Shown: positions 1 through 64,000 of the stretch, one piece after another
Numbering within the stretch: the first letter of the stretch is position 1
Layout of the letters: each line of letters begins with the position of its first letter
DNA from: a virus
Virus record (IMG/VR): IMGVR_UViG_3300021335_000004
Length of the DNA stretch: 64,000 bases
Reading direction: 5' to 3' (one strand)
Program-made: the position numbers and the translations under genes
The notes under the pieces: generated by a model
Databases searched by the model: none
The model's input: the letters and a program-made list of their open reading frames with translations, nothing else
Told to the model about the DNA's origin: nothing

Positions 1-256
1 TAACTGATAGTAATGATACATAAAATAAATGCCAAGGATTATTAAGATTTATTTTATTACTAGTTTTTTCAGTACCATAGTCTGAATAAAATCTATCATT
101 AAAAGACGGATGGTTATAAAACCAGTTTTTATCTTTTACTTTAGTACTTAGTATAACTAAGGTTTTATCTAAAGCCTCAAGCTTTTCTTCTTCAGTTGCG
201 TCATAGTTTACAATTTTTTTAATACGTTTTAATGCGAATTCATAAGGATTAATCAT
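1..256 (-). CDS. hypothetical protein (partial, runs off window start)
   Basis: ATG at 256 just after the stop of the upstream - strand gene; frame open to position 1 (MINPYEFALKRIKK...). Confidence 0.55.
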   Translation of the reverse strand, partial: MINPYEFALKRIKKIVNYDATEEEKLEALDKTLVILSTKVKDKNWFYNHPSFNDRFYSDYGTEKTSNKINLNNPWHLFYVSLLSV

Positions 257-258
257 AA

Positions 259-552
259 TTAATAATCTCCGTTAATTTCAAAAGCGTAAGAAGCTCGCTC
301 TTCTGAAAAAGCTCCCCAAACTTCTTTCTTATCATAATAAGGTTTTTTTTCAAACTGGTCAAGAAAATAATTAACTTGTTCTACTACCTTGTTATATCTC
401 TCTAATCGAATTTCAGAATTAATTAAACTTCTTGCTTCATCTAACCAAGACATGGCTTCTTTAGGATTCCATTTAGCTAGATAATAAACATTTTCAATTA
501 AAGAATTGAAAGAATAGTAACCTTTAAACATGCTTGTTTTACTTTTAACCAT
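259..552 (-). CDS. hypothetical protein
   Basis: 97 aa ORF, AGGT SD, overlaps neighbouring gene in an operon. Confidence 0.6.
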   Translation of the reverse strand: MVKSKTSMFKGYYSFNSLIENVYYLAKWNPKEAMSWLDEARSLINSEIRLERYNKVVEQVNYFLDQFEKKPYYDKKEVWGAFSEERASYAFEINGDY

Positions 553-748
553 TAATACTACCTTTTTGAATATTTGGAATTTGAACTGTAAATAGATCTT
601 CGTAACAATTAATTATGAATCTAGCATAAGCAATATCTCCTAGATATGATCTAACATTTTCTGCTTCTTCAAATAGTTCATCTGCTTGAACTACCCCTTT
701 ATCAGACAAGTCTGTAAAGTATGTTTTTGCTTCTAAGTATTTTGTCAT
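545..748 (-). CDS. hypothetical protein
   Basis: 67 aa ORF directly downstream of a - strand promoter. Confidence 0.6.
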   Translation of the reverse strand: MTKYLEAKTYFTDLSDKGVVQADELFEEAENVRSYLGDIAYARFIINCYEDLFTVQIPNIQKGSING

Positions 749-764
749 TTTATTTTATAATCCT

Positions 765-793
765 ATTATAAGTAATTTTTAAGCTTTTAGCAA
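765..793 (-). promoter_or_regulatory. sigma70-type promoter (leftward)
   Basis: TTGCTA-17 bp-TATAAT on - strand. Confidence 0.7.
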
Positions 794-832
794 ATGCAAA
801 AGCTGTTTTTTATGTTTGATTTAAGAAAAATA

Positions 833-861
833 TTGACAGATAATCAACATTTTTGTATACT
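833..861 (+). promoter_or_regulatory. sigma70-type promoter (rightward; likely drives the bS21/tmRNA operon)
   Basis: TTGACA-17 bp-TATACT. Confidence 0.8.
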
Positions 862-945
862 AATTAAAATAATGAGTCAAAAATAATACTTAAAAACTCA
901 TTAGATATATAATAACAAAAACTTATCATATAGGCAAGAACGAAT

Positions 946-1197
946 ATGAATTATAAACTAGTTGGATTCTATAAAAATGAACATAATCGTACATACATTA
1001 GTGCATTATTTGATTTAATTAAAAAACGTCACCCCTCTATTACACAATCAGAAATATATGACTATCAGTCACAAAAAGCAATGGACTTAAGTATTAAACT
1101 TTTTCCTTGCGTACTGGTATTTAAAAATGATACTCTACATAAGAAGTTAGAGTCTAAACTAACATTAAAAGAATCATTACAAAAGTTGGGATTATAA
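946..1197 (+). CDS. hypothetical protein, possible degenerate thioredoxin-like fold
   Basis: 83 aa; 'IKLFPCVLVFKND' resembles the Trx cis-Pro strand, but there is no CxxC. Confidence 0.5.
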   Translation: MNYKLVGFYKNEHNRTYISALFDLIKKRHPSITQSEIYDYQSQKAMDLSIKLFPCVLVFKNDTLHKKLESKLTLKESLQKLGL

Positions 1198-1394
1198 TGT
1201 ACATAAAAGTAAGAAATAATGATGTAAGCAAAGCTTATAAAGCATTAAGTAGAAAACTTAATACTGAAGGTATTTTTAAAAAATTAAAAGAAAAACGATT
1301 TCATCAGACTAAAGGTGAAAAAAGAAGATTAAAACATAAAGAAGCTGTAGCAAGAATAAGAAGAATGGAACGTAAAAAAGAAGAAGAAAATTAA
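1197..1394 (+). CDS. rpsU: 30S ribosomal protein bS21
   Basis: 65 aa basic protein 'IKVRNNDVSKAYKALSRKLNTEGIFKKLKEKRFHQTKGEKRRLKHKEA' matches the bS21 pattern. Confidence 0.9.
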   Translation: MYIKVRNNDVSKAYKALSRKLNTEGIFKKLKEKRFHQTKGEKRRLKHKEAVARIRRMERKKEEEN

Positions 1395-1395
1395 T

Positions 1396-1716
1396 GTGAC
1401 AGATACTTTAAAAAGCAGTATACAAAAAGATTCTGAAGGATTTCATATACTGGTTGAAACAGAGGACATAAATTTTTCTGAATTTAAGAAAGCTAAAATA
1501 TTGTATTATATAGTAGAAATACACAGCATGAAATCAAGTGATATAGGAATCATGGCTGACGAAATAGATGGTGTTCAACACCCTATTAAATTTGATTCTT
1601 ATTCAAAAGCTAAAGTGTCTGCTTCTAAACTACAAGAACAATTAGGAGAAGAATCTCACTGGTTTACTAAGATTATTTCAAAAGAAAAAGATATTGTTTC
1701 GTCTGAGGAGCAGTAG
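1396..1716 (+). CDS. hypothetical protein (3' end overlaps tmRNA acceptor piece)
   Basis: 106 aa ORF, GTG start right after rpsU. Confidence 0.6.
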   Translation: MTDTLKSSIQKDSEGFHILVETEDINFSEFKKAKILYYIVEIHSMKSSDIGIMADEIDGVQHPIKFDSYSKAKVSASKLQEQLGEESHWFTKIISKEKDIVSSEEQ

Positions 1717-1772
1717 AATAAACGGACTGGACGCGGGGGCAGTACCCGCCGCCTCCACCATAAGGACACTAA

Positions 1773-1961
1773 ATGGAAATTATTTGGCATATACTATTAA
1801 CAGCTTGTATGAATTCTGAGTGTAGAACTCAAGATGTTCAGTGGTTTGATAATAAAAACACGTGTGAAGCAACAAAAAAACTTTACGAAGAGATTCCTCT
1901 AGATGGAAATTGGACAAGTGTTAAGTATATTTGTAAACCAAAAGGCTCAGTGTCTTTATGA
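1773..1961 (+). CDS. small 4-Cys protein encoded inside the tmRNA intervening segment
   Basis: 62 aa ORF with TAAGGA SD immediately after CCA, hydrophobic N-terminus, 4 Cys; stop ends 2 nt before tmRNA G1. Confidence 0.7.
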   Translation: MEIIWHILLTACMNSECRTQDVQWFDNKNTCEATKKLYEEIPLDGNWTSVKYICKPKGSVSL

Positions 1962-2082
1962 TGGGGGCGAAATAGGATCGACAGACGTAGTAAAAACTAA
2001 ACCGAGAAACAGGTGCGCAAGCGACCTTAACCGCAAGAAAACAACAATTGCAAATGATAATTTCGCAATCGAGGATTACCGC

Positions 2083-2132
2083 TTAGCGGCATAATCTCAC
2101 GGGGCGGCCACTGCCTAGCAACAGAAAGTGGC
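2083..2132 (+). repeat. direct repeat copy 1 (tmRNA tag end LAA-stop plus 3' structure)
   Basis: ttagcggcataatctcacggggcggccactgcctagcaacagaaagtggc. Confidence 0.9.
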
Positions 2133-2151
2133 ATTTTTAAAGGAGGTACAA

Positions 2152-3228
2152 ATGGCGCCAAGAAATCATAAGTCCTGGTTAACAAAACCAAAAGTAGAAG
2201 CTATTAGTAGTGAAATTTATAATAGTTTTGATATTTACAAGCAAGAACAAGAAGATATTTTTTCAAAAGTTTGGGTTCCTGTTTGTCATATGTCAGAGAT
2301 GCCAAATGAAGGCAACTTCAGAACATCATCCATTGCTGGAGTTTCCATTATTGTTTATAATTTCAAGGATGAAGAAGTTAGAGCGTATAAGAACTATGAT
2401 ATTAAACAGGTATCTGGTACTTTTGCTGCTCCTATAGTAACTTCAGAACCTAGGTTACATTGTGAAGTAAAACATGGCGGTATGGTATGGGTAACACTAG
2501 ATCCTAATCCTACACAGAGTGTTGAAGAATGGACAGCAGGAGCTTTTGATTGTATTGCTGATGCTATTGACACAGAAGAAATGGAAGTATTCCATTATCA
2601 CAAAGCTGTGATTGATACAAACTATAAACTGTGGCATGATACTAACTCAGAGTTCTACCACGATTTTATGCATTATTTTAATAGAGTGTCAGGATTTAAT
2701 GATGAATATTTCGCTAGAAAGAATATTCCTTTTGATAATGGTCACGTTAATGTGTCTAGCTTTACTGTTAACTATGAAGAGTATGACGGATTTGAAGATC
2801 GCGGGGAACTATCTTTTCCCAATCTGCCGCCCAACCAGTGGTACATGGTCGATCTCTTCCCAGGATATAACTTCAACCTTCGTGGTTCCGCCTATCGTTC
2901 AGACTCAGTAACGCCTCTTGGACCTAATAAGGTGCTTATTGAATTTAGAGGATATGGATTAAAGAAAGATACACCAGAAGAAAGACAAACAAGAATCAAA
3001 CACCACAACTCTATTTGGGGACCCTTCGGTCGCAACCTACATGAAGACCTTATTGGTGTTGCTGGTCAAGGTACTACAATGAGAGAGGGTACCGAATCTA
3101 GGAACATTCTACACGGACGTCATGAAAACAGTACAATTCATGACGAAGTTGGCATGCGTCATTATTATGCAGAATGGAGCAAGTGGATGGGGTTAGATGC
3201 GAGTAGGCCATGTCAATTAGCGGCATAG
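2152..3228 (+). CDS. ring-hydroxylating oxygenase alpha-subunit-like protein lacking the Rieske cluster; C-terminal LAA
   Basis: AGGAGG SD before ATG 2152; 'EQEDIFSKVWVPVCHMSEMPNEGNF' N-terminus and 'NYKLWHDTNSEFYHDFMH...EDL' mononuclear-Fe motif; no CxH...CxxH. Confidence 0.85.
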   Translation: MAPRNHKSWLTKPKVEAISSEIYNSFDIYKQEQEDIFSKVWVPVCHMSEMPNEGNFRTSSIAGVSIIVYNFKDEEVRAYKNYDIKQVSGTFAAPIVTSEPRLHCEVKHGGMVWVTLDPNPTQSVEEWTAGAFDCIADAIDTEEMEVFHYHKAVIDTNYKLWHDTNSEFYHDFMHYFNRVSGFNDEYFARKNIPFDNGHVNVSSFTVNYEEYDGFEDRGELSFPNLPPNQWYMVDLFPGYNFNLRGSAYRSDSVTPLGPNKVLIEFRGYGLKKDTPEERQTRIKHHNSIWGPFGRNLHEDLIGVAGQGTTMREGTESRNILHGRHENSTIHDEVGMRHYYAEWSKWMGLDASRPCQLAA

Positions 3229-3265
3229 TCTCACGGGGCGGGTACTGCCTAGCAACAGAAGTACC
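3217..3265 (+). repeat. direct repeat copy 2 of the tmRNA 3' segment
   Basis: ttagcggcatagtctcacggggcgggtactgcctagcaacagaagtacc; stem ggtact/agtacc replaces gccact/agtggc. Confidence 0.9.
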
Positions 3266-3329
3266 ACTAACCTTAAGTCCCGCTAACTAGCTGGACTTTT
3301 TATATGAAATACAAGAGAGAATCAAAACA

Positions 3330-3662
3330 ATGAAAAAACTATTAATTGCAGCGATAGTTGCAACACCCTTATCTGCGTTTGCAGAAGATAACATTACAAA
3401 AACTATTGGAATTGAAAAAGCATTAGAATCAGAAATTACTACAGGATATTTTGATACAACTGGTACTTGGGGTTCTATCAGTAGTACTATAGGACTAAAC
3501 TGGGAAGACACAGCCGCTGATCAACTTAACATGAATTTTTCTAGTGTAGAATTAGATATAGATTATTCTTTTGATGGAGCAATTACTATTTATGCCGACA
3601 ATGATTGGGATGATGATTTTAAACACACAGAAACTACTGTTGGAGCAAAATTTAAGTTTTAA
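3330..3662 (+). CDS. putative small outer-membrane beta-strand protein
   Basis: signal peptide MKKLLIAAIVATPLSAFA; alternating beta strands; C-terminal ...GAKFKF (BAM-type terminal Phe). Confidence 0.7.
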   Translation: MKKLLIAAIVATPLSAFAEDNITKTIGIEKALESEITTGYFDTTGTWGSISSTIGLNWEDTAADQLNMNFSSVELDIDYSFDGAITIYADNDWDDDFKHTETTVGAKFKF

Positions 3663-3684
3663 GCACAAATTCTAAAAACAACGT

Positions 3685-3715
3685 AAAAAGGGAGGGTTAC
3701 ACCTCCCTTTTTTTT
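3685..3715 (+). terminator. rho-independent terminator
   Basis: aaaaagggagg-gttaca-cctccc followed by a T8 run. Confidence 0.85.
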
Positions 3716-3794
3716 AATTTTATAGTTTGCCCATCAAACTAGCAACTTGAAAATTTTAAAAATTTGTGTATAATACTATATAAAGAGGTATAAA

Positions 3795-4535
3795 ATGATT
3801 AAACAAAAAGACACAAAAGAATATTCCGAAGTTACTTTACCTATAATTTCTCAATTAAATAATTTTTTTTCCGCGTGGGAAAAAGAAACAGAAGAGTTTA
3901 ACAAAATTTGGGATGATTGGTTTTTAGAACAATCTATTAAGGCACATGCAGATTATGATGGAGAATGGGCGGGATCTGGTACTTTAGACTATAATGAGGC
4001 CAGAATTATATACACGTTACTTAAAAAACTAAAACCACAAAGAGTATTAGAAATAGGGGTAGCTCAAGGTGTTAGTGGAAGCTTAATTAGAGAATCTCTT
4101 CCTATAGATTCTCACTTTGATGGAATAGATATGAAATTACCTCATAATATATGTGACAAGTATAAAGAATATCTAGAAAGCGATCAGATAAATTTTTATA
4201 AAGGTGACGCCATAGAGTTTGTTAAAGAGACTATGGAGAACTATGATTTAATCTTTGTTGATGCAGACCATAGAGAAACTTTTTGTACTGAGATTGCTAA
4301 AATAATCAAACAAAAACACCCAAAAGCTACTATAGTATATCATGAATGGTCTTTTTCCGTAAACGCGGAGGAAGAAGAACTAAAATATATTTCTAGACCA
4401 GAATGGATAAAACAATTTTGGGAAAGAAAAGCTTTTGAAGATGAATATATAGAAAATAATTATAAACACTTTGGCTTTTATGGAAGCTGTGGACTAGGAG
4501 TAGTAATAAATGAAAATTTACTTTCGATGCTGTGA
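3795..4535 (+). CDS. class I SAM-dependent methyltransferase (Methyltransf_24-like)
   Basis: 'RVLEIGVAQGVSG' motif I and 'YDLIFVDADH'. Confidence 0.8.
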   Translation: MIKQKDTKEYSEVTLPIISQLNNFFSAWEKETEEFNKIWDDWFLEQSIKAHADYDGEWAGSGTLDYNEARIIYTLLKKLKPQRVLEIGVAQGVSGSLIRESLPIDSHFDGIDMKLPHNICDKYKEYLESDQINFYKGDAIEFVKETMENYDLIFVDADHRETFCTEIAKIIKQKHPKATIVYHEWSFSVNAEEEELKYISRPEWIKQFWERKAFEDEYIENNYKHFGFYGSCGLGVVINENLLSML

Positions 4536-5217
4536 AAAACAAGAAACAGTAAGCGGTGTTAATCGTTGGGAAGAAATTCCTAAATGGAAAACTGTTCGTA
4601 AATGTTGGAAATCAATTTATGAAGGTATTGACGAATCTGATGAGGTATTTATTTTACATGATGAAGTAACACAAGAAACATTAGATTTTATTGAAGAACA
4701 TTCTTACGAAAATACTACTTTTTTAGAAATTCCTAAACACCATATACAAGACAGATTGCATACATTTAAAATGCTAGAATTTTTAAAAACCCAACTAGAT
4801 ACGAGCAATCCTGAAGAAGTTCATTATATCGTAGAAGATGATTATCTACATACCCCAGACGCTATTTCAGCAATGAAACTTATTTTTACAAAGTGGAATA
4901 ACTTTGTTACTACATACGACTATCCTGATAGATATACTATGGATAAAACTCCATGTTTTTTAATGGTTGATACAGATAGACATTGGAGAACTAACCCTTC
5001 AGGTACTTATACTTTTGCAGCCAAAACAAAAACCTGGTTAGAATGTTGGGATATAATTAACAACACTGCTCCTCATAACCCTACAAAAGAAATGTTTCAA
5101 ACTCATCCGTGTATTTCTCCTGTACCAGGGTGTTCTTCTCATTTAACCCCTCATCATTTAAGTCCTGTAATAGATTGGGACGCTTTATGGAATAATATTA
5201 ATATCAATGCATCTTAA
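4510..5217 (+). CDS. putative glycosyltransferase (GT-A fold)
   Basis: 'YIVEDDYLH' DxD-type motif; cluster context. Confidence 0.65.
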   Translation: MKIYFRCCEKQETVSGVNRWEEIPKWKTVRKCWKSIYEGIDESDEVFILHDEVTQETLDFIEEHSYENTTFLEIPKHHIQDRLHTFKMLEFLKTQLDTSNPEEVHYIVEDDYLHTPDAISAMKLIFTKWNNFVTTYDYPDRYTMDKTPCFLMVDTDRHWRTNPSGTYTFAAKTKTWLECWDIINNTAPHNPTKEMFQTHPCISPVPGCSSHLTPHHLSPVIDWDALWNNININAS

Positions 5218-6079
5218 CCAGCAAGATCTTCACAATAATATAGAGAAAGTTGAACACGTTATTTATGGACCTTGGGTAGGAGAATTAGGCTGGGAGTTAT
5301 TCGGCTGTCAGGGTTATTTAAGAAAATTAAGAGAAGATTATACACATATAAAATCATTTCACATAATTAGCAGAACGGGAAGAAGTTTTTTATACGAGGA
5401 TTTCTGCGATTCATATATCGAATACGATTGTCCAGGTCATAACATTACAGGAGCACTTTGTCTAGATTGGAAGCCGGATAAACAAATAATTCCTTCTGTA
5501 ACTAAATCTTTAGGCTTAGATAATTATTTATATATACCTACTCAACACTTCTTAGTTGATTATCATGCTGCAGGACCTGGAAGAGAAGAAAGACTAGAAA
5601 AGTTTCTAGGATCTCAAAAGTTTATTAAATATGAAAATAATAATATTGAAGATAAACCTTTTGATATATTAATTCATGCTAGACACAGCTTTCACCACAA
5701 CACAGGAGAAAAGAATTGGCCTATAGAAAAATGGAATACTGTGTGTAACTATCTAAAGAATAAAGGATACAGTTTAGCTGCTATAGGAAGTAAAGAAGGA
5801 GCCCATTTACCAGAAGAGTGTGAAGACCTTAGAAATATTGATTTAGAAAATGTGGTCTCATACTTAAACTATAGCAAAATGTTAGTATCTTGTTGCAGTG
5901 GGCCCGCACACCTAGCTTCTTTATGTGGTACACCTTTAGTTGTATTAACTAATAAAGCTAATATTGATAGATATAAAACAGACTGGAATCCTTTTAATAC
6001 TCCTAGAGAGATTATTTATGAAGAAGGATATAACCCAAAAACAGAAACAGTATTAAATAGAATAGAAAATCTATTATGA
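5207..6079 (+). CDS. GT9-like (heptosyltransferase-like) glycosyltransferase
   Basis: 'KNWPIEKW' and 'SGPAHLASLCGTPLVVL' GT9 motifs. Confidence 0.7.
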   Translation: MHLNQQDLHNNIEKVEHVIYGPWVGELGWELFGCQGYLRKLREDYTHIKSFHIISRTGRSFLYEDFCDSYIEYDCPGHNITGALCLDWKPDKQIIPSVTKSLGLDNYLYIPTQHFLVDYHAAGPGREERLEKFLGSQKFIKYENNNIEDKPFDILIHARHSFHHNTGEKNWPIEKWNTVCNYLKNKGYSLAAIGSKEGAHLPEECEDLRNIDLENVVSYLNYSKMLVSCCSGPAHLASLCGTPLVVLTNKANIDRYKTDWNPFNTPREIIYEEGYNPKTETVLNRIENLL

Positions 6080-6924
6080 AAAAAGTTTTATATGTTGGGG
6101 TTTTTAGCGAACACTCAACAAATGTTTGGCAGGCAGAAGCTCTTGATAAAATATGTGACCTAACTACCTTTGATATGCGAGATATAGGAAATTATACATA
6201 CACACAAAGAGATAATGCTATTATAAACATCATTAAAAAAGACACTCCTGATTTACTATTAATTAGTAAAGGAAACACAATAAATATAGATGTTATTAAA
6301 AAAGCAAAAGAATATTGTAAAGTTGCTTGTTGGTATATGGATCCTTTAGTAAATGCAGATAGTGAATGGATGGAAAAAGTTAAACACAGTGATTATATTT
6401 TTTCAGCTTATGAACACTTAGCAAATATATTTAGAGAAACTAATAAAAATAGTTTTTATATTCAAGAAGGTTTTCATAAACCAATTCATAGACTTATGAA
6501 GATAGAAAAACAATATGATGTAAGTTTTTTAGGATGGTTAAAAGATCAAAGACAAGGTTATTGGAAAGAATTAAAATTTTCTAATTTTAATGATAAATAT
6601 AGTTTTGAACACACAAAAATAGTAGCACAGAGTAAAATAAATTTAGGATTTACTACAAATAATGAAGGTACTTCTGATAGGACATATAAAATTTTAGCAG
6701 CAGGAGGATTTTTATTAACAGAGCCTTGGAAATATATGGAAAACGATTGGGATGTAGGAAAAGATTTCGTTTGTTTTAGTTCTATTAGTGATTTAAAAGA
6801 CAAGATAGGTTATTATTTAAAAAATCAAAAAGAAAGACACGAAATAGCAGAACAAGGAAGAAAAAAAGTACAAAGATTTAGTACTGATAATTGGGCAAAA
6901 AACATAGTAAAGTCAATAATATGA
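6076..6924 (+). CDS. glycosyltransferase (CgeB/Glyco_trans_1_2-like)
   Basis: 'SKINLGF...SDRTYKILAAGGFLLTE...ERHEIAEQGRKKV'. Confidence 0.75.
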   Translation: MKKVLYVGVFSEHSTNVWQAEALDKICDLTTFDMRDIGNYTYTQRDNAIINIIKKDTPDLLLISKGNTINIDVIKKAKEYCKVACWYMDPLVNADSEWMEKVKHSDYIFSAYEHLANIFRETNKNSFYIQEGFHKPIHRLMKIEKQYDVSFLGWLKDQRQGYWKELKFSNFNDKYSFEHTKIVAQSKINLGFTTNNEGTSDRTYKILAAGGFLLTEPWKYMENDWDVGKDFVCFSSISDLKDKIGYYLKNQKERHEIAEQGRKKVQRFSTDNWAKNIVKSII

Positions 6925-7739
6925 AGATATTAATTACAGGACATAAAGGTTTTATAGGACAAAACTTATATAAAACTTTAGAAAAAGACCACGATCTTTA
7001 TACCTATGAATGGTATCCTTATGAGTATCCCGAAGTACATGGATACGACTGGGTTATTCATTTAGGTGCTATTTCTAGTACTACTGAAAAAGATGTAAAT
7101 AAAGTAATGTTACAAAACTATGAATTTTCTCAGTGGTTATTTGATGAGTGCAATAAAAAGAATGTAAATCTTCAATATTCTTCTAGTGCTAGTGTATACG
7201 GTACTAATACTAATTTTAAAGAAGACGCCCCTAAACAACCACAATCCCCATATGCTTGGAGTAAATATTTATTTGATAGGTGGGTTACAAAACAACCAAA
7301 AAATATTATTGTTCAAGGTTTTAGATATTTTAATGTATACGGACCTAATGAAGATCATAAAGGAAATCAAGCGAGTCCTTATACAAAATTTATAGAACAA
7401 GCTAAAACAGAAAAAAGCGTAACTATATTTAAAAATTCGGATAAATATAAAAGAGATTTTGTATGTGTTGAAGATGTTTGCAAGGTACACAAGCAAATGC
7501 TAAAAGTAAAAGAGAATGATATATATAATGTAGGTACAGGAACCGCTACTAGTTTTTATGAAGTAGCAAGTGCAATTGCTGAAAAGTATAAAGTCAAAAT
7601 TTACGAAATCGAGATGCCTAATAATTTAAAAGGACAATATCAAGAATTTACTAAAGCAAACTTAGATAAACTTAACAAACACCTAAATATTGAGTGGGTA
7701 AATATTCTAGACTATATAAAGAAAGATTATAATGAGTAA
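6921..7739 (+). CDS. hldD: ADP-L-glycero-D-manno-heptose 6-epimerase-like NAD-dependent epimerase
   Basis: 'ITGHKGFIG', 'HLGAISSTTE', 'SSSASVYG', 'YAWSK', 'GFRYFNVYGPNEDHKG..AS', 'YQEFTKA'. Confidence 0.85.
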   Translation: MKILITGHKGFIGQNLYKTLEKDHDLYTYEWYPYEYPEVHGYDWVIHLGAISSTTEKDVNKVMLQNYEFSQWLFDECNKKNVNLQYSSSASVYGTNTNFKEDAPKQPQSPYAWSKYLFDRWVTKQPKNIIVQGFRYFNVYGPNEDHKGNQASPYTKFIEQAKTEKSVTIFKNSDKYKRDFVCVEDVCKVHKQMLKVKENDIYNVGTGTATSFYEVASAIAEKYKVKIYEIEMPNNLKGQYQEFTKANLDKLNKHLNIEWVNILDYIKKDYNE

Positions 7740-8466
7740 AGTTTTATTAATAGGAGATAGTTGTACAGATATTTATCACTATGGTACTATAGATAGAATT
7801 AGTCCAGAAGCACCCATACCGGTTTTATTAACAAAAAACTTATTAACATGCCCTGGGATGGCTGCAAATGTAAATAATAATCTTAAAGCTTTTAACATAG
7901 ACACTGATTTTATTACTAATGAAGAACCTATAACAAAAACTAGATTTTTAGATATTAAAACTGGACAACATCTGCTAAGAGTTGATAAAGAAAAGACGTT
8001 AAAAGAAATTAATGAATTACCAAAACTAGATAAATATACTGCAATAGTTATTAGTGATTATAATAAAGGTTTCTTATCTTATAATCATATAGAGCAAATT
8101 ATTAATACTTCTAAAGTACCGGTATTTATTGATACTAAAAAGCGAGATTTAAAAAGGTTTAAGAACGCAATAGTAAAGATTAATGAACGAGAATTTAAAA
8201 ATAGAACAAGTGATTGTGATGATATCATTGTTACTTTAGGGTCTAATGGGGTTTTATATAAAGATAATATTATACCAGCACCTAAAGTAGAAGTATTTGA
8301 TGTTTGTGGGGCTGGAGATACCTTCTTATCTGCTTTAGTATGTAAATACATAAATTCAAAAGATATGATAGCATCAATAAATTTTGCAAATAAAGCAGCA
8401 GCAATTACTGTACAGCACAGCGGTGTTTATAGTTTAACAAAAAAGGATTTAATCAATATATCATGA
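7732..8466 (+). CDS. hldA: D-glycero-D-manno-heptose-7-phosphate kinase (RfaE domain I, PfkB family)
   Basis: 'RISPEAPIPV', 'ISDYNKG', 'DVCGAGDTF'. Confidence 0.85.
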   Translation: MSKVLLIGDSCTDIYHYGTIDRISPEAPIPVLLTKNLLTCPGMAANVNNNLKAFNIDTDFITNEEPITKTRFLDIKTGQHLLRVDKEKTLKEINELPKLDKYTAIVISDYNKGFLSYNHIEQIINTSKVPVFIDTKKRDLKRFKNAIVKINEREFKNRTSDCDDIIVTLGSNGVLYKDNIIPAPKVEVFDVCGAGDTFLSALVCKYINSKDMIASINFANKAAAITVQHSGVYSLTKKDLINIS

Positions 8467-9227
8467 GTAAAACATTGTTTTTATTTTGGCACGGACTTGG
8501 GGATAACATTCTAGCAACACCTGCTATTAAAAAATACAAAGAATCTACAGGAAACTATGTAGGGTGGATGATGCTTGATCGTTTTAAACCTGCAAAGCTT
8601 TTTGATAATAATCCTTATGTCGATCAAATTCATTGGAGTGTAGATGCTTGGCATGTAGCAGGTTTTGATAGAATACAAGAGGGGTCTGTGATAGCGATTA
8701 ATAATGCTAAAAAAGAAGCTTTAGAGCATGGTTATGATGAATTAATTGTGGTAGACCACTCAAGTAGTAGAAAACATAAAATATATAGAACAGCGGATGA
8801 AATGGAAGTTACTTTAGAAAAAAACGAAATTCATACAGAGTGTTACTTTGAAGAAGATGTTTCTCAATGGTATGAAGAAACAGGTATTAAGTTACCCAAC
8901 GAGTTTATTTTCTTTTCTGGAAATACCGGACTAGAAAGAAAAAATTTAAATAAATCGTATATTCAAAAGTGGGAACAAGAAAATAATTTAGATCTTCCAG
9001 TTATATCCCCTGATTGGACGTGGGATATTAAAAAAATCCCTATGTCATTTGCTGCTGATATAATGAAAAAAGCAACATATAGAATATTGGCTGATTCTGC
9101 GTTATACCACGTAGCTCACGCTTTAGATCTTGATGTTGATATAGCTTATTTTCAAAGAGGACAAGAAGTCTGGGATGTAGTAAAACCATTACACTTTAAT
9201 TATGAAAAGGTTATTTATAATGCTTGA
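8463..9227 (+). CDS. GT9-like glycosyltransferase
   Basis: 'GLGDNILATPAIK', 'NNPYVDQI', 'DSALYHVAHAL'. Confidence 0.7.
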   Translation: MSKTLFLFWHGLGDNILATPAIKKYKESTGNYVGWMMLDRFKPAKLFDNNPYVDQIHWSVDAWHVAGFDRIQEGSVIAINNAKKEALEHGYDELIVVDHSSSRKHKIYRTADEMEVTLEKNEIHTECYFEEDVSQWYEETGIKLPNEFIFFSGNTGLERKNLNKSYIQKWEQENNLDLPVISPDWTWDIKKIPMSFAADIMKKATYRILADSALYHVAHALDLDVDIAYFQRGQEVWDVVKPLHFNYEKVIYNA

Positions 9228-9840
9228 AAAACCACCGTTTGTCAACGATCATTGGTTAGATATACGTCATGTCTCTATAGTAGATGCATTACCTGTATAT
9301 GAAACAAAAAAAGAAGTTCTTAATGTTGGTTGCGGAGTACCGCAGTTAGATCAATATTTAGCAGATATAGGTTGGGATGTTACTCCAACTGATTATATTC
9401 CAGAACGTAGTAAATACCCAGAGTTCGAAGAGAGAATGAAAGCTCGTGGAATTACATTGAAAGTAGTAAATACAAACATATTTGATCTTTCAACTTTTCC
9501 AAAAAATTCTTATGAGTGTGTGATATGCTCTGAAGTATTAGAACATTTAGTAGATTATAAAAAAGCTTTTGAAAATTTACTACAACTAACTGAACGAAGA
9601 CTAATTTTAACATTTCCTTGGGCGCGTTCTTTTATGGATGCTGCACCCCCGCCAAAAGGACATTGTAACTTTTGGAATGATGACGGAACAGCGGGCTATA
9701 AAAATGTACACGAACTAGTAGAAATGGCAAGACCATATGCGACTTCTGTGCAAAAAATTAGAACAAAACCAAAAGATGTAGAATTAAATCAACTAGATTA
9801 TTTAATTATAGTTGATAAACAACAAGCATGGAATGTGTAG
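9220..9840 (+). CDS. class I SAM-dependent methyltransferase
   Basis: 'VLNVGCG', 'YECVICSEVLEHL'. Confidence 0.8.
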   Translation: MLEKPPFVNDHWLDIRHVSIVDALPVYETKKEVLNVGCGVPQLDQYLADIGWDVTPTDYIPERSKYPEFEERMKARGITLKVVNTNIFDLSTFPKNSYECVICSEVLEHLVDYKKAFENLLQLTERRLILTFPWARSFMDAAPPPKGHCNFWNDDGTAGYKNVHELVEMARPYATSVQKIRTKPKDVELNQLDYLIIVDKQQAWNV

Positions 9841-9857
9841 TATAAGGAAAAATAAAA

Positions 9858-10577
9858 ATGGAAATTATTCAACATCAATTATTAGGTAAATTACATTTTC
9901 CAAAGTCAGCTGTTGGCGATATGAGGTATATTAGCTCTTTCAAAGAAACACCGCCATACTATGAAACTTTTAATTTATTTAAAGATTATATTACACAAGA
10001 TAGTGTCTTTTTTGATATTGGTGCCCATTTTGGTTGTATATCACTTCAATATTTAAAATTATTAGAGGAAAAAAAGATAACAGCTGAAGTATGCGCTTTT
10101 GAAGTTAATCCAGTGGTTTATGATTGCTTATCTAAAAATTTGTTAGCAAACCACGGAAACTATAACAACAAAGTTAAGTGTTATAATAAAGCTGTGTCTT
10201 ATTCAGATAATGAAAAAATTAGCTATAATATTCCTGCACCCTTAACAGGATTTACATGGGATAGTTATGGTTCTTTTGGAATTGAAAATGGAGGCCCAAG
10301 AACAGATCAATTTATTGATATAGAAACCCTATCTATTGATAATTTAAATAAAAAAGTAGACATTGTTAAAATTGATGTAGAAGGCTATGAAAAAAATGTT
10401 CTTTTAGGGATGAAAAAAACAATTATGAATTATAAACCAGTGATAGTAATCGAACTTAATCACAATTCCGAAAAAGATAAAAGTTTTATTCTAAATTTTT
10501 TTAAGGAATTAGGTTATTCTATTAAAAAAGAAAATGGAAAAGATGATTATCTTTTTACATATGATACAGAAGGGTAA
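9858..10577 (+). CDS. FkbM-family methyltransferase
   Basis: 'FDIGAHFG', 'KIDVEGYE', 'KPVIVIE'. Confidence 0.85.
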   Translation: MEIIQHQLLGKLHFPKSAVGDMRYISSFKETPPYYETFNLFKDYITQDSVFFDIGAHFGCISLQYLKLLEEKKITAEVCAFEVNPVVYDCLSKNLLANHGNYNNKVKCYNKAVSYSDNEKISYNIPAPLTGFTWDSYGSFGIENGGPRTDQFIDIETLSIDNLNKKVDIVKIDVEGYEKNVLLGMKKTIMNYKPVIVIELNHNSEKDKSFILNFFKELGYSIKKENGKDDYLFTYDTEG

Positions 10578-10582
10578 TAAAA

Positions 10583-11194
10583 ATGGAAGAGTATTTAAAA
10601 AGCGGTACAGAAAAATTTCTACAACTAGTAGGTGATATAGATGTATTCATAGACTGTGGAGTAGGCATAAAAGGAAGCGAAGCGTGGACAATAAACAGGC
10701 TTCGTCCTGATTGTGAAATTATCGGATTTGAACCAGAGCATAGAAGGTTTGATGAATTATCTAAAATTTTTCCAGGAGAGCTTATAAAACTAGCTATCGC
10801 AGAAAATGATGGTACAATAGAAGGATTTATGGGGCACGAAAAAGGTAAAGCTGATTTTTGGTTAATTGCGGGAGAAAATGCTCCGGCAGGTTCCTATATA
10901 AAAGAAGAAGTTAAATGTACTAGACTAGATACTTTTATAAATGATAGAGGGCTACAAGATAAAAAAATTGCAGTATGGGCAGACATAGAAGGAAGCGAAC
11001 TCATAATGCTAAGAAGTTGCGGAATATTTTTAGATTCTATCGTAGGGTTTAATTTAGAGATGCACCCTGATCATATTCAAGAACAGAAATCATATACCCG
11101 TCAAGAAGTAACTGACTACTTAGAACAGAAAAACTATATAAAATATCATAACTATGGTAGTGACTTTGCCTTTATAAATAGGAAATACCAATGA
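10583..11194 (+). CDS. FkbM-like methyltransferase
   Basis: 'FIDCGVG', 'GFEPE', 'RLD', 'DIEGSEL'. Confidence 0.7.
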   Translation: MEEYLKSGTEKFLQLVGDIDVFIDCGVGIKGSEAWTINRLRPDCEIIGFEPEHRRFDELSKIFPGELIKLAIAENDGTIEGFMGHEKGKADFWLIAGENAPAGSYIKEEVKCTRLDTFINDRGLQDKKIAVWADIEGSELIMLRSCGIFLDSIVGFNLEMHPDHIQEQKSYTRQEVTDYLEQKNYIKYHNYGSDFAFINRKYQ

Positions 11195-12195
11195 AAGTTT
11201 TTGTTACAGGGGTCGGAGGATTCTTAGGACACCATATCGCAGTTCGTATGCACGAATTAGGATGGAAAGTAGCAGGTAATGATACTTTTATAGGAGGAGA
11301 AGAAGATAATGTTCCTTCTTTTGTAGATTTTACTCTAAGTGATTGTTGTGATTTTAAAGCGATGAAAAATGCAATGGAAGGTTGTGATTTAGTTTATCAC
11401 TGTGCTGCAACAGCACACGAAGGATTATCTGTATTTTCTCCTTCATTTATTACTCGTAATATATTTGAAGCCTCTGTCACTACTTTTTCTGCAGCAATTG
11501 CTGCAAAAGTAAATCGTATAGTGTTTTGCACATCAATGGCGAGATATGGAGAGCAGAAACCTCCTTTTACCGAAAATATGAAACCGTCACCAGTAGATCC
11601 TTATGGGATAGCTAAGGTAGCCGCAGAAGATGTTTTAAAAGTATTAGGAAAAGTTCATAACATAGAGTGGAATATAGCAGTACCTCATAATATAGTAGGA
11701 GAATATCAAAAATATGATGATCCCTTTAGAAATGTAATGAGTATTATGTTAAATAGAAATCTTCAAGGTAAGCCTTCTATTATTTATGGTGATGGAGAGC
11801 AAACACGTTGTTTTTCTTATGTAGATGATTGTGTACAGTGTTTAGAAAAAATGGGCACACAAGAAAATATTGTATATGAAACTATAAATATCGGTCCGGA
11901 CGAAGAATCAATCACTATTAAAGAACTAGCCGAATTTTGTGCAAACGAAACAGGATTAAATCAAGACCCAATTTATTATACGCAAGGAAGACCACAAGAA
12001 GTAAAACACGCTACTTGTTCTTCTGATAAAGCAAGAAAACTATTAGGGTATAAAACAACTACTACGGTTGAAGAATCGGTAACAAAGACAGCAAATTGGA
12101 TTAGAGAAAAAGGTACAAAACCTTTTAAGTATCATTTACCTTTAGAAATTGTAAATGAAAAAACTCCTAAAACTTGGACAGAAAAGAGATTTTAA
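11191..12195 (+). CDS. NAD-dependent nucleotide-sugar epimerase/dehydratase
   Basis: 'VTGVGGFLG', 'YGIAK', 'GDGEQTRCFSYVDD'. Confidence 0.88.
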   Translation: MKVFVTGVGGFLGHHIAVRMHELGWKVAGNDTFIGGEEDNVPSFVDFTLSDCCDFKAMKNAMEGCDLVYHCAATAHEGLSVFSPSFITRNIFEASVTTFSAAIAAKVNRIVFCTSMARYGEQKPPFTENMKPSPVDPYGIAKVAAEDVLKVLGKVHNIEWNIAVPHNIVGEYQKYDDPFRNVMSIMLNRNLQGKPSIIYGDGEQTRCFSYVDDCVQCLEKMGTQENIVYETINIGPDEESITIKELAEFCANETGLNQDPIYYTQGRPQEVKHATCSSDKARKLLGYKTTTTVEESVTKTANWIREKGTKPFKYHLPLEIVNEKTPKTWTEKRF

Positions 12196-12347
12196 TGTTA
12201 TCTAGTAGTGAGTGGTCATCATTAATGGTTCTTAGATCTGAATTAGAAGATTTAAAAATACGAAATATACACCCAAACAAAGAAACTAAAATTGTTATTA
12301 ACTGGTTAGAAAACAAAGTTACAGAACTAGAAAAGAGAAAGCCTTAA
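12195..12347 (+). CDS. small hypothetical protein
   Basis: 50 aa ORF coupled by TAATG overlaps at both ends. Confidence 0.55.
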   Translation: MLSSSEWSSLMVLRSELEDLKIRNIHPNKETKIVINWLENKVTELEKRKP

Positions 12348-13081
12348 TGTTTACTATTATTACTCCATATGTGTTTGATGAAGAGATTGCAGAATTTAAA
12401 AATAAGCTACCGTGGGGAGTTCCTGCACTTTTAGAAAAAGATACAAACAAAATAGGCCCAGATTTAATGTATCAAAAGTTATGGAATTCGTGCGATACAG
12501 ATATTTTTATTATGCATGCAGATATGGCTCCTCACGAAGACGCAGAGGATTGGGATGAAAAACTATTAGAATATGTAGAAAAATACCCAGAAGCAGGAAT
12601 ACTAGGATTAAAATTGATATATCCTGGATCTCATAATAATAAGCAAGTTATTGAGTGTGCTGGCGGTAAATTTACAGATAATAAACCGGACCACTATGGG
12701 TCTGGGTTAGAATTATTTAGTGGTCATAAATGGAAAGAACTGGAATATGATGAAGGCCAGTATGATAAAGTACGAGAAGTTGCTTGGTATACTTTTGGAG
12801 GTATTTATATTAGAAGAGAGTTACTAAATAGAGTAGGAGACTTTGATCCTAGATATATTTGGAGTTATAACAGAGATGTTGATTACTGTTTAGAAGCTAG
12901 AAAAGCTGGTTGGAGAATATATCAATTACCTATTCCAATGTATCATTTTCAAAGTAAGGATGTAAAAAGAATTAAAACACAAGAAAATGCTGACGCAGAG
13001 TTGCATAATCTTAATGTTTTACAAAATAAATGGGCAAACAGTCCTTTTTATAGTACTGTAGATAGGGTAGCAAAAAAATGA
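12347..13081 (+). CDS. GT2-family glycosyltransferase
   Basis: 'IMHADM', 'VGDFD...DVDYCLEARKAGW'. Confidence 0.8.
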   Translation: MFTIITPYVFDEEIAEFKNKLPWGVPALLEKDTNKIGPDLMYQKLWNSCDTDIFIMHADMAPHEDAEDWDEKLLEYVEKYPEAGILGLKLIYPGSHNNKQVIECAGGKFTDNKPDHYGSGLELFSGHKWKELEYDEGQYDKVREVAWYTFGGIYIRRELLNRVGDFDPRYIWSYNRDVDYCLEARKAGWRIYQLPIPMYHFQSKDVKRIKTQENADAELHNLNVLQNKWANSPFYSTVDRVAKK

Positions 13082-13323
13082 AGTCTAAATTAGTAAACTA
13101 TGAACAACTTGAAGAAATGTTTAAAAAGCACGATGTAGACAATAAGATGTCTAGCACAATATCATCCCAAGTTTTTGAAAAACTATTTGTAGTAGTAACA
13201 ACTATTCTTATAGTCTTAGTAGGAATATCTTTGTTTATAATTATGTTTCCCTTTTTTATAGTAGAAGCACTTTTAATAGGAATTTATAGAGGAATAAAAA
13301 ATGCAAAAAAAATCAGCGATTAG
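13078..13323 (+). CDS. small membrane protein
   Basis: long hydrophobic stretch. Confidence 0.6.
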   Translation: MKSKLVNYEQLEEMFKKHDVDNKMSSTISSQVFEKLFVVVTTILIVLVGISLFIIMFPFFIVEALLIGIYRGIKNAKKISD

Positions 13324-14137
13324 TTTAATTAGTTACGACGCAGAGTATTTACCTGCAAGTATTATGTCATATTATGCTTATGTAGACGAGATTGTGTTAG
13401 GATTAGATAAAAATAGAAAAACTTGGGCAGGCAATAGTTTTAGCTTCGATGAACAAGATTTGTTTAAAAAACTATCTGTAATTGATGGAGATAATAAAAT
13501 TACTGTTGTTGAAGAAGATTTTTATAAGTCTGATGTCTTTATTAATAACGATAATTATGAAAGAAATTATTTAAAAAGTCATTGTTCACATGATTGGTTA
13601 TTTAGTTTTGACGCAGATGAAGAATTATTAAACGCTAATCATTTTTTTGAAAGCTATTTACCTCTTGTAGAGCCTTACTATAAAGATTATGATTTAGCTT
13701 TTAATTGGTTTTTACCTTATAAAGAGTTTGAAGATAGTTATTTAGTAATTACAGATGAGAGAGGTAATTGGAATTTACAAGAAACTCAAGGATTTGCTAA
13801 TTGGAAAAACTATGAATTTGTTTATGCTCGTTGGACTAATAATGCTCAAGGAGCAAAAAGAGTACTTGCAACCCCTCTAGCTATTTTACATTGGAGTATT
13901 TGTAGAAAAGAGAAAGAGTTAAATCAAAAAATTCATAATATAGGTCATGCAGATATTGTTGATGAAGATCCATTCTATGATATTTGGAGAAATATCAATC
14001 TGGGTAACTTTAATGAATTACGTAATTTTAAAACTTCAGGATTCGGTGATCCATCTCAGTGGTCGAGACTTACACAGATTTCAAAAGAAGAATTTAGAAA
14101 AAAAGCAGTAGAACAAGCAAATATGATTGGAATTTAA
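13301..14137 (+). CDS. GT2-like glycosyltransferase
   Basis: 'YVDEIVL', 'DWLFSFDADE'. Confidence 0.7.
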   Translation: MQKKSAISLISYDAEYLPASIMSYYAYVDEIVLGLDKNRKTWAGNSFSFDEQDLFKKLSVIDGDNKITVVEEDFYKSDVFINNDNYERNYLKSHCSHDWLFSFDADEELLNANHFFESYLPLVEPYYKDYDLAFNWFLPYKEFEDSYLVITDERGNWNLQETQGFANWKNYEFVYARWTNNAQGAKRVLATPLAILHWSICRKEKELNQKIHNIGHADIVDEDPFYDIWRNINLGNFNELRNFKTSGFGDPSQWSRLTQISKEEFRKKAVEQANMIGI

Positions 14138-14139
14138 AG

Positions 14140-15288
14140 ATGAGAAAAGTAGAAATAATTGGTAAATTTTTTGATAACCACAGTCTTGCTATCATTAATA
14201 GAAAACTTGCAATTGGTTTATCAGAAGTAGATAATATAGAGGTATTTATTAATCCTCTAGACCAGTATGATCCACAATACAATGTGTCTAGCACTGATTT
14301 AAAGGCACTAAAAAAGTTAATGAAAAATATAGATGAAGAACCAGATATTCAAATTAGACATACTTATCCTCCAATATGGAAATGGCCTGTTTCTGATAAA
14401 ACAAAAGTATTTCAAATTCAGCCTTGGGAATATAGAAAACTGCCTTTTGAATGGCAATATAAGTTTGAGACTTTTGTAGATAAAGTTATTACCCCTTCTA
14501 ATTGGACTGCAAACATATATAAAGATGCAGGACTAAGACCTAATAAGGTAGAAGTAATTCCAAACGGTTATGATACAAAACATTTTAATACTAAAAATAA
14601 AAATTTAAATGATAAATACACATTTGTCTTTGTTGGAAATGCTCAGTGGAGAAAAGGTTTAGATATTTTACTACAGATATGGAGTCAAGTGTTTAAAAAA
14701 GAAGATAATGCAAAATTAATTATTAAAGACAACCCTGCTGTTTATGGTGATTATAAAATTGTACCTCAAATTCTTAAATTACAGTACGATACTGGTTGTG
14801 CTGAGATTGAATATAATGACAAACAAATGAGCGAGATTGATATGAGTCGCATGTTTAAATCTAGTCATACAGTAGTACATCCTTATAGAGGAGAAGGTTT
14901 TGGTATGCATATTCAAGAAGCTATGGCTTGTGGTTGTTTCCCTTTAGTAACAGGAGACGGTCCTACAGATGAATTTGTTAAAGATGATCTTTGTAGAATT
15001 CCTCCTAAATATGTAACTGTAAAAGCAGATGATCCTAAAGTTATGATGATGAAACCAGGGGATGCTTTAACAACAATGGGAGGGCACGCTATTGCTACAG
15101 AACCTGATATTCAAGATTTAGCAGGTAAAATGAGAGCGTGTTATGATAGAAATATAACAGGTAGAGATTATTCAAAAGATTTATTTACTTGGGAAGATAT
15201 AGTAGAACGCTACGCCGCGTTAATCAACTCCGTTGATATGGACGAACCTACTGCCAGAATTTTGGCGCAAGGGTGGCGTACTACTTGA
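14140..15288 (+). CDS. GT4-family glycosyltransferase
   Basis: 'RKGLDILL', 'PYRGEGFGMHIQEAMACG'. Confidence 0.85.
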   Translation: MRKVEIIGKFFDNHSLAIINRKLAIGLSEVDNIEVFINPLDQYDPQYNVSSTDLKALKKLMKNIDEEPDIQIRHTYPPIWKWPVSDKTKVFQIQPWEYRKLPFEWQYKFETFVDKVITPSNWTANIYKDAGLRPNKVEVIPNGYDTKHFNTKNKNLNDKYTFVFVGNAQWRKGLDILLQIWSQVFKKEDNAKLIIKDNPAVYGDYKIVPQILKLQYDTGCAEIEYNDKQMSEIDMSRMFKSSHTVVHPYRGEGFGMHIQEAMACGCFPLVTGDGPTDEFVKDDLCRIPPKYVTVKADDPKVMMMKPGDALTTMGGHAIATEPDIQDLAGKMRACYDRNITGRDYSKDLFTWEDIVERYAALINSVDMDEPTARILAQGWRTT

Positions 15289-15453
15289 ATGCACTCCGTG
15301 CATATACAAATAACGCATGATAATTTAGGGAAAGCCATGTGACATCTAGATTAAATTGCGTCAAATCTACGATTCAATTAATTTAAGTACGCTGTTAAAT
15401 ACGAGTATAAAGTAACATAAATTTTGACAAAGCGCAAATATAAAATTTTTACT
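15289..15453 (-). other. non-coding module copy A (promoter, AT-rich tract, CATGGCTTTCCCTA motif, GGA-triloop hairpin); candidate origin or ncRNA
   Basis: homologous to 53502-53674; see findings. Confidence 0.5.
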
Positions 15454-15487
15454 CTTGATATTAAGCTGTACTAAAAGAAAGGAAAAC

Positions 15488-15766
15488 ATGGAAAACGAAA
15501 CAGAACGTAGTTTTGGAACTGCGTACAAGAAAGCAAACGGAAATGAGATTCGTGTAACCTATAATGAATTTCGAGGAGTCGCCTATGTTCACATTCGTGA
15601 ATATAATATGGACGGCGACTCGGGAAATTGGTATCCTACGTCTAAAGGCTACGCCTTACTCGCAGACGAAACTACATCCGTGGCTAAACTACTAGATGAA
15701 GCTGCAGAACACGCAGCTCGCAGACATAGAAAAGGAGGTTCGCATGAGCGTGAAAGCGTGGAGTGA
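15488..15766 (+). CDS. PC4/p15-like ssDNA-binding protein
   Basis: 'IRVTYNEFRGVAYVHIREY..D....WYPTSKG' PC4 motif; T5-like position before ligase. Confidence 0.8.
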   Translation: MENETERSFGTAYKKANGNEIRVTYNEFRGVAYVHIREYNMDGDSGNWYPTSKGYALLADETTSVAKLLDEAAEHAARRHRKGGSHERESVE

Positions 15767-16064
15767 TGAACAAGAGGCAGAATTAATTCGCCTCTACACA
15801 GAAAATAATACAAAAGACGTAAACGAGCTTGGAGAGCATTTTGGTAAAGGATATCGAAGTGTGATTTCTAAACTTGTACAACTACGTATTTATGAAAAGC
15901 CTTCAGACGAAGATAGTGAAGGATCGCGAACAGTAAAAACAATGCTGCGCGATTTAGAAACAATGCTTGATATTGAGATTGAGGGAACTAATCTTAATAA
16001 AAAGTCTAATTTAACCAATCTAGTTATTGCGCTTGAGCGTAAGCTAGTAGAAAAAGACGTTTAG
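15744..16064 (+). CDS. T5 D3-like DNA-binding protein
   Basis: AGGAGG SD; 'WSDEQEAELIRLY...RSVISKL...YEKP' HTH-like; synteny. Confidence 0.55.
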   Translation: MSVKAWSDEQEAELIRLYTENNTKDVNELGEHFGKGYRSVISKLVQLRIYEKPSDEDSEGSRTVKTMLRDLETMLDIEIEGTNLNKKSNLTNLVIALERKLVEKDV

Positions 16065-16067
16065 ACA

Positions 16068-16096
16068 TTGCTTATTCCTCTTTCTTATGATATTAT
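16068..16096 (+). promoter_or_regulatory. sigma70-type promoter for ligase
   Basis: TTGCTT-17 bp-TATTAT with TG upstream of -10. Confidence 0.6.
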
Positions 16097-16120
16097 ATAT
16101 TCAAGATTGAAGGAGAAACT

Positions 16121-17863
16121 ATGGATTATTCGGAACTCAAAAATTTAGTCAAGAAGCTGTCGCATGAATACTATGACCTGGCTCACCCATCAGTTTCTGA
16201 TGAAGAGTGGGACGCTCTATATGATCAGTTGCATACTATCGAATCTCGTCAAGGCTGGAAAGATAGTGACTCTCCTACTCTACGTGTTGGAGGAGAAGCC
16301 GGTAAAGTGCGTCATCCTTTTAAGCTATACTCACTTCAGAAAAGTTATGATTCTACAGAGATTGGTTCTGAATTTAATGTTAGAGTTCCTAAGCTTGATG
16401 GAACTAATCTTTCACTTATCTATCGAGAAGGCAAACTCGATCTAGCTCTTACTCGCGGTAATGGCGAGTATGGAGAAAATGTTACTCACCTAATGAAACA
16501 CTGTGCAGGTGTTCCTCAAAAAATATCAATTGATTCTGCGGTAATTGTTGGTGAATGTGTCACCGATAATACAGTAGACAACTTTCGTAACTATGTTTCT
16601 GGCGCACTCGGATTGAAGAGCGCTGATGAGTTTTCTGAAAGATCGATTCGTTTTATTGCCCACGATTATCTCGGAGTTCGTACAGACTATCGTGCAAGAA
16701 TGTCAATAGTAAAAAATGCGGGCTTCAATATTATTTTTGAAGAAGATTTGTGTGGACAATATCCGCAAGATGGTGTAGTATATAGAATAGATTCATGGAG
16801 CGAGTGTGATCGTTTAGGATATACTTCAAAATATCCACGATTTGCAATTGCTCTTAAAGAGAGGGGAGCATTACTTGCCGTTACTCGTCTACAGTCAGTA
16901 GATTGGGTGGTTGGCCGTACTGGTGCAGTTAATCCTGTAGGACATGTTGATCCTGTAGAAATTGATGGAGCACTAATCTCACGTGTTACTCTACACAATA
17001 TAGAATTCATTGAATCACATAAACTAGGCGTTGGAGACTTAATTCAGATCGAACGCTCTGGAGGAGTTATCCCTAAATTTATCAGTGTTTTAGAAGCTCA
17101 TCCTAGCTCTCAGACTATTGATAAACTTCATGCAGAACAAGCTATTGGGTGTACACTTCGTCGTCAAGGACCAAAACTATTTTGTGATGATGATTCAAAA
17201 CTTTCTACAGTAAAATTACTTGAACACTATATTAGAATAATGGAAATTAAAGGTGTTGGGCCTGCTTCCATTAAGAAGATGGGGTTAACTCATCCAGTAG
17301 ACTTGTATACTCCCCAACCTTGGCATATTCTTGGAGCAAACGGTTCTAAAATACAAGACGAACTTGATCGTTCTAAGACAAAGCCTTATTCTCAAGTGTT
17401 AGCTTCTTTAGGTATTCCTGGAGTAGGTCGATCAATGTCGAGAGATATTGTAGCTATTTTACCTCAGTTCTCACAATTACGGGAGATTGAATACCAGACA
17501 ATAGCAGGCGTCGGTCCTAAAACAGTTGAGAATATACTAACTTGGCTAGAAGTAAACGAAGAATGGGTAGAAACACTTCCTGTTCAACTAAAACAAGATT
17601 TAAGTATTGAACGAGTTTTAGATACTTCTAGTAATAAAAAAGTTTGTGTTACAGGCAAACTTGATATGACACGTAATCAGATATCAGAGCATCTAGCTCA
17701 GTTTGGATATCAAGTTACTAATACTGTAACAAAAGACTGCGTAGCTTTAATCAGTGGTGATGATAATACTGCTAGTTCAAAAGCAAAACGTGCGGAATCG
17801 CTAGGCATAAAAATTATTAATTATTGGAATAATCGTGCAGAGATTCTTAAAGGAATTGTTTAA
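16121..17863 (+). CDS. ligA: NAD-dependent DNA ligase
   Basis: 'YY...PSVSDEEWD', KxDG ('PKLDG'), 'LTRGNG..GE', 'VGRTG', HhH, C-terminal BRCT. Confidence 0.93.
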   Translation: MDYSELKNLVKKLSHEYYDLAHPSVSDEEWDALYDQLHTIESRQGWKDSDSPTLRVGGEAGKVRHPFKLYSLQKSYDSTEIGSEFNVRVPKLDGTNLSLIYREGKLDLALTRGNGEYGENVTHLMKHCAGVPQKISIDSAVIVGECVTDNTVDNFRNYVSGALGLKSADEFSERSIRFIAHDYLGVRTDYRARMSIVKNAGFNIIFEEDLCGQYPQDGVVYRIDSWSECDRLGYTSKYPRFAIALKERGALLAVTRLQSVDWVVGRTGAVNPVGHVDPVEIDGALISRVTLHNIEFIESHKLGVGDLIQIERSGGVIPKFISVLEAHPSSQTIDKLHAEQAIGCTLRRQGPKLFCDDDSKLSTVKLLEHYIRIMEIKGVGPASIKKMGLTHPVDLYTPQPWHILGANGSKIQDELDRSKTKPYSQVLASLGIPGVGRSMSRDIVAILPQFSQLREIEYQTIAGVGPKTVENILTWLEVNEEWVETLPVQLKQDLSIERVLDTSSNKKVCVTGKLDMTRNQISEHLAQFGYQVTNTVTKDCVALISGDDNTASSKAKRAESLGIKIINYWNNRAEILKGIV

Positions 17864-18003
17864 CAACAAGCAATTACTTTAACTTTTTACTTGGTTATAG
17901 CTGAATTTCTCTGATATAATCAATTCATAAAGTTGAGAAAAGAGTTTTTCAACTTCAAATAAAAAAACTAAAACCAACCAACCAACAAAAAAGGAAAATT
18001 AAA

Positions 18004-18687
18004 ATGAGTAAATTTGAATATACTGATGAAATGGTAGCTCGTATGGAATCAGCTTGTGCTGGCGGAGTAACTGAAGATATTATCGAGAATCTTTGTGGAG
18101 AGTTTGAATTCCCACGTCGTTCTGTAACTGCTAAACTTCGCAAGCTTGGATTTGACGTTCCTAAAAAGCCAGGTGCAGCTCCAGTATTCTCTGCTGAAGA
18201 GACTGATGCTCTTGCATCTTTCTTGGGAGAAAACTCAGGTGTCCATACAGCTGAAGAAATTGCTGACGTATTTGCTAACGGTAAGTTCACCGCTCGTCAA
18301 ATTAATGGTAAAGCTCTTTCACTTGAAATGACTTCTCATATCAAGCCAGCTGAAAAGAAAATCACTCCAAAGACTTTCACTGCAGAGCAAGAAGCTGATA
18401 TTGAGTCTATGGTTAATGCAGGTAAATACCTTGAAGAAATTGCTGACTCACTTGGACGTCCTGTTAACTCAGTACGCGGTAAGCTTCTTTCAATGGGTTT
18501 GAAAGCTGAGCAGCGCGATAAGAAAGCTTCTAAGAGCGATCCATATGAAGGCATCGAAGATATGCTTGATCAAAGTGTAGAAGATATTGCTGAATCATTT
18601 GGCAAAACTGTACGTGGTGTAAAAACTGTGCTTACCCGTCGTGGTCTTTCATGCACAGACTATACTCCTAAAGCTAACGAAGGTTAA
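18004..18687 (+). CDS. T5 D5-like DNA-binding protein
   Basis: repeated HTH units 'RSVTAKLRKLGFDV', 'ARQINGKALSLE', 'NSVRGKLLS', 'RGVKTVLTRRGL'; synteny after ligase. Confidence 0.8.
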   Translation: MSKFEYTDEMVARMESACAGGVTEDIIENLCGEFEFPRRSVTAKLRKLGFDVPKKPGAAPVFSAEETDALASFLGENSGVHTAEEIADVFANGKFTARQINGKALSLEMTSHIKPAEKKITPKTFTAEQEADIESMVNAGKYLEEIADSLGRPVNSVRGKLLSMGLKAEQRDKKASKSDPYEGIEDMLDQSVEDIAESFGKTVRGVKTVLTRRGLSCTDYTPKANEG

Positions 18688-18715
18688 TAATAACTGTTAG
18701 TCAAATAAAAAGAAC

Positions 18716-18744
18716 AGGCAGAGGTGAAACCCCTCTGCCTATTT
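18716..18744 (+). terminator. rho-independent terminator-like hairpin
   Basis: aggcagagg-tgaaacc-cctctgcct followed by attt. Confidence 0.65.
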
Positions 18745-18751
18745 GTGCATA

Positions 18752-19048
18752 ATGAAATTATATACTTTACCCGAAACTTCGATAGATTATATTCTATCTC
18801 TTAGCCCACAGCAGCGTTATCTATATCTTAAACAAGTAGCTTTAAGTAATTTTAGAGTTATTGAAACTGATAAAGAGATGTTAGAATCATTAATAAAAGG
18901 ACTAGAAGTTAGTATTCTCTTTGAAAAACTATACCGAAACAATGAATTTTTAAGAAAAAACTTTACAATAGTTTATTCTGATGGCGGGCTTGTAAGAAAT
19001 GTCATACATGATATCTATTACTCAGATGACGAATTAAGTACGCACTAG
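18752..19048 (+). CDS. hypothetical protein
   Basis: 98 aa ORF. Confidence 0.55.
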   Translation: MKLYTLPETSIDYILSLSPQQRYLYLKQVALSNFRVIETDKEMLESLIKGLEVSILFEKLYRNNEFLRKNFTIVYSDGGLVRNVIHDIYYSDDELSTH

Positions 19049-19065
19049 AATAATTAATTTTGAAT

Positions 19066-19099
19066 ATTTCACAAAATTGTAATATTTATATGTTATAAT
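19066..19099 (+). promoter_or_regulatory. putative Pho-box promoter
   Basis: ATTTCAC-AAAA-TTGTAAT (11-bp period) lies exactly 10 bp upstream of TATAAT. Confidence 0.55.
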
Positions 19100-19167
19100 A
19101 ATAAATAGTAGTTAGGGTTTATAAACTCTGCTATTTTTTTTTATTTATATATAATTGGAGATAATAA

Positions 19168-20127
19168 ATGGACGCACTCACCCTATGGATGACTGTAGGT
19201 TTCCTGTTCGCAGGTTACGCAGTTATCGCAAATGATTCCGTACAAACATTAGGTACATGGATCGCAAGTAATAACGAAAAATTTAATTGGAAAGTTATGT
19301 GGGGAGCAGCGTCAGCAGTTCTCCTTTATACGTTGTGGTATGGTTGGTATACCAACGGTGGAGATATTAGTTATGGACGACTAAACAAAATACCGTTCCA
19401 AGAGATACAATGGTATCACGCAATGGCACCAGGACTATTATTAATACTTACACGAATAGGAGTACCAGTTAGTACTTCTTTTTTAGTATTAAGTGCCTTT
19501 GCAAGTACGTTTGTACTAGAGAAAATGCTTATGAAAAGCATGATGGGCTATGCTGTCGCGGCAGTCGCAGCATATATCATTTGGATAGGAGTTACTAAAC
19601 TACTAGATGAAGCAAAGCCTGTCAAAGAAGAACATAAAAACTATTGGCGAATAGCACAATGGGTAACAACTGGTTTCCTATGGTTTACTTGGCTAAGTCA
19701 TGACATGGCTAACATTGCTGTGTTCCTTCCAAGACAAGTTCCATGGGATCTAATGATCCTAGTGAGTCTTGTGTTTGTTGTAGGACTTGCATTTATGTTT
19801 AAAGAGGGTGGTGGTAAGATCCAAAAGATTGTACTAGAAAAACACAACACAAGATATGTGCGTTCAGCAACGATCATTGATGGAGTGTACTGGTTGATCT
19901 TATTCTTCTTTAAAGAGCTCAACGATATACCTATGTCAACTACTTGGGTGTTCGTAGGACTACTGTGTGGACGTGAACTTGCTATGGCAACAATGACTGG
20001 CAAGGAAAAGTTTAAGACAGTGTTTCCTCTTGTAACTAAAGACTTCTTCAAGATGATGATTGGCTTAGGCGCATCAGTTGGAGTAGTATTAATGATACAT
20101 TATGTTATAGTACCAAACGGACTATAA
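19168..20127 (+). CDS. PiT-like (inorganic phosphate transporter-related) membrane protein
   Basis: multi-TM; duplicated PiT signatures 'ANDSVQTLGT/GVPVSTS' and 'HDMANIA/IPMSTT'. Confidence 0.7.
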   Translation: MDALTLWMTVGFLFAGYAVIANDSVQTLGTWIASNNEKFNWKVMWGAASAVLLYTLWYGWYTNGGDISYGRLNKIPFQEIQWYHAMAPGLLLILTRIGVPVSTSFLVLSAFASTFVLEKMLMKSMMGYAVAAVAAYIIWIGVTKLLDEAKPVKEEHKNYWRIAQWVTTGFLWFTWLSHDMANIAVFLPRQVPWDLMILVSLVFVVGLAFMFKEGGGKIQKIVLEKHNTRYVRSATIIDGVYWLILFFFKELNDIPMSTTWVFVGLLCGRELAMATMTGKEKFKTVFPLVTKDFFKMMIGLGASVGVVLMIHYVIVPNGL

Positions 20128-20139
20128 TCAAATTACATA

Positions 20140-20194
20140 TTGACAGATGCTCCTGATTAGCGTATTATTAATACATAACTAATCAGGAGTTTTT
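20140..20194 (+). promoter_or_regulatory. promoter overlapped by an SD-sequestering terminator hairpin
   Basis: TTGACA-17-TATTAT; arms ctcctgattag / ctaatcaggag plus T run. Confidence 0.7.
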
Positions 20195-20196
20195 AT

Positions 20197-21267
20197 ATGT
20201 ACTTTAACAAAACGCAAACCGATTGGCGACTCTCTCAGTGTTGTCAGTGGCATGATAAAACTTTAGCAAAAAGGTACAATTTTGGTACTACTACCAAAAC
20301 TTACGCCCTCAAAGAAGGTGGTAAAGAAAAAGTACAACAAAAAGCTATAGCAAATACTAAAAAATTACTCGATATACTGACAACATATTTTCCTAAGCAA
20401 CCACAAAATTTGCGTGCGTTTAGAATTTCTAGTGAGCTATTTCCTTGCTACACTCTAGAGTTTACGCAACCGTGGTATGAAGAAATTTGGGAAGAACTAT
20501 CAGAAATTCTTAAACTTGCAGGTAATGCCGCTAAAAAACATGGTATTCGTTTGTCTACTCATCCTGCTCAATACACAGTACTCGCATCTAATAATCCAGA
20601 TGTTGTAACTAAGTCTATCGAAGATCTTGAGTATCATGCTTTGTATGGCTCAATGATGGGATTGCCCGCTCAAGATTTTTCTATGAATATTCACTTACAA
20701 GGACTTTATGGAGGAAAACACGAAGATGGTATTAAACGCTTTGCCACACACTTCCCCTACCTATCCGACTATGCCCAAGGATGCTTATCTGTCGAAAATG
20801 AAGATAAACCCAACGGATACGACATTAAACACACACTTGAACTTGCCCAACGGATCCCTATCCGCTGTACCCTCGACACACACCACTATGCCTGTCATCG
20901 AATGGTTGAGACTGAGAGAGTTAAAGTTGGCGAGAAAACGATCAATAGGAAAGTGCGAGACGTGGATCATATCTCCCACACAGACGACTATTTCCGTGAA
21001 GCTGTCAAGTCATGGAGAGGTGTACGCCCGTTGTTCCACAAATCACAATCCTTTCACCCCGACAATTCAGCTTATTGGATGAAACCTAATGCACACTCAG
21101 AAACATATTGGGACGAAGAACTAATGGCAAGACATGTGCCAATGCTTGAATATGCAGACTTTGATATTGAGGCAAAACACAAAGAAGTTGCCGTACAAGG
21201 TTTCTATGACTTTATCAAACAAGAAGAAGAGTTTGCAGGAGAAGAACTAAAAACAAAAACAATTTAA
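20197..21267 (+). CDS. uvsE: UV damage endonuclease (UvdE/UvsE family)
   Basis: 'FRISSELFP', 'RLSTHPAQYTVLAS', 'ENED', 'LDTHH', 'IEAKHKE'. Confidence 0.9.
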   Translation: MYFNKTQTDWRLSQCCQWHDKTLAKRYNFGTTTKTYALKEGGKEKVQQKAIANTKKLLDILTTYFPKQPQNLRAFRISSELFPCYTLEFTQPWYEEIWEELSEILKLAGNAAKKHGIRLSTHPAQYTVLASNNPDVVTKSIEDLEYHALYGSMMGLPAQDFSMNIHLQGLYGGKHEDGIKRFATHFPYLSDYAQGCLSVENEDKPNGYDIKHTLELAQRIPIRCTLDTHHYACHRMVETERVKVGEKTINRKVRDVDHISHTDDYFREAVKSWRGVRPLFHKSQSFHPDNSAYWMKPNAHSETYWDEELMARHVPMLEYADFDIEAKHKEVAVQGFYDFIKQEEEFAGEELKTKTI

Positions 21268-21276
21268 GGAGGCGCA

Positions 21277-22131
21277 ATGATATTAGTCTGGATAACCTTC
21301 CTAACTGCTATTGCAATTTCTGCAGTAGCTGCATGGTTTAGTGTTATTGGATTGACGCAAATATTTGCGGCAGCTTTTTTGCCTGTCGCAATTATGGGTG
21401 GAGTATTAGAATTAGGTAAAGTGGTTGCAGCAGTATGGACACACCAGCACTGGAGCGATTTACAACATATATCTAAAATAATATTAGTTCCAATTGTAGG
21501 CTTGTTAATGATAGTTACAAGTTTAGGTATTTTTGGCTTACTGTCCAAAGGGCATAGTGCTCAAGAAATGCCTATTATTATAGTAGAGCAAAAAGTAGCA
21601 GTTATTGACACTCAAATTGATTTTTCCACACAAAAAGTAGACAGACTTACACAAAGACTAGAAACTTTAAATAAAGCTATGGGAAAATATATAGAACTTG
21701 GAGCAGTATCAAAAGGACTAGATAAAACCCAAAATGATATTTCTGACATTCAATCACAGATACAACAAGAATTAAACATAATTGCAAAGTTAGAACAAGA
21801 AAAACTAACAGAAAAATTATCAATTAGCAGTATTGAGGCAGAATTAGGGCCGATAAAATATGTTGCTAATTTAATTGGTGAATCAGATAATTTACAAAAC
21901 GCTGTTACAATCGTAATATTTATTATTATTTTCTGTTTTGATCCATTAGCCCTAATGTTACTAATTTTATCAGTAGATAAGATTTTTAATAAACAAAAGC
22001 TGTTTAATGCAGAAAATCTTACAAAACTTAAAGCTATAGAACTTGCAAAGAAAAGATTAGGACTAACTAGGACACAAGCAGAAAAAATGTCAAAAGAAGC
22101 GTTAGTTCAGTTACTAAATAATGCAAGATAA
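21277..22131 (+). CDS. membrane protein with coiled-coil
   Basis: 3 N-terminal TMs, coiled coil, C-terminal TM 'IIFCFDPLA'. Confidence 0.7.
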   Translation: MILVWITFLTAIAISAVAAWFSVIGLTQIFAAAFLPVAIMGGVLELGKVVAAVWTHQHWSDLQHISKIILVPIVGLLMIVTSLGIFGLLSKGHSAQEMPIIIVEQKVAVIDTQIDFSTQKVDRLTQRLETLNKAMGKYIELGAVSKGLDKTQNDISDIQSQIQQELNIIAKLEQEKLTEKLSISSIEAELGPIKYVANLIGESDNLQNAVTIVIFIIIFCFDPLALMLLILSVDKIFNKQKLFNAENLTKLKAIELAKKRLGLTRTQAEKMSKEALVQLLNNAR

Positions 22132-22144
22132 AGATATATTGTAT

Positions 22145-22194
22145 TTGACATCTACCCTCTATTTTGTTATAATATACAAAATGGAGGGTTTTTT
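22145..22194 (+). promoter_or_regulatory. consensus promoter overlapped by an SD-sequestering terminator hairpin
   Basis: TTGACA-17-TATAAT; arms accctctattttgt / acaaaatggagggt plus T run. Confidence 0.8.
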
Positions 22195-22196
22195 AA

Positions 22197-22976
22197 ATGG
22201 CAAGAGCGAGAATAAATACAAACGAAATTCCTGAAGCAAAAATCAGACAAGTAATATGGATGATTAAATCAAACAAGACAAAAAAGGCTTGTTGTGATCA
22301 CTTAGGTATTGCCTACAATACTAAACGATTAGATGCAATCATAGAAGACTTTAGACAAAAAGAAGAAAGACAAAAAGAACTAAAGAAAAAAGCTAGAGCA
22401 AAAACTCTTTCTGCAGGTGAAATTAAACAAATAGTTGGAGACTATCTTGATGGAGAAAATCAAAGCGCTATAGCAAAAAGACTTTACATTAGCCCCCAGC
22501 GTGTTAAAAAAGTTCTTATGGAAAACAATGTGCCTATTCGTGCAAGAGGTAAAAATAAACCCGCACAAGTTAGTCATGTAGTGCAGAATTTAGATGCTTT
22601 GTTTAAAGCAGGAGATAGAGTGTTTGTACCCGAAAAAAATACATTTGCTAAAGTGTATGAAGTTTATGATGAAGAATGGGTAGAGTATTACCGCTCTCCG
22701 ATTAGAAGAAAATATGTAGAACTTCACGCTATGAAATCAGCAAAACAAAAACATGGTATTGATTTTGAAGGGTATCCTGATATTCATTATCAAATTTATT
22801 GGGAATATGATAACGGATCTTCCTGGAAAGAAGACGCTATTATTAGATTAATTAAAAAAGTAGAAACATACATAGAAGAAACCGGTAGAGAAACTTACTT
22901 AGCATATATGGAAAGTGATCACGGTGGGTACTTTTCTGGAACTAGAGACAAATTTTATCCTGTAGCGAGCAAATAA
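22197..22976 (+). CDS. putative HTH DNA-binding protein
   Basis: 'YLDGENQSAIAKRLYISPQRVKKVL' HTH. Confidence 0.6.
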   Translation: MARARINTNEIPEAKIRQVIWMIKSNKTKKACCDHLGIAYNTKRLDAIIEDFRQKEERQKELKKKARAKTLSAGEIKQIVGDYLDGENQSAIAKRLYISPQRVKKVLMENNVPIRARGKNKPAQVSHVVQNLDALFKAGDRVFVPEKNTFAKVYEVYDEEWVEYYRSPIRRKYVELHAMKSAKQKHGIDFEGYPDIHYQIYWEYDNGSSWKEDAIIRLIKKVETYIEETGRETYLAYMESDHGGYFSGTRDKFYPVASK

Positions 22977-22979
22977 TAT

Positions 22980-24380
22980 ATGAACATTGATCTTCAAAAA
23001 CTGACAATAAAAAGATTATTGTCTGGACAAAATCATGATTTTTTTACAAAACTAAGTCCTTACTTTTTTTCGGGGGCTAACTCTTCTATCTATAATAAAA
23101 TTGAATCATATTATAAAGCTAACCTTAAAATACCTTCTGAAGAAGAGTTTTATCTAATAAATAAAGACGTTAATTCTCAAGAATATTTTGAGAACCAAAT
23201 TGTGGCATCTGGTAAATATACTGATATTGATAATGATTTTATTATTGCCCAGCTTCAAGACCATTTTGTAAGAGAAGAGACTATATCGTTTTTAGATGGT
23301 TATATAGACCAGCTAGAAGATTTGGAAAAGATTGAGATTGTAGATAAAATACAAAACCACTTATTAAAACTTAACAGTGCTTTACCTACTTCAGATGAAT
23401 TATTTGACGTAGCAGATTTAGATTTCTTTCCTAGTGCAGACGATTTTAAACTTTATCCTTCTGGATTAAGTGCTGAATATGATTCTGTTAATGGCGGTTT
23501 TGGTTCTCAAGAACTAGTGCTTCTTGGAGGTAGAAGAGGCTCGGGTAAATCTATTATTTCTCTAAATTGTTCTATTAATAGATTCTTACAAGGATCAACC
23601 GTAGCTTTCTTTAGTATTGAGATGCGATATAAAGAAGTACATGACCGTCTTTTAAGTATAATCAGTGAAGTTCCGTTTCTTGATATTTATAAAAATAAAC
23701 TAAATGAAGAACAAAAACTAAGATTAGCGAAATCAAAGCTAAACTATTTTTTTGATAATACAGATCAAAAAGCTATAGATTATTATAATGAACTAGAAAA
23801 AACAAAAGACTTTAAGGCTTTTGAACAAAAAATGAAGTTCGATAAGCCTGAATATAAAGAAAATCGTTTTTTTATTATAGATGATGCAGGTTTAACTCTT
23901 AATCGTATTGATCATTATTGTAATATGTTTCAAGCCAAATACCCAAGGTACACTATGGCTTGTGTAGATTATATTAATATTATTAGACATGAAGATCAAA
24001 AAGATTGGAAAAGTCAGATTACTATAGCAGAAAATCTAAAATTAATGAGCCGTAAATATGACTTAACAATGTTTTCTCCTTATCAAATTGATGCGGGAGG
24101 AGAAGCACGTTTTGCTAAAGGTATTCTTGATTCTGCTGATCGTAGTTTTAACTTTTTTCCACCAGATGAGAATGGAGACAACAATCGAGTAGCTGTCCAT
24201 ACCACAAAAATACGTAACGGTAGAACTATGAATTTTGATATTGGTATGAATTGGGAGTGTACAAAAGTTGTAGCTTCAGACTCAAATCTTATCAATGAAA
24301 AACCTTTTGCGGCCGCAAAATATGGAAGTGAAGAAGATAAACAACCAAAACGTAAAAGAGAAATTGAACGTGATTTGTAA
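22980..24380 (+). CDS. DnaB-like replicative helicase (T5 D6-like)
   Basis: Walker A 'GGRRGSGKS', 'FSIEM', 'VDYIN', 'ARFAKGILD'. Confidence 0.9.
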   Translation: MNIDLQKLTIKRLLSGQNHDFFTKLSPYFFSGANSSIYNKIESYYKANLKIPSEEEFYLINKDVNSQEYFENQIVASGKYTDIDNDFIIAQLQDHFVREETISFLDGYIDQLEDLEKIEIVDKIQNHLLKLNSALPTSDELFDVADLDFFPSADDFKLYPSGLSAEYDSVNGGFGSQELVLLGGRRGSGKSIISLNCSINRFLQGSTVAFFSIEMRYKEVHDRLLSIISEVPFLDIYKNKLNEEQKLRLAKSKLNYFFDNTDQKAIDYYNELEKTKDFKAFEQKMKFDKPEYKENRFFIIDDAGLTLNRIDHYCNMFQAKYPRYTMACVDYINIIRHEDQKDWKSQITIAENLKLMSRKYDLTMFSPYQIDAGGEARFAKGILDSADRSFNFFPPDENGDNNRVAVHTTKIRNGRTMNFDIGMNWECTKVVASDSNLINEKPFAAAKYGSEEDKQPKRKREIERDL

Positions 24381-24753
24381 TAAAAAAATAGTTATAATAT
24401 TATGTTTGTTTTCTACAAGTGTATATGCTGAAGGCCGTACATATACAGGTAATGAAGATAAATCACACTGTACATTATGGAACAGAGAAGTATTACGCTG
24501 GCCTCAAAAAATATTAGGACTAGAATCAATGGAGTGTAGACGTAAGGCAGTGCCTCCAACTGTTACTAATACTATAACTTGCAGACTTAAAAGACAATAT
24601 GTAGACCCAGAAACTGATGAACGTATGTGTATATACGAGCGGGGTGCTACAGGACACGCAGATTTAACTGTTGCTATGGACAAATATTTTCAATGTCCAA
24701 GAACACAACAGTGTACACAAAGCCCAGGTGGTGGACATAACACACTAGATTAG
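24370..24753 (+). CDS. secreted Cys-rich hypothetical protein
   Basis: signal-like 'KKIVIILCLFSTSVYA', 6 Cys in the mature part. Confidence 0.55.
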   Translation: MICNKKIVIILCLFSTSVYAEGRTYTGNEDKSHCTLWNREVLRWPQKILGLESMECRRKAVPPTVTNTITCRLKRQYVDPETDERMCIYERGATGHADLTVAMDKYFQCPRTQQCTQSPGGGHNTLD

Positions 24754-24762
24754 GAGAATTAT

Positions 24763-25053
24763 ATGAGTATTATGTGTAGAATATTTGGACACAACTATGC
24801 AATAACTAGTGCGCTTGGTAACTATACTTTTTGTACTAAGTGTGGAAGTACGTTAACAATCAAAGAGCCGTATACCCTAACACCAGGTGAAAGACGTTAC
24901 GTACACGGTATATTAATGGAAATGACTGAATTTGGATTAGAGGAAGTGAAACATGCTGAAGAATCTATTAAAAAAGTTTACAAAGAAAAAACCAATGAAG
25001 ACTTCGAAGAAGGAAACTACGCCGTTCAATCCAAGGACCCGCATGAACAGTGA
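24763..25053 (+). CDS. small Zn-finger-like phage protein
   Basis: 'CRIFGH...CTKCG'; AGGAG SD. Confidence 0.6.
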   Translation: MSIMCRIFGHNYAITSALGNYTFCTKCGSTLTIKEPYTLTPGERRYVHGILMEMTEFGLEEVKHAEESIKKVYKEKTNEDFEEGNYAVQSKDPHEQ

Positions 25054-25121
25054 AAATATGACTGATGAAGATAAGCTAAAACAAGGCTTTAATGGTAGTA
25101 CTTATAGTATAAATGGAAGAG

Positions 25122-25247
25122 ATGTTGACTTCTGATCGTACAGTTTGGATTATATGGATGATAATTGTACTAATCACGGTTGCAATACTGCCGTTTGTAG
25201 TACGTATACAAGGTGTATCAGAATTTTTAGCAAGGTGTTTGGGATAA
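25122..25247 (+). CDS. small membrane protein
   Basis: 41 aa single-TM ORF ending just before primase. Confidence 0.45.
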   Translation: MLTSDRTVWIIWMIIVLITVAILPFVVRIQGVSEFLARCLG

Positions 25248-25248
25248 A

Positions 25249-26112
25249 ATGGACTTAATTGATTTATTAAACGAAAAAAATGTATATTATAAAAAATCTA
25301 ATAACCCAAGCGAGATACTTATTACGTGTACTTCTGGTGAGCATGTAGATAAAGATCCTAGCTTGAGTTATAATTTAGAAAAAGATATGTTCCATTGTTG
25401 GAGTTGTGGTTTTAAAGGAGGTAAAAGACGCTTTCTAGAAAGTATAGGTGTCAGTAGTGCAATAACTTTTGAGACTAAGCAGTCTTTTAAAATTCAAAAA
25501 CTTAAAAATAAAATTCAAAGGTTGATGGAATTAAATGAGTGTACTATGCCTATAGAATACAGAGCATGGACACAGACGTATAAAGGAATAAAAATAGAAA
25601 CCTTGAAAGAGTTTAATTTTTTTACTACAGCAGAAATGGGTTTTGAAGATTATATCTGTTTACCTATTTATCAATTTGGTAAATTAAAATTTATTGAAGG
25701 AAGATATAGATTTAATTCTAAAAATAAACCAAAATACAATCGTAAACCAAACGGTGTAAATGTTAATAATATAGCCTTCCCACTAGATAAATTAGAAGAT
25801 AAATCTAAAGTTATTATCGTAGAGGGTATATTTGATATGTTAAACTTATGGCAACACGGAATTAAAAATGTTTTATGCGTTTTTGGTACTCAAAACTTTG
25901 GAGAATCGAAAGTAAAATTGTTTGACGATGTAGGTATTAGAAATGTACAAATAATGTTTGATGGAGACGCCGCAGGGCAAAGTGCGGCAGTAAAAATAAG
26001 AAATTTATTAACTAAAAATAATATATCATCAAATATTATTAAACTACCTCTAGGAAAAGATCCTGGTCTATTAGTAGCAGATGAAATAAAATCTCTATTG
26101 TATAATGGATAA
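25249..26112 (+). CDS. DNA primase
   Basis: Zn-binding 'C..H.DK.PS...FHCWSCG' and Toprim 'VEGIFD...FDGDAAG...KDPG'. Confidence 0.92.
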   Translation: MDLIDLLNEKNVYYKKSNNPSEILITCTSGEHVDKDPSLSYNLEKDMFHCWSCGFKGGKRRFLESIGVSSAITFETKQSFKIQKLKNKIQRLMELNECTMPIEYRAWTQTYKGIKIETLKEFNFFTTAEMGFEDYICLPIYQFGKLKFIEGRYRFNSKNKPKYNRKPNGVNVNNIAFPLDKLEDKSKVIIVEGIFDMLNLWQHGIKNVLCVFGTQNFGESKVKLFDDVGIRNVQIMFDGDAAGQSAAVKIRNLLTKNNISSNIIKLPLGKDPGLLVADEIKSLLYNG

Positions 26113-26155
26113 AAAATTGCTATAATAATGTATAAATTAAAAATGAGGAATGATA

Positions 26156-28405
26156 ATGAGTAAAAGAATTGCATTTGTTTATCCGGCAAAGATAAACAAT
26201 CCAGAAAAAACACTAGCTAAATTTATGGATAAACATATCAGCGATGAAGTTGACTATGTATTTCTTTGTTCTCAAGAAAAAGAAAAAATCCTAAAAAAAG
26301 ACATAGATTGTGATATTGAAAAATTAAAACAAGACTATGAGATAGTAGTACCTATTGGCGCAGAAGCTCTAAAATATGTCTGTGGCCTTACAGGTATTAC
26401 AAAATACAATGGGGTGTTTATTGAAAAAAAATTCTTACCACTGATTAACCCTTCTATGATTGTATTTAAGCCACAATATGAAGAAGACATTATTAAAGCT
26501 TTTAATATGCTAAATAAAATTTTACTTGGCGAAGTAGACAATACTTCTCATAAAAAAGACTATAGATTTATTGATACTCGTTCAGAATTTGAAGAATATC
26601 TTAAAGCATTACAACAAGCAGATCCTATCGTTGTAGATATTGAAACTTCTGGTCTCAATCCAAGAAGTTCTAATATTCTTGGTATTGCTCTAAGTACTAA
26701 ACCACACGAAGGCATATACGCCTCTGCAGAAGTATGTCATGCCTATAAAGAACAACTACATGATTTGTTTAAAACTAGAAGATGTATTTTTCATAATGGC
26801 AAGTTTGATATGGGATTTTTAATTTATGAATTTGGGTTTGAATTTCCTAAATTTGATGACACAATGCTCATGCACTATTGTCTAGAAGAAGCTGTAGGTA
26901 CTCACGGCCTCAAACCTTTAGCATTAAGATTTACAGATCTTGGGGATTACGAAAAAGAATTAGACGACTATAAAAAAGTATTTTGTCGCAAAAATAAAAT
27001 CAAATTAGATCAATTTAATTATGGTATGATTCCTATTGATATTCTAGCCCCTTATGCGGAAAAAGATGCAGACGCTACTTTTCAGTTATATAACAAATTT
27101 TGGCCTTTAATCGACCGTAGTGAAGGTTTTTCAAGTTTATATAGAGATATTATGTTACCCGCGACATCTGCTCTTATGCGTCTTGAAAAAAACGGAGGTT
27201 ATATTGACACTTCTATGTTAGAAAAAGTAAAAGAAGGATATGAAATTGATATTGAAGAGTGTATCGAAGAAATATCAATGCATGAAGCAGTACAAAGATA
27301 TGAAAAATTAAATGAAAAGACTTTTAACCCAAATAGCACTATGCAGTTAAGAGAAGTATTTTTCAAAATACTTAGACTAAAATCTACTAAAAAGACATCG
27401 ACAGGGGCAGAATCTACAGATAAAGAAGTACTACAAGAATTAAACCACCCACTAGCAGAAGCAATTCTTGACTTACGTGAAAAAACTAAATTGACAAATA
27501 CTTATTTATCTAATATTCAAAACGGCACTGATCAAGATAGTCGTCTGCGTTCTGGGTTTAATATTCACGGAACTACATCTGGGCGCTTATCGTCAAGCGG
27601 CAATCTTAATTATCAAAATATTCCTCGTGATAATAAAGATATTAAAAAAATGTTTAAAGCTAGACCAGGTTTTAGAATAATGCAATGTGATTTACAAACA
27701 GCTGAAGTTTATTATGCAGCAGCATTGAGTGGTGATAAGTTTTTACAAAAAGCTTTTATTGAAAAGTTAGATTTCCATTCTTATATCGCTAAACAAATAT
27801 TTAATCTTCCTTGTGAAGTTGCGCAAGTAAAAAACACTTTTGCGGATAAACGTCAACACGCTAAAGCTATTACTTTTGGTATTATGTATCAAGCAGGCCC
27901 TGCTAAAGTTGCTGAAACAGCTGGGGTTGGGTTTCAAGAAGCAAAATCTTTCATTAACAAATATTTTAATGAAGCTTATAACCTTAAACGCTGGATTGAT
28001 TCTGCAAACAGACAAATTGAGAATAATGCTTATATCTATTCTTACTTTGGTCGTAAACGTAGATTACCCGAATCTCGTTCTCCAAACCAAGGTGTTGCTA
28101 AACATGCAGTACGTTCTGGGGTAAACTTTCTAGTTCAGTCTGTCGCATCAGATATTAATGTATTAGGATTAATTGATGCTATGAAATGGATTGATAACAA
28201 TAACTATCAAGACGATATTCTTCCGTTTACAGTAGTTCACGATTCAATTGTTGCCGAGGTTAGAGAAGATCTTTGCCATGATTGGGCTGTAAATTGTGTT
28301 AAAGCTTTACAAACTCCTAGAGGAGTAGAAATTGATGGGTGTCCTATTGGAGTAGATTTTGAAATCGGGGACAGTTGGGGAGAATTAGAAGGATTCACAG
28401 TATGA
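26156..28405 (+). CDS. polA: family A DNA polymerase with 3'-5' exonuclease and N-terminal UDG-like domain
   Basis: 'DIETSG', 'HNGKFD', 'GRLSSS..NYQNIPR', motif B 'RQHAKAITFGIMY', 'VHDSI'. Confidence 0.95.
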   Translation: MSKRIAFVYPAKINNPEKTLAKFMDKHISDEVDYVFLCSQEKEKILKKDIDCDIEKLKQDYEIVVPIGAEALKYVCGLTGITKYNGVFIEKKFLPLINPSMIVFKPQYEEDIIKAFNMLNKILLGEVDNTSHKKDYRFIDTRSEFEEYLKALQQADPIVVDIETSGLNPRSSNILGIALSTKPHEGIYASAEVCHAYKEQLHDLFKTRRCIFHNGKFDMGFLIYEFGFEFPKFDDTMLMHYCLEEAVGTHGLKPLALRFTDLGDYEKELDDYKKVFCRKNKIKLDQFNYGMIPIDILAPYAEKDADATFQLYNKFWPLIDRSEGFSSLYRDIMLPATSALMRLEKNGGYIDTSMLEKVKEGYEIDIEECIEEISMHEAVQRYEKLNEKTFNPNSTMQLREVFFKILRLKSTKKTSTGAESTDKEVLQELNHPLAEAILDLREKTKLTNTYLSNIQNGTDQDSRLRSGFNIHGTTSGRLSSSGNLNYQNIPRDNKDIKKMFKARPGFRIMQCDLQTAEVYYAAALSGDKFLQKAFIEKLDFHSYIAKQIFNLPCEVAQVKNTFADKRQHAKAITFGIMYQAGPAKVAETAGVGFQEAKSFINKYFNEAYNLKRWIDSANRQIENNAYIYSYFGRKRRLPESRSPNQGVAKHAVRSGVNFLVQSVASDINVLGLIDAMKWIDNNNYQDDILPFTVVHDSIVAEVREDLCHDWAVNCVKALQTPRGVEIDGCPIGVDFEIGDSWGELEGFTV

Positions 28406-28923
28406 TTAGTAAAATGATAGATACAATAAAATATCCAGCGTTTGCTTTAAAAGACGTACCTTATAAAGTATACTATAATGATACTAGTATAGTAATTACA
28501 AAACAACCCGGTGGTAAAGAGTATATGTTTGATATTATGGTTGATAATGTAAATTCTTATGTCGAAAGACTATTTTATATGGAAGAAGAAGTTGAAAACA
28601 GAATACAATTTGACTATACTATTCTAAATAGGGAACAATTAGTGTTTAGCTATGAAAATATAGAATGGTGTGTAGATTCAGATGGGAAAATTTTTAATCT
28701 TGGACACAAACAAAACCTACCAGTAGAGTGTAGAAAAGTTAAAACAGTAAAAGAAGATAAAATATGGTTAGAGAAAGTTCTACACTCATTTGAATTAAAA
28801 GTTCCTTTAGAAGAAAGTAATATTGATGAACTATGGGCTACTATAGTAATGATTAATAATGAATGGTTTATAAAAAACTTTTCATATGAATATAAAAAGT
28901 ATAGTAATTATTTAATTATATGA
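28402..28923 (+). CDS. hypothetical protein (T5-like gene following pol)
   Basis: ORF coupled to pol and helicase; 'VDSDGKIF' motif. Confidence 0.6.
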   Translation: MISKMIDTIKYPAFALKDVPYKVYYNDTSIVITKQPGGKEYMFDIMVDNVNSYVERLFYMEEEVENRIQFDYTILNREQLVFSYENIEWCVDSDGKIFNLGHKQNLPVECRKVKTVKEDKIWLEKVLHSFELKVPLEESNIDELWATIVMINNEWFIKNFSYEYKKYSNYLII

Positions 28924-30218
28924 TAGATAAAATAAAAATAAAATATGCGGAACTGTCAGATAAAATATATATTAACGGTACTCATATCAAAGACATAGAA
29001 AAGTTTGAAAGAGCATATAGTTACATACTAGATGATGTAACTTTTTATACCTATGAATATGATGAAGAAGAGGATATATATTCTGTTCCCTCAAACTCTT
29101 ATTATAAATTAGATATTGAAGATTATATTGATAATAGAAACTTTTTTCTTAACGAGAAAGATAAGCATTTTACTTTTGCAGGAGATCTTCGTCAGGAGCA
29201 ACAAGACGTAGTTGATTCATTCTTTAAAATAGGCAGAGTACGTAGTGGGCTATTTCAAGCACCTTGTGGGTGGGGAAAAACCTATGCTGCTTGTTCATTA
29301 ATATCGCAAGCAGATATGCCTACATTAATTATTGTTCATACTAAGTTGCTTTTTAAACAATGGCAACAAGAGTTAGAAAAATTAATTCCAAATTCTGTTA
29401 TAGGATCTATAGGAGATGGGGAATTTAAAGTAACTAATCTTACAGTCGGTATATATAAAAGTGTTCATAATAATATGGAACAAATTAAAAATAAGTTTAG
29501 TTTAATATTTGTAGACGAAGCGCACCTGTGTCCTGCTGATTTATTTTCTACTACAGTTAACAATATCAATTGTAAAATTAAGATAGCTGTTACTGCTACA
29601 CCCCGTAGAAAAGATGGTAAGCATATAGTATTAAATGATTTTTTTACTCCGTTTCGTGTTGTAGCTAGAGATGAAAAAGAACATGAAACACCTAGAATAC
29701 AGGTTATCAGTACAGACGTTTCTTTTAATGTTATTGAACCTAAAAGAGACTGGTCTAGACAAATGAATAAAGTAACCCAGAGTAAAGTGCTTCTTTCTCT
29801 TATAGCTAAAGAAGCAACTCAAGACATAGCTAATGGTAGATGTTTATTAATCTTATCAGAACGAGTAGATATGCTAAAAACTCTTCAAAAAATGATAAAT
29901 AAAAGTGTACTACTTATTGGAGAAACAGGAGAAGAAGATAGAAAAGATATATTAAAAACAGCAGGTTCTAAATATAAAGCTATTCTATCTACAAAAATAT
30001 TCGATGAAGGCATCTCTTGTCATAGATTAGATACTTTGTACTTAACTTGCCCTAATAATAATCCAATAAAATTAGAACAAAGAATAGGTAGAATTATTAG
30101 AGAACATCCAGATAAAAAAGTTCCTCTAATAAAAGATTTCTGGTTTAAAGGAGCCATTGTTAATAATCAACAAAGAAAGCGGCTAGCATGGTATCAAAGT
30201 AGGAACTATATATTATGA
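28920..30218 (+). CDS. SF2 helicase (T5 D10/UvsW-like)
   Basis: 'APCGWGKT', 'DEAH', 'TATPRRKDG', 'QRIGRIIR'. Confidence 0.92.
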   Translation: MIDKIKIKYAELSDKIYINGTHIKDIEKFERAYSYILDDVTFYTYEYDEEEDIYSVPSNSYYKLDIEDYIDNRNFFLNEKDKHFTFAGDLRQEQQDVVDSFFKIGRVRSGLFQAPCGWGKTYAACSLISQADMPTLIIVHTKLLFKQWQQELEKLIPNSVIGSIGDGEFKVTNLTVGIYKSVHNNMEQIKNKFSLIFVDEAHLCPADLFSTTVNNINCKIKIAVTATPRRKDGKHIVLNDFFTPFRVVARDEKEHETPRIQVISTDVSFNVIEPKRDWSRQMNKVTQSKVLLSLIAKEATQDIANGRCLLILSERVDMLKTLQKMINKSVLLIGETGEEDRKDILKTAGSKYKAILSTKIFDEGISCHRLDTLYLTCPNNNPIKLEQRIGRIIREHPDKKVPLIKDFWFKGAIVNNQQRKRLAWYQSRNYIL

Positions 30219-30661
30219 AGTATAAGTATAGCTGGTTTGACTTGAGAGTTAAATCCAACTACGAACCAGAAGCTATATTAATCTTGACATATGCCCTAAC
30301 AAAAAGCTATAATTCTATTATAGCCTGGAATTCAAAACACCTAATGAATTCTTTAAAAATTAATAGCATACCTAGTATACTATTTAAAAAAAATTTATTA
30401 ATCAATTCTAAAAAAGGCATCATAGGAAATTATACAATTAAATTTCCCGATGCTTACTTTAAGAATAAGAAATTTTTATTCTTAAATATTCCCTTAGAAT
30501 ATAAGATTAATTACATATATTTATTAGGCCATAGAAAAATGTCTAATAATAATGATTATCTAAATTTAAATACTTTTAGAAACGAAATTGTAGCAAATTT
30601 AGATAATCCACTGTTAAAACACGGAAAAAACAACCTAAAATTCATATACGAAGGAGAATGA
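30215..30661 (+). CDS. hypothetical protein
   Basis: 148 aa ORF coupled to D10. Confidence 0.6.
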   Translation: MKYKYSWFDLRVKSNYEPEAILILTYALTKSYNSIIAWNSKHLMNSLKINSIPSILFKKNLLINSKKGIIGNYTIKFPDAYFKNKKFLFLNIPLEYKINYIYLLGHRKMSNNNDYLNLNTFRNEIVANLDNPLLKHGKNNLKFIYEGE

Positions 30662-30664
30662 TAA

Positions 30665-31318
30665 ATGGTATCATGGGACAAAACACAAGGAATCAAATCA
30701 CAAGGCTCTGGGGAGAGAAAAGAAATTCAAAGAATTACTCTTCAAAACGGAGATAATAAAATTAGACTAGTTGGTGAAGTAATGCCTCGCTATGTTTATT
30801 GGCTTACTACTAAAGACGGAAAACGTATGCCTGTTGAATGTTTAAAATTTGATAGAAACAACGAACAATTTTCAGGGACAGAAGATCCTTTTGACGAAAT
30901 ATCTCAAGATATTTATGCTGATAAACCGCAATTTGCTTATGTATGTAACGTAATTGATCGTAACGACAATCAAGTAAAACTTTTTGATTTAAAAGCAACT
31001 ATTTATCGTCAGATTGTTGATTTTGCAAAAGATTCAGAATATGGAAACCCTGCTGACGACACTAGCGGTTACGACATCACTATTGTGAAGGAGAAAACCG
31101 GACCTCTTCCTCAAAACGTAAAATATACTGTTAGACCAGCTCGCGCCTCTACAGCATTAACTGATTCTGAGAAAGAAGCAGAACTTTTTGAATTAGATAG
31201 AATTTATAAAAGACCAGACTATACAGAACAAAAACGTTGGCTACTAGAAAATACTACTCTATTTGCGGGTGATGATGATAATTCTTTCTCACCAGAAAGC
31301 GTTGAGGATCTAGACTAA
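30665..31318 (+). CDS. T5 D11-like ssDNA-binding protein
   Basis: 'RLVGEVMPRYVYW', 'KTGPLPQNVKY', acidic C-terminal tail. Confidence 0.8.
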   Translation: MVSWDKTQGIKSQGSGERKEIQRITLQNGDNKIRLVGEVMPRYVYWLTTKDGKRMPVECLKFDRNNEQFSGTEDPFDEISQDIYADKPQFAYVCNVIDRNDNQVKLFDLKATIYRQIVDFAKDSEYGNPADDTSGYDITIVKEKTGPLPQNVKYTVRPARASTALTDSEKEAELFELDRIYKRPDYTEQKRWLLENTTLFAGDDDNSFSPESVEDLD

Positions 31319-32169
31319 TGGCAAAAAAATATAAGCTCTCTGATATTTTAGAAGAGAATACAAAATCAAATAGTAAACAAACTCCAAAGAAAAATGACGG
31401 AGATTCGATGTCTTTACCTGCCGCAATTAAACACGTAGAAGGGAATCAAGTAACTATAGATACATCTCTGCTTAGGCAGCATAATATATTTTTCGCTACT
31501 CCTTGTTACGGAGGGCTTATAACTGACCAATTTTTCTTAAGCATGTTTAAAACGACACAAACATTAATACAACACGGTATTAATTTTAGACTTACTACTT
31601 TAAGAAATGAGAGTTTAATTTCTAGAGCAAGAAACATTCTTACAGCTATGTTTTTAGAGAGTAATTGTACTCATTTAATGTTTATTGATGCTGATATTGA
31701 ATGGGAACAAGATGCTATCATTAGAATGTTAGCGATGGATAAAGATCTTATTGCAGGAGCATATCCTAAAAAAACTTTACCAATTGATTATGCTATTAAT
31801 CTAAAATTTGTTGATGAAGCACGTAAACAAGTAAGAGTAGAAAACGGCGCAGTTGAAGTACTAGATGCATCAACAGGGTTTTTCTTGGTTAAAAGAACAG
31901 TTATTGAACAGATGATTGAATCTTACCCAGAATTATTCTATGTAAATGATAGTTCAATTGATCCTAAATATAATAAATATTGTTACTCTTTCTTTGATAC
32001 TATTCACGATCCTGATGATAATAGATATTTATCTGAAGACTACACTTTCTGTCGTCGTTGGCAAAAAATTGGAGGAGAAATCTGGTTAGACCCTAATACC
32101 AAACTTAATCATGTTGGTAGTTACACTTTTCAAGGTGATGTTAATAAGGTTTTTAATTGGGATAGATAA
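31318..32169 (+). CDS. GT-A-like glycosyltransferase-related protein
   Basis: 'ATPCYGG', 'NESLISRARN', 'FIDADI', 'SEDYTFCRRW'. Confidence 0.7.
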   Translation: MAKKYKLSDILEENTKSNSKQTPKKNDGDSMSLPAAIKHVEGNQVTIDTSLLRQHNIFFATPCYGGLITDQFFLSMFKTTQTLIQHGINFRLTTLRNESLISRARNILTAMFLESNCTHLMFIDADIEWEQDAIIRMLAMDKDLIAGAYPKKTLPIDYAINLKFVDEARKQVRVENGAVEVLDASTGFFLVKRTVIEQMIESYPELFYVNDSSIDPKYNKYCYSFFDTIHDPDDNRYLSEDYTFCRRWQKIGGEIWLDPNTKLNHVGSYTFQGDVNKVFNWDR

Positions 32170-33134
32170 TGACAAAAATATTACACTCAGCTGATTGGCA
32201 TATTAATCTTCATAAGAAAAAAGTACCTATTGAGTGGCAAGAAAAACGCTTCAGGCTCATGTTTGAGAAACTGCATGAGCTTGAAGATTCTTGTGATATT
32301 CATATAATAGCAGGAGATGTTTTTGATAGAAAACCTGAACCTGATGAAATATGTTTATTTCTTTCTTATATAAATTGTGTTTCTATACCTACTTATATAA
32401 TTCCAGGTAATCATGAAGCAACTAAAAAAGGCGAAACTTTTCTAGAACATTTTTTAGAAGACGCTGTTATAACCAATACTAATGTAAGATTGTTTACAAA
32501 AAATAAAAGAATCAAAGAACCTGCCCAACCAGGAATTCAGTTTTGGCCATACGGAGAGTTACAACTTGATAACTTACCAGAATATGTAGAAGGTGATATA
32601 TTAGTTGGTCATATTAGAGGAGAAGTTCCTCCTCATATCACTGCTGAATATGATTTTGAAAAACTTAGAAAATGGGGATTAATACTTCTCGGAGACATCC
32701 ATTTTCATCACAGATATCAAGATTATGGGGCTTGGTATAGTGGAAGTCCTATAAATACTCATTTTGATAGAGACGAGTCTAAAGAATACGGAGTCAATGT
32801 TATAGATTTTATTGATAGTGCTAATTATGCAGTAAAGTTTGTAGATTTAAATCTTCCAAAATTAATTAGAAAAACTATTAAAATAGAAGAAGAAATGATT
32901 CCTAATGATTTTCATCATGTTATTTATGAAGTTGTTGGCTCTATTGATGAATTGTCTAAGATTAAAAACTCTGAATTATTAGACAAGAAAGTTTCGTATG
33001 AACCCACAGAAGAATCTAAATTAGATTTGAAAAACTTAAATACTTATGAAGAATTAAAACTTTATTTAAAGTATATGAAAGTTTCGGATATTGAAGGAAC
33101 TTTAAAAGAATACATTGATTTGAAAGCACAATAA
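32169..33134 (+). CDS. SbcD/Mre11-like nuclease (T5 D12)
   Basis: 'SADWH', 'AGDVFD', 'PGNHE', 'GDIH'. Confidence 0.9.
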   Translation: MTKILHSADWHINLHKKKVPIEWQEKRFRLMFEKLHELEDSCDIHIIAGDVFDRKPEPDEICLFLSYINCVSIPTYIIPGNHEATKKGETFLEHFLEDAVITNTNVRLFTKNKRIKEPAQPGIQFWPYGELQLDNLPEYVEGDILVGHIRGEVPPHITAEYDFEKLRKWGLILLGDIHFHHRYQDYGAWYSGSPINTHFDRDESKEYGVNVIDFIDSANYAVKFVDLNLPKLIRKTIKIEEEMIPNDFHHVIYEVVGSIDELSKIKNSELLDKKVSYEPTEESKLDLKNLNTYEELKLYLKYMKVSDIEGTLKEYIDLKAQ

Positions 33135-33713
33135 ATGATTAACTTACAACCTTTATTATCTAATAATACACATTCAGATCCGTATTCCTTCTTTTTAGGT
33201 GCAAAAATACCTAAATGGGATATCTATAAAAACGATGTTGTCAATTTTTCTGTCAAAACTTTTAAAAAAGATTATAATCCTACAAAAGGTTATAATGTTT
33301 TATTAGATCCTAACGAGTTAAATATTATCAATACTATATATGATGATTTTTTAAAAATATGTTTTCATAATTTTGATAATATAAATGTAGTACCCCATAA
33401 CAGAAAAATTATGTGGGCATACGTACAAAATAAAGAAAGATATAATTCAGTTTGGCACAATCATAAAAATACTACGACTATTAATGCAGTATGGTATCCA
33501 AGTGTTCCAGACGAGTCTGGGACTCTCTCTATAAGAGACGGAGAAGGAATAGGTGATATCGCTGTTAAAGAAGGTTGGATATATTTTTGGCCTTATTGGA
33601 TGGATCACAAACCAAATCCTCAAAAACACTCTATGGATTGGAGAGTCAGTATAAATATTGAATTATTATCTGATACTCGCCCATCTTTTAAACCCACTAA
33701 CACGCTATGGTAA
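33135..33713 (+). CDS. putative 2OG-Fe(II) oxygenase
   Basis: 'WHNH', 'FWPYWMDH', 'WRVSIN'. Confidence 0.65.
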   Translation: MINLQPLLSNNTHSDPYSFFLGAKIPKWDIYKNDVVNFSVKTFKKDYNPTKGYNVLLDPNELNIINTIYDDFLKICFHNFDNINVVPHNRKIMWAYVQNKERYNSVWHNHKNTTTINAVWYPSVPDESGTLSIRDGEGIGDIAVKEGWIYFWPYWMDHKPNPQKHSMDWRVSINIELLSDTRPSFKPTNTLW

Positions 33714-33718
33714 TTTAA

Positions 33719-35548
33719 ATGTCTATTATTTTAAAAGAATTAAAGTTCTCTAATATGTTTAGTTATGGAGAGAATAATAAAATAAGTTTTAATAAGAACA
33801 GAATAACTCAATTAACCGCCCCTAACGGAAGTGGAAAATCAAGCATTGCTTTAATTTTACAAGAAGTATTATATAATAAAAATATTAAAGGCATCAAAAA
33901 AGGAGATATTTTAAATAGACACAGTACTTCAAAAAATTGGGGCGCGTCCTTATCTTTCTCAAGCCTTAATAAAGAATATGTTGTGGAAATAAAAAGAACA
34001 GGTGCAACTACTAAAGTAAAATTTCTTGAGAACGAGACAGACTTAAGTGAACACAAAGTGTTAGATACTTATAAAAAAATTAATGAAATTATTGGGTTAG
34101 ACTTTGAAGTATTTTCACAACTTACTTATCAATCTTCTACTGATTTGTTAGAGTTTCTTAAAGCAACAGACACAAATAGAAAAAAATTCTTAATAAACCT
34201 ATTTAATCTAGAAAAATATATTACTATTGGAGAAGCTATAAAAGTAAAATTAAATAGTTCTGATAGAGAACAACTAAAACTCGAAGGCGAACTAAAAGGT
34301 GTTGTTAATTTTTTAGAGAGTACTACTATTGAAGAAGAAAAAGAAACAATTAAGGTTCCTAATATAGACGATACTTTAAGAAACTCGGTTGCCAGATTAG
34401 AAAATGAATTAGCAGATTATAATGATTTATGTAAAAAAATTGATAAAAATAATATGCTAATAGATGAAAGAAATTCTTTGTCTTTTGATGTCGCAATGAC
34501 AGAGCCAGAATACAAAATATATGATAATTTACAATCTGAAATTACAAAAATACAAACAGAAATACAATCTATAGATAAAGATATAGCTAAAGGAAATAAA
34601 AGTTTATCTGATTTAGATACAGCAGATACTTGTTACGCCTGTGGTCAAGCGCTTGATAATACTCATGCTGTTCAAATGAAAGAAAAACTTTGGAATGATA
34701 TAAATGATTTTACTCAACACAGGAATGTAGCCAGAGAAAAATTATTTGAATTAAAAATTCAAAAAAACGAGATTCAATCAGAAATTGATGTGTTTTTAAT
34801 TAATCAAAAAGCAGCTGAGAGATTTGAAAATCTTTCTCAGTTAATCGATTTTTCTTTACAAACTGATTATCCAGATTATTCTGATATTCAAAACAGATTA
34901 ACAATTACAAAAGAAGAATTAAATAAACAAGAAAAAATTTATAAAGAAGCAACTGAGCATAACGAACAAGTAAAAATACATAATACTAAGGTTGAAGCTC
35001 TAAAAGAGCAAAAAATACAATTTACAAATAGACAAAAGCTATTAGATAATGATATTATTATTTTACAAAATAAAAATAAACATTTAAATATTCTTAAAAA
35101 AGCTTTCAGCACTACAGGTATTGTTGCTTTTAAATTAGAGAATTTAACAAAAGAACTTGAAGAACAAATAAACCAGTATTTATCAGAACTATCTGATGGA
35201 CAGTTTCAAGTTATTTTTAGATTAGCAGGTGAAAAATTAAATATTGTTGTAATAAACAATGGTATTGAAACACCAATAGAAACTGTTTCAGGAGGAGAGT
35301 TCAGTCGAATTCAAACTTCCATACTATTAGCAATTAGAAAGGTTATGTCCAAGATCGGGGGTAATCACGTAAATCTATTATTCTTGGACGAAATAACAGG
35401 AGTACTAGACGATGAAGGTAAAGAAAAGTTAATAGAAGTACTAAGAGAAGAAGATGGTTTAAATGTTTTCTTAATATCTCACGATTTCACACACCCTTTA
35501 ATTGATAAAATTCAAATTAAAAAAGAAAATAATGTAAGTACTATATAG
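33719..35548 (+). CDS. SbcC/Rad50-like ATPase (T5 D13)
   Basis: 'NGSGKSS', Zn hook 'CYACG', 'SGGE', 'FLDE'. Confidence 0.92.
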   Translation: MSIILKELKFSNMFSYGENNKISFNKNRITQLTAPNGSGKSSIALILQEVLYNKNIKGIKKGDILNRHSTSKNWGASLSFSSLNKEYVVEIKRTGATTKVKFLENETDLSEHKVLDTYKKINEIIGLDFEVFSQLTYQSSTDLLEFLKATDTNRKKFLINLFNLEKYITIGEAIKVKLNSSDREQLKLEGELKGVVNFLESTTIEEEKETIKVPNIDDTLRNSVARLENELADYNDLCKKIDKNNMLIDERNSLSFDVAMTEPEYKIYDNLQSEITKIQTEIQSIDKDIAKGNKSLSDLDTADTCYACGQALDNTHAVQMKEKLWNDINDFTQHRNVAREKLFELKIQKNEIQSEIDVFLINQKAAERFENLSQLIDFSLQTDYPDYSDIQNRLTITKEELNKQEKIYKEATEHNEQVKIHNTKVEALKEQKIQFTNRQKLLDNDIIILQNKNKHLNILKKAFSTTGIVAFKLENLTKELEEQINQYLSELSDGQFQVIFRLAGEKLNIVVINNGIETPIETVSGGEFSRIQTSILLAIRKVMSKIGGNHVNLLFLDEITGVLDDEGKEKLIEVLREEDGLNVFLISHDFTHPLIDKIQIKKENNVSTI

Positions 35549-35559
35549 GATTATATAAA

Positions 35560-37845
35560 ATGACTGAAATAATTAAAAGAGACGGAACAAAAGAACTATT
35601 AAATATTGAAAAATTACATAAAGTAGTATTTTTTGCTTGTGAAGATATTGCAGGAGTTTCTCCTAGTGAAGTAGAGATGCATAGTCAGCTTCAGTTTTAT
35701 GATGGTATTAAAAGTTCTGATATTCAAGAAACCTTAATCAAATCAGCAGCGGATCTTATTAGTGAAGATACCCCAAACTATCAATATGTAGCTGGGCGTC
35801 TTATTACATATCACGTTCGTAAAATGGTTTATGGACAGTATGAACCTATTTCTTTGCGTGAATTAGTAGAAAAAAATATTGAACGTGGTTTTTACGATCC
35901 TGAGATATTAAACTACTACACTAAAAAAGAATTTGATATTCTAAATAAGCATATTAAACATAAGCGTGATGAAAATCTAACCTATGCTGCAATGGAGCAA
36001 TTTAGAGGTAAATATTTAGTTCAAAACCGTGTAACAAAGCAAATATTTGAAACACCTCAAATGGCTTATATGTTAATCGCAATGACTTTATTTAATAGCT
36101 ATGATAAAGAAAATAGAATTAGATGGGTAAGAGAATATTATGATGCAATTAGTAACTTTGATATTAGTCTTCCTACTCCTGTGATGGCCGGTGTGCGCAC
36201 ACCACAAAGACAATTTAGCTCTTGTGTACTTATCGAAACAGATGATTCACTTGATAGTATTAATGCTACTACTAGTAGTGTTGTTAAATATGTCAGCCAA
36301 AAAGCAGGCATTGGGATTGGAGCAGGTAGTATTAGAGCACTTGGTACTCCAATCCGGAATGGAGATGCTTACCACACAGGAGTTATTCCTTTTTATAAAA
36401 TGTTTCAAGCAGCGACACGATCCTGTTCTCAAGGAGGAGTACGAAATGGTGCTGCTACTTTGTACTACCCAATTTGGCACTACGAAGTCGAAGATCTTTT
36501 AGTATTAAAAAATAATAAAGGTACAGAAGATAATAGGGTACGTCACATGGATTACGGAGTACAATTTAATAAATTAATGTACGAGCGTTTATTACAAGGA
36601 GGTGATATTACACTATTCTCTCCAAGTGACGTCCCACACCTATATCATTCTTTTTTTAATGATCAAGAATTGTTTAAAATTGTATATGAAAAAGCAGAAA
36701 AAAATCCTGATATTCGTAAAAAAACTATTAAAGCAATTGATTTGTTTTCTATGTTTATGGAAGAACGTAAAAATACAGGACGCATTTATTTAATGAATGT
36801 AGACCATGCTAATACACACTCTTCTTTTGATGAAAAATTAGCTCCGATACATCAATCTAATCTATGTTGTGAAATTGACTTACCAACAAAACCTTTACGT
36901 GATTTTAATGATCCTGACGGAGAAATTGCTCTATGTACTCTTTCAGCAATCAATTGGGGTAATATTCGTAAACCAGAAGATTTTGCAAAACCTTGTGAAC
37001 TTGCTGTTCGTGGATTAGACGCTTTGTTATCTTATCAACACTACCCTGTTTTGGCAGCAGAAATTTCTACAGATCTTAGAAGACCTCTAGGTATTGGTAT
37101 TATCAACCTAGCATATTGGTTGGCTAAAAATAATACAACATATCAAAATCCAGATTTAGAGCTTATTGACGAATATGCAGAAGCATGGAGTTATTATTTA
37201 ATTAAAGCTTCTAATGATTTAGCAATTGAACAAGGTTTTTGTCCTGGCTATGTGGAAACAAAATACGGTAAAGGTATTACTCCAAATCAAACATATAAAA
37301 AAGATGTTGATGAATTAGTACCTCATGTAGAGCGCATGGATTGGGAATCTCTAAGAAAAAGTTTAAAAGAGCATGGTATTAGAAATTCTACTTTAATGGC
37401 TTTGATGCCTGCAGAAACCTCAGCTCAGATTTCTAATGCTACAAACGGCATTGAGCCTCCTCGTAGTTTTGTAAGTATTAAACAATCAAAAGATGGAGTA
37501 TTAAAGCAGGTTGTTCCGGGTATCCATAAACTAAAGAAAAAATATGATCTACTATGGGATCAAAAATCACCAGAAGGTTATTTAAAAATTATGGCAGTGT
37601 TACAAAAATACATTGACCAAGGCATTAGCGTAAACACCAGTTATAATCCGGTGCATTATGAAGATGAGAAAATTCCAATGAGTACTATGATTCAGCATTT
37701 ATTGATGTTTTATAAATACGGTGGAAAACAATTATACTATTTTAATACTTACGATGGACAGGGAGAAATAGATATAAATAAATTAGATGAAGAATTACCT
37801 TTAGAAGATATTGATGAAGGAGAATGTGAAAGTTGCGTGATATGA
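35560..37845 (+). CDS. nrdA: class Ia ribonucleotide reductase alpha subunit
   Basis: ATP cone 'IKRDG', 'FSSCVL', 'SNLCCEI', C-terminal 'CESC'. Confidence 0.97.
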   Translation: MTEIIKRDGTKELLNIEKLHKVVFFACEDIAGVSPSEVEMHSQLQFYDGIKSSDIQETLIKSAADLISEDTPNYQYVAGRLITYHVRKMVYGQYEPISLRELVEKNIERGFYDPEILNYYTKKEFDILNKHIKHKRDENLTYAAMEQFRGKYLVQNRVTKQIFETPQMAYMLIAMTLFNSYDKENRIRWVREYYDAISNFDISLPTPVMAGVRTPQRQFSSCVLIETDDSLDSINATTSSVVKYVSQKAGIGIGAGSIRALGTPIRNGDAYHTGVIPFYKMFQAATRSCSQGGVRNGAATLYYPIWHYEVEDLLVLKNNKGTEDNRVRHMDYGVQFNKLMYERLLQGGDITLFSPSDVPHLYHSFFNDQELFKIVYEKAEKNPDIRKKTIKAIDLFSMFMEERKNTGRIYLMNVDHANTHSSFDEKLAPIHQSNLCCEIDLPTKPLRDFNDPDGEIALCTLSAINWGNIRKPEDFAKPCELAVRGLDALLSYQHYPVLAAEISTDLRRPLGIGIINLAYWLAKNNTTYQNPDLELIDEYAEAWSYYLIKASNDLAIEQGFCPGYVETKYGKGITPNQTYKKDVDELVPHVERMDWESLRKSLKEHGIRNSTLMALMPAETSAQISNATNGIEPPRSFVSIKQSKDGVLKQVVPGIHKLKKKYDLLWDQKSPEGYLKIMAVLQKYIDQGISVNTSYNPVHYEDEKIPMSTMIQHLLMFYKYGGKQLYYFNTYDGQGEIDINKLDEELPLEDIDEGECESCVI

Positions 37846-38246
37846 AAAAATTAATTATGATAGGATTATTAGTCTCTACCCCTGTTTTTGCAGAAGATGC
37901 TATCGTCAACGACCATTATAAAACAGTTATTGAGCAAAAACCTTACAAAGTAGAAGTTTGTAAAGATGTTACAGTATCAGGAGATAAAACAAAAGACACT
38001 TTAATGGGAGCCATTATAGGCGGAGCAATAGGAAATAATGTTACTAAAAATGTTGAAAATGGTGGCGCCGTTGGAGCATTGTTAGGAGGTATTATTGCTA
38101 ATCAAAACAGCGATGCTACTGGAGGAACAACCAGACAGTGTTCTATAGAAACTCGTTACCAAGAAGAGTCAAAACAAGTATATAGTCATAGCACTGTTAC
38201 TTTTTGGTCAAATGGAAAAAAATACAACTTAAGATTTGATAGGTGA
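37842..38246 (+). CDS. secreted glycine-zipper 2TM protein
   Basis: signal peptide; 'GAIIGGAIG...GAVGALLGG'. Confidence 0.75.
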   Translation: MKKLIMIGLLVSTPVFAEDAIVNDHYKTVIEQKPYKVEVCKDVTVSGDKTKDTLMGAIIGGAIGNNVTKNVENGGAVGALLGGIIANQNSDATGGTTRQCSIETRYQEESKQVYSHSTVTFWSNGKKYNLRFDR

Positions 38247-38250
38247 TAGG

Positions 38251-39375
38251 ATGACAATATTAAACACAAAACAGAATGATCATACAAAAGCAAAAATGTT
38301 TTTTGATGACGAAGATTTAGGTATGCAAAGATATGATACTCTCAAATATCGTGCATTTGATAAGCTTACTGACAAACAACTTGGTTTTTTCTGGAGGCCA
38401 GAAGAAATAGATATTTTACGTGATGCAGCTGATTTTAAAAATCTTACAGAACACGAGCAGCATATTTTTACATCTAATTTAAAGCGTCAAATTGTTTTAG
38501 ACTCTGTACAAGGTCGTGCTCCTGCAGAATCCTTTGGCTCTATCGTAGGAATACCTGAACTTGAAAATTGGATTATTACTTGGACTTTTTCTGAGACTAT
38601 TCATTCACGTTCTTATACTCATATTATTCGTAATATCTACCCTAATCCATCAATAGTGTTCGATGAAATGATGAATATTAGTGAAATTATAGACTGTGCA
38701 GATAGTATTTCTAAACATTATGATAAATTAATTGAAATGACTAAATGGTATCAACTATTAGGAGAAGGTACTCACGAAGTCAATGGTAAAACAATCAAGA
38801 TAGATCTTTATGAGCTTAAAAAATTACTATACTTATGTATTGCCAGTGTAAATATTCTTGAAGGAGTTCGTTTCTATGTAAGTTTTGCTTGTAGTTGGGC
38901 ATTTGCTGAATTGAAGAAAATGGAAGGTAATGCTAAAATTATTAAACTCATTGCCAGAGATGAAAATGTACACCTAGGCAGTACGCAACAAATACTAAAA
39001 CTGCTTCCACAAGACGATCCCGAATTTATTAAAATCGCAAAAGAATGTGAAAAAGAAGTTATTAATATGTTTATCGAAGCAGTTGATCAAGAGAAACAAT
39101 GGGCAGACTATTTGTTCAAGGACGGTTCAATGATTGGTCTTAATTCGCAACTACTAAAAGACTATATTGAATGGATTGGTAATAAGAGAATAACAGCTAT
39201 AGGACTTAGCTCACCTTATTCTGTTCCTAGAGCCAATCCATTACCTTGGACACAAAAATGGATTAGTGGTGCTGAAGTACAAGTAGCACCACAAGAAACG
39301 GAAATTTCTTCATACGTAATCGGAGGTACTAAGCAAGATGTAACTAATGATTCGTTTAAGGGATTTTCACTTTAA
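38251..39375 (+). CDS. nrdB: class Ia ribonucleotide reductase beta subunit
   Basis: 'FFWRPEE', 'ETIHSRSY', 'RDENVH', 'VAPQETEISSY'. Confidence 0.97.
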   Translation: MTILNTKQNDHTKAKMFFDDEDLGMQRYDTLKYRAFDKLTDKQLGFFWRPEEIDILRDAADFKNLTEHEQHIFTSNLKRQIVLDSVQGRAPAESFGSIVGIPELENWIITWTFSETIHSRSYTHIIRNIYPNPSIVFDEMMNISEIIDCADSISKHYDKLIEMTKWYQLLGEGTHEVNGKTIKIDLYELKKLLYLCIASVNILEGVRFYVSFACSWAFAELKKMEGNAKIIKLIARDENVHLGSTQQILKLLPQDDPEFIKIAKECEKEVINMFIEAVDQEKQWADYLFKDGSMIGLNSQLLKDYIEWIGNKRITAIGLSSPYSVPRANPLPWTQKWISGAEVQVAPQETEISSYVIGGTKQDVTNDSFKGFSL

Positions 39376-39391
39376 TAGAAAAGGAAAAAAA

Positions 39392-40471
39392 ATGAAGTAT
39401 TTTGAAAAAGTGTTTCATACTATAGTAATCAGTATATTTTTAGGTTTTATGTCAGCAATTGCTGTAGCATCAGAGCCTGTTAAGGTAGGTTTTGTATATG
39501 TCGGGCCTATCGGTGATCATGGCTGGACATATCGTCATGACATTGGTCGTCAACAAGTAGAAGAAGCATACGGAGACAAAGTTAAAACAATCTACGCCGA
39601 AAGCGTACAATATGGCCCTGATGCAGAACGTGTAATCCGGCAGATGGCAAAAGAAGGTGCTGACATCATCTTTGCTACAAGTTTTGGTTATATGGAACCA
39701 ATGCTTAAAGTTGCTAAAGACTTTCCAAATGTAAAGTTTGAACATGCGACAGGTTATAAACGTGCAGACAATATGAGTACATACGGATTGCGCTTGTATC
39801 AAGCACGCCATGTGCAAGGTGTTATTGCAGGACTAATGACAAAGACAAACAAGATTTGTTATGTTGGTGCGTACCCTATTCCAGAAGTCATCCGTGAAAT
39901 TAATACCTATTATATGGGTGCAAAGAGTGTAAATCCTAAAGTTGACATTGATGTCATTTGGGTAAACACTTGGTACGATCCTAGTAAAGAAGCAGATGCT
40001 GCCAACGTTATGATGGCAGAAGGCTGTGACATGATGGCACAACACACTGATTCACCTGCTCCATTACAGGCTGCACAACTAAAAGGCAAGTTAGGTTTTG
40101 GTCAAGCAAGTGATCAGATCAAGTTTGCTCCTAAAGCACAACTTACAGCAACTATTGACAACTGGGGTCCTTACTACATTAAGAAAGTAGGGCAGGTTAT
40201 TGATGGTAACTGGCAAGTTGAAGATTACTTTGGTCATATGAATGAAGATGCTGTGCAAATGGCGCCTTTTACAAATATGCCAGCAGACGTAGAAGCAAAA
40301 GCACAAGCAATTAAAGATGCTATTTCTAAAGGCGAGTACTTTGCATTTACAGGCCCAATTAAAGACAACACTGGTAAACTGCAACTTGCAGACGGCGTTG
40401 TTGCTGACGATGCACACCTTAACAGCATGATGTATTATGTTGAAGGTATTGACGCAACGGTACCTAAGTAA
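39392..40471 (+). CDS. BMP-family (purine nucleoside-type) ABC substrate-binding protein
   Basis: signal peptide; 'VGFVYVGPIGDHGWTYRHD', 'FATSFGY', 'WYDPSKE', 'QHTDSPA'. Confidence 0.9.
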   Translation: MKYFEKVFHTIVISIFLGFMSAIAVASEPVKVGFVYVGPIGDHGWTYRHDIGRQQVEEAYGDKVKTIYAESVQYGPDAERVIRQMAKEGADIIFATSFGYMEPMLKVAKDFPNVKFEHATGYKRADNMSTYGLRLYQARHVQGVIAGLMTKTNKICYVGAYPIPEVIREINTYYMGAKSVNPKVDIDVIWVNTWYDPSKEADAANVMMAEGCDMMAQHTDSPAPLQAAQLKGKLGFGQASDQIKFAPKAQLTATIDNWGPYYIKKVGQVIDGNWQVEDYFGHMNEDAVQMAPFTNMPADVEAKAQAIKDAISKGEYFAFTGPIKDNTGKLQLADGVVADDAHLNSMMYYVEGIDATVPK

Positions 40472-41328
40472 TGATTCCAGTTATTGATTTCACATGTGAA
40501 TCAGTATTGGAAGAGATTCGCGAAGCCTACACAACTGTGGGCTTCGCTGTTTTTACTAATACACTAAATCCCAAAGATAAACAAACCATGCATCACTGGT
40601 TTGATTACATGAAGCAGTTCTTTGAATTGGACTTAGATACAAAAAAGAAATACAGTTATCAAGCAGAAAATAACTTAGGATACAGTGTAATGGGTGCAGA
40701 AAATGTAGACCCAACTGCTCCTAAAGATATGAAAGAAAGTTTTAATTACAATAATACTCGTATGCCTGACTCCCTATGGCCAGAGGAAGTTGACCTTCGT
40801 ACAACAGGATTACAAACTATTCGTATTGCAGATGATCTAACACTGCGTATACTTGCTAAGTTTGATACTATCCTAGACTGCGGTACTACACTAGTAGATG
40901 CGCATCAGGATCCATATAATACAACACGAGTAATTCACTACCCTGCATACACTGGTCCACTAGAAGACAAGCAAATGCGTATAGGTGAACACAGTGACTA
41001 CGGCACCATCACACTGTTATGGCAGATCAATGATGTGCCAGGGCTTCAAGTACAGGATTTAGGAGGTGTCTGGCATCCTGTTCCCTATGCAGAAGATGGT
41101 GTCGTAGTTAACATTGGTGATTTGCTACAGCGTTGGACTAATGATTATTTCGTTAGTACAAAGCACAGAGTAGTTAACACACACATTGACCAAACACGCT
41201 ACAGTATGCCACACTTTGTAGATCCTACACCAGGAACTATTGTAAGTAACCTGCGTGATGAACCTGCAAAGTATGATCCCATTGAAAGCAAAGCATACCT
41301 GATGTGGCGACTAGCACAGAGTTATTAA
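40471..41328 (+). CDS. isopenicillin-N-synthase-family 2OG-Fe(II) oxygenase
   Basis: 'IPVIDF', 'HSDYGTITLL', 'HRVV', 'RYS'. Confidence 0.9.
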   Translation: MIPVIDFTCESVLEEIREAYTTVGFAVFTNTLNPKDKQTMHHWFDYMKQFFELDLDTKKKYSYQAENNLGYSVMGAENVDPTAPKDMKESFNYNNTRMPDSLWPEEVDLRTTGLQTIRIADDLTLRILAKFDTILDCGTTLVDAHQDPYNTTRVIHYPAYTGPLEDKQMRIGEHSDYGTITLLWQINDVPGLQVQDLGGVWHPVPYAEDGVVVNIGDLLQRWTNDYFVSTKHRVVNTHIDQTRYSMPHFVDPTPGTIVSNLRDEPAKYDPIESKAYLMWRLAQSY

Positions 41329-41843
41329 TGATTAAACAGTATATTAAAAGTTACCCAGACTTCCCTGTTGCAGACGTGGACTTTAAATGCACAGCAAGTT
41401 TATGTGCAAGTGAAGGATTTAAACTTACAAACAACTACATGTATGATAACCTACTCAAGTATTGTCCTGTGGATAAAATTGTAGGTTTAGATGCAAGAGG
41501 TTTTATATTTGGTGCAGTGCTTGCACATAGAACAGGAAGCAGTCTTGTACTATGCCGTAAACAAGGCAAACTACCTGGTGCTACAGTAAGCAACACATTT
41601 GAACTAGAGTATGGTACTGCTACAATGGAAATACAAAAAGATAGTATCAACAGAGGCGATAGAGTTATTATTATAGACGACTTAATAGCTACTGGAGGTA
41701 CTATGCAAGCCGCTATAGACATGATTTATGAACTACACGCTACTCCTATTGCAGTAGCAGTAGCAATGGATTTAAATTTTTTAGGTGGTAGTAAAAAAAT
41801 AAAAGAACAAGGTATAAATTTTTATGCTGCAACAAAGTATTAA
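41328..41843 (+). CDS. apt: adenine phosphoribosyltransferase
   Basis: 'PDFP', 'ARGFIFG', 'RKQGKLPG', 'LEYG', 'IDDLIATGGT'. Confidence 0.92.
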   Translation: MIKQYIKSYPDFPVADVDFKCTASLCASEGFKLTNNYMYDNLLKYCPVDKIVGLDARGFIFGAVLAHRTGSSLVLCRKQGKLPGATVSNTFELEYGTATMEIQKDSINRGDRVIIIDDLIATGGTMQAAIDMIYELHATPIAVAVAMDLNFLGGSKKIKEQGINFYAATKY

Positions 41844-41854
41844 AGGAGAACACA

Positions 41855-42079
41855 ATGAAAGCTATAATTTATTCAACCCCTGCTTGTGGGTATTGTAAAA
41901 TGGCTAAAACTCTTATGGATAAACGTGGAATAAAATATGAAGAGTTTATTATAGGACAAGACCTTACTAAAGAGGAACTAGTTGAAACACTTGGTAAGGA
42001 AGTCCGAACAGTCCCCCAGATTTTAGTTGACAATAATTATGTAGGAGGTTATACTGAATTATCAAAATTTTTAGGATAA
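41855..42079 (+). CDS. glutaredoxin
   Basis: 'CGYC', 'TVPQI', 'GGY'. Confidence 0.92.
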   Translation: MKAIIYSTPACGYCKMAKTLMDKRGIKYEEFIIGQDLTKEELVETLGKEVRTVPQILVDNNYVGGYTELSKFLG

Positions 42080-42085
42080 TATAGT

Positions 42086-42532
42086 ATGGCAAGTAAAAGT
42101 AAAATAAAAGGTAGCGCGTATGAAGCTAAAATACGTGATCTGCTTACAAAAGAATTAAAAATTGAATTTAAACGTATGCCACTAAGCGGATCGCTTGAGT
42201 ATTTAAAGGGAGACCTTTGGACACCATTTGATACCGCTGCGTGGCCTTATTGTATAGAATGTAAACATTATGCTGAAATAAATTGGAATAATTTATTAAC
42301 TGCTAAATCTACAGAGCTTTATCAATTTTGGACACAAACTATTCGTGAAGCAGAGGTGATGAAAAAGAAACCCTTATTAATTTATAGATGGAATCGTTCA
42401 AAAGATTTTGTTTGTTGGAACGATGATTTAGAAATAGATCAATATATTTATGTAAACGCTTTTGAGCATGAGTTTAAAATGGGACTATTATCAGATTGGT
42501 TAGTCAAGTATAAAAAGCTAAATAATATTTGA
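42086..42532 (+). CDS. Holliday-junction resolvase-like nuclease (T5 D14)
   Basis: 'SKIKGSAYE', 'R.PLSG', 'KGDL', 'IECK'. Confidence 0.82.
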   Translation: MASKSKIKGSAYEAKIRDLLTKELKIEFKRMPLSGSLEYLKGDLWTPFDTAAWPYCIECKHYAEINWNNLLTAKSTELYQFWTQTIREAEVMKKKPLLIYRWNRSKDFVCWNDDLEIDQYIYVNAFEHEFKMGLLSDWLVKYKKLNNI

Positions 42533-42557
42533 CCGTTGCTTATTCTTATGTTATTAT
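42529..42557 (+). promoter_or_regulatory. sigma70-type promoter
   Basis: TTGACC-17-TATTAT with TGn extension. Confidence 0.6.
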
Positions 42558-42586
42558 TAATCATAAAATAAACATGGAGAGTTCTA

Positions 42587-43441
42587 ATGAACAACGCAAA
42601 AGGCTGGAATGATCTTGCAGAGATGCAAGAGGACTATAATAATGGAAATAACCTACTTTTAGTAGATGGTAACAACTTAGCGTACCGCTGGATTCAAAGA
42701 CGTAATTATGACGACTTTGAGGATGATTATATAAAAACAGTTGAAAGCTTAAGTAAAAGTTACTCAGCTGGTCGTGTTATTGTATGTTTTGATTTTGGTA
42801 AAAGTTATTTTCGCTCAGATATGAGTGATGAGTATAAATCTACACGTAAAAAACCTAAAGAACCAGAAGAAATTGCAAAGTATGAAGCGTTTTTTAATTG
42901 TCTAAACGCAACATATGAAAATATGCCTTTTGAAAAAATGAAATATAGAGGTATCGAAGCTGATGACCTTATTACTTATTTTGTTGAAAATTGTAAGGCT
43001 GACCACGACCATACTTGGATTGTTTCATCAGATAGAGATTTGTATCAACTTCTAGCCGATAATGTTTCTATTTTTAATATGTTTTCTCGCAGAGAAATTG
43101 ATTTAGATTACTTAGATGAGACTATGGATATTAGTCCAGAACTATACCTATTTTCAAGATATATTGAAGGTGATAAATCTGACGCTATTTTCGGAGTAGA
43201 AGGGATTGGCCCAAAACGAGCCCAAGCTTTGTCTAAAGAATATAAAACACTAGAAGCTTTATTAGAAGCATTACCTTTAAAAGGACGTTCTAAATATATT
43301 CATAATCTGAATGATAGTACTGATCTTTTGCAAAAGAATGAACAGATGATAAACTTAAAACGATATAATAAAGATGCCATTCTTGCAGGTAAAGATGGTG
43401 AAGAAGTATGGAAGGAATTACAAAATTATGTCAATGGTTGA
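42587..43441 (+). CDS. 5'-3' exonuclease / flap endonuclease (T5 D15)
   Basis: 'VDGNNLAYR', 'EADD', 'SSDRDL', 'GDKSD..GVEGIGPKRA'. Confidence 0.92.
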   Translation: MNNAKGWNDLAEMQEDYNNGNNLLLVDGNNLAYRWIQRRNYDDFEDDYIKTVESLSKSYSAGRVIVCFDFGKSYFRSDMSDEYKSTRKKPKEPEEIAKYEAFFNCLNATYENMPFEKMKYRGIEADDLITYFVENCKADHDHTWIVSSDRDLYQLLADNVSIFNMFSRREIDLDYLDETMDISPELYLFSRYIEGDKSDAIFGVEGIGPKRAQALSKEYKTLEALLEALPLKGRSKYIHNLNDSTDLLQKNEQMINLKRYNKDAILAGKDGEEVWKELQNYVNG

Positions 43442-43970
43442 TATTAAAATCGAAATTACTAAAGAAGCACAGTATTTAATTGATAGCCCTATGTTTCCTA
43501 ATATTAGAAATTGGGAAATTACCCAAAATTACCCTCACGATGCTGGTTTTGATCTTCCTGCTTGTGTTAAAGATATATGGACTTTACGTCCTGGAGGGGT
43601 ACATTTATTTCCAACAGGTATAAAAGTACAGCTTCCAATAGGGTGGGAGCTTCAAGTACGTCCTCGTAGCGGTTTAGCTTTAAAAAATGGAATTACTATT
43701 TTAAACACTCCTGGAACTGTAGACTATGCTTACAGAAGTGAAATTGGAGTAATGTTATATAATACAAGCAATAAACCTTTTGAAATTAGACCGGGCGATA
43801 GAATCGCACAAGCATGTATTCGTGCAGTTCCTACTGTGAATATCTCATATGTTGATGAGATTTCGGAAACTATTGAAGAAGAAGTTAAAGAATCTGGAAC
43901 AGATCTTAAAGCTGAGATGGCTGCAAAATTAAATAAGAAACGTGGGGGATTTGGATCTTCGGGAGTTTAG
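43428..43970 (+). CDS. dut: dUTPase
   Basis: 'AGFDL', 'RPRSGLA', 'GTVDYAYR', 'DRIAQ', 'RGGFGSSG'. Confidence 0.95.
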   Translation: MSMVDIKIEITKEAQYLIDSPMFPNIRNWEITQNYPHDAGFDLPACVKDIWTLRPGGVHLFPTGIKVQLPIGWELQVRPRSGLALKNGITILNTPGTVDYAYRSEIGVMLYNTSNKPFEIRPGDRIAQACIRAVPTVNISYVDEISETIEEEVKESGTDLKAEMAAKLNKKRGGFGSSGV

Positions 43971-45028
43971 TATTGTATATTTCCAGTAGTTCTATAATTG
44001 GCAGTTCCTTTTCCTGTATTTCCTATATTTGTTGATGTTTGATCAGAAGCAAAGGGAAATTTGTCTATTCTATTATTAGTTGGATATCCATGTGTCATAT
44101 ATCCCGATATATTTGAACTAGTTCCTCCATGCATAGAATTTCCAGTAGAAAGTTCTGCAATGTCCGAAGAAGGTGTGTCAGCCGCATAAGTAAATTTTTG
44201 TAGTACATCTGCGTCAGTAATTCCTCCACTTACATAAATATGTGTCTCAGACTGGTGTCCGTGTTGTGATCTATTAACTGCAACTAATGTAGCAGGTTGG
44301 TTTGAAGAAGAATTAGAAGCAAAAGGGAACTTTTCGATCGCGTTTGTATCTGCAGGAGTCTCTCCGCCGATAACATAGCCAGCAGTTTCTGAACAAGAAC
44401 CAGCTCCCCAATATCTAGGAGTGCTTAAACTTGCTACATTTGTTGCATTTCCAGGAGATACTGTTGGATAACGATTCATCATAGACATATTTGTACCTAA
44501 ACCACCAACATTATACCCACGATCATTAGCCAGATCTGCAATACCACCACACGATAAACGAGTAGCTGCTGTTAGTTGTCCGACATCAGCAGCTACACCT
44601 GCCGGATTAGCAAATGGAAAACGTAATATATTGTTAGAGGCAGCTAACGATGCAGTTCCTTGCTGACCTCCTACAACATACCCATATGAACCAGAAGCTG
44701 TACCAGTGGACTCAAATACTTTATAACCAGAAGGGCTGCCAGGTCCTAGCTGTCCTACATTTATTGTGTCTGTATCAGAAGAAAAAGGATATGCGTAAAT
44801 AAATTCCCCATTTGTTGAGCTGCCTCCTACATCATAACCAAAATTAGTTCCTGAGTAGTAAGCTCCAGAAGGTGCAGGCGCTCCTCCACCTCCTCCTGCT
44901 AAAGGAGCTGAAGGTCCGAAAATAGTTTGAATAGCTCCATTTGCTCCGACAGCAAGATTAGATTGATGAATAGCAGCATTAGCTGTTCTAAATTGTATAT
45001 ATGCTAAATCAATTTTTTTATCTGCCAT
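43967..45028 (-). CDS. Kelch-like beta-propeller repeat protein (putative virion/fibre protein)
   Basis: ~48 aa repeats 'GY..GG...I.KFPFASD....VG.L'. Confidence 0.7.
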   Translation of the reverse strand: MADKKIDLAYIQFRTANAAIHQSNLAVGANGAIQTIFGPSAPLAGGGGGAPAPSGAYYSGTNFGYDVGGSSTNGEFIYAYPFSSDTDTINVGQLGPGSPSGYKVFESTGTASGSYGYVVGGQQGTASLAASNNILRFPFANPAGVAADVGQLTAATRLSCGGIADLANDRGYNVGGLGTNMSMMNRYPTVSPGNATNVASLSTPRYWGAGSCSETAGYVIGGETPADTNAIEKFPFASNSSSNQPATLVAVNRSQHGHQSETHIYVSGGITDADVLQKFTYAADTPSSDIAELSTGNSMHGGTSSNISGYMTHGYPTNNRIDKFPFASDQTSTNIGNTGKGTANYRTTGNIQY

Positions 45029-45037
45029 AATTACCTC

Positions 45038-46051
45038 TTATACCTGTGTTCCTGATGATCCATAAACAGCTACAGTTAATTCTCCTACATCTATAGCACT
45101 AACATCAGAAGAGTGGGGATTTTTATCTATAGTAGTTGATCCTGTATTATTACCTCCCCCCATTACAAATCCGTCTGTAGTAGAGTTAGCTCCAGCAACA
45201 TAAGTTCTAGCTTCTGTTGATGCTCCTGCTACAGTACTTCGTATTACGTCTGAAGAAAATGGAAATTTGGATCGGTTGCTGGTTCCACCAAAAGCACTAG
45301 TAATATATCCATCAGTTTCACTACTGTGTCCTGTTCCCTGATATAAACTCGGACCGGCAGGGTTAATTAACGTCCAAGAAGTATCCGATGCAAAAGATGA
45401 TTTTCTATCTCTACCGCTATAACCAGTTACATAAAAATTTTCATTACTATTTGACCCTTGAGCCCAGACAGCTTCTTCATTTGCAGATTCAGCTATATCT
45501 GTAGCATTAGTATCAGAAGAAAAAGGATATTTATCTACAGTAGAAGTTCTTCCTGATGTGCTCGAGTTAGTAGAGCCTGTAAGAGCATATCCGTGTGTTG
45601 AGCTTTGCGAACCTACTACTCCTGTACGAGCAGAAGTCATATTACCTATACTTAGAACAGGTGTACCTGAAGAAAAAGGAAATTTTGTTATTGTAGAATA
45701 AACAGTAGGGCCAGGAAAGTAATTGCCTCCTGCCATATACCCATCAGTTCTAGAAGCTGTTGATTGTGCTCCTATATAATAAAGTTGAAATAAACCACTA
45801 GTAGTTACTGCAGTAGTTGTACCAGAAGCAAAAGAAAATGAGTCTAGTCTATTTTGAATAGTACCTGGCCCAGTTCTTCCACCCATATTATACCCATCAG
45901 CAGAACCTTGTGCATATGGAGGCAAGGGTGCAGCAGTAAAAGTATCAGTACTTAAACGCACAGCACCACTATAAAAATCATAAGAAAGTTTAGTACCATC
46001 TACTGTTGTATTAGCTACTTTTAACGCGTGAATAGGAAATTTTTGTGTCAT
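45038..46051 (-). CDS. Kelch-like beta-propeller repeat protein
   Basis: paralogous 'KFPFSS.T' repeats. Confidence 0.7.
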   Translation of the reverse strand: MTQKFPIHALKVANTTVDGTKLSYDFYSGAVRLSTDTFTAAPLPPYAQGSADGYNMGGRTGPGTIQNRLDSFSFASGTTTAVTTSGLFQLYYIGAQSTASRTDGYMAGGNYFPGPTVYSTITKFPFSSGTPVLSIGNMTSARTGVVGSQSSTHGYALTGSTNSSTSGRTSTVDKYPFSSDTNATDIAESANEEAVWAQGSNSNENFYVTGYSGRDRKSSFASDTSWTLINPAGPSLYQGTGHSSETDGYITSAFGGTSNRSKFPFSSDVIRSTVAGASTEARTYVAGANSTTDGFVMGGGNNTGSTTIDKNPHSSDVSAIDVGELTVAVYGSSGTQV

Positions 46052-47124
46052 ACTTGAGTTCCTGCCGCATAATATCTTAATTGAGTTAAATTACCAATGT
46101 CGGTTGCATCTGTGTCTGAAGTAAATGGAAAAATGTCAATTATATTAGTAATTCCACTAGGGCCAGTACCACCACTAGCATATCCATGAGTAGTACTTGA
46201 TTGTCCAGCTACTTGATACCTTGATGCAGTTATATCGCCAATATTGGTTGCGTCTTCGTCTGCGGTAAAACTAAACTTATCAATAGTGGTTGTAAAGGGA
46301 GAAATTCCATTTTCAGTACCCCCACTAGTGTATCCATGCGTAACGCTTGATTGTCCAGCCATACCGTGCCTTTTAACAGAAGTATCACCAACATCGGTTG
46401 CATCTACATCTGAGCTAAAAGAAAATTTATCAATTGTGTTCACAGAGTCTGATGATGCCACGCTAAAACCCCCTGAAGAGTACCCATGAGTACCGCTTGT
46501 CTGCCCAGCGTGTTGGTATCTTATTACAGTTAGATCGCCAACATCAGTTGCGTTTGTATCTGAGCTAAAAGGAAATTTATCAATTATATTATACGACGAA
46601 GCACCTTCGCCCCCAGTATTGTACCCATGAGTAGTGCTTGACTGTCCTGTTGTACCATATCTACCTGTTTGCAAATCACCAACGTCTGATGCGTTTGTAT
46701 CTGAGCTGAAAGGAAACTTATCAATTGTTAAGTATGTGTATGATGTTTCAAAACCCCCACTAGTGTATCCATGAGTAGTGCTTGACTGTCCTGTTACGTA
46801 ATATCTTGATAAAGTTACATCACCGACATCAGTTGCGTCTGTATTTGAGCTAAAAGGAAACTTATCAATTACATTACTTACTGCACTGGATTGGCCTGTT
46901 GCGGTGTATCCAGCAGTACTTCCCGGAAAATGATTAGTGAGTGACTCTGGCACATCATCAACAAATGTACCTCTATACAAACCTGCTCGTTTTTGGTATA
47001 ATCCCACACCAGTATTAAAAGTAGTATTGCCCAAGAATACTACATTAGCACCATTAAGAGTATTAGCAGTATTATTAGCGAGCCTAAAATTAATTAGTGA
47101 TACTGGAACAGTAGTTAAACTCAT
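46048..47124 (-). CDS. Kelch-like beta-propeller repeat protein
   Basis: six near-identical repeats 'IDKFPFSSDTNATDVGDL..RY..GQSSTTHGY..GG'. Confidence 0.75.
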   Translation of the reverse strand: MSLTTVPVSLINFRLANNTANTLNGANVVFLGNTTFNTGVGLYQKRAGLYRGTFVDDVPESLTNHFPGSTAGYTATGQSSAVSNVIDKFPFSSNTDATDVGDVTLSRYYVTGQSSTTHGYTSGGFETSYTYLTIDKFPFSSDTNASDVGDLQTGRYGTTGQSSTTHGYNTGGEGASSYNIIDKFPFSSDTNATDVGDLTVIRYQHAGQTSGTHGYSSGGFSVASSDSVNTIDKFSFSSDVDATDVGDTSVKRHGMAGQSSVTHGYTSGGTENGISPFTTTIDKFSFTADEDATNIGDITASRYQVAGQSSTTHGYASGGTGPSGITNIIDIFPFTSDTDATDIGNLTQLRYYAAGTQV

Positions 47125-47276
47125 TTTTTTCTTACCTGTTTACGAATAGGAGCATTAGCAATTCCATAAGAAAAACTAGGGCTTTTAGTAGATCTCTTAC
47201 GGGCATTATATAGTTTTTTAATTTGTTTTTTAGAAGCTATAGTAGAAGTAAAAGCATCTACACTAGTGATTGACAT
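47121..47276 (-). CDS. small basic protein
   Basis: 51 aa, AAGGAG SD, K/R-rich. Confidence 0.55.
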   Translation of the reverse strand: MSITSVDAFTSTIASKKQIKKLYNARKRSTKSPSFSYGIANAPIRKQVRKK

Positions 47277-47287
47277 GTTTTCTCCTT

Positions 47288-47329
47288 AAAAAAATATAGA
47301 GGAAATGCCTTTCGACAGTTCCTCTATAT
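47288..47329 (-). terminator. rho-independent terminator
   Basis: atatagaggaa...ttcctctatat stem followed by a T run on the - strand. Confidence 0.6.
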
Positions 47330-47350
47330 GAACTACTGTTAAAGCACTTC

Positions 47351-47644
47351 TTATTTACTGAAGTTTTTGTGTTTTACAACTTTTGGCTTATATACAGTAC
47401 CATCTGATGAAGAAAATTCTCCGACCATAGTAACATTTTCAAGAGAAGCTCTATTATTCATAACTCTATTAGCTTCATCATATTTCAAAATATTTTCAAG
47501 ATCTTTATTAACTTCATTACCTGCAATAGTTCTATACAAACTGCCGCCAACCGGTTCTACTTTTCCTTCTCCTCTGAGTTTTTTAGAACGCTCTAAACGC
47601 TGTTCAAAAGACTCTCTTTCAGGTCCTGCATATTTTTCAGCCAT
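47351..47644 (-). CDS. hypothetical protein
   Basis: 97 aa ORF in operon. Confidence 0.6.
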   Translation of the reverse strand: MAEKYAGPERESFEQRLERSKKLRGEGKVEPVGGSLYRTIAGNEVNKDLENILKYDEANRVMNNRASLENVTMVGEFSSSDGTVYKPKVVKHKNFSK

Positions 47645-47645
47645 T

Positions 47646-47930
47646 TTACTTCATATCCTTAATCATGTTAGGAAATTTACCACGACCGTTTCCACCCATA
47701 TTACGAGAACCACTTGATCCTCCAACAGATGATTTTTTAGTCATTGCGCCTTCTGCCTCAACACCGTCTACAGTAGCAGAATAACCTGACATTCCAGAAT
47801 TTCCGTAATTAGTTGCTTGTTTCATTTTTTTGTTTGTATTCATTGGTCCTTTATCGGTTCCACCGATTGGGGCACCTGGTTGTGATTTAAGACCTAAATC
47901 TACACCCTGTCCACTTACCATTCTAGCCAT
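47646..47930 (-). CDS. Gly/Met/Lys-rich low-complexity protein
   Basis: 94 aa, AGGAG SD. Confidence 0.6.
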   Translation of the reverse strand: MARMVSGQGVDLGLKSQPGAPIGGTDKGPMNTNKKMKQATNYGNSGMSGYSATVDGVEAEGAMTKKSSVGGSSGSRNMGGNGRGKFPNMIKDMK

Positions 47931-47933
47931 AAT

Positions 47934-48179
47934 TTATCTCCTTTTTCTTTTGTAGAATTCTTTTCTACTCATTGCTTGATTTTTAAAAGGTGTGTAATAC
48001 GCACACCATTCTTCGTTTGATAATCCAGAACCACTAGGACGTCTTTTATGAGGTCGAGTTACCATTCTACCTGCTGGAGTATAAAAAGCACATAAAGGAG
48101 GTCTGTCAAATGCTCGTACATCTGAACTCATTCTCTCCCAAGCCTTAGTTCCGTTTGTTACTTTTCTTCTTATTCTCAT
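47934..48179 (-). CDS. small Arg-rich protein
   Basis: 81 aa; promoter TTGTCA-17-CATAAT ends 5 nt before ATG. Confidence 0.55.
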   Translation of the reverse strand: MRIRRKVTNGTKAWERMSSDVRAFDRPPLCAFYTPAGRMVTRPHKRRPSGSGLSNEEWCAYYTPFKNQAMSRKEFYKRKRR

Positions 48180-48237
48180 AGCTTATTATGACTTATTTAT
48201 CATGAGTTGACAAATATTTTATTTAAATTTTGCTCTA

Positions 48238-48411
48238 CTAATATAAAAAAGTTTTAGCTATGACTATATTATTTTTTATACTCTCTATTTTTATATCTAA
48301 ATTAGTTTTTTCATAAGGAATATAAAAATTTTCTACTTTGTCGTAAGCATATGCACCATAAAATATTAGTCCTATTAAATAAATTAGAGCTATTAAGAAA
48401 AGATATATCAT
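48238..48411 (-). CDS. small membrane protein
   Basis: ATGA overlap with upstream gene; N-terminal TM. Confidence 0.5.
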   Translation of the reverse strand: MIYLFLIALIYLIGLIFYGAYAYDKVENFYIPYEKTNLDIKIESIKNNIVIAKTFLY

Positions 48412-48881
48412 GATGCAAACAGTGCTACAAAAAAAGCACCACACCCAAGAACAACACAACCGCCAACAATTAAAAATAATTTAACTTGTTCCCAGAATTC
48501 TGATTCTTCTTGACGTTTTTTAATCCTAGCTAATCTTGCTGCTTCTTTCTGTTCTGTTATTCGTTTTGCTCTTTCATCAATAATAGATTGCCAAGTTCCA
48601 GGGCCAAATCGCATATCAACAAGAGTTTTTACTTCTTGCATTTTTTCTTGGGCTATTTTAGCATCTATCATTTCTTGGGCAACAGAATCAATGCCGAATT
48701 GGTCTTTGAGACCTATTCCTGCTTTTTTATTTCTTTGCTTATCAAGTTCTTGTTGACCTTGAAATACGCTGTCTATAGCTCCTGCTATTTCTCCAATATC
48801 TTTAGCAGTGTCTATATTAGATTTAATAAAATCTACACCAGCCTTTAAAAGAGATAACGCAGCTAATCCTTCTGCTATCAT
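48408..48881 (-). CDS. hypothetical protein with C-terminal TM helix
   Basis: 157 aa; GAGG SD. Confidence 0.65.
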   Translation of the reverse strand: MIAEGLAALSLLKAGVDFIKSNIDTAKDIGEIAGAIDSVFQGQQELDKQRNKKAGIGLKDQFGIDSVAQEMIDAKIAQEKMQEVKTLVDMRFGPGTWQSIIDERAKRITEQKEAARLARIKKRQEESEFWEQVKLFLIVGGCVVLGCGAFFVALFAS

Positions 48882-48965
48882 TTTTCCTCATCCAATTTCT
48901 CCCCTTCATTTTTATTATATTCTGTACAACTTTTTAGGGTGTACTAAGTTCTAGAAACGATATAA

Positions 48966-49481
48966 TTATCTATTAGCAAGAGGGTTATCTAAAGCTCTTT
49001 GAAGTTGCTTTTCCATATCAGATTCTAGGGTTTCAATTTTCGTTTCAAGTATATCACGTGTTGCTGTATTTTCACGAATCAGAAGATCTTTCTGTGCTAC
49101 ATACTGATTGAGCAGATCTTGTCTTTTAACTTCAAATCTTTCTTCTGCATCATCAATTGTAGTACGTACATCATCCTCTACATTGTTAATATCATCTTCA
49201 ACCTTATCTACTATACGCTCAATACGAACAATATCATCTCTTAAACCATTCTTAATGTCGCGTGAATATTCCAATGCTTCGTCTAGTTTAGTTTCAAGTA
49301 CATCATTACGTGCGTCAATTGCGGCTGTATCAATATTCTGAATAATCTCTTTCATATTCATATAATCTTTATAGAACTCAAAACCAGCCCACAAGCCGCC
49401 ACCAAGTGTTCCTATTAGTGGAAGTATAAGCAGTAGTTTAGAACCTCCAACTTTTATTCCCCCATATTCTATTTCTGCCAT
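48966..49481 (-). CDS. membrane-anchored coiled-coil protein
   Basis: N-terminal TM then acidic coiled coil. Confidence 0.7.
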   Translation of the reverse strand: MAEIEYGGIKVGGSKLLLILPLIGTLGGGLWAGFEFYKDYMNMKEIIQNIDTAAIDARNDVLETKLDEALEYSRDIKNGLRDDIVRIERIVDKVEDDINNVEDDVRTTIDDAEERFEVKRQDLLNQYVAQKDLLIRENTATRDILETKIETLESDMEKQLQRALDNPLANR

Positions 49482-49489
49482 CGTGTCTC

Positions 49490-51556
49490 CTATTGGTATT
49501 GTAAGTTTTCCATTGCAGCAAAACCAGGATCATTTAAGAACCATCTTGCAAATGCGTGATCTACAGTTGGTTTTGGTGGGTAGAAATTAATTTGATTTAT
49601 TTGTTCTTTCTCTGCATATGTCTTGAAATCTGGTACAAAGGATATCAAAGCAAGTAATCTACGCTGTATTTCCATTTGTTGTTCTAATGTAACAGCAGCT
49701 TCAAGTTCTTTTACAGTTTCTATAGCTTTCATTGCAATAAGTAACCTCATCTTATTATTTTTCGAAGTAACAGGATCAACTTTAGGCATTGCCTTGCCCG
49801 GTATATTCTCAACGTATTCAGGTTTAGAATTTTCTAACTCAGCTAATTCTTTTTCAATGTCGTCTTCTTGATTAGTATTACCCACACCTGTCTCTGAACT
49901 ATCACCTTTATTACTAGATTCTTCTTCTAATTTAGCTAGCTCTGCATCGATGTCATCCATCATTTCGAGCTCGCCCAGCTCCTCATTTATATCATCATCC
50001 ACAGTTTGAAAACCTGAATCTGCTTCTGCTTGCTCCTGTTCAATAACTATTTCTTCTTGAGCTACTGTATCAACAGGTGTTTCATATATCTCTGGTTGAA
50101 TAGATTCAGCATTAATTATATCATCTACAAGAGGAGATAAAACTGTAAACTCTCCATCATTACCAGACAAATCAACATAACCAGGGCATGTATTGTCGTA
50201 CTGAGGATCTAACGAACACTGCTGATTAAAGTAAGCAACATCATAATCAACACAACCCCTATCATATAATGGATCTTCTTTACACATTGCAATATAGTAA
50301 TCAGGGCATTGAGGATCTGATTTAGGATTTGTATTACACTGTTGTGTAAATTGAGCATTGTTATAACCACTACAATTAGGATCATATAAAGGGTTCAAAC
50401 TACACTGCTGATTAAAATATGCAGTAGCATAACCTGAACAGTTAGTATCAATTAAAGGATTGATAGTACATGCGTTAAAGTTATTAGTGTAGTCAGGACA
50501 TAAACTATCGTTAAGATGGTAGTTTGTAACACATGTGTTATAAGCAGTCTTATAACCATAACAATTACTATCATACAATGCATTGATTACACAGTTTTGT
50601 GTATTAGTAGCATAGTTAGGACACTTGCTATCATTCAAGTGATAGTTAGTATTACACGTAGCTAAAGCTGTTTGATAACCTGGACATCCTACATCATATA
50701 GCGGGTCTATTATACACTGTTGATTGTAATACGCTACTGCATAACCTGGGCAGGTTGGATCAACTAAAGGGTTTGCTGCGCATTGCTGTTGCAACCATGC
50801 TGCTTGATACCCTGGACAGCTTGGATCATATAGCGGGTTCTGTGTACATTGCTGATTAAATAACGCTTGTGCATAACCCGGACAGGCAGGATCATATAGT
50901 TGATTATTATAACAAGGATCAGCTGAATAGTTCACGTAGATATATGACTCGTCTGCTCTGAACTCAGGCCCCCAATAACCAGCCTGCCCAGCAATATCTT
51001 GTCCAGTAACCAGTATTTCCACGTTACCAAAATAACTTGGTGTCAGAAAGTTCTGATTGAAAGTTTCTGTGCCTTGGTCATACGTCCAGTTTGCAAAATT
51101 CTGTCCATAGTCATACTTGTAACTTTTGAATAGATTACCGTTTGAGTCGTATACGTTGACAACAATCTCAAAAGGGTCTACTCCACCACCGCCGGGTTGT
51201 CCAGAAAAATAGTTTGAGTTACCATTTTTGTAAACCCATTGATAGTCAAACCCATCAACTTGAATACCGGCTGCCTGTAGTGCTTGATTTATTGCGATTG
51301 TATTTGAAAGGGTTTGTTGTGTACCACTCCAATAGTAAGTAGTACCATTGGCAGTTTGTTGTGCCTCGTGAATGTCACCTTGATCAGTAGTACCTGCCCA
51401 ACAATCGACATTTTGAGTACACTGACTCAATGTTCCTGTCCAGCCATTTCCTAATACTATTATATCCCCAGTTTGACCACTAGTTGTTGCTTGTTGTGCA
51501 CTAGAGGAGGAGTAGTAACAGAGCGAGAGAAATACCGCCAGCAGCAATCGCGCCAT
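49490..51556 (-). CDS. secreted Cys-rich repeat protein
   Basis: signal peptide; about 12 'C..NPLYDP.CPGY' repeats; acidic coiled-coil C-terminus. Confidence 0.75.
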   Translation of the reverse strand: MARLLLAVFLSLCYYSSSSAQQATTSGQTGDIIVLGNGWTGTLSQCTQNVDCWAGTTDQGDIHEAQQTANGTTYYWSGTQQTLSNTIAINQALQAAGIQVDGFDYQWVYKNGNSNYFSGQPGGGGVDPFEIVVNVYDSNGNLFKSYKYDYGQNFANWTYDQGTETFNQNFLTPSYFGNVEILVTGQDIAGQAGYWGPEFRADESYIYVNYSADPCYNNQLYDPACPGYAQALFNQQCTQNPLYDPSCPGYQAAWLQQQCAANPLVDPTCPGYAVAYYNQQCIIDPLYDVGCPGYQTALATCNTNYHLNDSKCPNYATNTQNCVINALYDSNCYGYKTAYNTCVTNYHLNDSLCPDYTNNFNACTINPLIDTNCSGYATAYFNQQCSLNPLYDPNCSGYNNAQFTQQCNTNPKSDPQCPDYYIAMCKEDPLYDRGCVDYDVAYFNQQCSLDPQYDNTCPGYVDLSGNDGEFTVLSPLVDDIINAESIQPEIYETPVDTVAQEEIVIEQEQAEADSGFQTVDDDINEELGELEMMDDIDAELAKLEEESSNKGDSSETGVGNTNQEDDIEKELAELENSKPEYVENIPGKAMPKVDPVTSKNNKMRLLIAMKAIETVKELEAAVTLEQQMEIQRRLLALISFVPDFKTYAEKEQINQINFYPPKPTVDHAFARWFLNDPGFAAMENLQYQ

Positions 51557-52112
51557 TGCGTTTCTGAACATCACTTTTTGTCTCCATATCTTCTATGGGC
51601 GGAATACGGCCTGGATTAGCTTCCCAACTATCAGCAGCTTTATCGCCAATTTTACCAAGATATGGACAAGGCGTTCCAGCCATTTCCATTGCATCATATA
51701 CTCTACGATCTTGACAAAGTACAGATACAGCTGCAACTTTCATCCCCATATCATATAATGTCTTACTTATTTTAAGTCTTTCACAGTTTTTATCCCTGAC
51801 CATCTCACCTGATGAGATACCAAGTATTTGAGTTTGTACTGCGCCAGAAACTCCGGACAGACATAGATCTGATGATGAAGAACCTACACCAGGCGATATA
51901 GCACTTGGCGGTGGAGATACAACTATAGTACGAGAACTTGCATCTGTTTCAACTTTTGAATTTGATTTAGAATCTGTAATAACTGTTGATGCAGTCTGCG
52001 CAATTGCTTGATTTTCATTAGCAAAGACCAGAATGAAAAATACTACGACAAGCAAACTTATCATAGTACATAATGGTAATACTACCTCTGTCTTTTCTCT
52101 TATTTTTACCAT
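51501..52112 (-). CDS. exported/membrane protein
   Basis: N- and C-terminal hydrophobic segments; 'SPPPSAISP...C...CERLK...GTPCP'. Confidence 0.7.
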   Translation of the reverse strand: MVKIREKTEVVLPLCTMISLLVVVFFILVFANENQAIAQTASTVITDSKSNSKVETDASSRTIVVSPPPSAISPGVGSSSSDLCLSGVSGAVQTQILGISSGEMVRDKNCERLKISKTLYDMGMKVAAVSVLCQDRRVYDAMEMAGTPCPYLGKIGDKAADSWEANPGRIPPIEDMETKSDVQKRNGAIAAGGISLALLLLLL

Positions 52113-52131
52113 TTATTAGCATTTTCCCCAT

Positions 52132-52380
52132 TCATCTATGCGATCTAGTTTTCTTTGCTATTTTCTTAGGCTGTTTAACAAACTGCTTACCAGCTTTGGA
52201 ACCTTTGCGTTTAGCACTATTAGTAGCAGCTTTTTCGCCAGAAGATAACGAAGACCAAGCAGATTTAGGTAAATACCTACCTCGCTTTTTACGAGGTTTT
52301 TTACTTTCATCTTTATTAGAGTATCCCCATTCTTGGCGAGTCCAATTAACTAAAGATTGTTGAGTAGGTTTTCTAGCCAT
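52132..52380 (-). CDS. small basic protein (DUF5872-like, part 2)
   Basis: 'QQSL.NWT.QEW...RYLPKSAW..LS.GEKAATN.AKR'. Confidence 0.65.
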   Translation of the reverse strand: MARKPTQQSLVNWTRQEWGYSNKDESKKPRKKRGRYLPKSAWSSLSSGEKAATNSAKRKGSKAGKQFVKQPKKIAKKTRSHR

Positions 52381-52565
52381 TATTTTTTATACCCTCCACC
52401 AGCTGACTTATATGCTTTAGCTAGCATTTGTGCTTTACGTGCGCTCCATTGTCCTGGTGCGCCGCCTTTTCCGCCTGATTTAATTCTTTGAAATAAGCGT
52501 TTTCTCATGGTTGGTTTAGTATAAACTTTAGCTTCGTTAACTCTAGACTTAGGTTTTTTTGCCAT
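52380..52565 (-). CDS. small basic protein (DUF5872-like, part 1)
   Basis: 'YTKPTMRKRLF..IK.G.KGG.PGQWSARKAQMLAK.YK.AGGGYK'. Confidence 0.65.
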   Translation of the reverse strand: MAKKPKSRVNEAKVYTKPTMRKRLFQRIKSGGKGGAPGQWSARKAQMLAKAYKSAGGGYKK

Positions 52566-52676
52566 TTTCTTTTCTCTTTTTCATTCGCTCAATAAACTTT
52601 TTTCTAACTGTATCTTCCCACTCTTTTTCAGCAGTTTTAGTTTCTTTAGTTTTAAATATATTTTTTAATTTATCAA

Positions 52677-53282
52677 TCATTTTATAAAAGCACCTATTCT
52701 ACCGTGTAAATCTGGATATTCAACATATTTCCAATCTTCAGGGGGTTGGGTATTATCATCTTCCCATACCGGAATAAAATCAGAATTATCCCATTGAAAA
52801 TCTAAATTACGTCTTAATTGACATTCAATTAATTTATTACCAATAAACTCACAATTTATATAATCATAAGGTATATTATTAAGTATAGTCGGGAAACTAA
52901 CTATTTTTTCTAAGGCTGGAAAGTCATCAACTTTAGACCAAGCATCCCAATACATTAGTTCTTCTGGATCTTTAAAACCTTCTACACACAATACTACTTT
53001 TTTATTTCTATAATCAACAGATAAATGTCTACCCTTAAACCACTCACACCAAAAATATCCTATTGGTAAATTATCAGTATCTTTATCAATCCAAACACGC
53101 TCTGCTCCAAATCCTAATCCCATAAGATTCATTATAGGTCTGACTATATACCAGCCAGGTTTTGGAACATCAACTCCTATAGGTCCACATACGTATCCTA
53201 ATTTTTTAGATAAGATTAACTTATCATAAATCCAAATATCTTCAGGCTTTAAAATAGCCCACACCTCGTCTTCAGTATTCAC
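52677..53282 (-). CDS. hypothetical protein, possible ATP-grasp-like
   Basis: 'DKL.LS.KLG...P...YIVRP..N..G.G.GA...FWCEWF.G.HLSVD...IE...R'. Confidence 0.55.
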   Translation of the reverse strand: MNTEDEVWAILKPEDIWIYDKLILSKKLGYVCGPIGVDVPKPGWYIVRPIMNLMGLGFGAERVWIDKDTDNLPIGYFWCEWFKGRHLSVDYRNKKVVLCVEGFKDPEELMYWDAWSKVDDFPALEKIVSFPTILNNIPYDYINCEFIGNKLIECQLRRNLDFQWDNSDFIPVWEDDNTQPPEDWKYVEYPDLHGRIGAFIK

Positions 53283-53455
53283 TTCTTTTTCTTTTTTGCT
53301 AAAATAGCTTTCTGAAGTGCAGGAGGAAGTTTCTTTTGGGCAGCGCTTAATCCTGCACCATTAGGTTTTTTCTTAGCATCAGCTTTTTTAGAGGTATTTT
53401 TACTCATAAAAGCTGGTTTACCGTTCTTCATCGGCATCTTTTTATGTTTAGCCAT
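53279..53455 (-). CDS. small Lys-rich protein
   Basis: 58 aa 'MAKHKKMPMKNGKPAF...LSAAQKKLPPALQKAILAKKKKK', GGAG SD. Confidence 0.6.
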   Translation of the reverse strand: MAKHKKMPMKNGKPAFMSKNTSKKADAKKKPNGAGLSAAQKKLPPALQKAILAKKKKK

Positions 53456-53501
53456 TGTTTATTCTCCAATCTCAAGTCAAAATTATCACGTAAATAAAGT
53501 A

Positions 53502-53674
53502 GCGGAGACTCCGTCTCCGCGTTGTGCCACTTCGTGGCATCTTGTTGCAACATAGGGGAAAGCCATGTTCATTCTATGTTCAATTAAGTAAAAATAAAAT
53601 TTTATGTTGATTGCATCTAAGTTCAAACTAATAGTAACACAAATTTTGCTATTCTGCAAACATAATATTTTTAC
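53502..53674 (-). other. non-coding module copy B (promoter, AT-rich tract, CATGGCTTTCCCCTA motif, two GNA-triloop hairpins)
   Basis: homologous to 15289-15453; see findings. Confidence 0.5.
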
Positions 53675-53883
53675 TTTCGTTTTTTACTCTGAGCACTAGA
53701 CTTTCCTGCTGCGCTTAGTGCGATTGCTACAGCCTGCCTACGGCGAGCCTTGCTTGTAGATTCGCCAGTGCGCTTTGCTAGTGTGCTAATAGATTTTGAA
53801 CGAGTTTTAGAAGGGCTCTTTTTAATTAGCTCACGAATATTAGTAGAAATTGTTTTTTGAGATTTACCACGTTTTAAAGGCAT
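53671..53883 (-). CDS. small basic protein
   Basis: 'MPLKRGKSQKTISTNIREL...QAVAIALS.AGKS'. Confidence 0.65.
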   Translation of the reverse strand: MPLKRGKSQKTISTNIRELIKKSPSKTRSKSISTLAKRTGESTSKARRRQAVAIALSAAGKSSAQSKKRK

Positions 53884-54558
53884 TTAGCAATCCTCTGTTT
53901 TTATTTCTACAATCATTTCTTTTGTATCTTCTTCGTCAGACTCATTCATACCAGCAAGTTCACGAATTTTCGCTACATGTGTTGCCTCAACGTAAGCATG
54001 CTCTTCACGAAGACCCATCATACCTGCTAAAAACATTATTTCATCTGCTATGTTTTCTGCCATTTGAACATCTGAAACATTAGCTTGATCATTTTCAATA
54101 GCCATCTTTTCCATATAGAAGAGTACGTCTTGTAATTTTGCAGTACGCTCTGCGACATCCATAGAATCTGAATCTATCTGACTTTCAATAGATTTATAAA
54201 GTGTTTCAGCACTAGGACAAATATCAAAATGTTTTGTGGTATAAGATCCGACTTCTATACCTCCATCTTCGTTTACAACTTCAAACCTCATATCATCATT
54301 TTTTACAGAGAATAGAGATTTTGGCGGTGCTACTAAGTCAGTATTATCACGAGTTTCTTCAATATCTGACGAATACATAAGATAATCTCTAGCAGAATTT
54401 AAATAGGCTGAAGAAACGGCAAGTTTATTAGTCCACCAAGTTGGAAGCTCAGCTTCGCCGTCTTGTGGAAGTGTTCTCATAATATCTCCTACATCTTCCA
54501 TAATGGTTCTACACATTCTACGAGAAGATGCTACATCTGTATGTCCGTCTTTTTTCAT
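53884..54558 (-). CDS. hypothetical acidic protein
   Basis: 224 aa; 'LPTWWTNKLA'. Confidence 0.65.
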   Translation of the reverse strand: MKKDGHTDVASSRRMCRTIMEDVGDIMRTLPQDGEAELPTWWTNKLAVSSAYLNSARDYLMYSSDIEETRDNTDLVAPPKSLFSVKNDDMRFEVVNEDGGIEVGSYTTKHFDICPSAETLYKSIESQIDSDSMDVAERTAKLQDVLFYMEKMAIENDQANVSDVQMAENIADEIMFLAGMMGLREEHAYVEATHVAKIRELAGMNESDEEDTKEMIVEIKTEDC

Positions 54559-54752
54559 TTTTTCCTCTTTCTAAATCCAATTGGTTTGGAATATTTAATT
54601 GGCCATCCACTATTACGAGACTTTGTAATAAAGGTTTCAAGTTCTTTTTCAGTTAAAACACCTGACGTAGCTTTACGACGTATTCTTTCATTTCTAGGAA
54701 TACGTGGTGCTGTCGGTCTAACAAAAGTAAATTTTCCAACTTTCTTTTTCAT
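54555..54752 (-). CDS. small basic protein
   Basis: 65 aa; promoter TTGCGC-17-TATAAT ends 5 nt before ATG. Confidence 0.55.
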   Translation of the reverse strand: MKKKVGKFTFVRPTAPRIPRNERIRRKATSGVLTEKELETFITKSRNSGWPIKYSKPIGFRKRKK

Positions 54753-54796
54753 GCTTTATTATAACTTTTATCTTAGTAGTGCGCAAATATTAATTT

Positions 54797-56101
54797 TTAA
54801 ACTTTCAACACACATTCTACTAGTTTTTCCTCTGAATTACTGTTAGATTCTAAAGCAACTCCTACTAACATACCTTTACCTTCTGCTTTAGCAACTCCTG
54901 ACGAGCTTGTAAAAATTCTAGAACCCTTAGTAACTTCACCTATAATTCTAATTGGCAGACGTCCTTTAAGACCAATATATTGACCTTCTGTATCTGCGTT
55001 CATTTTAAAGGCAGGATTTTCAGAAATAACACCAATAGCGCATCCTCCTTCACTACAAGCCTCTGTCTCAAATTTATTAGAAGTAGAAACCATCATCACT
55101 GTTCCAATAGAATACTCTTCATCAGTAGTATATTTCTCAGCCAAGTCAGCATATTTGGCAGTAGTTGCTAATCCAAAAAATTCACCACTAGCATACATAT
55201 TTCTAAACTGATTACCAGTAGCCCCAACATCAATTGTTGCAGTAGTTGGAAGTAAATTAACAGCAAAATCAACACTATTAGAGTCAATGCTCATACGTTT
55301 AGTACCACCAGTAGTAAATCCTATATCATCTGTTCCTTCACGGAAAATACCAGTATCAGTATCATCTTCAAAAGTTATAGAAGGGGCTGCTTGAGTACCA
55401 TCTTGAAATTGGGCTCCGTCTAATTGTAAAAAACCACCAGTAGCATTTAGAGAAATATGATCTACAGAAGTACCAATTAGCACTGCATTTGAAAAATAAC
55501 CATCTCTGTATCTATATGTCCAGTCTCCAAAATCAACAGTAGCATCTGTAATAGGTTCTACTTTTGCATCAAGAGCTAAATGATGAGGCTTAACCGACCC
55601 TGGATAAGGGATACCTACATCAATAAATCCAGTTTGTGCTGCTCCGTTTGATACTTTCATATATAAACGGTTATTAGAAGAAGCTCCTAGTCCAGACTCA
55701 GAAACTCTTCTTATACTAGTCTGAGTTGTGTCTGAAGAATTTACTACAGCAACTAGTTCTCCAATTTCATAATCTCTCATGTCCATAGTAGAAAGTTGAG
55801 TAGTAAAACTTGTTGCTATTCCATATCTAGTAAAATTGTTTCCCGGCCATAATCCCGTTCCTCCAGAAGGAGGTTTAGCGTGATTTGTATCCTTTATATA
55901 TAATCTACCATTTATAGAATCTCTCCAAAAAACCCCATTAGGGATAGTTCCTGTTGACCCTTCATCGTTAAAATCAGTTCCTAACGGTTGTTCTTGCCCA
56001 TAAAAATTTCTACTAATTGCTCTTAAACTAGAATTAAAGTCATTCCTTGAAAGAGCAATTGTTCTAGAAAAAGCAGGCAATAAAAATTGTTCATTTGACA
56101 T
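54797..56101 (-). CDS. tail fibre-like protein with C-terminal intramolecular chaperone-like domain
   Basis: 'APSITF..DTDTG.F' fibre motif; 'YADLAEKY...GVISENPA..MN...GLKGRLP'. Confidence 0.7.
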   Translation of the reverse strand: MSNEQFLLPAFSRTIALSRNDFNSSLRAISRNFYGQEQPLGTDFNDEGSTGTIPNGVFWRDSINGRLYIKDTNHAKPPSGGTGLWPGNNFTRYGIATSFTTQLSTMDMRDYEIGELVAVVNSSDTTQTSIRRVSESGLGASSNNRLYMKVSNGAAQTGFIDVGIPYPGSVKPHHLALDAKVEPITDATVDFGDWTYRYRDGYFSNAVLIGTSVDHISLNATGGFLQLDGAQFQDGTQAAPSITFEDDTDTGIFREGTDDIGFTTGGTKRMSIDSNSVDFAVNLLPTTATIDVGATGNQFRNMYASGEFFGLATTAKYADLAEKYTTDEEYSIGTVMMVSTSNKFETEACSEGGCAIGVISENPAFKMNADTEGQYIGLKGRLPIRIIGEVTKGSRIFTSSSGVAKAEGKGMLVGVALESNSNSEEKLVECVLKV

Positions 56102-56116
56102 TTATTTTCTCCTTAA

Positions 56117-59100
56117 TTATATTCCTCTAGCTTCAAATTGTATATCCTGACCAGTAACAGTACTTCCTGTTTCGTCATATACACTTACATTACAGCTTGT
56201 TGTTGTTATATCTCTCATCATTATTGTATAAGATCCTGCTGGTGCATTTATCATTTGCCCATTAACAAATGGAACTCCTAAAAACTCAGCGCTACTATAA
56301 TCTATATTCCAGTTTTCACCATCTACACCTACATCCCTAATAAATAATTTATCTTTAAGATCCACACTATATCTAAACTTATCTAAGTTAAAACTACCGA
56401 TTGACGGATCAAAATTTTCTACATTATATCTAATTTGAAAAAACTGAAATTCTTTATCAAAGCCGCCTACTGTTAGATAACCATCTTTGGTAGCAGTGTT
56501 AGCACTAAACGTGCTAATATTTACGTTTCCATTAGCATAAAAAGGATTAGATACAGCATATCTTATTTGTACGTTCTGATTAATAATACTCGGATCTATA
56601 CCTACAAAAGTAGATTCTAAGTCATCTCTGTACTGCCCTAAATTAACTAATTGATAAGTAGCCCCAGAATCTGAAGTAGCTGTAGTTAGATTAGGCAAGG
56701 CATTAGTTACTGAATAGTTAGCCCCTATTTCATGAGCTAATTTACCAGCACTATCTTTAATAGGATTACCATTAGCAAAATATGCTTGTCCTAAAGAAAG
56801 AGCATTTGCATTAGCAATTCCCGATATTAAAGCGTAAGAATTCGTATTTGAAATGTCTCCTGTAAATTGCCCCGGATTCCACACAGCATAAACTGACCCT
56901 CTAAAGTTAGCTGCTGTAATAGTAGAAACTAAATCTAAAGCATCAGTACCAGTTCTAGAAGTAATAGTATTATTAATTAGACTATCATATATAACAGTAG
57001 ACTCTCCAGAATCTAATACTCCGTGCGGAGATTCTACTTGAAAATATGTTCCTACACCATTAGCACTAGGACTACCTATAGTACCACTTATATTTCTATC
57101 AACTAATATAGTACTATCATTAGATACTTCTGTGGAGCTGGTGTTTACGATCTCATATTCACTATGCCAAGATCTAGTACCGAAAGGCTGACCTGAAGTA
57201 TCAAGAATTACTTTTCCTTTAATGATAGAGCCTACATCTCTAATCTGAGTTACATATGAAGCATTTGCAGAGGCTTGTAAATCAGTCACATCTGAAACAG
57301 TTGCCCAACCAGAAGCAAAACCGTTCGATAAATCAATTAAAGTAGCTCCTGGAGCAGAAGTACCTCCTGTTAAAGTATTTTGGCTTGGAAAATTACCATG
57401 TTGAAGTTCTTCGGATTCATTATTATTAGTAATACTTTGTCCTCTATAATTAACTGCAAAATCTAGATCTGGATTATCCTCACTAAAAGCTAGAAAAGTA
57501 TGTAAGTCTGCTGGTCTAGCAGGTGTAAACACTGTCGCTACAATACTACTTTTATTACCACTAGTATCGATTGCTTGAGCCATATAAGTAGAAGTACCAA
57601 ATGTAGGAATCGGTATACTAGCAGAGCTAGAAGGTGAAGAAACAGAAACAAGAATAGCTCCTGCACCAAATTCTTGTAAAACTATTTCTGGGCTACTTAC
57701 ATCAATAGATTTTCCTACGCGTCTAATTTCAATTTTTTCTAAATCTAAGTCTCTTAAACTTCCTGAAACATCTCGTTGTAGCTGCCACGAAAATACTAAT
57801 TGATCTAATAACTGACCTACTTGAAACTCTCTTACTGGTAGAGGAGGAGTTCTTTTACCAGGTAAAGAGGTAAATACTTCTACAGGTTCTCCTCTAATAC
57901 TACCATTTAAAGGAGTTACTTTTACTAAAATTCTATTTGGATTATTTCTTGGACCTCTATCTAAATTATTAATAGTAAAACTTATTTTTTCTATACCTGC
58001 TTCTGTAGATGTAGTATTATTTGGTACTTTCACTACATTAAAATTAGTTAAATTAATAATAGTATTATTATCACCTTCTAAAGTAGTTCTTGTAGAGCCT
58101 GCCAGTTTATAAGCTATTTCATAATCGGTCACATCTCTAAAATTAATCTTATCAAATTTAACTGTTACTCTTAAACTAACTCCTCTAAGTACGTCGATAT
58201 ATAAGGAATCGTCAACAACTAGATTTTGTACTCTAGGAATAGGAATATTTCTAATAAATACTGATTGAGTATTATATTCACTTCTTCTTCTAGCTGTATT
58301 TATATTTCTAGCACGTACTAAAGTTAACCCAATCGGATTATCTTTTATTATTCTCTGACCGGTTGAACCGAAAAAAAGATCTTCAAAATCTGCGGTGCTA
58401 CTTAAAGAGTATCCACCGGTATTAGCCAAGTTAAAGTAACCAGGATACGTAGTAGCTTCGTAACCAAAACTTACAGTTCCTTTCTTACTACCTGCAACAG
58501 CAACTACATTAGAAATAGTTCCCAAAGGATCTTCTGTTATATTAGTAGCCGTTCTTCCAGATAAAATAGCTCTTGGAGCTTCTGAAAGTTTGACTCGATA
58601 AATTGAGTTTGCTGTTAAAGCAGCATTGTAACTTGGATCAGTAGGATCATAGCTTACATTAGCTATAGAATAAGTATTACCCGAAAGAATTGATATATTA
58701 TCGCCTTTTTCTATTAAAGGCTCACTATAATGATCAACCTCTGTTCTAATCTTATTTGCTGAGATAGCCGCTCCTGGTGTTCTAAAAGCATCTAAGTTTA
58801 CTGTTACATACTTAGTATTAGGTATGTGTGTAAAAGAACTATCTTCTACCCCATCAATAAATACTTTAATAAAACTTGAATCTTTAGGCACAACACCAAG
58901 TGGTTGGTTAAAGGCTGCAGAGCTTATAGTAGAAACTGAATTTTCTTTAATTACTTTTCTTTTATTTCCTCTTATGTAAACTGAATTATTAGCTGCTAAG
59001 TTTACCTCTACTAATTGTGAAATACTAACATAAAAAGGAGGATCAGGAAGTTTGTCTATTAAAGATCCTGTACCACTCGTATCATTATTAATTTCAACAA

Positions 59101-59476
59101 AACCAAGAGTAGTATTATAATTAACTATTTCTGAAGTATATTGAGTAACTTTTGGTCTAAAGGCTGAAAATTTTTCAACAAACGAATCTGTTAGTTTTTC
59201 ATTTATTGGAAAAGCTAAGAAGTCTTCTCCTTTTAATCTGTCAGGAAATAAATTAACATCATTTACTTCTAGTACGTGTTTATGAAAATTTTCATCAAAA
59301 CAATTATCAAGAGAATTAATCGTAAATCTAACATTACTATTTACTATTTCAAAAGAATCACAAAGTAATCTAATATCTCCAACAGTAGTTGTAAAACCAT
59401 TTTTACCAAACAAAACAGCAGTTTCTGTGTTTGAAAAAGGTTCAATATTTGCAACTGTAAAATTTAAAATGGTCAT
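56117..59476 (-). CDS. large tail-tip/central fibre protein
   Basis: 1119 aa, beta-rich, FN3-like 'A.DTSGN.S' motif; follows J. Confidence 0.7.
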   Translation of the reverse strand: MTILNFTVANIEPFSNTETAVLFGKNGFTTTVGDIRLLCDSFEIVNSNVRFTINSLDNCFDENFHKHVLEVNDVNLFPDRLKGEDFLAFPINEKLTDSFVEKFSAFRPKVTQYTSEIVNYNTTLGFVEINNDTSGTGSLIDKLPDPPFYVSISQLVEVNLAANNSVYIRGNKRKVIKENSVSTISSAAFNQPLGVVPKDSSFIKVFIDGVEDSSFTHIPNTKYVTVNLDAFRTPGAAISANKIRTEVDHYSEPLIEKGDNISILSGNTYSIANVSYDPTDPSYNAALTANSIYRVKLSEAPRAILSGRTATNITEDPLGTISNVVAVAGSKKGTVSFGYEATTYPGYFNLANTGGYSLSSTADFEDLFFGSTGQRIIKDNPIGLTLVRARNINTARRRSEYNTQSVFIRNIPIPRVQNLVVDDSLYIDVLRGVSLRVTVKFDKINFRDVTDYEIAYKLAGSTRTTLEGDNNTIINLTNFNVVKVPNNTTSTEAGIEKISFTINNLDRGPRNNPNRILVKVTPLNGSIRGEPVEVFTSLPGKRTPPLPVREFQVGQLLDQLVFSWQLQRDVSGSLRDLDLEKIEIRRVGKSIDVSSPEIVLQEFGAGAILVSVSSPSSSASIPIPTFGTSTYMAQAIDTSGNKSSIVATVFTPARPADLHTFLAFSEDNPDLDFAVNYRGQSITNNNESEELQHGNFPSQNTLTGGTSAPGATLIDLSNGFASGWATVSDVTDLQASANASYVTQIRDVGSIIKGKVILDTSGQPFGTRSWHSEYEIVNTSSTEVSNDSTILVDRNISGTIGSPSANGVGTYFQVESPHGVLDSGESTVIYDSLINNTITSRTGTDALDLVSTITAANFRGSVYAVWNPGQFTGDISNTNSYALISGIANANALSLGQAYFANGNPIKDSAGKLAHEIGANYSVTNALPNLTTATSDSGATYQLVNLGQYRDDLESTFVGIDPSIINQNVQIRYAVSNPFYANGNVNISTFSANTATKDGYLTVGGFDKEFQFFQIRYNVENFDPSIGSFNLDKFRYSVDLKDKLFIRDVGVDGENWNIDYSSAEFLGVPFVNGQMINAPAGSYTIMMRDITTTSCNVSVYDETGSTVTGQDIQFEARGI

Positions 59477-62028
59477 TAGTTTATACTTTCAATTTCTGAA
59501 AAACCATCAGGTCTGGCTAGTTGATACTCTGTAGCTATTTGAATAGGGTAATCAGTAACGTCTGTTCCTTGTGATACTAAAAGGTCGTATCTTACTGTAC
59601 CGTCTTGATTTTTTCTAACTACTAAATCTAAATCTAAATCCGGAGTAGGCGGAGGCTTTCCTGGGCTAAATACTTGTTTATATGCAACTGGTTTATAAGA
59701 TATTGTAGATTCAGAATCAATATACACATTAGATATATATTCTACGGCGTCTATTTTAATAGTTTCAACACTATCTCTTTGCAGTTGTACTATTTTAAAA
59801 AGCTTGTCATTTGTTCCTCTATAGAAATTAGAAGGGTCAGTCTCGCCTAAACTCCAAATATCGCCTCTAGTTGGTTTATTAGTACTATCAAAACCAGAAA
59901 AATTATCAAAAGTTTTTGTAGAAGGATTAAATTGTTTAACTACAGTAAAATCAACAAAATCTAATCCACTACTTACATTTTGATTAGTTAATTCTGTTGA
60001 CTGATAGCTTTGTCCGTTAGAATAAACTCCTTTATGTATATTTTTAACATACGTTGTAGTGCCAGATTGAAAGTTAGTATTTGACAAAATATATAAATCT
60101 GTTTTATCTGTTTCAAACTTAGTAACTCTTAAAGCTAAAGGAAGAGTGTTACTGGTTATTGTATTATTTGTAAGAGCAGGGCTAGAAAAGTGCTCTATGT
60201 AAACATTAGAAGTGCTTATAGTACTATTTGATCTTACTTTTCCACCATAACCCCACGCAAGACCTTGAGTTTGTTGCTGCACAGCGATAATATCTCCAGG
60301 GATTAAATCCAAAGCAGTTACATCAGTACCAAAAGCAATAGACCTTCTTAAATATTTATTTACAGCAAGTAAATACTGACCATACCTAATAGCCTGACTT
60401 CTACGAGTAACTCCGTGTAAATCTATGGAAGTAATATTTTCTACCATATTTCTTTCTCTTAGAGCTTTATCATCATCTAATTGTATACTTTCTCTTTTAT
60501 AGTGATTAGATGGATTAATAAAAGTGACTTCAACCCCTGTTAGTTGAGCACTTTCCATAGTTCCTGAAATAGTAAAACTGTCTTTTAATATGTTAGTTTC
60601 ATTAAAAATAACCGAAGGAATCTCTCCTGGTTTATCTATGTTGATAGAAAGTCCTCTTGGGGTATAAACTAAAATAGCTCTTAATGTCGCACATATTTTC
60701 TCTAATAATTCAAATCCTTGACTCCTATCAGCTATAATACCATCATATATAAAACGCCTTTCTAATACAGAGGTTCCTTCGCTTAATCCTTGTAATTTTT
60801 GACGAGGAGCCGAAAAATAGGTTCTTGGTTTATATCTATAACTTCCGTCAGCTATTCCAGATACTCCTACAAACTGTCCAGTAACAGGGTCACAAGCATC
60901 ACAATATTGAGCAATCTCATAAAACTTATATTTATCAATATTTTCTTCGTTTATTCCAAGACCATAAGAATCATTAGTTAATAAATCATAGATAACCCAA
61001 ACAGGATTTTGAGTCCACGAATAGACAAAAGTTCCATCCCAAGCACCTCTGTAAATAACAGGGGTACTATATTTAATTGTGCTTCCAGTACTTGCTTGTC
61101 GATATCCTACGTAGCTATAAGAAAGATTACCACTGCTAGGCACCTCTACTTCTCTCCAATCAATTTCTCCATCTGATAAAGTAGGTTGATCATAATTAGA
61201 AGGTACTTTTACTAATAATCCCTTAATGACAGAAGTAAATCTAGGAATTTGTCCAGTATACTCATTATGCGCCTCTAAAGAATAACCAACTATAGCTGTT
61301 CTAGGATACGCTACAGGATCATTTTCTATTTCTGTCCAACCTAGTACTGCTATATTTTCTTGAGTTCTACTACTATCCGTATCATTACTGGTTTTTTCTA
61401 TTGTAAATTTATAACCATTGCTATCAAAGTTTTTTATAACGACATCAACATCTACTTTATATGCAACATTAGTTTTTCCAGATATTCTATAAGGTACGGG
61501 ATCAGCAGCTAAAGTTAACCCATCACTTTTAAATACTGTAATTTTAAAAGTCACGCTATGGTCAAGAATATTACCGTCATCGTCCATTTTTTGTAGAGAA
61601 TTAAGCAAAAACTTAAAACGTATTGCATCCCAAGCAAATGAAGAAGTAGGCTGAAGCACTACTTTTGTAGCAGGAACACCTTCAAGATTACCTTTTTTAA
61701 GTACTATTGCACTGCCGAATTGTTGTACTTGTGTAGTTTCCTCACCAAAAAGAGGTAAAGCAGATTGATTTACGGTACCGTTTCTACTAACATATATGAA
61801 CCTATCAGTAATCATAGTGCCATCATCATAATTAATAAAAGCGTCTGGACTAGATTCATTTATTTCTATATCAAAAACACCATTAGGATTAACTTTATAA
61901 ACAGGTCCTTCACTGACACCAGTAGTAAGTAGCATTAAGTCTTGTGAAAACAGGTTATTATCAGCCTCAAAATTACCTCCTGAGCCTCCTTTACCTCCTT
62001 TATGTCCACTTACTTCAAATACTTTCAT
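59476..62028 (-). CDS. tail tip / host-specificity protein J-like
   Basis: 'VSEGPV', 'YPRTA', 'VPSNYD', 'WDGTF...WTQNPVW..YDLLT..YGLG', 'YCD'. Confidence 0.9.
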   Translation of the reverse strand: MKVFEVSGHKGGKGGSGGNFEADNNLFSQDLMLLTTGVSEGPVYKVNPNGVFDIEINESSPDAFINYDDGTMITDRFIYVSRNGTVNQSALPLFGEETTQVQQFGSAIVLKKGNLEGVPATKVVLQPTSSFAWDAIRFKFLLNSLQKMDDDGNILDHSVTFKITVFKSDGLTLAADPVPYRISGKTNVAYKVDVDVVIKNFDSNGYKFTIEKTSNDTDSSRTQENIAVLGWTEIENDPVAYPRTAIVGYSLEAHNEYTGQIPRFTSVIKGLLVKVPSNYDQPTLSDGEIDWREVEVPSSGNLSYSYVGYRQASTGSTIKYSTPVIYRGAWDGTFVYSWTQNPVWVIYDLLTNDSYGLGINEENIDKYKFYEIAQYCDACDPVTGQFVGVSGIADGSYRYKPRTYFSAPRQKLQGLSEGTSVLERRFIYDGIIADRSQGFELLEKICATLRAILVYTPRGLSINIDKPGEIPSVIFNETNILKDSFTISGTMESAQLTGVEVTFINPSNHYKRESIQLDDDKALRERNMVENITSIDLHGVTRRSQAIRYGQYLLAVNKYLRRSIAFGTDVTALDLIPGDIIAVQQQTQGLAWGYGGKVRSNSTISTSNVYIEHFSSPALTNNTITSNTLPLALRVTKFETDKTDLYILSNTNFQSGTTTYVKNIHKGVYSNGQSYQSTELTNQNVSSGLDFVDFTVVKQFNPSTKTFDNFSGFDSTNKPTRGDIWSLGETDPSNFYRGTNDKLFKIVQLQRDSVETIKIDAVEYISNVYIDSESTISYKPVAYKQVFSPGKPPPTPDLDLDLVVRKNQDGTVRYDLLVSQGTDVTDYPIQIATEYQLARPDGFSEIESIN

Positions 62029-62042
62029 TTATTTCACCTGTT

Positions 62043-62762
62043 TTAAAAGCTTAAGCCGGGGTATTTATTCTCAAAAATTCTTTTCATTATATATTCTGTG
62101 CTTCTCTCGGGGCCTTTGTCTATAGTTCTTACTTCTCCACTTAATAAATGTCCGGCTACTCTGTGTCTACCATATACTAAAGGAATAGGAGTTCCAGAAT
62201 TTAGGGTGTGTTGTAAGGGGCCAAAAGCATCGTTTTGTCTAGCAGCAGCATCTCCTGAACCATCTGATTTTGGGGGTTTCATAATTTCCATCATCACAGC
62301 ACCAATCATCATTGATACACCGACTGTCATTACAGCGGTGCCTAATGCGGTTGCGGTACCACCAGCGGCAACCGCTGTTCCGCTTACCGCTGCTCCCTCT
62401 ACCATTGTCGCTCCTAATTGAGGAGCATAAATAGCTACAGCAATAATTGCAGCAGCAACAAGGGCTGTTTCTAAACTAGATTTACTGCCTGCAATAATAG
62501 GGAGTAAACAAAGTTTTGCACTTTTAATCTTTTTAGAAAAATAGTCTTGAAAAGTTAGTATCTTATTATTAACTAAATCTACTATACTAAAATTATCTGT
62601 AATTTGCTTATTTTTAATCTGATTAATAACCGTCTTTAATTTAGGGAAAGTAGCTTCAAGAGCAGATATAAGTTGTCCATAAGTTGCTACATCAAAAGTT
62701 ATTTCCCTAACTTCATCAGTATATTTTAACAAACTTTTATGAAAACGCATTTCTACTTTCAT
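62043..62762 (-). CDS. tail assembly protein I-like
   Basis: 'P.IAGS', hydrophobic Gly/Ala stretch, 'GTPIPLVYG'. Confidence 0.85.
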   Translation of the reverse strand: MKVEMRFHKSLLKYTDEVREITFDVATYGQLISALEATFPKLKTVINQIKNKQITDNFSIVDLVNNKILTFQDYFSKKIKSAKLCLLPIIAGSKSSLETALVAAAIIAVAIYAPQLGATMVEGAAVSGTAVAAGGTATALGTAVMTVGVSMMIGAVMMEIMKPPKSDGSGDAAARQNDAFGPLQHTLNSGTPIPLVYGRHRVAGHLLSGEVRTIDKGPERSTEYIMKRIFENKYPGLSF

Positions 62763-63124
62763 TTTAACATATCTTCCTGTAACTTTTTAAACCTTGTACT
62801 TTGAATATCTTTATCATACCAATAAACAAAAACATTCTCTTCCCAACCTACTAAATAAGTATATTCTTCGTCTGCTATCTTTTTTCCATCTAAAATTGAA
62901 GGAGTAGGGGCTTCATCTGGGTGTGAATGAAAAAACCCCCAACAATCATCTTCATACTCTAACAAAGCTAAAGGGTCTAATATAAAATTATTTATTGGGT
63001 CTTTACTAATATTTTTACAAGGAATATATTTAAAATCTTTTGTGATAATACCACATGCTTCTTTTGGATACTCCTTAAAAGAGTGTTTTCTAAATTCTTC
63101 TTTTAGAAATTGAAGTTTTTCCAT
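62759..63124 (-). CDS. JAB/MPN domain tail protein (K N-terminal-like)
   Basis: 'YPKEACG', 'HSHP...PS..D'. Confidence 0.85.
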   Translation of the reverse strand: MEKLQFLKEEFRKHSFKEYPKEACGIITKDFKYIPCKNISKDPINNFILDPLALLEYEDDCWGFFHSHPDEAPTPSILDGKKIADEEYTYLVGWEENVFVYWYDKDIQSTRFKKLQEDMLK

Positions 63125-63537
63125 CTATATACCCCCACTGTATATCTTTTGTACCATTTTCCATATGGCGCAATCCACGAAGTATGGTCTACCATAGTTT
63201 GTAGCATTTTATTATTACCAATATACAAAGCGCAATGATTTGCTATATTTGAACTTCCTATATTCATTACTATTATATCAAAAGGTTGCAAAATGTCAAC
63301 CTCTACAAAATTATTTTTTTCATTTTTGAAAAAATTTTCCATCACTCTTTCATGGGTTTTATTGTACCACGTTTCTTCTACAATATTACAATGATCCCAA
63401 GTATGTACTTTAAAATCTTCGCCAGTTTGATCAAAAATTACTTTAGCGCATAAATTACCACAATCTATACCAACGGTTAAATCATTTCCTAAATGTCTGT
63501 ACGGTATTCCTAAATAAGTAGTAATCCAATCAGGCAT
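63103..63537 (-). CDS. NlpC/P60 tail-associated peptidase (K C-terminal-like)
   Basis: 'YLGIPY...GIDC', 'HCALYIG'. Confidence 0.85.
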   Translation of the reverse strand: MPDWITTYLGIPYRHLGNDLTVGIDCGNLCAKVIFDQTGEDFKVHTWDHCNIVEETWYNKTHERVMENFFKNEKNNFVEVDILQPFDIIVMNIGSSNIANHCALYIGNNKMLQTMVDHTSWIAPYGKWYKRYTVGVYRWKNFNF

Positions 63538-63559
63538 ACTACGTAAAGCTTTTTCATAA

Positions 63560-64000
63560 CTATTGCGGCAAGTTTCTTCCTGTTGCAATGAATCCCCCAA
63601 AATGAATTTGATTATTTCTCAAAGAGCATGCTTCGTAATTTTTAGCACAAACATCCTGTGCTGAATCGCCTGTTGTAGAATTACTTACTGTAAAAAACCC
63701 ATTAGCTGATTTAGTTTTACCATTAGGATAACCAGGAATAGTGCCAGTACCATCTGTAGGATATTGACACTCTTCTCCTTTATATACCCATTGACAACTG
63801 TTTTTATAAAATCTTCTTTTTGGCAATACAAACTTAAAAAATTCTAACCAATTACTAAGACTAAACTGAGCTGCTACTCTATTCAAGCCCGCTAAACTTT
63901 CTATTTTAAACACATCTTCGACATATGCATGGGGGTCTCTAGTAGGATTTACGATATAAAGTTTATCTCCTATAATAGTATCTATTGAATTTTTAAGTTG
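63560..64000 (-). CDS. minor tail protein L-like (partial, starts beyond window end)
   Basis: 'LPKRR....CQWVYKGEECQY...DVCAK....C..R.....FGGF'; frame open to 64000. Confidence 0.88.
   Translation of the reverse strand, partial: QLKNSIDTIIGDKLYIVNPTRDPHAYVEDVFKIESLAGLNRVAAQFSLSNWLEFFKFVLPKRRFYKNSCQWVYKGEECQYPTDGTGTIPGYPNGKTKSANGFFTVSNSTTGDSAQDVCAKNYEACSLRNNQIHFGGFIATGRNLPQ

Follow-up and report, generated by a model that had tools for sequence, protein, structure and literature searches.

A small protein gene in the stem-closed intervening segment of a permuted phage tmRNA gene

Introduction

A single transcript can yield both a protein and a stable RNA, as is the case for SgrS/SgrT, for RNAIII/hld, and for the tRNAs in rRNA operons and in T4 tRNA operons. 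In these dual-function RNAs and tRNA-bearing operons, the coding and the RNA functions overlap or adjoin each other. The circularly permuted two-piece tmRNA of Alphaproteobacteria was reportedly described by Keiler, Shapiro and Williams in 2000, and the intervening segment (IVS) between the pieces of a two-piece tmRNA is usually treated as a short throw-away linker.

Segments of tmRNA genes can nevertheless carry other genes. Group I introns interrupt some tmRNA genes, and some of these introns have homing-endonuclease genes, while a tRNA-Ala or a repeat element is known in the permuted IVS (PMC11915505). The group I inserts are located in the T-loop and are self-splicing, whereas the inserts of the IVS are RNA genes or repeats; for the permuted IVS, the part of this survey of 97,179 sequences on which we draw lists no protein gene (PMC11915505). 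Two-piece phage tmRNAs have been described in marine phages, namely in the OM43 phage Melnitz and in pelagimyophages (Buchholz et al. 2022, PMC9004378). The tmRNA passages of that article, in the portion of its text used here, mention no coding spacers and do not contain the word "intervening" (PMC9004378). More generally, we found no description of a protein gene in the IVS of a permuted tmRNA in the portions of the literature that were searched.

Here, we describe such an arrangement in a 64,000-nucleotide stretch of DNA (hereafter, the window) from IMG/VR virus record IMGVR_UViG_3300021335_000004, whose source is an uncultured marine phage. Similar to Melnitz, the window contains an alpha-type permuted ssrA gene of a marine phage. 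Similar to the tmRNAs with group I introns and to the IVSs with tRNA-Ala, a tmRNA segment that would be removed during maturation carries another gene, although removal of the window IVS would use ordinary tRNA-type end processing and no splicing. Unlike in the dual-function RNAs, the coding part would be a discarded loop between the two halves of one RNA, and the presumed processing hairpin provides the open reading frame (ORF) with its SD, its final codons, and its stop.

A permuted tmRNA gene with an ORF in its spacer

The permuted alpha-type tmRNA gene was delimited with Rfam covariance models at positions 1696 to 2135 of the plus strand, on which all features named below are located. The score of RF04321 is 105.1 bits (cut-off 47) and that of RF01849 is 104.1 bits (cut-off 50); both alignments span the full model length, with the former starting at 1696 and the latter reaching back to 1659. 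The order is permuted, with the T-arm, the acceptor 3′ strand, and the CCA preceding both the acceptor 5′ strand and the frame of the tag. Specifically, the acceptor piece (1696 to 1760) consists of the P2 5′ strands, the T-arm GCGGG/GGCAGTA/CCCGC (1733 to 1749), the acceptor 3′ strand CGCCTCC (1750 to 1756), the discriminator A1757, and an encoded CCA (1758 to 1760). It is followed by an IVS of 202 nt (1761 to 1962). The coding piece (1963 to 2135) starts at G1, which is G1963, with the acceptor 5′ strand GGGGGCG (1963 to 1969) that contributes to the G3-U70 pair; further downstream are the tag ANDNFAIEDYRLAA (2050 to 2091), its TAA stop (2092 to 2094), and a terminal hairpin (2107 to 2132) with a subsequent run of U. 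A first-pass annotation, made from the sequence letters, had proposed a permuted two-piece tmRNA of the alphaproteobacterial type, and every sequence element of that proposal is present where it had been placed. As in the Alphaproteobacteria, the order is acceptor piece, IVS, and coding piece, with P2 helices joining the pieces, and the T-loop GGCAGUA, the G3-U70 pair, the encoded CCA, and a tag of the form ANDN...LAA are shared.

The IVS is filled by ORF62 (1773 to 1961), a gene for a 62-aa protein with a TGA stop at 1959 to 1961. The gap between the CCA and the ATG is 12 nt, and the gap between the stop and G1 is a single nucleotide (T1962). In bacterial chromosomes with an identical 32-nt acceptor motif, the IVS is only 6 to 31 nt long and was free of ORFs longer than the reporting threshold of 25 codons. 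The premise of a short, noncoding IVS as the normal state is therefore borne out for alphaproteobacterial chromosomes, and our working assumption that long IVSs are general for alpha-type tmRNAs was corrected. In contrast to these chromosomal spacers, the window IVS is long and stem-closed, and the protein that it encodes has been under selection. We estimate a probability of about 75% that the locus is a functional permuted two-piece alpha-type tmRNA gene with a bona fide 62-aa gene in the hairpin loop of its IVS.

The two kinds of program that the first-pass annotation had named as ways to check the gene did not agree: the Rfam models score far above their cut-offs, but ARAGORN called no tmRNA in the window. 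Among 119 related loci, ARAGORN found 63 and missed 56, including all six with spacers longer than 216 nt. Because its detection is patchy, with about half of the related loci missed, the silence of ARAGORN in the window is no evidence against a tmRNA. A practical consequence is that many such loci are overlooked by this program and that ORFs inside tmRNA genes may escape annotation, as one did in Melnitz. A 63-aa ORF at 1903 to 2094 was dropped as a candidate gene, being the tag frame, which is open upstream. The nearest virus record compared (G001) has no match to the tmRNA locus.

The closing stem and a proposed order of translation and maturation

A stem of 10 bp, formed by positions 1761 to 1770 and 1949 to 1958, closes the IVS and extends to 12 to 13 bp in relatives. 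As the first-pass annotation had stated, the stem exists and its 5′ arm carries the SD of the ORF. The arm (1761 to 1772) holds AAGGA (1762 to 1766), located 6 nt before the ATG. The 3′ arm (1947 to 1958) is made of the last four codons of ORF62, TCA GTG TCT TTA (S V S L). It is followed by a UGAU leader (1959 to 1962), which occupies positions −4 to −1 of the presumed RNase P site and whose UGA is the stop codon of ORF62. The stem is present in the minimum-energy and the centroid folds of both the IVS alone and the whole 440-nt precursor. Relative to shuffled sequences, the fold of the precursor is stable (z = −3.55) and that of the IVS alone is marginal (z = −1.76). In the predicted precursor fold, the acceptor stem, an ACCA/UGAU pairing, and the closing stem form one interrupted helix.

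In a structure set of 20 diverged loci with an ORF in the IVS, the closing stem is 99.2% paired over 12 pairs. The covariation anticipated for the stem was detected in two variable pairs (UA in 8, UG in 7, and CG in 5 sequences for one; UA in 19 and GC in 1 for the other), and part of the conservation could stem from the coding function of the 3′ arm and the SD in the 5′ arm. Codons 61 and 62 are TCT TTA in all 36 copies of ORF62 located in an IVS, while Leu is written with four synonymous codons at the other positions; more than 15 different tails occur among the 44 copies that are not in an IVS. This invariance of TCT TTA points to an RNA constraint on the tail of ORF62 in the IVS.

The stem is not restricted to spacers with genes. 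The terminal duplex beats 95% of shuffles in 101 of the 104 distinct phage IVSs of at least 40 nt, and TGAT is the 3′ terminus of 64 out of 86 distinct phage spacers, whether or not they hold an ORF. The stem and the UGAU leader are thus general in phage-borne alpha-type tmRNA spacers, and ORF62 is fitted into them. The possibility that the closing stem evolved for ORF62 was rejected, because ORF-less spacers carry the stem as well (60 of 63). The stem with the SD in its 5′ arm, as noted in the first-pass annotation, is real, but the stem is not specific to the ORF. The SD, in contrast, is specific to spacers that bear an ORF: an SD-like 4-mer within the first 22 nt is found in 34 of 41 ORF-bearing IVSs versus 15 of 63 ORF-less ones.

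If a real, selected gene resides in a spacer that is cut out, a single transcript should act both as messenger and as the precursor of a stable RNA, and ribosomes would need to read the very molecule that RNase P and 3′-end enzymes cut. The stem buries the SD at −12 to −18 kcal/mol, which could mean little or no translation after the RNA folds. Mutual exclusion of ORF translation and stem closure, as suggested in the first-pass annotation, would be a reasonable expectation. We propose that the locus is transcribed within one early polycistronic RNA that would start at a promoter at 833 to 861 and include bS21, ORF106, and the tmRNA. ORF62 would be translated mainly on the nascent precursor, ahead of the synthesis of the 3′ arm. 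Once the last ribosome has gone, the stem would close, bury the SD, and align both acceptor strands across 200 nt. Host tRNA-processing enzymes would then cut the precursor, with RNase P acting 5′ of G1963 and 3′ maturation occurring at A1760; cleavage would free the two tmRNA pieces, and the IVS would be discarded or briefly kept. Such a clamp would make the spacer tolerant of cargo, which would explain the presence of other small or HNH-like genes at the same place in related phages.

Alternatively, the excised 202-nt IVS could be a stable mini-mRNA composed of a 12-nt leader with the SD, the full ORF, and the UGA plus 1 nt, a possibility that we consider unlikely. Its paired ends would guard against exonucleases and the 5′-end-dependent RNase E, a ribosome over the last four codons would open the stem and free the SD for the next ribosome, and the expression of ORF62 would be tied to tmRNA maturation. 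Consistent with this model, 36 of 36 IVS loci have the entire ORF together with its SD and stop codon within the segment to be excised, and the terminal stem forms in both predicted folds of the isolated IVS. Moreover, in 9 of the 15 ORF-filled IVSs in an unbiased phage sample, representing 4 of 6 cargo families (ORF62, 44 aa, 37 aa, and HNH-like), the frame stays open through the 3′ arm and terminates at the UGA of the leader. However, the SD would be permanently paired in the excised fragment, which should hinder initiation, and the fold of the isolated IVS is barely above shuffles, as its z value indicates. In addition, the ORF in the Melnitz IVS does not end before G1 but continues into the mature coding piece. 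Because excision would truncate that ORF, the mini-mRNA model cannot be general. Translation on the nascent precursor is the reading that we prefer.

Spacer genes in related phages

ORF62 is located in an IVS in 36 of the 80 ORF62 loci that were fetched, and its stop is 1 nt before G1 in all 36 of them. Given this recurrence and the constant distance between stop and G1, the layout is not due to chance. The distance between the CCA and the ATG ranges from 12 to 21 nt over all IVS copies. The other 44 copies are free-standing, among them ones that immediately precede or follow a tmRNA. In total, 49 of the 80 copies are found inside a tmRNA, immediately next to one on either side, or no farther than 1.7 kb from one. 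On the gene tree, the IVS location requires at least three changes on well-supported branches and six by parsimony. In Melnitz, the member of the ORF62 family is gene 85, directly upstream of SsrA (gene 86), and therefore outside the tmRNA and not inside it as in the window. Another ORF, which is led by an SD and lacks an annotation, occupies the IVS of Melnitz.

The features listed in the Melnitz record do not include locus tags 87 and 88, the neighbors of the tmRNA (tag 86).

In the unbiased phage sample, ORF-filled IVSs make up 15 of 86 distinct ones (17%) and belong to six families. The HNH-like cargo was detected only in loci L035 and L101, with borderline PF01844 scores of 21.4 and 21.1 bits (cut-off 21.4). 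The coding IVS is a recurrent slot and is not unique to the window locus; widely in marine phages, the IVS is a stem-clamped loop with selected protein genes. These loci make three questions testable: in what order translation and stable-RNA maturation take place on a single molecule, what allows a permuted RNA to accommodate a cargo of 200 to 500 nt, and how small phage genes shuffle through such a slot.

A more far-reaching interpretation, which we regard as speculative and rather improbable, is that the stem-closed phage spacer is an exchangeable expression slot with cargo gated by tmRNA maturation, and that ORF62 is a partner or modulator of trans-translation. The latter role is hinted at by the linkage of 49 of the 80 copies to a tmRNA. 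The tRNA-processing enzymes may release the cargo as a mini-mRNA that is clamped by the stem and terminates 1 nt past the stop, and the cargo would possibly be tagged by the very tmRNA from which it originates.

The nesting of ORF62 could also be due to the gene being a passenger unlinked to the tmRNA, with the tmRNA pieces and the ORF being separate transcription units brought together only by compact gene packing; the coding piece might, for instance, have its own promoter within or downstream of the ORF. We consider this quite improbable. The family is indeed mobile, being found before, inside, after, and away from the tmRNA, and there is a weak promoter-like match inside ORF62 at 1904 to 1931 (9 of 12 positions). 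This match, however, does not stand out from the background (16 sites observed versus 11.3 expected), and its hexamers are on codons that vary among relatives. Furthermore, the fixed short distances on either side of ORF62 in every IVS copy leave no room for separate signals, and the terminal stem joins sequences that flank ORF62 on both sides.

Selection on the spacer-borne protein

The ORF62 family consists of 57 protein clusters of about 62 aa and is represented in 289 IMG/VR loci. The window ORF62 is 52 to 92% identical to these clusters, and the Atlas clusters are 92 to 100% viral; the family is an unnamed small protein of Uroviricota. Positions W5, T10, C12, C17, QDVQWF, C31, P42, D44, W47, and Y52 are invariant, and conservation of the four Cys is complete or almost complete. 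Across the IVS copies, dN/dS has a median of 0.21, with 35, 30, and 55 variable columns at the first, second, and third codon positions, respectively. In three groups of exclusively IVS-resident copies, the pooled dN/dS values are 0.16, 0.16, and 0.22. Judging from these substitution patterns, ORF62 is a genuine protein gene that is under purifying selection while in the IVS. The claim of a protein gene inside the spacer and the expectation of dN/dS below 1 thus both hold, with the conserved ORF at 1773 to 1961 filling the segment from 1761 to 1962.

The AlphaFold2 model of ORF62 has a beta-beta-alpha-beta fold with a pLDDT of 91.8. The protein has no Pfam match and no PHROG match, and a Foldseek search against the PDB gave nothing at E ≤ 0.001, with 8g9s_A, a chain of 70 aa, as the top match of small size (TM 0.74, E = 0.87). 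Matches to the model in BFVD are uncharacterized small phage proteins only. A wide VIA-align search gave a best Z value of 5.7, with topoisomerase subdomains, 8g9s_A, and MzrA as matches. Because common arrangements reach values of this size, we draw no function from it. Two candidate roles were set aside. The hydrophobic N terminus MEIIWHILLTAC was dropped as a signal or lipoprotein peptide, since it is a beta-hairpin in the AlphaFold model. A nuclease or homing-endonuclease cargo was rejected, given the lack of Pfam and PHROG matches and fold Z values of at most 5.7.

We also considered that ORF62 is untranslated, being conserved for the RNA sequence or structure of the IVS or open by accident, and find this very improbable. 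The sequestration of the SD in the stem and the lack of a Pfam, PHROG, or informative fold match would be compatible with an untranslated frame. The dN/dS values of 0.16 to 0.22 in IVS copies, with variation mostly at third codon positions, argue against it. So do the copies free-standing in 44 of 80 loci, which have the same invariant residues in unrelated RNA contexts, and the confident AlphaFold fold.

Covariation in the tmRNA pieces

Over the 20 diverged loci with an ORF in the IVS, 99.6% of cells are paired. Compensatory changes are found in 3 of 7 pairs of the acceptor stem and in 3 of 5 pairs of the T-arm, with 100% of cells paired in both elements, and the alanine identity pair G3-U70 is U-G in 20 of 20 sequences. 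The covariation score of 0.313 exceeds that of shuffles (0.106; 0 of 500 reach it) and of slid partners (at most 0.055), with the qualification that shuffle controls leave the phylogenetic signal in and that the IMG/VR loci are metagenomic and mutually related. The tag pattern AN(D/E/A)N...(L/I)AA is present in 19 of the 20 relatives; the window tag ANDNFAIEDYRLAA starts with an Ala resume codon and ends with (L/I)AA, followed by TAA. All 20 relatives tested, or 21 of 21 loci counting the window, pass both Rfam cut-offs. With an acceptor stem that covaries across the ORF, an invariant G3-U70 pair, and a canonical tag, the tmRNA looks functional. There is no match to SmpB (PF01668) on the 64.5-kb contig, which CheckV estimates to be 32% complete, and because the contig has no SmpB gene, the phage tmRNA would presumably depend on the SmpB of its host.

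Least probable of all is a dead tmRNA remnant split by insertion of the ORF, to which the lack of an ARAGORN call in the window and of an SmpB gene on the contig might point, given the compensatory acceptor-stem changes across the ORF, the invariant G3-U70, the canonical tags in 19 of 20 loci, and Rfam scores far above the cut-offs in all 21.

Genes around the locus

Upstream of the tmRNA, a sigma-70-like promoter sequence (833 to 861; TTGACA-17-TATACT, 11 of 12 positions, a consensus match only) was detected, and no terminator-like site was found on the plus strand between it and the tmRNA. This promoter is likely the start of an operon of ORF83, bS21, ORF106, and the tmRNA. The gene encoding ribosomal protein bS21 is located at 1197 to 1394 (PF01165, E = 1.7e−13). 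It is followed by ORF106 (1396 to 1716; 106 aa), which has no Pfam match and no PHROG match and whose stop codon (1714 to 1716) falls within the 5′ portion of the tmRNA acceptor piece.

Downstream of the tmRNA is an msmA-like gene (2152 to 3228), similar to a Rieske oxygenase alpha subunit. A 44-nt repeat is present in two copies of 93% identity, the first being the 3′ end of the tmRNA (2083 to 2126) and the second located at 3217 to 3260. The repeat brackets the msmA-like gene, and the last codons of the gene (LAA and the stop) come from the second copy.

A functional-looking permuted tmRNA carries a gene in its spacer

The permuted two-piece tmRNA gene of the window, which looks functional, carries a gene under selection (ORF62) in the loop of a hairpin formed by its intervening segment (IVS). 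All tmRNA elements named in the first-pass annotation are present on the + strand: the T-arm (GCGGG-GGCAGTA-CCCGC, 1733-1749), the acceptor 3′ strand (CGCCTCC, 1750-1756) and then ACCA, whose last base is 1760, the 202-nt IVS (1761-1962), the acceptor 5′ strand GGGGGCG starting at 1963, and a tag frame, GCA...GCA TAA (2050-2094; ANDNFAIEDYRLAA). The alpha-type covariance-model search suggested there recovered a permuted tmRNA over the full model length (Rfam RF04321, 105.1 bits; RF01849, 104.1 bits), and all 20 related loci tested exceed both Rfam cut-offs. ARAGORN, also suggested there, called no tmRNA within the window, a miss that we discount because the program found only 63 of 119 related loci.

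In an alignment of 20 diverged loci with an ORF in the IVS, the acceptor stem is 100% paired across strands ~200 nt apart, compensatory changes are found at three of its seven pairs (e.g., AU:10/GC:10 and GC:10/CG:6/AU:4), G3-U70 reads U-G in 20 of 20 loci, and three T-arm pairs covary. The covariation score of the whole structure is 0.313 vs 0.106 in shuffles (0 of 500 reach 0.313), with a slid-partner control at ≤0.055. Canonical tags, spanning ADENLALAA to 29-residue tags with an ALAA end, occur in 19 of the 20 loci. Taken together, the tmRNA around ORF62 appears to have been kept functional. In the closest relatives of the window (L123 and L124, ~2690-2906; ORF62 92% identical), the tmRNA passes the Rfam models at 72-88 bits, yet is without the usual GCAAAYGA resume motif; judged by eye, its tag may be ASILSTKREVTSSSAQALAAIA.

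ORF62 is a conserved gene under protein-level selection

The sole long forward ORF in the IVS (1773-1961, 62 aa) fills the spacer as the first-pass annotation had described, with its ATG 12 nt past the CCA and its TGA ending 1 nt ahead of G1 (G1963). A protein search found relatives in 57 protein clusters with 52-92% identity, almost without exception 62 aa long, and IMG/VR holds 289 ORF62 loci. Residues W5, T10, C12, C17, Q20-F25 (QDVQWF), C31, P42, D44, W47, and Y52 are invariant, with variable positions in between, and the codons of the invariant residues vary among two to four synonyms. Among 25 distinct copies, all of them IVS-resident, dN/dS has a median of 0.21 (median dS, 0.94), and variable columns are distributed 35/30/55 over the three codon positions. 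The pooled dN/dS is 0.16, 0.16, and 0.22 in three solely IVS-resident groups. A dN/dS below 1, which had been put forward as a check on the ORF, is thus what IVS-resident copies exhibit (0.16-0.22), and protein-level selection therefore acted during residence in the spacer. The AlphaFold2 model, predicted with confidence, comprises a beta-hairpin, a helix, and a strand (pLDDT 91.8). On the basis of conservation, selection, and predicted fold, ORF62 is a real gene. It has no match in Pfam or PHROG, fold searches returned just common small alpha/beta arrangements uninformative of function, and its Atlas neighbours are viral hypothetical proteins.

ORF62 is fitted into a hairpin that closes phage spacers generally

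The 10-bp stem proposed at 1761-1770/1949-1958 is borne out by the minimum-energy and centroid folds of both the IVS alone and the 440-nt precursor. In the precursor fold, the acceptor stem, ACCA/UGAU, and the closing stem form one interrupted helix (z = −3.55). Across IVS-ORF loci the closing stem has 10-13 bp (−12 to −18 kcal/mol), and in the 20 aligned loci it is 99.2% paired. The covariation that had been proposed as a check is seen at two variable pairs: one (UA:8, UG:7, CG:5) is coupled to Met/Val at ORF62 residue 60, and the other (UA:19, GC:1) to a synonymous TCA-to-TCC change.

Ser and Leu codons are both six-fold degenerate. The last two codons of ORF62 are TCT TTA in every IVS copy, while the remaining Leu codons of the same copies use four synonyms; the 44 copies outside an IVS have more than 15 different tails (e.g., SKSA, STGT, SEPA, and NASAV). 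The fixed codons inside the IVS, together with the diverse tails elsewhere, indicate that the tail is held by the RNA.

Among 104 distinct spacers of ≥40 nt from all fetched phage loci, the terminal duplex is more stable than 95% of shuffles in 101, and among ORF-less IVSs in 60 of 63. A TGAT end precedes G1 in 64 of the 86 distinct IVSs of a sample unbiased for the ORF. The first-pass annotation was thus right that a stem closes the spacer and has the SD in its 5′ arm; a reading of the stem as this ORF's own device does not hold, since 60 of 63 ORF-less IVSs have one. These comparisons indicate that the closing stem is not ORF62's own and that ORF62 was fitted into a pre-existing hairpin. The usual IVS 5′ arm is TAAACACA or TAAGCACA; in the window it is TAAGGACA, creating an SD, and an SD-like 4-mer is present in 34 of 41 IVSs with an ORF vs 15 of 63 without one. 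The 3′ arm encodes the S-V/M-S-L of ORF62, and the UGA of the UGAU leader is its stop. Hence, each hairpin arm has a second use, one as the SD and the other as the ORF62 tail, and the stop codon is taken from the leader UGA.

The spacer is a slot for several ORF families in phages

To sample without bias for ORF62, 120 IMG/VR loci were picked by the acceptor motif alone. A two-piece tmRNA could be parsed in 114 of them, giving 86 distinct IVSs (median 96 nt, range 24-489 nt). In 15 of these (17%), an ATG ORF of ≥29 codons covers at least 60% of the spacer. The swapping for other ORFs that the first-pass annotation named as a check is evident in the six ORF families of these 15 IVSs. Besides ORF62, the candidate cargo consists of a 76-78-aa hydrophobic protein (L011, L051, L069, and L072; IVS 260-267 nt); a 44-aa hydrophobic peptide (L006, L091, L099, L107, and L117; IVS 177 nt); a 37-aa hydrophobic peptide (L021 and L158; IVS 122 nt); a 33/41-aa pair with a YEDLC end (L010 and L047); and HNH-like proteins of 131 and 144 aa (L035 and L101; IVS 464 and 489 nt), which score 21.4 and 21.1 bits against PF01844 (cut-off 21.4). 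Nine of the 15 ORF-filled IVSs stop at the shared leader UGA. Judging from this sample, the coding spacer is a slot and not a one-off.

ORF62 also occurs outside spacers. In 80 loci fetched with ORF62, plus the OM43 phage Melnitz (MZ577097.1), the gene lies inside the IVS in 36, directly upstream of the acceptor piece in 8 (including cultured Melnitz, where ORF62 is gene 85, adjoining SsrA gene 86), directly downstream of the coding piece in 2-3, behind the tmRNA and msmA in 2, and without a tmRNA within ~2.5 kb in 32. On a tree of codons 1-58, which leaves out the tail, the IVS location changes six times by parsimony, with at least three changes forced by well-supported branches, although the short gene limits resolution. 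This distribution indicates that ORF62 moves among locations. In one clade of free-standing copies (L144, L161, L162, L166, L167, L195, and L199), a sequence of ATG, 7-9 consecutive G, and CT or TA precedes the gene, just upstream of 2501. The number of G differs between contigs; the tract may be prone to slippage or may have arisen in assembly.

A scan for the identical 32-nt acceptor motif, one genome per species, matched mostly alphaproteobacterial MAGs. Among the G+C-rich loci (0.55-0.69), many on contigs the size of a chromosome, 15 have an IVS of 6-12 nt and three an IVS of 26-31 nt; at a reporting threshold of 25 codons, none contains an ORF. Where G+C is 36-51%, the IVS measures 44-260 nt and is mostly stem-closed, and two such loci have ORFs in it. 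The lowest-G+C loci are similar to those of phages in both composition and cargo, and their contigs may be phage DNA that was mis-binned. The premise that the spacer is normally short and non-coding is therefore right for cells. Expanded, stem-clamped spacers are a trait of phages. Long, stem-closed, phage-like IVSs lie on low-G+C contigs in MAGs labelled Methanobacteriota, Cellvibrionaceae, Marinovum, and Flavobacteriales (L205, L237, L211, and L230), one of them with the 76-aa cargo; these may be mis-binned phage contigs, a possibility that matters for claims of "archaeal" permuted tmRNAs.

Two-piece tmRNAs carried by marine phages are already known (PMC9004378). For permuted IVSs, the 2025 tmRNA database paper lists inserts of a tRNA-Ala and of a repeat element, along with homing-endonuclease genes borne by group I introns of the T-loop; it lists no protein gene inside a permuted IVS (PMC11915505). 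Our full-text literature search on these themes likewise found none.

Proposed expression of ORF62

We propose that a single early transcript would comprise bS21, ORF106 (the 106-aa ORF upstream), and the pre-tmRNA. ORF62 would be translated on the nascent RNA, ahead of synthesis of the 3′ arm; the closing stem would then form, silencing the SD and aligning the acceptor strands, and the two pieces would be freed by RNase P (5′ of G1963) and 3′-end maturation (A1760). In the chief alternative, the 202-nt IVS, once excised and with its ends paired, would serve as a stable mini-mRNA of its own, a model favoured by the way SD, ORF, and stop all fall exactly inside the IVS; against it, the SD is buried in the stem, and the ORF in the ~142-nt IVS of Melnitz (L201, 2780-2963; SD GGAG, ATG at 2799; unannotated) stays open through G1 into the mature coding piece. 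In Melnitz, locus tags 87 and 88, beside the tmRNA (tag 86), are missing among the listed features.

Genomic context of the tmRNA

The window is phage DNA (~32% G+C) that encodes a family A DNA polymerase, an NAD-dependent ligase, a DnaB-like helicase, NrdA, an SbcC-like protein, and a J-like central tail fibre. A 64.5-kb IMG/VR contig, estimated to be 32% complete, has an identical copy of ORF62 and its flanks. On the + strand, a predicted sigma-70-like promoter (833-861, consensus match of 11 of 12) is followed by an 83-aa ORF located before the tmRNA, ribosomal protein bS21 (1197-1394; PF01165, E = 1.7e−13), and ORF106, whose stop lies inside the acceptor piece (overlap ~20 nt). No terminator-like site was found on this strand between the promoter-like site and the tmRNA. 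The region 833-2135 is possibly a translation-related early operon. In another IVS-ORF locus, L155, the tmRNA is immediately preceded by three tRNA genes (2122-2372) and is therefore part of a tRNA cluster, not behind bS21.

A glutamine riboswitch aptamer (RF01739) directly follows the tmRNA in Melnitz (3101-3149), where it is published, and in L192 (1903-1956), at 53 and 60 bits; the window, unlike these two loci, has none. Downstream of the tmRNA is a Rieske-oxygenase (msmA-like) gene with 74% DNA identity to the "methanesulfonate monooxygenase" gene of Puniceispirillum phage HMO-2011. This gene is bracketed by two copies of the tmRNA 3′ end (2083-2126 and 3217-3260; ~44 nt of LAA codons, stop, and 3′ hairpin; 93% identity). 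Because the second copy lies at its end, the gene ends in ...CQLAA-stop with tag-derived codons. The second-copy hairpin varies by compensatory changes (GCCACT/AGTGGC vs GGTACT/AGTACC). The arrangement suggests that a cassette was inserted at the 3′ end of the tmRNA. The T-loop/T-arm (1738-1750) also forms a perfect 13-nt inverted repeat with the second copy (3237-3249), and the counterpart in the first copy (2103-2115) has three mismatched positions.

Follow-up and report, generated by a model that had tools for sequence, protein, structure and literature searches.

The window analyzed here is a 64,000-nucleotide stretch of viral DNA (IMGVR_UViG_3300021335_000004) from the AT-rich genome of a marine myophage, which encodes an NAD-dependent DNA ligase, a class I ribonucleotide reductase, an SbcC-like protein, tail proteins, and the ribosomal protein bS21. 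From this gene content, the source genome looks like that of a lytic T4-like marine myophage. A complete, two-piece, permuted tmRNA gene of the alpha type lies at 1659-2135 (Rfam: RF01849, 104.1 bits against a threshold of 50; RF04321, 105.1 bits against a threshold of 47); ARAGORN missed it on the window, although Rfam detects it. As the permuted class requires, the acceptor piece with the T-arm (1696-1760, plus strand; ...GCCTCCACCA), assigned from the sequence and Rfam, is upstream of the coding piece, and its 3′ end is ...CCTCCACCA at position 1760. The coding piece (1963-2135, plus strand), assigned in the same way, carries a tag ORF at 2050-2094 that reads ANDNFAIEDYRLAA and stop, and the tag thus ends in AA plus the stop codon, as is characteristic of the class. 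The two pieces are separated by an intervening segment of 202 nt (1761-1962, plus strand; ORF calling and Rfam) with a 62-aa ORF (1773-1961), which is also present in two related contigs, L003 and L004. This ORF, situated in the segment that is removed on processing, contains Cys. The intervening segments of other related phage tmRNAs (L085, L086, L087, L089, and L006) hold other small ORFs that are unrelated, and in L002 and L172 the two pieces are separated by no more than a spacer of ~30 nt, compared to 202 nt in the window.

A promoter-like site, TTGACA-17-TATACT, is located at 833-861 (plus strand) and agrees with the consensus at 11 of 12 positions; this consensus match suggests that the site probably drives a unit consisting of ORF83, bS21, ORF106, the tmRNA, and the oxygenase gene described below. 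The phage-encoded bS21 gene itself (1197-1394; PF01165, 1.7e-13) lies downstream of the site and is apparently co-transcribed with the tmRNA. A PHROGs search gave no match for the 62-aa ORF, ORF106, the oxygenase, or the small gene110 further downstream. Two-piece tmRNAs have already been described on phages, namely Melnitz and the pelagimyophages (Buchholz et al. 2022, PMC9004378), to which the present locus is similar in having an alpha-type permuted ssrA gene in a T4-like marine phage within an early-looking transcription unit. Unlike those tmRNA loci, the window shows no glutamine riboswitch by Rfam and possesses a partial second tmRNA 3′ end 1.1 kb downstream of the first. A permissive Rfam scan of 1600-3400 likewise revealed no riboswitch, and no family was assigned to this second end.

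Directly 3′ of the tmRNA gene, on the plus strand at 2152-3228, is a gene for a 358-aa, MsmA-like oxygenase alpha subunit without a Rieske center (Pfam and homology), which ends in CQLAA and stop. This agrees with the first-pass annotation, in which a gene placed directly 3′ of the phage ssrA was said to encode a protein with an ssrA-like LAA end. The protein is 74% identical to gp61 of the SAR116 phage HMO-2011 and 75-78% identical to Rieske-less copies of 362-364 aa encoded on long contigs of SAR116 and Puniceispirillum. Pfam matches the catalytic domain PF00848 at residues 142-347 (1.5e-7, 32 bits, cut-off 24.9); of the Rieske domain, just the beginning is matched (profile positions 2-41 of 88). 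The 362-aa forms of phages and SAR116 lack the Rieske [2Fe-2S] ligands, CxH...CxxH, which the cellular MsmA proteins of 409-423 aa possess. The absence of this motif from the virome, SAR116, and HMO-2011 proteins has already been published (Henriques and De Marco 2015, PMC4433239), and the window protein resembles HMO-2011 gp61 and the SAR116 Rieske-less MsmA in that the catalytic domain is kept without CxH...CxxH (Kang et al. 2013; PMC4433239). A PDB sequence search with the oxygenase matched the N-terminal 65 residues only, to Rieske oxygenases, and an AlphaFold2 model built from a shallow, 32-sequence alignment was of poor quality, with a mean pLDDT of 46.5. On HMO-type contigs (L008, L009, and L031), a conserved Cys/His-rich ORF of ~50 aa, ...SxCHVxxTEHxFxNPDxxCFCV..., begins a few bases from the oxygenase stop; its product may be a small redox protein that partners the Rieske-less enzyme.

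The first-pass annotation had further noted that the ~50-nt end of the tmRNA recurs at 3217-3265, and this recurrence was borne out. The segment 2083-2126 is repeated at 3217-3260 over 44 nt with 3 mismatches (93% identity), and the repeat reaches about 50 nt when the 3′ arm of a hairpin is included (to 2132 and 3265, respectively); two such repeat matches occurred in none of 100 shuffles of the sequence. Copy 1 (2083-2132, plus strand) is the true tmRNA 3′ end, comprising the LAA codons, TAA, and hairpin h1, GCCACT/AGTGGC (2107-2132), and is followed by ATTTTT and then by the oxygenase ribosome-binding site. Copy 2 (3217-3265, plus strand) is a tmRNA 3′ fragment of another allele with hairpin h2, GGTACT/AGTACC (3241-3265), and it overlaps the final three codons and the stop of the oxygenase gene (...RPCQLAA and stop), as had been claimed. 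Hairpins h1 and h2 differ by two double changes, each of which preserves base pairs. Copy 2 alone matched no Rfam family even at E≤1, and its predicted folding is no better than that of shuffled sequence. Downstream of it, a hairpin with a T-run (3275-3301, plus strand), found directly 3′ of the tmRNA in L124, L216, and L003, is predicted to terminate the oxygenase transcript. The earlier statement that the oxygenase mRNA ends in a tmRNA-derived sequence is supported, and the message would also include the terminator found 3′ of the tmRNA in sister phages. Next comes gene110 (3330-3662, plus strand), which encodes a small, secreted-looking protein with a signal-peptide-like N-terminus and is the gene after the tmRNA in related phages; only one relative was found in IMG/VR by peptide patterns. 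A strong intrinsic terminator (3685-3712, plus strand) lies 3′ of gene110. The run of methyltransferase and glycosyltransferase genes at 3795-15288 (PF01596; GT9 in L215) is common to the window-type phages and to the two groups of relatives described next.

Two simpler gene orders are found among the relatives. In the first order, P1 (L004, L005, L115, and L214), a tmRNA with h1 is followed by the ribosome-binding site and the oxygenase gene in a layout identical to that of the window, with no second tmRNA tail. The P1 oxygenase ends in CQLAA and stop, for which the DNA is TTAGCAGCGTAG or TTAGCGGCGTAG. Downstream lies DNA with homology to the small Cys-rich ORF of the HMO-type contigs, and next a methyltransferase gene. 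The ATG of this Cys/His-rich ORF is lost in the P1 phages, of which L004 and L214 retain a remnant, and the ORF is gone from the window. In the second order, P2 (L124 and L216), there is no oxygenase gene, and the tmRNA is followed by ACTAACC, a terminator, gene110, a further terminator, and the methyltransferase gene. P2 is the older order, because a distant relative, the 173-kb contig L088, already has it, with a gene110 product 35% identical. For the same reason, we rejected the possibility that a loss of the DNA between the repeats had turned the window order into P2. P1, in turn, cannot be derived from the window order, since it retains the original downstream partner ORF of the oxygenase, which is absent in the window.

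Comparison with these relatives indicates that the window is a mosaic. Positions 1621-3228 are 96.4% identical to L004, and positions 3217-3700 are 98.3% identical to, and colinear with, the stretch of L003 that runs from a working, predicted tmRNA end through gene110. The alignment locates the switch from the L004-like to the L003-like sequence within TTAGCGGC(A/G)TA(A/G). The corresponding joint, TTAGCGGCATAG (3217-3228, plus strand), consists of 12 nt that, bar one or two bases, are common to the native oxygenase end and to the tmRNA tag end; base 9 agrees with the tmRNA and base 12 with the oxygenase. The joint is real, because it recurs exactly in five independent assemblies (L215, L217, L218, L219, and L220; JGI, Logan, and ENA) and because its overlap of 8-12 nt is far below the assembler k-mer; an assembly chimera was rejected on these two grounds. 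L003 is a differently joined recombinant, in which a tmRNA with h2, a terminator, and gene110 are followed by AAAAGGGAGG joined to ATTACCGC and then by a tmRNA tail with h1 and the oxygenase gene. The L003 joint has a 4-nt overlap, GAGG, in the first arm of the gene110 terminator, and its extra tmRNA tail lies upstream of the oxygenase rather than being fused to the oxygenase end. In both recombinants, h1 travels with the oxygenase and the terminator segment with gene110, and both cargo genes are carried.

From the comparisons made here, we consider it very likely that copy 2 is a recombination scar, left in the variable region downstream of the tmRNA when two related marine phages underwent an uneven crossover. 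This region would vary in gene content, with the P1 and P2 orders both in circulation. The oxygenase gene would have been acquired from the HMO-2011/SAR116-type family of Rieske-less MsmA with its ...QLAA end (TTAGCGGCGTAG) already in place, and the chance likeness of this end to the nearly identical tmRNA tag end (TTAGCGGCATAA) would have enabled the joint. A single uneven crossover at the 8-12 shared nucleotides could then have linked the left part of a P1 phage, up to the oxygenase end, to the right part of a P2 phage with h2, from the tag end onward. The product would be tmRNA with h1, oxygenase, tmRNA tail with h2 plus terminator, and gene110, carrying both cargo genes and leaving the protein sequence unchanged. 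L003 would likewise have arisen from one uneven crossover between P1 and P2 phages. Copy 2 would accordingly be a passenger, now forming the 3′ UTR of the oxygenase message and, with its terminator, the end of it. We infer all three elements of this account, namely the crossover itself, its direction, and the absence of a role for copy 2 beyond transcript ending. To account for the bases of the joint TTAGCGGCATAG, one must further suppose that the tmRNA parent had a TAG stop, that a heteroduplex was repaired, or that a mutation followed; tmRNA alleles with a TAG stop exist, for example in L132 and L002. Among the contigs collected, a P2 genome with h2 and without the oxygenase was not found, h2 being situated beside gene110 only in L003 apart from the window, and a metagenome scan for h2 plus the terminator gave no match.

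T4-type phages reportedly show comparable behavior, in that cassettes flanked by PeSL elements are said by Arbiol et al. (in 2010) to undergo modular shuffling and illegitimate recombination in variable regions. The present locus is similar in the swapping of cargo between co-infecting relatives beside conserved anchors, in its short-repeat joints, and in its mosaic gene orders. It differs in that the anchor and repeat are a tmRNA tail and the shared sequence is a coincidence between the LAA-stop of a protein and the LAA-stop of a tag. The mechanism proposed here would be an ordinary one, illegitimate recombination of co-infecting phages in a variable region. The locus would still offer a clear natural example of it, since environmental assemblies yield both parental orders, a pair of recombinants joined in different ways, and the exact joint.

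Two direct copies around one gene could likewise have arisen within a single genome, if the oxygenase gene had been inserted into a P2-type tmRNA tail with a target duplication of ~50 nt and the copies had then diverged. The older age of the P2 order fits such a duplication, but we regard it as very unlikely. Two paired double changes distinguish the copies, yet the flanks are 96-99% identical to relatives, and both hairpin variants are separate working (predicted) alleles. Moreover, P1 cannot have come from the window order, as it retains the original downstream ORF that the window lacks.

The hairpins deserve separate comment because the pair-preserving changes between the two copies had been taken as a sign that the RNA structure is maintained in both. 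The compensatory changes are indeed present, as two pair-preserving doubles; the second part of the claim is not supported, as both alleles pre-existed and the changes do not show selection on copy 2 in place. Hairpins h1 and h2, together with at least five further pair-preserving variants, were found in working (predicted) tmRNAs of related phages. Since both variants are already the 3′ ends of such tmRNAs elsewhere, their differences predate the duplication. The covariation is therefore best read, from these comparisons, as a reflection of functional tmRNA evolution before the crossover, and it is uninformative on selection at the present site of copy 2.

The insert is bordered on each side by a direct repeat of the tmRNA 3′ end (44 nt, 93% identical), an arrangement that also brings to mind site-specific integration at ssrA, in which a small mobile element enters the tmRNA 3′ end and brings its own copy of the tail. 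From the work of K. P. Williams on tmRNA-gene integration, direct tmRNA 3′ repeats flanking foreign DNA are said to be the classic footprint of an ssrA integrase, and the window resembles bacterial ssrA genomic islands and prophages in having such repeats around foreign DNA. Integration at host ssrA has also been mentioned in the literature (PMC9004378). The window repeat differs from that of the bacterial islands in that it lies in a phage genome with no integrase, derives from the coding-piece end of a permuted gene, consists of two different alleles, and has its right joint on sequence shared between the tmRNA and the oxygenase cargo gene. No integrase is encoded in or beside the 1.1-kb insert, of which the oxygenase is the sole ORF, and the genome looks like that of a lytic T4-like marine myophage. 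At the left border there is no att-like joint, h1 leading straight into the oxygenase ribosome-binding site as it does in P1. Taken together, these features make integration an exceedingly improbable origin of the repeat.

The first-pass annotation had proposed that the oxygenase gained its LAA ending by fusion to the tmRNA. This part of the proposal fails, because the ending is widespread where no tmRNA is near. LAA ends 59 of the 81 complete viral-contig homologues, a further 8 end in V/M/I/K-AA and 3 in LVA, and no tmRNA-like DNA was found downstream of the oxygenase genes on these 81 viral contigs. The viral homologues use every one of the six Leu and four Ala codons and each of the three stops, and the residues before the tail differ in sequence and length (CQ, WQ, PA, KA, QP, ES, and others). 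Among 120 protein-cluster representatives, LAA is the end of 79, without a tmRNA nearby, and AA the end of 97. Homologues unlinked to tmRNA, ending in LAA with the same downstream sequence, had been named in advance as evidence against the fusion; those found do end in LAA, with differing codons and downstream DNA. A tree of 80 proteins shows LAA across every major phage clade, the sole loss being in a subclade with a ...PY end. The closest relatives of the window (L004/L005 and L214) already end in CQLAA and stop without copy 2.

The cellular relatives trace the tail further back. In a comparison set of genome contigs (L221-L300), AAE is the end of 56 of the 58 cellular, Rieske-bearing MsmA proteins (409-423 aa) and of 17 of the 22 Rieske-less loci on genome or MAG contigs, mostly SAR116, whereas most phage copies are without the final Glu and end in LAA. 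The C-terminus of HMO-2011 gp61 is ...LVEKAA, and the tails of distant Rieske oxygenases are unrelated. Because the cellular relatives share AAE, the oxygenase tail is an old feature of the family. As judged from the sequences compared, LAA is native to the oxygenase family and not donated by the tmRNA, and the phage LAA is the old family x-A-A-E tail minus its final Glu. The tempting story of a degron donated by the tmRNA is thereby removed, and a different question is raised, that is, why the phage copies of a very abundant marine auxiliary gene mostly end in LAA and the cellular copies in AAE.

The free C-terminal LAA (...RPCQLAA) is nevertheless present, as in LAA-class ClpXP C-terminal degrons. 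Natural ClpX substrates with LAA-like C-termini, known as C-motif 1, were reportedly described by Flynn et al. in 2003. The oxygenase shares the free ...LAA C-terminus with the ssrA tag and these substrates but differs in that its tail would descend from the conserved AAE motif of an enzyme family. Derived from that motif, the tail may have a structural role instead of acting as a protease signal.

At least four separate clades of the oxygenase include genes situated no more than about 2 kb from a permuted tmRNA, with three gene orders represented. The tmRNA precedes the oxygenase in the window group with L006 and, separately, in L043; the oxygenase precedes the tmRNA in the L075 group (L075/L076/L082); and 1.7 kb separates the oxygenase from a following tmRNA in the L063 group (L063/L066/L068/L079/L080). 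None of these other tmRNA-linked groups (L006, L043, L063, and L075) has a duplicated tmRNA tail. These loci bear on the suggestion that the window holds a dedicated, tmRNA-based capture and expression cassette, in which cargo is placed between two 3′ copies and fused to the ssrA degron, giving a short-lived protein or a ClpXP decoy. The repeat does bracket a single gene and overlap its LAA-stop, a second bracketed gene exists in L172, with its stop codon equal to the tag stop, and the proximity of oxygenase to tmRNA in at least four clades is in the same direction. However, the LAA ending is older than any tmRNA link, the other tmRNA-linked oxygenase genes do without a second copy, and the extra tail of L003 is upstream of the oxygenase and unfused to its end. 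The insert also contains no recombinase, and the parents and a differently joined recombinant suffice without special machinery. A dedicated cassette is thus highly improbable.

A metagenome scan with a 17-nt loop motif detected a second copy in only 1 of the 80 loci listed; more than 50 of these loci are clear tmRNAs, and chance matches are among the rest. The L172 cargo, at 9272-9763 on the minus strand of that locus, is an HNH endonuclease gene encoding 120 aa (phrog_2255, 5e-32 by PHROGs); Pfam gave nothing for this ORF at E≤0.001, and the HNH identity came from PHROGs. The gene is flanked by a tmRNA tail of donor type on one side and the tail of the recipient itself on the other, and its stop codon coincides with the former tag stop. 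Compared with L002, the tag has been replaced by the donor allele from about the fourth codon onward. From this arrangement, the HNH protein is probably a free-standing homing endonuclease that targets the phage tmRNA gene, and the event looks like intronless homing combined with an uneven joint. The case may indicate that joints form readily around the end of the tag. The window duplicate might by analogy have been left by a nuclease cut near the tmRNA tag followed by uneven repair copying of donor sequence, for which L172, with its HNH gene between donor-type and recipient tails and its co-converted tag, is a ready precedent. We give this origin a very slight probability for the window, where no endonuclease gene is present in or beside the insert and the shared sequence alone accounts for the joint.

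The uneven crossover between P1 and P2 phages leaves one main point uncovered. Three joints are located around the end of the tag, and in two of these cases, the window and L172, the position is precisely that of the tag stop codon. Such clustering exceeds what would be expected if illegitimate recombination were fully random. A more far-reaching reading, which we hold to be doubtful, combines two propositions: the tag-stop bases would be a preferred joint for the gain of cargo, and the Glu-less LAA of the phage MsmA clade would be a true ClpXP/ClpAP degron. If this were true, the conserved tmRNA would be a landing pad for cargo genes in marine myophages, and the LAA degron would limit the lifetime of an auxiliary enzyme or compete with ssrA-tagged proteins during infection. 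The clustering also raises the question of whether the 3′ flank of the phage tmRNA recruits cargo, homing endonucleases included, more often than other conserved anchors.

A minor observation concerns pairing between the two ends of the locus. In the acceptor piece, the T-arm and loop (GGCAGTACCCGCC, 1738-1750) form a perfect complement to thirteen nucleotides of copy 2 (GGCGGGTACTGCC, 3237-3249); the corresponding complementarity of copy 1 is lower. This match may be due to chance or may be a relic of tertiary pairing within the tmRNA.
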